Both the position numbers and the translations under genes were made by a program. The notes below the pieces were generated by a model. That model ran no database searches and was not told where the DNA came from. It worked only from the letters and a program-made list of their open reading frames with translations. A DNA stretch of 63,960 nt, filler included, from Octopus bimaculoides (lineage: Eukaryota): the NCBI RefSeq assembly GCF_001194135.2. It is 6 parts of 5 records of this genome, joined end to end, with 100 filler letters (N's around TTAATTAATTAA, not from the genome) between each part and the next. Parts side by side here need not be neighbours in the genome. Positions count along the whole stretch, not along the records: positions 1 to 21,324 come from NC_068997.1; 5 more parts are not named here. The stretch is one strand, 5' to 3'. Shown one piece after another: positions 1-63,960 of this stretch (positions are counted from its first letter, which is position 1; each line of letters begins with the position of its first letter).

Positions 1-11823: not shown

Positions 11824-13513
11824 ATCTAGAGGATACTCATTGTTAATATGTATGACATAATGTAGCAATGCATGGAGTAACGTGGTCTGTTGTTACATTC
11901 TTGTGATGTTACAGACTATAAATATGCAATGTGAAGTTACAGACTGTTACAATATCTGTTAAATTACAAACTGTATTAATGTGTTGGCATTACAGTGTTT
12001 GTTGTGATGTTACAGTCTTGGACACCGTTGGCTATAACTAGGATAGTGAGCCCCTCCTCTAACTTTGGTTCATCATAACTTACTTTAAAATGCATATTTT
12101 TTAATGAAAATTTTCAGAGATACATTTTAGGTAGTGTAGATTATAATTGTGCCAGAATAAGTTGCAAAAATATGGGGGTTGGGGGTGGAGAAAATTTCGT
12201 ATGATTCTCCCTTTCTAAATCTAGCTCATGACTTTCATAAAAATGCACACTTTTTTAATGAAATTTTTCAGATGTATTTTTGGATGGTGTAAATTACGAT
12301 TATGTAAGAAAAAAAAATTGAAAGAGCAGTTTTCTTTTTGAAAGATCATTCCCTCTACCAATCAAACTTTGTTAAATGTATATATCTTTTATTGAATTTC
12401 TTGAGAGATATGTTTCGGTGTATAGAGTATGTTTATCTTGATTACATTGGGAGGGTGGGGGAAATTTGAAGGAGTTTCGGATCTCCTTAAACCTTCTAAC
12501 GGTTGTGTCTCTCTTTTCCTTTTGGCACTTATACTCGTTTAACCTCTTTTCATATTTTTTTATTTGTATCGACCGTGCGATGTACTAAAGGAGCCATTTC
12601 CTCGTCATCTCTCCTGGTCGCACGGTCGTTACAAAATAATCATGACCTACACCATCTAAAATGTATCTCTGTAAGATTTCATTAAAAATCGTGCATTGAA
12701 GTGACTTGATTTCCTAGAAATAGCAAACTGAGTTTTGTCTTTGTTGATGTATTCCTAGATATATTGTGTGGGAAACAAAAGTGAGATGGTCTCAGTTGGA
12801 GCATTCTGATCGGAAGTCTACTGGGCTAAAGATAAACGTCTTCATTTAACCCCTTCATTCGCTTGTTTCTGATGAAATATACTGCTTTTTTGATTAATTA
12901 TGAAAATAAAAAAAATTGACGGTGGATTTAGTAAAATAGTTGACGTCTTTATCATTGGCAAAAAGTTAACACTTTTGTTACCAAATTTCTATTGAAGTGC
13001 ATTGCTTTTGCTTCAGTTAATAAACAAAATAACGAAGAATTTAGTAAATATCTCTTCGGCATTGTTAAGAAGGTGTTTGGTACACAAATCAACTTGAAAT
13101 TTTGAAGGAAGATTTGAATTTAAATCGTATAAAACAGAAAGTTTGTACCATAGGACTAAGAGTGATCTTAGCCAGGTTGATATCAAAATGATGAAAAAGG
13201 TTCTTGAATAAAAGCAGAATGGAAGCTATTCATTTAGATATAAATATATTAAAAAGAAGGGTGGTCTTAGATAGTTAACTATCAAAAGGATTTAGTAGCG
13301 GCCTCCCTAAGTTCATTCGTCCATTTGAAATTCCAGATCCTAAGTCTGAGAGAACATGGAAATGAGTTAGTCCTGCCTTATTACTGCTTCCCTCCTGAAT
13401 GTCTGAAATGTGTGTGTGTGCGTAGGGTCAGGTTTTAGCCAGTCTAATTGATCCACAAACTCAGGAAACAAACAAAAACTTCATTTCTTTCTAATCCATT
13501 TTCTCTATTTTAG

Positions 13514-13615
13514 GATCTGGCATCTTCATTTCGCCCAAGGGCGTTCTTGAAGCGAGCAGGTCTGTTGGATTGACCATGATTATATGGCTTGGATGCGGTG
13601 TCATTGCCATGCTCT
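13514..13615 (+). CDS. SLC7A9: SLC7A9-like coding exon 2 ([34 protein letters not shown])
   Basis: tttag acceptor, 102 nt, phase 1 to 1, gtgagt donor. [12 protein letters not shown] is the SLC7/LAT signature. Confidence 0.93.
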
Positions 13616-14004
13616 GTGAGTACTTGTTTTATTCTTTTTTCTTTGTTCTCTCTCTTTCTCAATATTTCTTACTCTTTGATCTATTTCTAACATTCTAAAT
13701 TCTTTAGTGATACGCAATCTTATCATAGTGTGTGTATATGTGTTAACTAAAGTACTGAGAAAATGAGAGTGAGAAATGGTTTTATGTGTTTACATCTAAT
13801 AAACCTAGATTTAGCCACGCTCTTTTTTCCTATGCTACTTGGGCAGTTGGGTATTAAAAACTGCAGACAACTGCTACAATCAAACGCTTGTCTGACGATG
13901 CTGAAAAGAGCTCAATGTGGATATAGGCGAAGGAAAATGACCAGTAGACCTAATTATGGATTCCATTGGTTATTTACAGGAATATCAAAAAAGAACTGGG
14001 TCCT

Positions 14005-14090
14005 TCTTCAGTCTAGTGGGCTGAAACACAGACTTGGGAACACGGGTTCACAAAAAGAACGACCCGGGTTCAAATCCCGCTTGAGACAAG
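14005..14090 (+). mobile_element. tRNA-like Pol III head (probable SINE), not an intact tRNA
   Basis: A-box-like gtctagtgg and B-box ggttcaaatccc (14067-14078). No complete cloverleaf. Confidence 0.35.
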
Positions 14091-14239
14091 ATTTTGGAAA
14101 TTAGTAGGAGGAAACCTAGGAGTCGTAAAGTGGGTGGGTCCGGCTCCCGTTTGTTGGGTAGGAGTTCTTCCTCTAATGATCTCTCTAGCTGTATGTTCGT
14201 CCTGAGGCGAGTTTCTGTTTCACGTTAAAGCTCACATTA

Positions 14240-14545
14240 TATGTGTGTGTGCGTGTTTATGTGCGTGTGTGTTTATGTATGTGTGTGTTTATGTATGTAT
14301 ATGCGTGTTTATGTATGTATGTATGTATGTACGCGTGTTTATGTATGTGTGTGTGTGTTTTATGCATGTGCGTGTGTGTTTATGTATGTATATGCGTGTT
14401 TATGTATGTATGTACGCGTGTTTATGTATGTATGTGTGCGTGTGTGTTTTATGTATGTGTGTCTGTTTATGTTTGTGGGTGTTTATGTATATGTTCATGT
14501 ATATGTGTGTGTGCAAGTGTTTCTACGTATGTATATGTGCGTATG
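14240..14545. repeat. Compound (TG/TATG/GCGTGTTTATG) microsatellite
   Basis: Directly visible. Confidence 0.9.
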
Positions 14546-15324
14546 ATTGTGTTTGGTGTACTGTTGTAAACTGGTGTATCAAGTTCTGTCCACATCACGA
14601 AATAGCTTAGCCATTTAACAAAGAGTGATAAAATTATCATTCCCAGCATGGCTACAGCACAGGGATTGAGGCCAATAAAAGAATAGATATGTGTGACTGC
14701 GTGTGCATTTATTCTCTGATCAGGAAGGGATGATTTGTTTATGATCCTTTACAGGGTATCTGGTTTTGGTGGGAGTAAGCAAAGAAAGGAGATATTCTGA
14801 ACCAGAGATTTGGCCTTAATGCTTGCTACAGCACGGACCCTGTTGATGGTTCTCAAAGTCCCACTTGGTGGTGTTTGACCAAGAAATGGATAACGTCCAC
14901 CACCCATTTAGGTCCTGTAGAAATTTGAACTCAGAATGCAAAGACCCGAAACAAATACTGCAAGGAATCCTGTCAAACATTTGCTTATACTTTTCTTTAT
15001 TCCTTCTTCTGGATGGACATTTTTTTCACTAACTCAGAACGGATGACACACAAAGTTGATCATCGTGGGATTTGAACTCGAAGCACAAGAAGGTGGAACA
15101 GATACCGTCTGTCTGATGCTATATTGACTCTGCCAATTTGCTTCTTTAGAATATTTGGTAATAATAGTTGAACATTAGTCAGAATGATATACAAGATTAC
15201 TCAGCATTTACTATGTTCCATACTATTGCGTACAATAGTAATACAGGCCATTACTGTTGCATACAATGGTAACGTGGACGTAACATGGCTGAAAATATAA
15301 ACAGCTTGCTTCCATAGATGCAAG

Positions 15325-15700
15325 CATGGCTGTATGGTTAAGAAATACACTTTGCAGCCAAATGGTTTCGGGTTCAGTCCCACTACACAACACTTTGGGC
15401 AAGTGTCTTTTATTGTAGCCCCAGTCTGACCAATGTCTTTGGGTTAGAAATTGTCAGTGAATTTGGTAGATGGAAACTGTTTGGAAGTTTGCTGTGTGCG
15501 TGTGTGTGTGTGTGATTTTTTTCCACCACTGCTTGACAACCAGTGTTGGTTTATTTATGTCTCTGTAACCAAGCAGTTTGGCAAAAGAGACCAATAGAAT
15601 CAGTACCAGACTTAAAAACGATAAGTACTGGGATTAGTTTGTCTGGCTAAATTCTTTCAGTCAGTGGCTCAGAATGACTGCAGTCCAATGACTTAAAAGA
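15325..15700 (+). mobile_element. SINE family B, diverged and CpG-decayed
   Basis: Head, ctttgggcaagtgtc core, internal (TG)n and 3' end are all recognisable. Confidence 0.75.
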
Positions 15701-15738
15701 TAATCTCAAAGTCCTGAATTTCAAATAGTCAAAATGCA

Positions 15739-15885
15739 CATCATCATCATTGTTTAACGTCCGCTTTCCATGCTAGCATGGGTTGGACGATTTGACTGAG
15801 GACTGGTGAAACTAGATGGCTACACCGTGCTCCAATCTGATTTGGCAGAGTTTCTACAGCTGGATGCCCTTCCTAATGCCAACCA
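15739..15885 (-). mobile_element. RTE LINE 3' end
   Basis: (cat)n-tgtttaacgtccgctttccatgctagc...ggatgcccttcctaatgcc. Confidence 0.8.
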
Positions 15886-16029
15886 AAGTCCTAGGTTCTA
15901 TCCAACTTAGTGGCACCATGGACAAGTGTCATTTATCATGACACTGAGTGACGCCAGCCTTGTGAATAAAAAGTATGAAGACAGAAACTGTGTGGAAAGT
16001 TTTTTGGATGAATGTTACTTGTGATTTAA

Positions 16030-16355
16030 CCCTTTGGTATTCGGATTCCTCTGTCAAATGTAATGCTTATTGATTCACATTGCCAAAACAGACCGTGGGA
16101 CCTGGTGTGGCACCTGGCCTTGCCAGCTCCTGTTAAAATGTCCAATCCATGCCAGCATGGAAAACAGATAATGATGATTATGATGATATTTTGAATTAAT
16201 CATGCATTATCTTGTAATTTTGAGATTTTGATTATGTGATTCGTTATTTTTCGAAGGAATTAAAGTGTAGTTGTGAGAGGCTGGATCTGGTCAATTTGAA
16301 CATAAAACAGGTAGACTATTTGAGCTGGATTTGGATGGTTTAAATGTCAAAAGGA
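16030..16355. mobile_element. piggyBac-type MITE carrying an RTE 3'-end insertion (about 16085-16187)
   Basis: TTAA flanks and CCCTTT-type ends. Body shared with 18004-18222 and 34658-34844. Confidence 0.7.
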
Positions 16356-17260
16356 TTAAAAGTCTACCCTTGTCTTACACCATGTCATTCTGACTCTGTC
16401 CGAAGATTATTTTAAGGTGCACATGTTTCTGTGGAATACTCAGTCACTTAAATGCTAATTCAATGAGCAGGTAGATTAATTGCCTGAATTATTGAAGATA
16501 TCATAAATAGCCATTAAGTTAGCATTTCCATATATGGTCATTGCATATGTGTCTGTGTATACTTGTGTGTGTGTATTTTACAATGTTTATACTCTTGTGT
16601 GGGTGGGATATTCTTTTATAAAGCGTTTCGATATTCTTTGCCAACCACTCAGCTATGAAACTATGACCTAAATTATTTTAAGTTCATTTCTTAGTCAAGT
16701 CACATAATATGGATCAAACTAGATAAAATATCATTATGTTATATCAGAGTAACATACTCATGCACATTACTGTCATAAATATATTATAGTAATTCTCTAT
16801 TATAAATTTGGCAGCCCAGTAAAAACTACACTCTGCTGAAAAGGTCTAATAAGAACAAAATATGTTCGGTAATGTTACCATGTGTGCCAAAAATCAAACT
16901 ACTGACTCCCCCATCCCACCATATTCCTATTCTCCCTTAAATGAGATTTTAATGTTGGTTTAAAAGCATATCCGAGCGTGATCATTGCCAGGGCCATGAA
17001 TTGGCTCCCGTGCCAGTGGCAGTGAAAAGCACCATTTGAGTGTTTAAAACAGTCATATCAGCCCAAATATTCTACCTGTTCTATGTTTAAACTAACCAGA
17101 TCCAGCCTCTCATGCTTAGCCTACAATGTCATACTAAAAATAAACATCATACCATTGAGATCTTCAAGCCATGGGATAATGCATGATTAGTTGAAAACAA
17201 TATAATTTAATAAGCATTAAACTCGACTTATTAATCATCATCATTTAAAATCTGTTTTCA

Positions 17261-17420
17261 AGGCAGCGAGCTGGCAGAAACGCTAGCATGTTGGGTGAAA
17301 TGCTAAGCGGTATTTCGTCTGCCTTTATGTTCTGAGTTCAAATTCCACTAAGGTTGACTTTGCCTTTCAACTTTTCAGGGTTGATAAATTGAGTACCAGT
17401 TGTGTACTGGGGCCAATCTA
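17261..17420 (+). mobile_element. SINE family A, CpG-decayed
   Basis: aggcagcgagctggcagaaacg...gttgactttgcctttc. Confidence 0.8.
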
Positions 17421-18003
17421 AGTATTTATACATTTATTCATTTAGTATAATGAAAACATCTTATTTGTGATATGTAATCAATATTAATACTATTGGGTTG
17501 GTGCAAATTTTATTCAACAAAAACAATAACAACATGTAACAACAACATCTTTAAATGGTTCTTCCGGAGCATATTCACCATCTACTTCAATTACTGCTTC
17601 CCATTTGCTTGGCAGACGGCCAAACCGTCATTTAAAGATGTTTTTGTTAAATGTTGTTATCGATGTCACCAACATGGGTGCCTTGAATGCTAAAAGGTTA
17701 AAGCAATAAAATATTTGATTAGTTTTTAGTTAGCAATGAGAGCATTGAAAAATCACTAGAGTGTAAACTCCCTAAGATATGTTATGATGAAAGTATCATT
17801 ACAAGTTGGTTGAGAATAGGTTTTTACTGGACCAGGTAGGTTATCTTATCAAATCTGAAGGATTGAAAGACAGGTGAACCCAGCAAATTTTGAACTTAGA
17901 ATGTAAAAGTGACTTGATTACTTATCACAATATATCTAATCCCTCATTCATCCTATACATTACCCCTTCTGTCACACCCACTACCTTTCCTAGTCTTCTT
18001 TAA

Positions 18004-18222
18004 CCCTTTGGCATTTAATCTGACCATATGGAGCCCAAATTTTCTACCTGTTTTATGCTAAAATGCCTGGATCTGGTCTCTCACACCTACCCTGCAATGT
18101 CATTCTAAAAATATACGAACACATTATTGAAGTCTTGAAACTACAAGATAATATGTGATTAATTCGAAACAATGTTAATAAATAAGCATTACATCTGACA
18201 AAGAAATCTGAATGCTAAAGGG
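18004..18222. mobile_element. piggyBac-type MITE
   Basis: ttaa-ccctttggcatt ... aatgctaaaggg. Confidence 0.7.
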
Positions 18223-18496
18223 TGTATGACGACTATTTCATTGGCTAATTTATAAATGTTTTATTAAGGCATAGTTTCTACTTACTGTCAGTTCAGTTTC
18301 CAATGATAGTAATAGTCTTCCCCAAAATTTCAGACACAACGCCTGGGAGGTGGGTTAGTCGATTAAACTGATTTCAATTCCCGAAAGAGTGAAAGGCAAA
18401 GATGATCTTGGCAGGATTTGAACCCAGGATATAAAGAGCCGAAAGAAATGCTGCAAAGCATTTTATCTGATTCACTAATGATTTTTCTAGCTTGTA

Positions 18497-18529
<33 letters not shown>

Positions 18530-18530
18530 A

Positions 18531-19031
18531 TGTGAAGTATATTTGCAACTTAAATGTGGCTAACCACTAAGGGTGAATGCTACTGTAGCTTGTAGCCCCT
18601 GGAGAACATCTCCTCCAGCTGGCTATTAACTCACTTTCTGTGCCCTGTCAGTATTTGCAAAGGGAAGTCCTCCTTCCCATCGTCGATCTGACGTGATATG
18701 CACGGACCTGGGTTTCTGGGTATTTACCCTTCGTCAGCGTACGACAATCACCGATCTTCGATGCGAAGGATATATGTGTTTGCATTAGGAGCTCTTCGCA
18801 TCGAAGATCGGTGATTGTCGTACGCTGACGAAGGGTAAATACCCAGAAACCCGGGTCCGTGCGTATCACGTCAGATCGAAGATGGGAAGGATGGCTTCCC
18901 TTTGCAAATACTGATAGGGCACAGAAAGTGTGTCAATAGCCAGCTGGAGGAGATGTTCTCCTGGGGCTACAAGCTACAGTAGCATTCACCCTTAGGGGTT
19001 AGCCACATTTAAGTGGCAAACATACTTCACG
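18531..19031. repeat. Long near-perfect inverted repeat (238-bp arms, 25-nt spacer)
   Basis: Arms 18531-18768 and 18794-19031 are reverse complements with roughly a dozen substitutions and no visible indel. Confidence 0.95.
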
Positions 19032-19122
19032 TTGTCGTGTAGCTACTGTTTATACCTCGTTCAGAGATTTATTATTAATGATAATAATAATAAACTTCTA
19101 ACTATTATGTCTTCTTTTACAG

Positions 19123-19365
19123 CTTCCTTATCTTATGTAGAATTGGGGACGTTTATTACAAAGTCTGGCGGAGAATTTTCCTATATCATGACAGGTCTTC
19201 CAGCAGTGTTGGCGTTCTTGTACAGTTGGTGTTCGGTTATAGTCCTCAGACCTTCAGGATTGGCTGTGATCTGCTTGGCTTTTGCTGAATATGTAGCTTC
19301 TCCTGTCTTCGATTCATGCGGACCACCAGTTGTCTTTGTGAAATGTTTGGCTGCTGCAGCAATCA
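19123..19365 (+). CDS. SLC7A9: SLC7A9-like coding exon 3 (SSLSYVELGTFITKSGGEFSYI...SPVFDSCGPPVVFVKCLAAAAI)
   Basis: ttttacag acceptor, 243 nt, gtaagt donor. Carries the YxELG and KSGGE motifs. CGPPVVFVKCLAAAAI closely matches human SLC7A9 CKPPQIVVKCLAAAAI, including the Cys that links to the heavy chain. Confidence 0.95.
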
Positions 19366-19415
19366 GTAAGTTCATTGACATATGATAACAGGCTTGCACG
19401 CATACATACACACAA

Positions 19416-19468
<53 letters not shown>

Positions 19469-19755
19469 CACACACAAACACATGCATATATGTAATGATT
19501 TCATTCAGGAGTTAACTTTTATGCATAATTTTGAATTTTGATTGTCTCAATGACACCCTATGAATCAATAACTGCATATATCATTGCATGACATAGTAAT
19601 ATCTATGAGATCAGTTTTGATGAAACAATTGTAAATAAACTTAATAAAAGAACTTGCTCACTCCATTTTCCTTGGTTATAATTGTACATGCATACATGTA
19701 TACATACATACATACATACACACACACATACATACATACACACATACATACATAC

Positions 19756-19787
<32 letters not shown>

Positions 19788-19998
19788 TAAATTCAAATTA
19801 TGACAAACGTAAATAAACAAACGGAGTTTGCTTTTTAGAAGCGTTGAGATGTCTTAGAAAGTTAAAGAAGTGATTTTAAATTCTCAATCACAGAATAATG
19901 CTAGCCAGCCACCTACACTTTTCTCTGCAAAATAGGGGCAGTTTATCCTGTTCACGCTATATTATTAGCATTATTCTGCGATTGAGAATATATATATA

Positions 19999-20061
<63 letters not shown>

Positions 20062-20063
<2 letters not shown>

Positions 20064-20340
20064 TCATCATCATCGTTTAACGTTCACCTTCCATGCTAGC
20101 ATGGGTTGGATGATATGACTGAGGACTGGTGAACCAGATGGCTACATCAGGCTCCAATCTGATTTGGCAGAGTTTCTACAGCTGGATGCCCTTCCAACCA
20201 CTCCGAGAGTGTAATGGATGCTTTTACGTGCCACCGGCTCGAAGGCCAGTCAGGCGATACTTGCAACGGCCACGCTCAAAATGGTGTATTTTATGTGCCA
20301 CCTACATAGGAGCCAGTCCAGCGGCACTGGCAATGACCTC
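20062..20340 (-). mobile_element. RTE LINE 3' end with two 3'UTR sub-repeat units
   Basis: (cat)n tail abuts (TA)n. Matches 30598-30890. Confidence 0.8.
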
Positions 20341-20393
20341 CTATATTTCCTTTCAGCCAGGAACTTTTCAGCACTCTCTTGCATATGCTTTAA

Positions 20394-20613
20394 CCCTTTC
20401 GTTACTGTATTTATTTTGAGATGCTCTGTGTTTCTTTCAATTACTTTAAATATAACAAAGAATTTAGTAAAATAACTCAGTTATCAATCAGTTAGAGTGA
20501 GGAAAATAAATTTTGACTAAGGTTTGGTAGAAGATTTTAATTCAAAACTTATGAAAACAAGACATTTGTACTCTGAGCCAGAGCTAGTTTCAGTCGGGTT
20601 GGTAAAGAAAGGG
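20394..20613. mobile_element. piggyBac-type MITE (second family)
   Basis: TTAA-CCCTTTC ... GAAAGGG-TTAA. A related diverged copy lies at about 12846-13203. Confidence 0.8.
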
Positions 20614-21071
20614 TTAATGTATGGCAAAGATGCATACATACTTCAAATATTGCTTATATCACCTAAATTGTGTATATCAAACACCACCCATTACAAGCAG
20701 TCTGTAATCATTCATTATTTTTAAATATATTAAAAACATTTTTATTTGTTTTATAGTTGAAATTACTTAAATTTTTTTTCATATCTTTTATTTAAAAAAA
20801 TTTTTTTTTATCAGTTTCAAATTGTTTTCAATTTTATAAAAAAATTATTTTATATATTTATCTAGAAATAATTTTTAGCAATTATTCAATTTTGATTATA
20901 TAATTCCATTCCCCACTCTACTACCACTGCCATTACCACCACCTACATCACCACCATCACCATCACCAGTATTACCATCTTCGCCTCCACCAGTTCAACT
21001 ACCACTACTCCTGTTGTTGTCAATCTCTATTGCTATCAATAAAATGTTTTCTTTGCTTTGTTTTTGTCCAG

Positions 21072-21197
21072 TTGTGATCACAGCAATCAACTGTTACAGT
21101 ACTGAATTGGCAGCAAGCATTCAGGTGATTTTTACCGTAGCTAAGATCATAGCCCTCATCATCATCATCATTGGTGGTTTTGTAATGATGGGAAGAG
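21072..21197 (+). CDS. SLC7A9: SLC7A9-like coding exon 4 (IVITAINCYSTELAASIQVIFTVAKIIALIIIIIGGFVMMGRG)
   Basis: tttttgtccag acceptor, 126 nt, G|gtaatt donor. INCxS and Q-x-IFT-x-AK motifs of SLC7 TM4-TM5, in frame with exon 3. Confidence 0.93.
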
Positions 21198-21289
21198 GTA
21201 ATTATAAGCAAAAATTTTGTCTTCTTTTGTTTTCGTGTTTATTGTATGCTTCAGCATGACTGCAGCCACATACCTGAAATACATAAGAG

Positions 21290-21324
<35 letters not shown>

Positions 21325-21696
21325 NNNNNNNNNNNNNNNNNNNNNNNNNNNNNNNNNNNNNNNNNNNNTTAATTAATTAANNNNNNNNNNNNNNNNNNNN
21401 NNNNNNNNNNNNNNNNNNNNNNNNTCTTTCTTTCTTTCTTTCTTTCTTTCTTTTTTTCTTTCTTTCTTTCTCTCTCTCCCTGTCTCACACACACAGCAAC
21501 ATTACACACACACACATGCTGCTCTCTCACACTAACAAAAGAACTTCACATACACACCACACTTTCTGTCTGGCATACTCACTATAAAAAGATAGCGTCT
21601 ATTTCTTTTTGGCAACATGTGTTTTGTGTGTAATGTTGCTGTGTGTGTGTGTAAGAAAGAAAGAGAGATAACTGGCATGTGTATGTAAGGGAGGGA

Positions 21697-21729
<33 letters not shown>

Positions 21730-21819
21730 GGGGTATTTTTTCTGTTTGGTTGCTGCCTACCACACAGACGCTGGCAAAGAAATGTAACTCTCCTTCACCC
21801 TCCCTCTCACAAATATACA

Positions 21820-21856
<37 letters not shown>

Positions 21857-22941
21857 CTTCACGCGCGTACGCACAGATTTGACTTTGCCATGTCAACAAA
21901 CTTCAAAATTGGCAAAAGTTTATCGATTTTTACAGGTATACGCGGGTACCTCTGAGAGAGAAAGTTCACTAAAATGCACATAGGGTCATTCCGAATCTTC
22001 TCCTAAAATTAGAGCGACATGCGTGCTAATTTGTAGACGTGCATAAACTACATTCACGTACACACACACAAACATCCCCTGTTTTATATATATATATATA
22101 TATATATACTTTTATCAAAGCCCAAAAAATCTTCATGATCACAACTGTCTGATGAATGGTAACATGAAACTCTGAGTAACAGTTTGTGAAGATCATTTCG
22201 GGTTTAATAAAAGCATATTACTCTATCTTCGGTATTCGGACACTGTGTTTTTCCCTCTTTTTTCCCACCTTGTTTTTCGCATTTATGTGTTCACTCATGT
22301 GTGTGTATGTGAGTGCGTGTGTGTGTGTGTGTGTGTATTCACATACACATATTTGCACACATATACATACATATACACATTATACATTCACAAATGAGTG
22401 AACAAACAGAAGACAGTAGTACACAACACATTTAGCTGGAGTATACACATTTAATAACAGTTTGACTGAGCTGTACATTACTTAAAGTTTCATGGGCATT
22501 GAATGCATTCATATTTTCTTTAAGTAACATGGAGCTGCGTGAAACTGTTATTAAATAAACTTATGTGTGTGTGTATGTGCATGCTTGTGTGTGTGCACAT
22601 GCATGCATATGTGTTTGTGTGTGTGTGTGTATACACATGAATGTATGCTCCCATATTCGAGATTCCAAAGTCTTCAATTTTTAATGAAGTCATATATGTC
22701 TACTTACACATTTAATGCACTACCAGACAAAGAATAAATAAATAAATAAAAATAATAACAAATAAAAAAAATAACAAAAAATACCTATTAACTTTACATA
22801 ACAAACTCATATCCATCCCTTATCTATAAAGTTTGGCCTTGTGCATTATGAAAAAAAATCAATATTTTAAGCCTGTGAGTAAATATATCAAAATGAATAA
22901 GTTTCTCATATAATGAGAAATTCATTCAATATAAAATATTG

Positions 22942-23010
<69 letters not shown>

Positions 23011-23597
23011 CACATTATTTTTGTTAAGAGCAGACAGTAGGTAAAATATTTCATCTGTTACTAGTAATAAATTCAAAGAAGTATGCTATACTGAACTCTC
23101 TCTCTCTCTTACACACACACACACATATCTCGTCTATTATAGCTTGTTTCAGTCATCAGACTGCAGCCATGCTGAAACACTGTCTTAAAGAGTTTAGTCA
23201 AACGATTCAACCCCGTTGATGTTGTTGTTGTTGTTGTTGTTCTCCTCCTCCTCCTGTCTAGCACATACTCTATTGGCTGAACCTCTGAGAAACAAGGGAC
23301 TTCTCAAACCAGAAGAAGTTATCCTCAAACTCTGGTTTCGTTGCATGTAACAGAATGGATACTGCTATAAGTGCCAAGGCACCCAAACACCAGGTGATGG
23401 CATTCGTCTAAAAGTTATGGAATGAAAAACTAAGGAGGGTACTTTAATGCTATATTGTGCTTCAGAAAAGATATATTCAGCAGTACAAAACACTATTGAC
23501 ACACTACTAATAATATCAATATCTATATTTCCATCACATTGTGTATCAAATATTGGCTCTATGTATCTATTCTCTCTCTTTGTTGCAAATTCATATA

Positions 23598-23927
23598 CAG
23601 GTCATTGTTGACTTATGACTACAATTGGTTCTGACTGACAGGTCATAAGTCGATTTGGTCGTAAGTCGGCCTAAATACAAGGTTGCCTCGATCTTTCCAC
23701 AACAGGATATTCATCCAACACTTGGGATAACCACAGTAGTGATTGATAATCAAACCTAAGGGAAGCATTTGTTAGCTGACATCATCTGTAGATGGGTTAA
23801 TTTCTAAGAAATTAAACCCATTAGATTTCAACAGGACTATTTATTATTGCTGCTGGGAGCTGCCATGCCAATCGTTGTAAAGTTAATTGGTCATAAGTTG
23901 GACAGGTCATAAATTGACGACTACCTG
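23598..23927. mobile_element. Tc1/mariner-type MITE
   Basis: TA-caggtcattgttgacttatgac ... gtcataaattgacgactacctg-TA. Imperfect TIRs. Confidence 0.55.
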
Positions 23928-51058: not shown

Positions 51059-51252
51059 TAGTAGTGTCAGTGACTACNNNNNNNNNNNNNNNNNNNNNNN
51101 NNNNNNNNNNNNNNNNNNNNNTTAATTAATTAANNNNNNNNNNNNNNNNNNNNNNNNNNNNNNNNNNNNNNNNNNNNATATGTATATAAGTACAGACATA
51201 TATCTACACATATATATGCATATCTATGATATATATAAATGTATTATATATG

Positions 51253-51286
<34 letters not shown>

Positions 51287-52287
51287 CATACATGCGCATT
51301 GGCAAACACATATAATGGATGATATACATATATTATTAAAAGAAAAAAATATAATTAACATGATGATAATATGATATTGAACGTGTATGTGCGAATATTT
51401 GCGGGCAATAATATATGGAATAAAGTTTTTCCATACGTATGCCTGAATATGTACACACACACACACACACGCACACAAACACACACACATACACACACAC
51501 ACGCACACGTACACACGCATATGTCAGCATATTCACACGTAAACGCACGCATTCACTAACATACGCACAGACATATCTGAAATTTCATGTTTATGCATAT
51601 AGATGAGCCGCACCTCTCTGTGTGTATAGTTTTCTGTTCTGGAAATTTATGTAGTGTATATATATATATATATACACACATATAAGTGCATATGTGTGGG
51701 TTTAAATCATNNNNNNNNNNNNNNNNNNNNNNNNNNNNNNNNNNNNNNNNNNNNNNNNNNNNNNNNNNNNNNNNNNNNNNNNNNNNNNNNNNNNNNNNNN
51801 NNNNNNNNNNNNNNNNNNNNNNNNNNNNNNNNNNNNNNNNNNNNNNNNNNNNNNNNNNNNNNNNNNNNNNNNNNNNNNNNNNNNNNNNNNNNNNNNNNNT
51901 ATATATATATATGTATTTATGTATATATGTACACATATATGTATGTATATGTATGTGTCTTGTGTATATATATATATATATACACACATATAAGTGCATA
52001 TGTGTGGGTTTAAATCATGTTGTTATTACATGCAATTAAGTGTAAGTTTCCGATATTCTTAGATAGAATGGAATCATATTTCTCAAATTCCCTGTCTGTT
52101 TGACTCGCTCGCGGCGTATTCTGTTTCTGATTCTCAGATGGTTATTTTATGGGATCTGATGTTTCTTATAAAGAGAACCAGTAGATCCTACCGCTTAGAT
52201 TGAAATCAGCTTGGACACATAACAACAATATATCAGAATTATGTATGTTTATAAGTAATTAATATATAAAACAACACTTTGTATATA

Positions 52288-52520
52288 CGACGGAGTGCTG
52301 GAAAGTTCCTGGCTTTAAAGGTAGTCGCCAAAGCCTTGGTTGGTGGACTCAAACTTCCGAGTTCTTATTCCGCGTTCTTATTCAGGGTTTAGAAAAACTG
52401 AAAGACCGCTGCAACATATGTGCGAATCTGAGAGGGTAATATGTTGAATGGAGTCATAATTAACTGATCTTCCTCTGTTTTCTTTTACGCAAGAGCCAAG
52501 AATTTTTCTGCTCCCCCTCA
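52288..52520. mobile_element. Mariner-derived MITE
   Basis: TA-cgacggagtgctggaaagttcctggc ... gccaagaatttttctgctccccctca-TA. Internal cagggtttagaaaaactg...gagggtaatatgttgaat resembles the mariner C-terminal GIEKL...KC...GDYVE. Confidence 0.7.
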
Positions 52521-52949
52521 TACATATGACAAAGGTAATCTTTAGAAATTTTATTTTTAACCTTATGAGACTAAACTTTTGTGAAATCTAGTGAACGTTA
52601 AATACCGAGATATTTAGGAAGTTTATGATAAATTTCATTTAGTTTTTATATTCCAATTACAATGAAACTGTTTTATTGATGATTTTTTACATACTCTTTG
52701 ATTCGTCAATGCCCCTCATGAATATTCGCCATGAATATCCTTTACTAGAATTCTACATGAATTTCTCAGTGGCCCCTACTATATGTGTTATATATGTTAA
52801 TAATATTAGTAAGTAATATTATTCGTAGAGCAAGTATGCAGTCCTGAACAGGACACTCGGATTTACCCAGCGAGAAAAGTAAAGAGAGCCTAGCAACTTA
52901 TGGTTTGCTCGGGCAGTTTGGATATATATATATATATATATACATACAT

Positions 52950-53205
52950 AGACTAGACTGGCAGTCCGTCGGTTACGACGACGTGGGTTCCAGTCGATCT
53001 AATCAACAGAACAGCTTGTTCGTGAAATTAAGGTGCAAGTGACTGGGCACTCCACACACACTTGTACTCCTAATGTAGTTCTCAGGGAAATTCAGAGTAA
53101 CACGAAGTGTGTCAAGGCTGGCCCTTTCAATTACATGTACTACTATTTTTTGGCAGCTGAGTAGACTGGAGCATAATGAAATAAAGTGTCTTGCTCAAGG
53201 ACACA
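52950..53205 (-). mobile_element. SINE family D core with a different tail
   Basis: cagctgagtagactggagcataatgaaataaagtgtcttgctcaagg core; the tail differs from 35483-35669. Confidence 0.6.
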
Positions 53206-53890
53206 CACACACACACACACATACACACACACACACATATATGCATATATATATACATATATATATATAATGTAGATATAATATGCATTATGTATATATA
53301 TATATATATATATNNNNNNNNNNNNNNNNNNNNNNNNNNNNNNNNNNNNNNNNNNNNNNNNNNNNNNNNNNNNNNNNNNNNNNNNNNNNNNNNNNNNNNN
53401 NNNNNNNNNNNNNNNNNNNNNNNNNNNNNNNNNNNNNNNNNNNNNNNNNNNNNNNNNNNNNNNNNNNNNNNNNNNNNNNNNNNNNNNNNNNNNNNNNNNN
53501 NNNNNNNNNNNNNNNNNNNNNNNNNNNNNNNNNNNNNNNNNNNNNNNNNNNNNNNNNNNNNNNNNNNNNNNNNNNNNNNNNNNNNNNNNNNNNNNNNNNN
53601 NNNNNNNNNNNNNNNNNNNNNNNNNNNNNNNNNNNNNNNNNNNNNNNNNNNNNNNNNNNNNNNNNNNNNNNNNNNNNNNNNNNNNNNNNNNNNNNNNNNN
53701 NNNNNNNNNNNNNNNNNNNNNNNNNNNNNNNNNNNNNNNNNNNNNNNNNNNNNNNNNNNNNNNNNNNNNNNNNNNNNNNNNNNNNNNNNNNNNNNNNNNG
53801 ATTTGTTGCTTCTGCTAACCCATTTGTATTTTATACTTCAATAGTTCACTGATATTCGAATATGATATTGGATAAGAGGAGGAGCGGGAA

Positions 53891-54030
53891 GAGAGAGACA
53901 GGGATAAAGAGAGAGAGACAGGGATAAAGAGAGAGAGACAGGGATAAAGAGAGAGAGTCAGGGATAAAGAGAGAGAGACAGGGATAAAGAGAGAGAGACA
54001 GGGATAAAGAGAGAGAGACAGGGATAAAGA
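53891..54030. repeat. Minisatellite, 7 x 20 bp (gagagagacagggataaaga)
   Basis: Directly visible, one substitution. Confidence 0.95.
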
Positions 54031-55090
54031 GAGAGAGAGAGAGAGGTGCAGGAAATAAGTAATTAAGCTTTCACAGAATTCTCTCTTCTCTACTTCCTTC
54101 TCAAACATTTTTCCATCTCCTCCTCTATCTCTTGTCTATTCCAAGATACTGGATCGAATTTCTTCGAGAGTGCAGATATTCTAGAGTAACGTGTTTCTAC
54201 TCACAATATTTTGCTAGATATAAGTAGTTACATGCGAAGAGAAGTAGATACATAGATAAAGGGTTAGATTGACCGAAAGACAGACAGAAAACAGACAAGT
54301 AGACAGACATGCAGACAGGTAGACAGACAGATAGAGATAGATAGATTGATAGTTAGACGGAGTGATGAATAAGTAAATAAGTAGGGGGTTGAAAACTAGA
54401 GAGATGGATGGATAGACAGACAGATAGATTTATATATAGGTGAATAAAGTAAGGGTGAAAAATAAATAGACACACATTAGGGTCTAAATAGAAAAATAGG
54501 TGGCTGAATCAATAGATGCATGGAAGAATAGAATATGCGAGACAGATTTTGATAGAACTGCGTTCTGAAACATGTGATTACAGAAAGAAACACAGATAGA
54601 CAGAAAAATTAATAGACTGGATTGATTTGCAACTAAATATATATTTAAACATACAAATATATAGTAAATGAGATTCAAGAAGTTTTATGTACGTAGATGT
54701 GTGTGCGTGTGTATCTCCGTGTATATATGTGTATATTAACATATGTATATAAGCATGTATGCCGGCTTGCCTAATCTACAGGGTAGCATCATTCGAAAGT
54801 TACAACATGTGGTGGAGCGCATTGTAATCAGCAGGATACAACAGCATTCGGTAGCATAGTCGATTCACTGAAACAGTGTTATAAACATAAGTACATGTGT
54901 GTGCATGTTTCTACCAATCTCTTATTGAATGTACATTGAATAATGCTAATTATTTTCATTGTTTACCAGAATATACGTATATATATATTACACTACCTTC
55001 GGTATTCGAGTACTATTTTTTACACCTTGTTTTGCATTTATGTGCTTACTGGTGTATACATACATACATACATACATACATACGCCTGGG

Positions 55091-55161
<71 letters not shown>

Positions 55162-55457
55162 GAAACATTCAAACACTGAGATTTGAAGTTAGATGTCACT
55201 ACTGTTCATATCATCTGTGGATAAATTCTAAATTTGATGATATCACCAGTAGTGGCATGGGTGGAACGCAGTTATAATAGCTTTAACCAGCTATGAATTA
55301 TAAATTTGCACGGAGCGTAATGATGCTTAATGAGCATCTACCTGCTAGAAATAAGAGCTAAGTCTTAAATTAATCCACTGTAGCGCACCAATATAACAGA
55401 GTAAAACAGTATGCGAGGAAAACAGAAAGAATTATATATATGTGTGTGTGTGTGTGT

Positions 55458-55558
<101 letters not shown>

Positions 55559-55803
55559 TGTCCAAAATCACGCCGGACGTGGAGGAGGAGAGAAAATAGT
55601 AATTTAGTGAAGGAGAAGTAGTGAGAATAATAGCCCTGACTGACAGGGAGTGAGAGAAAGTAATAGCAAAGGGAGAAAGGAAGGGGTGATAGATGAATAA
55701 GGAATATACTCTGTGTGAGTATATGTGTGTATGTGTGTGCGTGTACAAGGGAAGTGTGTGAATGTTTGTACGTGTGATTATTATGTAGCCTAATTTCTAC
55801 CTC

Positions 55804-56113
55804 ATTACCTCCACCTTAGCGAAGGCGGAGGTATTCTCTTCGGTCATATTTATTTGTTTGTCCGTGGACAAGATATCTCAAGAACCGCAGGATGGATTCA
55901 GATGGAATTTTCAGGAATGTTTGGCCTCGTGACTGGCACGAACTGATTAGATTTGGGGATTGGGAGCGGTCGGGTTCATTTTTAGTATTCTCGTTCGTGA
56001 GAGCAGTCGAGTATACTTCAGATATTCTCATTTTAAAAATCATCTCTGGCTAATCGTTGAAAGGACGTTGGTGTTGCCTTGGCGGAGGTTTGCGTTCTCT
56101 AAGTGCTCTTGTT
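55804..56113 (+). mobile_element. HINE/DINE-1-like non-autonomous Helentron derivative
   Basis: 5' palindrome tacctccacctt-agcg-aaggcggaggta (55806-55833), short (TTTG)-like tract, 3' subTIR ccttggcggaggt (56077-56089), then a degenerate stem-loop and a tcttgttt end. Confidence 0.7.
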
Positions 56114-56987
56114 TATATATAAAATACCACAATTATCCGTCATTGTTGATGGCACGTGGTCAGCTAGTAAATCATAAACATCCTCACTTACATTTAGTCT
56201 TCACTTATATCAAATGTAAGTGACTAATAAAGTCGCTTACACTTGATGGCATTTGAAATTAAATCGGTGATTATAACCAAACCTCTTGTCACAGAGCACA
56301 GCTGAAAGCGCTTATATGCATTTCAAAACTATTCCAATGACTTTGAGCGATTCTGTCATTTCTTCATAGATTAAAAGGATCTTAACTGAATTGTCACATC
56401 TTTCAAAATGTCCGCTAAATAACTGCATGTTTTGAAATACTAACGCCAGTAATTCACTTGTAATGGTTTGAAAGGTCAATTTCATCACAATTTTATAACA
56501 CTGGAATATATACTCCATTTATTCGTAATATCAAAATTATAAACGTTGAAGTATATCATTTATAATGTCCGCAAAATATAGCAAATTCGAAACGGAAGCC
56601 TTAGAAGTACACGTATGGGGCAAAGAATTTTTTTAAAAACACTTTGTACCATTTCCTTTCGCCCTTGTCGTTTTGAGTTCAAATCACTCTGAGATCGACT
56701 TTGACTTTTAGGTCGATAAAATAAATACCAGAAAAGTACTTGGCTTGATGAAATCGACTTCTTAGCTGCTGAAAAAGGCTAGTGTTGTACCAAAAGTAGA
56801 AGTAAAATATAAATGATTATTAGATATTAAGCCATATATATATATATATTATTTTATTTAAAAGTGTTCCAACTCTGTCTGTTTTTTATGTTTTTTATTT
56901 ATATTCTTGTAAAATTTATGTGGGATATATTATATGGAATATATAATATATAATATTAAAAAGGATGGATGGTACAATGAAATGAAG

Positions 56988-57110
56988 TATTGAATGTCTT
57001 ATTGAATGTCTTATTGAATGTCTTATTGAATGTCTTATTGAATGTCTTATTGAATATATGGAATATGTCTTATTGAATATATGGAATATGTCTTATTGAA
57101 TATATGAAAT
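56988..57110. repeat. Compound minisatellite: 5 x 12 bp, then 2 full and 1 partial 23-bp units
   Basis: tattgaatgtct x5 (56988-57047); tattgaatatatggaatatgtct x2 (57048-57093). Confidence 0.95.
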
Positions 57111-57312
57111 ATTGAGTGTTCAATATAAAGGATTAAATATATAAATATATAAAGGCGAATACGTATTTTCTATACCTTGTGATATTTCATCATGGCCGGT
57201 ATGACAGACTGTATATATCCATACACACATCCATATTTATGCATATATTATTATTCTCTTATTCTTTTACTCGTTTGAGTCATTTGACTGCAGGCGTGCT
57301 GGAGCACCGCCT

Positions 57313-57359
<47 letters not shown>

Positions 57360-59176
57360 TATGCGGATATATTTATAGCAGGCTGTTACATTGACATTCA
57401 TTTCGGTATAGCGATTTGAGCGACAATGTTGCTACAGTAATTTTCTCCACGCTGATTTTAATGTTTTGCTGAAGTATTTCTCTGTCTTTATCTTTCGGNN
57501 NNNNNNNNATATATATATACATATATATACATGCTGTATATATATTGTGTGTGTGTGTATTTCTTTTTGCATGCTTAGATTGCTGTACAGAAAAGAAAAT
57601 GGCTTAAAATCTTGCGGAAGGCGATTCATTCAATACATTCGTCTTTGTTTGGCTTGCTTACATAAAACTGCTTGACTCTGCTTCTGTAGACAAATACACG
57701 TCCAATGGCGTCGCTTGCCCTCTTCGCTTTGTTGGATCTTTTAATTAGAATCTCCCAGCGGTTCTCTTTTATTGCATTTTCCTAATGCCTTAAGCTCTGT
57801 AATTATAGATAGATATTGAAATAGCAGCGCCAAAATGTTATATTATTGAAAGAATTTCAGGCCTAGCTAGATAAGACACCATATAATGATGTATCTATGC
57901 ATGTATTTATCTATGTATAGATTTTTCGTACATACAGACACACACATATATATATACATATGTGTACACGCGCACACACACAAACACACATATTACGTAA
58001 ATGTATATTTATGCATTCATAAATGTATTCTCACACTCATTTGATCTATCCAAATGAGAATAAGCCTGCCTCTTCTTTTGTGTTTTTGTCAGTTTTAACT
58101 ATAGATATCCTTATATGAACATACATACACAGATGTACGTACTTGTCCATATCTGCATGAGAAATAGAGAAAGAGAGGGGGAGGGAGAGATAGAGAAAAA
58201 GAGATAGAGAGAGCCAGAGAGAGGGGGAGAGGAGGTATTGTATATTCCGTATAGTGTATTTTCGAAATCTCTTTTATTTATCTTATATCCTCTCTCTGGC
58301 AATTAATCACTCAGTCTTCGGTTTGTCCATCTCCTTCTTGTTTTTTTCTTTCGAACTTCTTTTTCCTCTGTTTCTTCTTTCTTTCTTTTCTTTATCTTGT
58401 TGATATTCCTTTCTTTCACATGTATTTTCTTTTATTTATACTTTCTGTACTTCCATTGAGTTTTATACCGTCTGGAATGTCACCCCACAACCATCATCAC
58501 TATAAACTCCACTTTCACCACCTTTAGCGCCTCACCACTATCACTACTATCTTCCTAATCTCATTCTTTTCTCTCCTCCCTAACCTTTTGTCCTCTTCAT
58601 TTCCAGCACCACTACCACCACTGCAGCAACAACAACAACATCAACAATAATAATAATAACAACAACAACAACAACACTATCATCATGGTCAATCTTCCCG
58701 TCCTCTTCACCATTAACCTTGTTATATGAAAAATATTATTGAAAACAAAGAGCTCGAGCAACAATACCAAATGACTATAGCTATATTAATGACGACACTT
58801 TCCACAACAGAGCCAGTATTGATAAGAATAACAACAACTTTAAAAATTACAAAATAGCAGTCATCCTCTCTAGGATGGTATTTGAAGGAAGAACTTCAAT
58901 TTAATTTGATCGGGAATATAAAGCTAGAAATACATAAGTAAACAGAAAACGCACTCACAAAAAAAAAAAAAATATACAAAAGGTAAAGTAATAAATAGAT
59001 AGGAACATATGTGTTCAGCAAATATCACGATGGTGAGCGAGGAATTAAAAGGGAGATAATTCGTTACTATTACGAAATAATCTACAGCTATAGGCCGAAG
59101 GACTCGTCACATTCCAGCCAAATGGTGTACGGAAATCATTTACACGACACAGATATGTGCAAAATAATAGATACTG

Positions 59177-59238
<62 letters not shown>

Positions 59239-60274
59239 TCTCACGCATGTATAACCTCGTATCGTGTGATAACGATAAGAACATATTCACAACTCATTAA
59301 TATAAATTCGGAATAATTAACGTGTTTCGTAGCCTTATTGCATTGTCTTTGCAATTTCTACCATGCTTATTTCACACTGGAAATAGTTAAGCACCTTCAG
59401 GTTCCACATGTTTTGTATCAGCATACGACACGATGAGTTTTTTTCAATTGCGATTCAACCATGTGTTATGGATATGCATTACACCATTCAAAATTCAAAA
59501 GTACACGTGTTCTCTATTTTTTCATTCGTAGCTCTCCCTCCTTTAATTTATGTAGATCACCCCTGACTTCTCTCATTCTAATATACTCAAGTATTCTTTC
59601 TCTCAGGCTATATCATATTTCTTTTCTTTTCTCTTTATACGAAATACAGTGAATATTGGCAGAAGACCAGAACCTATGTTAAAGAAGGTTATAGCCAATT
59701 ACATCAACGCTAACAATTCAATGATACTAAAGCGATAGGTTAAGTCGATATCGATATCACAAGAATTCGGACAGAAGTCGCTGAGCGATGTACCTAAGTA
59801 TCGCAATCCCCCTTTTCCAATTATTACTCCGATAATTATTATAAGTAAAAATAATAATTATGAACAAGGCCAGAGATTTTAAAGAGACAAAACGTACATT
59901 CGAGAAAATTGAGTGACAGGCATTTAAATTTTAGTGATATTTAAATAAAACTGACAGATAATAGTTATTTGAATGTTACTGAAAATATAACGAACCGATA
60001 CTCAGCAGCAAACTTCGGATGATTGGAAAAAGTGTTCTATAATTTATAAATGAGTTCATTTATGTAGCTTTGTAGACGATTAAGAAGATGAGCATAATAT
60101 CCGTGTATTGAGTTCAGTTCATTTTATCCAAATCTATCAATCTAAACATCTATCTATTATTATCTNNNNNNNNNNNNNNNNNNNNNNNNNNNNNNNNNNN
60201 NNNNNNNNNTTAATTAATTAANNNNNNNNNNNNNNNNNNNNNNNNNNNNNNNNNNNNNNNNNNNNATATATATG

Positions 60275-60470
60275 TGTGTGTGTGTATGTGTGTTTGTCCC
60301 CCCAACCGATGCTGGTGTGTTTACGCCCCCGTAACTTAGCGGTTCGGCAAAAGGGTCCGATAGAATAAGTACTAGGCTTACAAAGAATAAGTCCTGGGGT
60401 CGATTTGCTCGACTAAAGATGGTACTCTAGCATGGTCACAGTCAAATGACTGAAACAAGTAAAAGAGTAT
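60275..60470 (+). mobile_element. SINE family B, 3' half
   Basis: aaccgatgctggtgtgtttacg...gactgaaacaagtaaaagag. Confidence 0.85.
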
Positions 60471-62304
60471 ACTTATATTTCTAAATTTCAACTGATATAA
60501 GGGAGATAACAATTCAGAATTCGCCCCCTTTATCTGTATATTCTTTGGCTATTCCAAAACCCTATGTAAATGAAGAATGAATTAGAAAAATCCTCCAAAA
60601 GGTGATATAAATATACAGTCTGGCACACCTATAGTTTGCATGATTGCCAACGTGAAAATCGAAAATGGCGGCCAATTTCCAAGATGGCGTCCAGCATTAA
60701 AAATTAATAGGGGGAGAATTCAAAAAAACAAAAGACGAAGACAGGTGGTGTAGACAACAAACAGATGCATTAGTATAACGCTCGAGAAGTGAAATCGCAA
60801 TTATTAAAAATTAATAATTGCGATAAACAGGAAATAACTTTTATTATAATAAACGTTTTTTTATTATGAAATGTTTTACACAAATAGCCATATTTTGAGG
60901 GATTTTTCTACTATCGGATCTTTTTCCCTTTGAACGGCACATCGAGAAATTAATTTTTTGTAACTAAACACTTTCAAACTTCGGACACTGGTAGAATGTG
61001 TCATATAAAACATCTTTTACTCTTAGTGTTGTTGAGAAAAGTTTATATTGTTGTCGTATTTCAGTAATTTCAACCAATCAATGATGTGTATTCAGCTGAA
61101 TAAAATTACTGCCGCTGGTTGTCAACAACAACTATCGGCGGTGTATATTTCGTTTGTCACTGTTATTTATGACATCGTTCGTGCGTTTGTACTGGGTTTA
61201 GCTCTATCCGGTCTGTGATTGGCCGAATAAAAAGGCTCCTTCTACAACGTCCAATCAGGCTCTCTCTGCTACATATAAATGTGGCTGCGCCCATGTTTAA
61301 TTGAGTTTCTTCCTTCGCTTCCATAAGGACTCCCGGCTTTGAGTCTTGTTCTATCGCGGCGTTAACGTTGGCTTCTTTCACACAAGAACAATTCTTCACC
61401 CACGTGCGTCAGCAGATTTGACCAAACCTAATACCGTTATCTTTCATACTTTCTAGAAACTCTTTTATCAAGCTTCGGTCTATATACACAAAGTACATCA
61501 ATATCCACACGCATTCTTCACCAGAATTCTTATACACGGTAATGATGCGTACTTAACCCACAGCTACAATAAACTTTATAATCTTAAAAGTCGAGTTGTT
61601 GTACATCACCGCTCAGTTATCGATCATACGAACACAGTTGGCGACGTCTGTCTGCTACACACTGCTATCAACAACTACCGTCGCCGACATCGTGTCTTCA
61701 ACCAAAAACTATGGAGTCAACCCGACGTGAGGACAACATTCCCCCTCCAGCTGGAATAATACATATAATGTTCCAGTTGGGAAAGAGAGAGACGAAACCG
61801 AGTAGAATGTTTGAGAGATGATTTATTGATATGTTAACTTGTGTGCGTCATGTATACAGAATAATATGTGTGTATAGGCATGAATGTATGCGTGTGCGTT
61901 AAGTACATATAAGAATAGTAATGAAGACAACAGTGAAAGAGTCTATAATGAGAAGTTAGACGAATGTTCATAGACACAAGAATGAGAAATACCAGTTCGT
62001 AGTCAATTGTACACGGCGATAGAAATACTTGATGATGCTGAGCCGGTTACTGTACATGTCGTACGTGAAGTTGTGGCTGTAATGCTGCTGCCTGGGTCAC
62101 TTGTATAGGAGTTCTCGCAGGTTGTATCTTTGCTGTTAACCATGGTGAAGTACTTCACAAACAGTGCTATATTGGAACCTGTGCAGTGTTGCTTGTGCGT
62201 ATGTATGCATGTATAAATATAGTCATTCCCACGTGTATTTATATGTAATCGTTATTTCTCCAATGTTTAAAATAAGCCCAAAGAAATTTTCGAAACTAAA
62301 TATA

Positions 62305-62466
62305 GTAGTGGCTGTGTGGTAAGTAGCTTGCCTACGAACCACATGGTTCCGGGTTCAGTCCCTCTGCGTGGCACGTTGGGCAAGTGTCTTCTACTATAGC
62401 CACGGGCCGACCAAAGCCTTGTGAGTGGATTTGGTAGACGGAAACTGAAAGAAGCCCGTCGTATAT
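62305..62466 (+). mobile_element. SINE family B, 5' half (cut by a gap)
   Basis: gtggctgtgtggtaagtagcttgc...gaagcccgtcg. Confidence 0.85.
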
Positions 62467-63339
62467 NNNNNNNNNNNNNNNNNNNNNNNNNNNNNNNNNN
62501 NNNNNNNNNNTTAATTAATTAANNNNNNNNNNNNNNNNNNNNNNNNNNNNNNNNNNNNNNNNNNNNCATCGGAAATAAAGACAACAAATGGAGTCTAAAA
62601 TAACTGACAAAGTGTTGGCCTATATCCGAGTAAGTAATACTCATTCAAATTTATGTCTATTTCCCAAACGAAACGATGTATTTTAACTGTGTATCATCTC
62701 CGCCACTCGCACAACACATGTAAACACGCTCGCCACATTACGATCCAATCAACATCTCCGTCTCCAACCACCATGCATTAAAAAAAATTAATTAAATGAC
62801 ACCCGTGAAGTAAGTACTTGAAAGTTGTTATACAAAGAGTAGGAAAAACCACGCGTGCAAAACCCTTTAACACCGGAAGTCAACGGACCGTTACCCTACA
62901 GAATAAACAGGTGGACATTATTCCTTATGTCCTGCAAATAAAATCAAAAAAGCATAAATTGATACGTGAGGAATATATTTCAATCCTACACGCTTCTTTG
63001 ACAACAGTACTCTGCTCACAGAACGAAAGCACAATGATATATACATATGAGATCTGCAAGCGAAATATCCTATATAAAGATTTGGATACAGCAATGAACC
63101 CTAATAAACTAGCTAACATACGGAGATATATTCTCAAAACAAAACAAAAAAATAACAGAAATAGAAATAGAACACTTAAAAGGAAAAATGTATCAGGAAA
63201 AACACAGGTAGTAGGCACACAGCAATGCGAAATAATATCATAAGCACTGGGATCGTAAAATACGAAGACAGACGTAACATGTCCAACAAATACGAAGTAA
63301 ACAACGAAAGACAACAAACCGAGAGCAGAACCAGAGACA

Positions 63340-63812
63340 ATGTCTGAGTGGCTCCCAGACGAGAAAACTATCCTAATTCCAAAATCCACTGAAACGACAA
63401 ACCCACAATATTAAAGAACGATAACTTGTCTCCCTACAATTTACAGTGCCTTTGCTGCATTAATATCGCAGAAAACGATCAAACAACTGGAAGAAAAAGA
63501 ACTGCTTCAGGAAGAGCAGAAGAGATGCTGCAAGGGCCCATACGGCTGTAAAGATCAGCTACTGATCAATAAAGCCATAACGGAAGACAACCGCCAAATA
63601 AAAACGGACTAGGTATGGCTGGGATTGATTACCGAAAGGCTTTTGATAGTCTTCTCCACACATGAATCCTAGAAATACTAGCCATGAACAAGGTAGCACC
63701 AATAATCATGAAATATATAAAACATTCCATGAATAAATGGCAGACAGTGCTATAGCTCCAAACCAAAGCCATCTCCGTTAGAAGAGGAATATTCCAGGGT
63801 GACTCGTTTTCT
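63340..63812 (+). pseudogene. R4/NeSL-like (RLE-type) non-LTR retrotransposon RT relic
   Basis: EWLPDEKTILIPK...RTITCLPTIY...EEQKRCCKGPYGCKDQLLINK, frameshift, GIDYRKAFDSLLH...RRGIFQGDSFS. Several stops. The upstream ORF 62818-63243 may be part of the same element. Confidence 0.85.
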
Positions 63813-63819
63813 TCCCCCT

Positions 63820-63890
63820 TTCCACTGCCGGGAATCGAACTCGTAATCTTGGGGTTAGTAGCCCGCCTCTTAACAACTACGCCATATGAC
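63820..63890 (-). mobile_element. tRNA-derived SINE head truncating the RT relic
   Basis: Minus strand ggcgtagttgttaagaggcgggctactaaccccaagattacgagttcgattcccgg: A and B boxes present, acceptor stem not intact. Confidence 0.55.
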
Positions 63891-63960
63891 AGTGACCTGA
63901 TTAATAATAATATTGAAGGGGACAATATCAAGCACTCAGTGATGAGGGAAAGGATCAGAA

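What the first reader, a model, noticed from the sequence alone, without database searches (positions are those of the whole stretch)
18531..19031. 501-bp near-perfect palindrome 91 nt upstream of the exon 3 splice acceptor
Seen: 238-bp arms at about 95% identity with no indels, a 25-nt spacer, CpG-rich despite lying in the CpG-depleted domain, no evident TSD, (TAA)n on the left, and no other copy in the window. Several arm differences are CpG decays. In the pre-mRNA it would fold into a dsRNA stem of about 240 bp beside the branch-point region. Inference: a strong ADAR hyper-editing or Dicer substrate that could modulate exon 3 splicing or editing. Possible origins are a foldback DNA element or the ITR-ITR junction of a tyrosine-recombinase (DIRS-type) retroelement, which would explain the short spacer and missing TSD. 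This is the best candidate for something undescribed, but it is unproven.
Basis: partly seen in the sequence, partly recalled or inferred. Interest (0 to 1): 0.72.

Follow-up and report, generated by a model that had tools for sequence, protein, structure and literature searches.

The report
Penelope-type retroelement hairpin in octopus intron
The 499-bp palindrome is real, but it is most likely two head-to-head truncated copies of a hammerhead-ribozyme-bearing Penelope-like retroelement that landed in a microsatellite in an Octopus bimaculoides intron, which is a known kind of insertion and probably a passive one.

Summary
The arms are 18532-18768 and 18794-19030: 237 nt, 12 mismatches, no indels, a 25-nt spacer. 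The predicted RNA hairpin is -468 kcal/mol.

The window is Octopus bimaculoides, intron 2 of an SLC7A9-like amino-acid transporter gene, 92 nt upstream of exon 3. All three O. vulgaris paralogues have an uninterrupted (TAA)n tract at this site. The palindrome plus a 39-nt one-sided tail (18531-19069) is therefore an insertion specific to the O. bimaculoides lineage, into the (TAA)n tail of an older SINE.

Each arm carries a type-I hammerhead-ribozyme motif on opposite strands: 6-bp helix I, a CUGANGA core, helix II, GAAA, and a 1-bp helix III closing a palindromic loop. Published descriptions of truncated Penelope-like element (PLE) insertions list the same set of features: head-to-head inverted copies, a 30-40-bp tail at one end only, a microsatellite target and no clear target-site duplication (TSD). 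O. vulgaris holds an unrelated family with the same architecture, next to intact RT + GIY-YIG PLE genes.

The long dsRNA, and so ADAR editing, remains plausible but untested. Dicer processing is unlikely in molluscs. Copy number in O. bimaculoides could not be tested. This is a new member of a known kind, of low to moderate interest.

The parts
18340..18496 (+). Body of an older tRNA-like SINE. It is the host of the insertion site, not part of the element. The start coordinate is approximate.
   Evidence: Similar copies lie at window 4784-4865, 8446-8489, 564-611(-), 14923-14963 and 17298-17380(-). It is orthologous in O. vulgaris L001 32843-33018 and partly in L002.
18497..18530 (+). (TAA)n tail of the SINE: left part of the microsatellite target.
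   Evidence: TRF finds period 3 with 11.3 copies. The tract is uninterrupted in all three O. vulgaris paralogues.
18532..18768 (-). Left arm: the inverted, 5'-truncated copy of the unit. Its 3' end faces outward to the left and it has no tail.
   Evidence: 237 nt, 94.9% identical to the reverse complement of the right arm. The hammerhead motif lies on the minus strand.
18700..18742 (-). Hammerhead-ribozyme motif of the left arm, slightly decayed.
   Evidence: Descriptor hit. Two CpG>TpG changes (18709, 18699) break the palindromic loop 3 (CCCAGG) and the last pair of helix I.
18769..18793 (+). 25-nt spacer, read as the extra 5' sequence of the longer, sense-strand copy (the loop of the hairpin).
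   Evidence: By analogy with the O. vulgaris family, where single copies extend further 5' than the hairpin arms.
18794..19030 (+). Right arm: the sense-strand 5'-truncated copy of the unit.
   Evidence: The hammerhead motif lies on the plus strand, followed by the 3' end, the tail and the microsatellite.
18819..18863 (+). Type-I hammerhead-ribozyme motif. Helix I is CGTACG/CGTGCG, the core is CTGACGA (18825-18831), helix II is GGG(T)-loop-(A)CCC flanked by A and A, GAAA is at 18846-18849, and helix III is A-U closing the palindromic loop CCCGGG. The predicted cleavage site follows C18857.
   Evidence: The descriptor search finds only this hit and its mirror copy in the 21-kb window. There were 0 hits in 2000 shuffles of the palindrome and 1 hit in 100 shuffles of the window. 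The architecture matches the published metazoan type-I / PLE hammerheads. It is not detected by Rfam models.
19031..19069 (+). 39-nt non-palindromic tail, present only on the right side and co-inserted with the palindrome. It may extend to 19080.
   Evidence: Absent from all three O. vulgaris empty sites. It has no match elsewhere. PLE insertions often carry a 30-40-bp tail at one end only (PMC8557442; PMC3846280).
19070..19093 (+). Right remainder of the microsatellite target. TTATTATTA-AT-GA-TAATAATAA forms a small 10-bp inverted repeat. A 12-nt ATAATAATAATA run flanks both sides of 18531-19080.
   Evidence: This could be a TSD or simply the microsatellite; the two cannot be told apart.
19098..19122 (+). 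Intact 3' splice-site signals of intron 2: candidate branch site CTAAC (19098-19102), polypyrimidine tract, AG (19121-19122).
   Evidence: The signals are conserved in O. vulgaris.
19123..19365 (+). Exon 3 (243 nt) of the b(0,+)-type amino-acid transporter 1-like (SLC7A9-like) gene.
   Evidence: tblastn and P0011, an O. bimaculoides protein 98% identical over the spliced exons.

Best explanation
The palindrome is a single retroelement insertion event: two 5'-truncated copies of the terminal (pseudo-LTR-type) region of a Penelope-like retroelement, or of a non-autonomous derivative of one, joined head to head.

Layout:
- The sense copy is spacer + right arm + tail (18769-19069, 301 nt).
- The inverted copy is the left arm (18532-18768), which lacks the last 39 nt.
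- Each copy carries a type-I hammerhead-ribozyme motif.

The insertion went into the (TAA)n tail of an older SINE in intron 2 of an SLC7A9-like gene, in the O. bimaculoides lineage after its split from O. vulgaris. The mechanism is inferred from the literature on PLEs, not shown here. A GIY-YIG endonuclease cuts at a microsatellite. Reverse transcription is primed from the break. A second priming or self-priming (snap-back) event then produces the inverted copy, so that the two arms were identical at birth and have since diverged by 5%.

Today it is most probably a passive intronic passenger. In the pre-mRNA the two arms pair into a 237-bp stem. That stem locks the sense hammerhead in a duplex, so self-cleavage is unlikely, loops the insert out, and leaves the branch site and acceptor untouched. 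The stem is a plausible ADAR hyper-editing substrate (inferred, untested).
For: Derived insertion:
- Synteny with O. vulgaris L001 breaks exactly at window 18531-19069.
- The three O. vulgaris paralogues L001, L002 and L003 all have an uninterrupted (TAA)n about 35 nt upstream of the exon-3 acceptor.
- Arm divergence is K2P 0.052, against 0.09 for the orthologous intron. That fits arms identical at an insertion made after the species split.

Hammerhead motifs:
- They lie at 18819-18863(+) and 18700-18742(-) and are the only descriptor hits in the window.
- There were 0 hits in 2000 shuffles of the palindrome and 0.01 hits expected per window.
- The architecture is a 6-bp helix I, a 4-bp helix II with a 5' extra nucleotide, and a 1-bp helix III with a palindromic loop. 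This is what PMC4209133 describes for metazoan and PLE hammerheads. That paper also reports 'dual min-HHRs ~100-700 bp apart on opposite strands' as truncated PLEs.

PLE insertion features in the literature:
- High 5' truncation.
- An inverted 5'-truncated copy adjacent at the 5' end.
- A 30-40-bp tail, often at one end only.
- Microsatellite insertion bias.
- A TSD that is variable or absent (PMC8557442; PMC3846280).
- The window insertion matches these: 39-nt tail on one side, (TAA)n target, no clear TSD.

Independent parallel in O. vulgaris:
- L001 33735-33913/33936-34114 has 179-nt arms at 92% identity and a 22-nt spacer.
- It has a hammerhead on each strand, a ~60-nt tail on one side and (TA)n on both flanks.
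- It belongs to a dispersed family with variable 5' ends and an optional tail.
- It lies next to PLE genes: L001 27237-29324(-) has RVT_1 + GIY-YIG, and 34489-36552(-) is homologous to it.
Against: - No RT/GIY-YIG ORF or other copy of this particular family could be examined. No O. bimaculoides DNA beyond the window was reachable. Nothing similar exists in 191 kb of O. vulgaris. The link to an autonomous PLE is therefore by architecture, not by sequence homology.
- Rfam hammerhead models do not score the motif.
- The 10.1/11.1 position is A.A instead of the highly conserved G-C, equivalent to an extra A before G12. The isolated 49-mer does not fold into the hammerhead as its minimum-energy structure. 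Catalytic competence is doubtful.
- My descriptor was written after I saw the motif.
- The published microsatellite preferences are (TA)n and (CA)n, not (TAA)n.
- In the O. vulgaris example the hairpin unit shows no sequence similarity to the adjacent PLE body.
Confidence: 0.68

Rival explanations
1. A non-autonomous cut-and-paste DNA transposon of the foldback / long-TIR MITE type inserted into the (TAA)n tract. The 237-nt arms are its terminal inverted repeats.
For: - It has near-perfect long inverted repeats with a short interior.
- It is a lineage-specific insertion.
- A weak 9-nt direct repeat, TATTTGCAA, occurs at the terminus and 110 nt inside each arm, reminiscent of IR/DR transposase sites (shuffle P ~0.02).
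- A second, older foldback with CAG termini and a possible 8-bp TSD exists at window 1218-1615.
Against: - There is no TSD at the palindrome edges.
- A 39-nt co-inserted tail on one side means the inverted repeats are not terminal on the right.
- The termini match no superfamily I could recognise.
- It does not explain a hammerhead motif in each arm.
- It does not explain the same tail-plus-microsatellite layout in an unrelated O. vulgaris family that also occurs as single, variably 5'-truncated copies.
Confidence: 0.12
2. A one-off host repair product. A break in the fragile (TAA)n tract was filled by copying about 300 nt from an ectopic donor. Fold-back (snap-back) synthesis by a DNA polymerase then duplicated 237 nt in reverse, with no retroelement machinery involved.
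For: - It explains the missing TSD, the one-sided tail, the short loop, arms identical at birth, and the absence of further copies in 212 kb.
- A small inverted microsatellite sits at the right junction (19070-19093).
Against: - The donor would still have to be a hammerhead-bearing unit.
- The identical architecture recurs in a multi-copy family in O. vulgaris. A recurrent, element-encoded mechanism is therefore more economical than repeated accidents.
Confidence: 0.1
3. The ITR-ITR junction of a DIRS-type (tyrosine-recombinase) retroelement, or another TSD-less element such as a Helitron or Crypton.
For: - There is no TSD.
- Read on the minus strand, the insertion starts with TC after a host A, as Helitrons do.
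Against: - There is no YR, RT or Rep/helicase ORF near it. The only retroelement ORF in the window, 9154-9642(-), is 9 kb away and integrase-like.
- There is no CTRR 3' end.
- A 499-bp hairpin is unlike Helitron 3' hairpins.
- A bare DIRS ITR junction has no known route to insertion.
- The hammerhead motifs point elsewhere.
Confidence: 0.03
4. Assembly artefact: a chimeric foldback read, or a mis-join of two repeat copies in a draft assembly.
For: The window is a draft with N gaps at 7867-8130 and 9809-10209. PLE inverted structures are known to trouble short-read assemblies (PMC8557442).
Against: - The arms differ at 12 positions with no indels, partly at CpG sites, as expected for real in-situ divergence.
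- The junctions sit cleanly inside an orthologous microsatellite.
- The nearest gap is 8 kb away.
- A comparable structure is present in the long-read, chromosome-level O. vulgaris assembly.
Confidence: 0.03
5. Whatever its origin, the hairpin has been co-opted as a regulator. It would act as an ADAR-recruiting 'editing inducer element' for exon 3, as a splicing modulator, or as a self-cleaving intronic ribozyme.
For: - It forms a very stable stem 92 nt from the exon.
- Long intronic duplexes about 150 nt from an exon can induce site-selective editing in mammals (PMC3479170; PMC5654063).
- The sense hammerhead lies in the transcribed strand.
Against: - It is absent from the O. vulgaris paralogues, and the arms are diverging at about the neutral rate, so there is no conservation.
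- The splice signals are intact and exon 3 is in the gene model.
- The hammerhead is sequestered in the 237-bp duplex, has a non-canonical 10.1/11.1 position and needs a dimer.
- No RNA data are available.
Confidence: 0.07

Closest known systems
Truncated Penelope-like element (PLE) insertions with inverted pseudo-LTRs and hammerhead ribozymes (Evgen'ev & Arkhipova; Arkhipova et al. 2013, PMC3846280; Cervera & de la Pena 2014, PMC4209133; Craig et al. 2021, PMC8557442)
   Same: Head-to-head inverted 5'-truncated copies of about 180-240 bp. A short junction. A 30-40-bp tail at one end only. A microsatellite target. A variable or absent TSD. A type-I hammerhead with a short palindromic helix III in each copy, on opposite strands about 120 bp apart.
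   Different: This copy has no RT/GIY-YIG ORF and no demonstrated sequence link to an autonomous PLE. The target is (TAA)n rather than the reported (TA)n or (CA)n. The hammerhead has A.A at 10.1/11.1. The whole insert consists of only the two terminal fragments.
Animal non-LTR retrozymes / SINE-like hammerhead repeats (Cervera & de la Pena 2020, PMC7229834; bioRxiv 10.64898/2026.07.22.740005)
   Same: A non-coding unit of about 300 nt with a classical type-I hammerhead (6-bp helix I, 4-bp helix II, minimal palindromic helix III). Such units are proposed to be non-autonomous derivatives of PLE termini and are reported in molluscs.
   Different: Retrozymes are defined by head-to-tail tandem repeats and circular RNA products. 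Here the two units are inverted, and no tandem array or RNA evidence exists.
Foldback elements and long-TIR MITEs (class II)
   Same: A near-complete palindrome with a short loop, non-coding, sitting in an intron.
   Different: These elements have TSDs and inverted repeats at both termini and move by a transposase. Here there is no TSD, a one-sided tail and hammerhead motifs. There are no internal tandem subrepeats of the kind seen in Drosophila FB.
L1 5' inversions by twin priming (Ostertag & Kazazian 2001; from my own knowledge)
   Same: One retrotransposition event gives an insert whose 5' part is inverted, through a second priming event at the target break.
   Different: Twin priming inverts a different, adjacent segment with only small overlaps. 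Here both arms copy the same 237 nt.
Inverted Alu pairs and intronic editing inducer elements in mammals (PMC4053975, PMC3479170, PMC5654063)
   Same: Long intronic dsRNA near an exon, which is a substrate and possible recruiter of ADAR.
   Different: Alu duplexes need two independent insertions and are imperfect. This hairpin arose in one event with a 25-nt loop. No editing data exist here.

Membership tests
Penelope-like element (PLE)-derived insertion | ORF with an RT related to telomerase RT plus a GIY-YIG endonuclease | tested here: not met
   There is no ORF with any Pfam hit in the insert and no protein homologue of any frame. This copy can only be a truncated or non-autonomous derivative. 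Such ORFs do exist in the sister species at L001 27237-29324(-) and 34489-36552(-).
Penelope-like element (PLE)-derived insertion | Hammerhead ribozyme motif in the terminal repeat (pLTR) | tested here: met
   The descriptor hits 18819-18863(+) and 18700-18742(-). There were 0 hits in 2000 palindrome shuffles. The features match. Caveats: A.A at 10.1/11.1, no Rfam hit, and activity untested.
Penelope-like element (PLE)-derived insertion | 5'-truncated copy with an adjacent inverted 5'-truncated copy (head-to-head inverted repeats) | tested here: met
   The arms are 18532-18768(-) and 18794-19030(+). The hammerhead sense strands point outward, and one copy is 25 nt longer at the junction.
Penelope-like element (PLE)-derived insertion | 30-40-bp extension ('tail') at one end of the unit only | tested here: met
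   A 39-nt tail at 19031-19069 is present only on the right and absent from the empty sites. Literature.
Penelope-like element (PLE)-derived insertion | Insertion bias for microsatellites; TSD short, variable or absent | tested here: met
   It is inserted inside (TAA)n. The 12-nt flanking repeat cannot be told apart from the microsatellite. The motif differs from the published (TA)n and (CA)n.
Penelope-like element (PLE)-derived insertion | Sequence homology of the unit to the 3' end or pLTR of an autonomous PLE in the same genome; multi-copy family with graded 5' truncation | not testable with these tools
   No O. bimaculoides genome was reachable. There were 0 hits in 191 kb of O. vulgaris and in the viral, metagenome and prokaryote collections.
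Non-LTR retrozyme | Head-to-tail tandem repeats of a 170-400-nt unit with a type-I hammerhead, expressed as circular RNA | tested here: not met
   Unit size (301 nt) and the hammerhead fit, but the copies are inverted, not tandem. RNA could not be tested.
Foldback / MITE (class II transposon) | Terminal inverted repeats at both ends, flanked by a TSD of fixed length | tested here: not met
   No TSD of 4 bp or more lies at the palindrome edges. The right arm is followed by a co-inserted 39-nt tail.
DIRS-type retroelement (ITR junction) | Linked tyrosine-recombinase and RT/RNase H ORFs; ITRs with an internal complementary region | tested here: not met
   No such ORF lies in the window. The only retroelement ORF is integrase-like and 9 kb away. 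Genome-wide linkage could not be tested.
Helitron | 5' TC, 3' CTRR preceded by a short GC-rich hairpin, insertion between A and T | tested here: not met
   The minus-strand reading gives A|TC at the 5' end, but there is no CTRR at the 3' end and the 'hairpin' is 499 bp.
Hammerhead ribozyme (Rfam RF00163 and relatives) | Score above the gathering threshold of a curated covariance model | tested here: not met
   No hammerhead family scores at E<=1 on the window or E<=10 on 18790-18900. The minimal, loop-less helix III of PLE-type motifs is a likely reason, but that is my inference.

The most novel reading that the evidence does not exclude
Head-to-head PLE insertions could be a one-step generator of long, near-perfect intronic dsRNA in cephalopods. 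They might therefore be a substantial, so far unappreciated class of ADAR substrates or ADAR-recruiting 'editing inducer' elements. On this reading, the copy studied here influences editing or inclusion of exon 3 of the transporter gene in O. bimaculoides but not in O. vulgaris.
Probability: 0.1. Interest if true: 0.55.

Novelty: new member of a known kind. Interest (0 to 1): 0.3.

Why it matters
On its own this is an ordinary young repeat in an intron. It has three uses:
- It shows that a striking 'perfect palindrome without TSD' in an animal genome can be explained by the known but little-recognised insertion architecture of Penelope-like elements. The signs are hammerhead motifs, a one-sided tail and a microsatellite target. 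Standard tools miss it: Rfam gave no hammerhead hit and there is no protein homology.
- It gives a dated presence/absence difference between two octopus species, right beside a splice acceptor. That is a natural experiment for asking whether a 237-bp intronic hairpin attracts ADAR or alters splicing in an animal with very heavy RNA editing.
- It suggests that PLE inverted dimers deserve to be counted as a source of dsRNA in cephalopod transcriptomes.

Tried and rejected
- **Searching for other copies through translated ORFs.** A concatenated three-frame translation of the insert run against 5.8 billion proteins gave 0 hits at E<=10. Exact look-ups of the ORF running from the palindrome into exon 3 returned nothing on record. 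The O. bimaculoides protein P0011 has no DNA on record. Copy number in the host genome therefore stayed untestable.
- **Exact-pattern scans.** Scans of viral (2), metagenome (2) and prokaryote genome (1) collections with arm segments all gave 0 hits.
- **Rfam.** There were only sub-threshold generic hairpin hits (MIR399 on both strands) and microsatellite-driven miRNA hits. No hammerhead family scored.
- **tRNA or pol III origin.** ARAGORN found nothing.
- **TSD search.** All boundary offsets were tried. Nothing appeared at the palindrome edges, and the only repeat is the microsatellite itself.
- **Internal subrepeats.** There are no Drosophila FB-like tandem repeats. The only IR/DR-like feature is a weak 9-mer.
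- **Helitron, DIRS, Tc1/mariner, PIF/Harbinger and hAT end signatures.** None fits.
- **My intermediate favourite.** Before I leaned towards a host-repair or generic RT snap-back origin. I replaced this with the PLE reading once the literature features and the hammerhead motif were checked.
- **Link to a bona fide PLE.** I looked for a hammerhead near the intact O. vulgaris PLE ORF (L001 26000-30200) and found none with my descriptor. The O. vulgaris hairpin unit shows no similarity to the neighbouring PLE body. The link between hairpins and PLE genes in octopus is therefore by architecture and proximity only.
- **Thermodynamic folding of the isolated hammerhead.** This was not informative: z about -1, and helix II is not in the minimum-energy fold.
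Full report
**Observation.** The palindrome is real. The repeat finder reports arms 18532-18768 and 18794-19030: 237 nt, 95% complementary, 25 nt apart. An ungapped comparison gives 12 mismatches and no indels. A 54-mer from the arm occurs exactly twice, once per arm, with none expected in shuffles. The region folds as RNA to -468 kcal/mol, against -166 +/- 9 for shuffles. No other copy of the arm exists in the window.

CpG o/e is 0.72 in the palindrome, against 0.45 for the rest of intron 2 and 0.38 for the left flank. It equals the window mean of 0.70. All CpGs lie in the inner ~90 bp of each arm. Only 2-3 of the 12 arm differences are at CpGs.

**Where it is.** Spliced exons from the window match an Octopus bimaculoides UniRef protein, P0011, at 98% identity over full length. 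The gene is a b(0,+)-type amino-acid transporter 1-like (SLC7A9-like) gene. The exons are:
- exon 1 at 10800-10883
- exon 2 at about 13510-13614
- exon 3 at 19123-19365 (243 nt)
- exon 4 at about 21074-21205

The palindrome lies in intron 2, 92 nt upstream of exon 3. A candidate branch site CTAAC (19098-19102), the polypyrimidine tract and the AG all lie downstream of it and are intact.

**It is a derived insertion.** O. vulgaris has three tandem paralogues of the gene on OX597830.1, fetched as loci L001, L002 and L003. Window 17817-18530 aligns to L001 32368-33018, and window 19070-19465 aligns to L001 33008-33407. O. vulgaris therefore lacks window 18531-19069.

In all three paralogues an uninterrupted (TAA)n tract runs up to about 35 nt before the exon-3 acceptor. 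In L001 and L002 that tract is visibly the tail of the same SINE that lies left of the palindrome in the window.

The inserted block is the 499-bp palindrome plus a 39-nt non-palindromic tail on the right only (19031-19069). There is no TSD at the palindrome edges. The only flanking direct repeat is the microsatellite itself.

Orthologous intron divergence is K2P ~0.09 and arm-to-arm divergence is 0.052. This fits arms that were identical when inserted, some time after the species split.

**What it is.** I first weighed three options: a cut-and-paste foldback/MITE, a host-repair inverted duplication, and a retroelement insertion with a second priming event. The one-sided tail and the missing TSD argued against the first.

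The literature on Penelope-like elements (PLEs) describes the observed combination:
- strong 5' truncation
- an inverted 5'-truncated copy adjacent at the 5' end
- a 30-40-bp tail often present at one end only
- an insertion bias for microsatellites (PMC8557442)
- inverted pseudo-LTRs of about 180-220 bp, a 31-bp optional tail, TSDs of 8-10 bp or none, and palindromic inverted junctions attributed to self-priming (PMC3846280)

PLE terminal repeats also carry type-I or minimal hammerhead ribozymes. 'Dual' motifs 100-700 bp apart on opposite strands have been interpreted as truncated PLEs (PMC4209133).

**The hammerhead motif.** Reading the arms with this in mind, the right arm holds a type-I hammerhead motif on the plus strand at 18819-18863:
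- helix I CGUACG/CGUGCG (6 bp, one G.U pair)
- core CUGACGA
- an extra A
- helix II GGG(U)...(A)CCC with loop UAAAUA
- an A, then GAAA
- helix III reduced to A15.1-U16.1 around the palindromic CCCGGG
- C17 at 18857

The left arm holds the mirror copy on the minus strand (18700-18742). Two CpG>TpG changes there have damaged loop 3 and the end of helix I.

A simple descriptor finds only these two hits in the 21-kb window. It finds none in 2000 shuffles of the palindrome and 1 in 100 shuffles of the window.

Caveats:
- I wrote the descriptor after seeing the motif.
- Rfam's hammerhead models do not score it.
- Position 10.1/11.1 is A.A rather than the conserved G-C.
- The isolated 49-mer does not adopt the hammerhead as its minimum-energy fold.

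I therefore claim a hammerhead-derived motif, not an active ribozyme.

**An independent parallel.** The same descriptor picked out a pair of opposite-strand hammerheads in O. vulgaris L001 (33778-33838 minus, 34011-34071 plus). They sit in the two arms of another hairpin:
- arms 33735-33913 and 33936-34114, 179 nt at 92% identity, with a 22-nt spacer
- a tail of about 60 nt on the right only
- (TA)n on both flanks

This hairpin is absent from the window, so it is an O. vulgaris-side insertion. Its unit is unrelated in sequence to the window's.

The unit belongs to a dispersed family. Copies lie at L001 4478-4738(-), L001 5797-6017(+), L002 4749-5009(-), L002 6125-6325(+) and L002 22627-22954. 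The copies have variable 5' ends, an optional tail, and a 3' end that always abuts (TA)n.

Bona fide PLE genes lie in the same locus. [quoted passage not shown] L001 34489-36552(-), right next to the hairpin, is homologous to it in both domains (E = 2e-30 and 2e-9).

The architecture seen in the window therefore recurs in octopus genomes, in company with PLEs. The link to the PLE genes has two weak points. I found no hammerhead near the intact PLE ORF. The hairpin unit is also not similar to the neighbouring PLE body. The link rests on architecture and proximity, not on homology.

**How it most likely works.**

Shown:
- It is a lineage-specific insertion of 538-550 bp into a SINE's (TAA)n tail.
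- It consists of a 301-nt sense unit (spacer + right arm + tail) and an inverted 237-nt copy.
- Each copy has a hammerhead motif.

Inferred from the cited PLE literature:
- Integration used a PLE RT/GIY-YIG machinery acting at a microsatellite.
- The inverted copy was made by a second priming or self-priming event, so the arms were identical at birth.

Inferred for the present:
- In the pre-mRNA the arms pair into a 237-bp stem.
- The stem sequesters the sense hammerhead, which in any case would need a dimer.
- The stem loops the insert out and leaves the splice signals free.
- The gene model includes exon 3.
- The only annotated exon-3-skipping isoform (P0004) is from O. vulgaris, which lacks the insert.

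ADAR hyper-editing of such a young inverted repeat is plausible (PMC9989829) but untested. Dicer processing is unlikely, because molluscs including O. bimaculoides lack a dedicated siRNA pathway and detectable endo-siRNAs (PMC12479628). A role as an ADAR-recruiting element for exon 3, by analogy with mammalian editing inducer elements (PMC3479170), is possible but has no support here.

**Limits.** I could not reach any O. bimaculoides sequence beyond the window. Three things remain untested: copy number, the existence of an autonomous partner, and confirmation of the palindrome in independent reads. Zero further copies in 21 kb of O. bimaculoides and 191 kb of O. vulgaris only excludes a very high-copy family. 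One small observation is unexplained: there is no arm mismatch in the innermost 59 bp (about P = 0.03).

**Verdict.** The proposed origins and the claim of something undescribed do not stand. It is best filed as a new, unannotated member of a known kind: a truncated head-to-head Penelope-type retroelement insertion with hammerhead motifs. Confidence is about 0.68 and interest is 0.3.

Noticed in passing
window 1218-1615: A second, older foldback. The arms are 1218-1357 and 1476-1615: 140 nt at 81%, with pairing that continues with indels toward the centre. The termini are CAGCTT, and the flanks carry an imperfect 8-bp repeat (AGTCTGCA / AGTTTGTG), so it may be a hAT-type MITE. My descriptor finds no hammerhead in it.
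   Followed up: partly
L001 33735-34175 (O. vulgaris); related copies at L001 4478-4738(-), L001 5797-6017(+), L002 4749-5009(-), L002 6125-6325(+), L002 22627-22954: A hammerhead-bearing repeat family in O. vulgaris. It occurs both as a head-to-head hairpin (179-nt arms, 22-nt spacer, one-sided ~60-nt tail) and as single copies with variable 5' ends and an optional tail. Every copy abuts (TA)n. The two copies at L001 4478-4738 and 5797-6017 are inverted around about 1 kb and lie in a 3.1-kb block that is absent from the window.
   Followed up: partly
L001 27237-29324(-) and L001 34489-36552(-): Two Penelope-like element genes lie inside the O. vulgaris orthologous locus. One is an intact 696-aa ORF with RVT_1 + C-terminal GIY-YIG, flanked by microsatellites. 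The other is split across frames and homologous to the first in both domains. No hammerhead was found near the intact one with my descriptor.
   Followed up: partly
L001, L002, L003 (OX597830.1, about 19.1-19.56 Mb): O. vulgaris has three tandem paralogues of the SLC7A9-like gene. L001 and L002 each align to the window at about 90% in non-coding DNA, so orthology is one-to-many. The annotated isoform P0004 skips the 243-nt exon 3 in frame, although an intact exon 3 is present in L001. Intron 2 is 21.5 kb in L001 against 5.5 kb in the window.
   Followed up: partly
window 9154-9642(-): A 162-aa ORF with LTR-retrotransposon integrase-like residues (Integrase_H2C2, below threshold). It is cut off by the assembly gap at 9809-10209 and is absent from O. 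vulgaris at this position.
   Followed up: partly
window 18710-18852: The innermost 59 bp of both arms are identical even though they hold 6 CpGs per arm. All 12 mismatches lie in the outer 178 bp (about P = 0.03 under uniformity). Possible causes are chance or conversion near the hairpin tip. This is unexplained.
   Followed up: no
window 19400-19800 and 19960-20060; also 420-830, 6650-6900, 14240-14610: Long (TG)n/(TA)n/(ACAT)n microsatellite tracts give many sub-threshold Rfam 'miRNA' hits (mir-297, mir-466 and others). All are below the gathering scores and should be ignored.
   Followed up: yes
window 4784-4865, 8446-8489, 564-611(-), 14923-14963, 17298-17380(-), 18380-18463: At least six copies of one tRNA-like SINE lie in 21 kb. 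The copy left of the palindrome ends in (TAA)n, which forms the sequence just upstream of the exon-3 branch site in both octopus species.
   Followed up: partly
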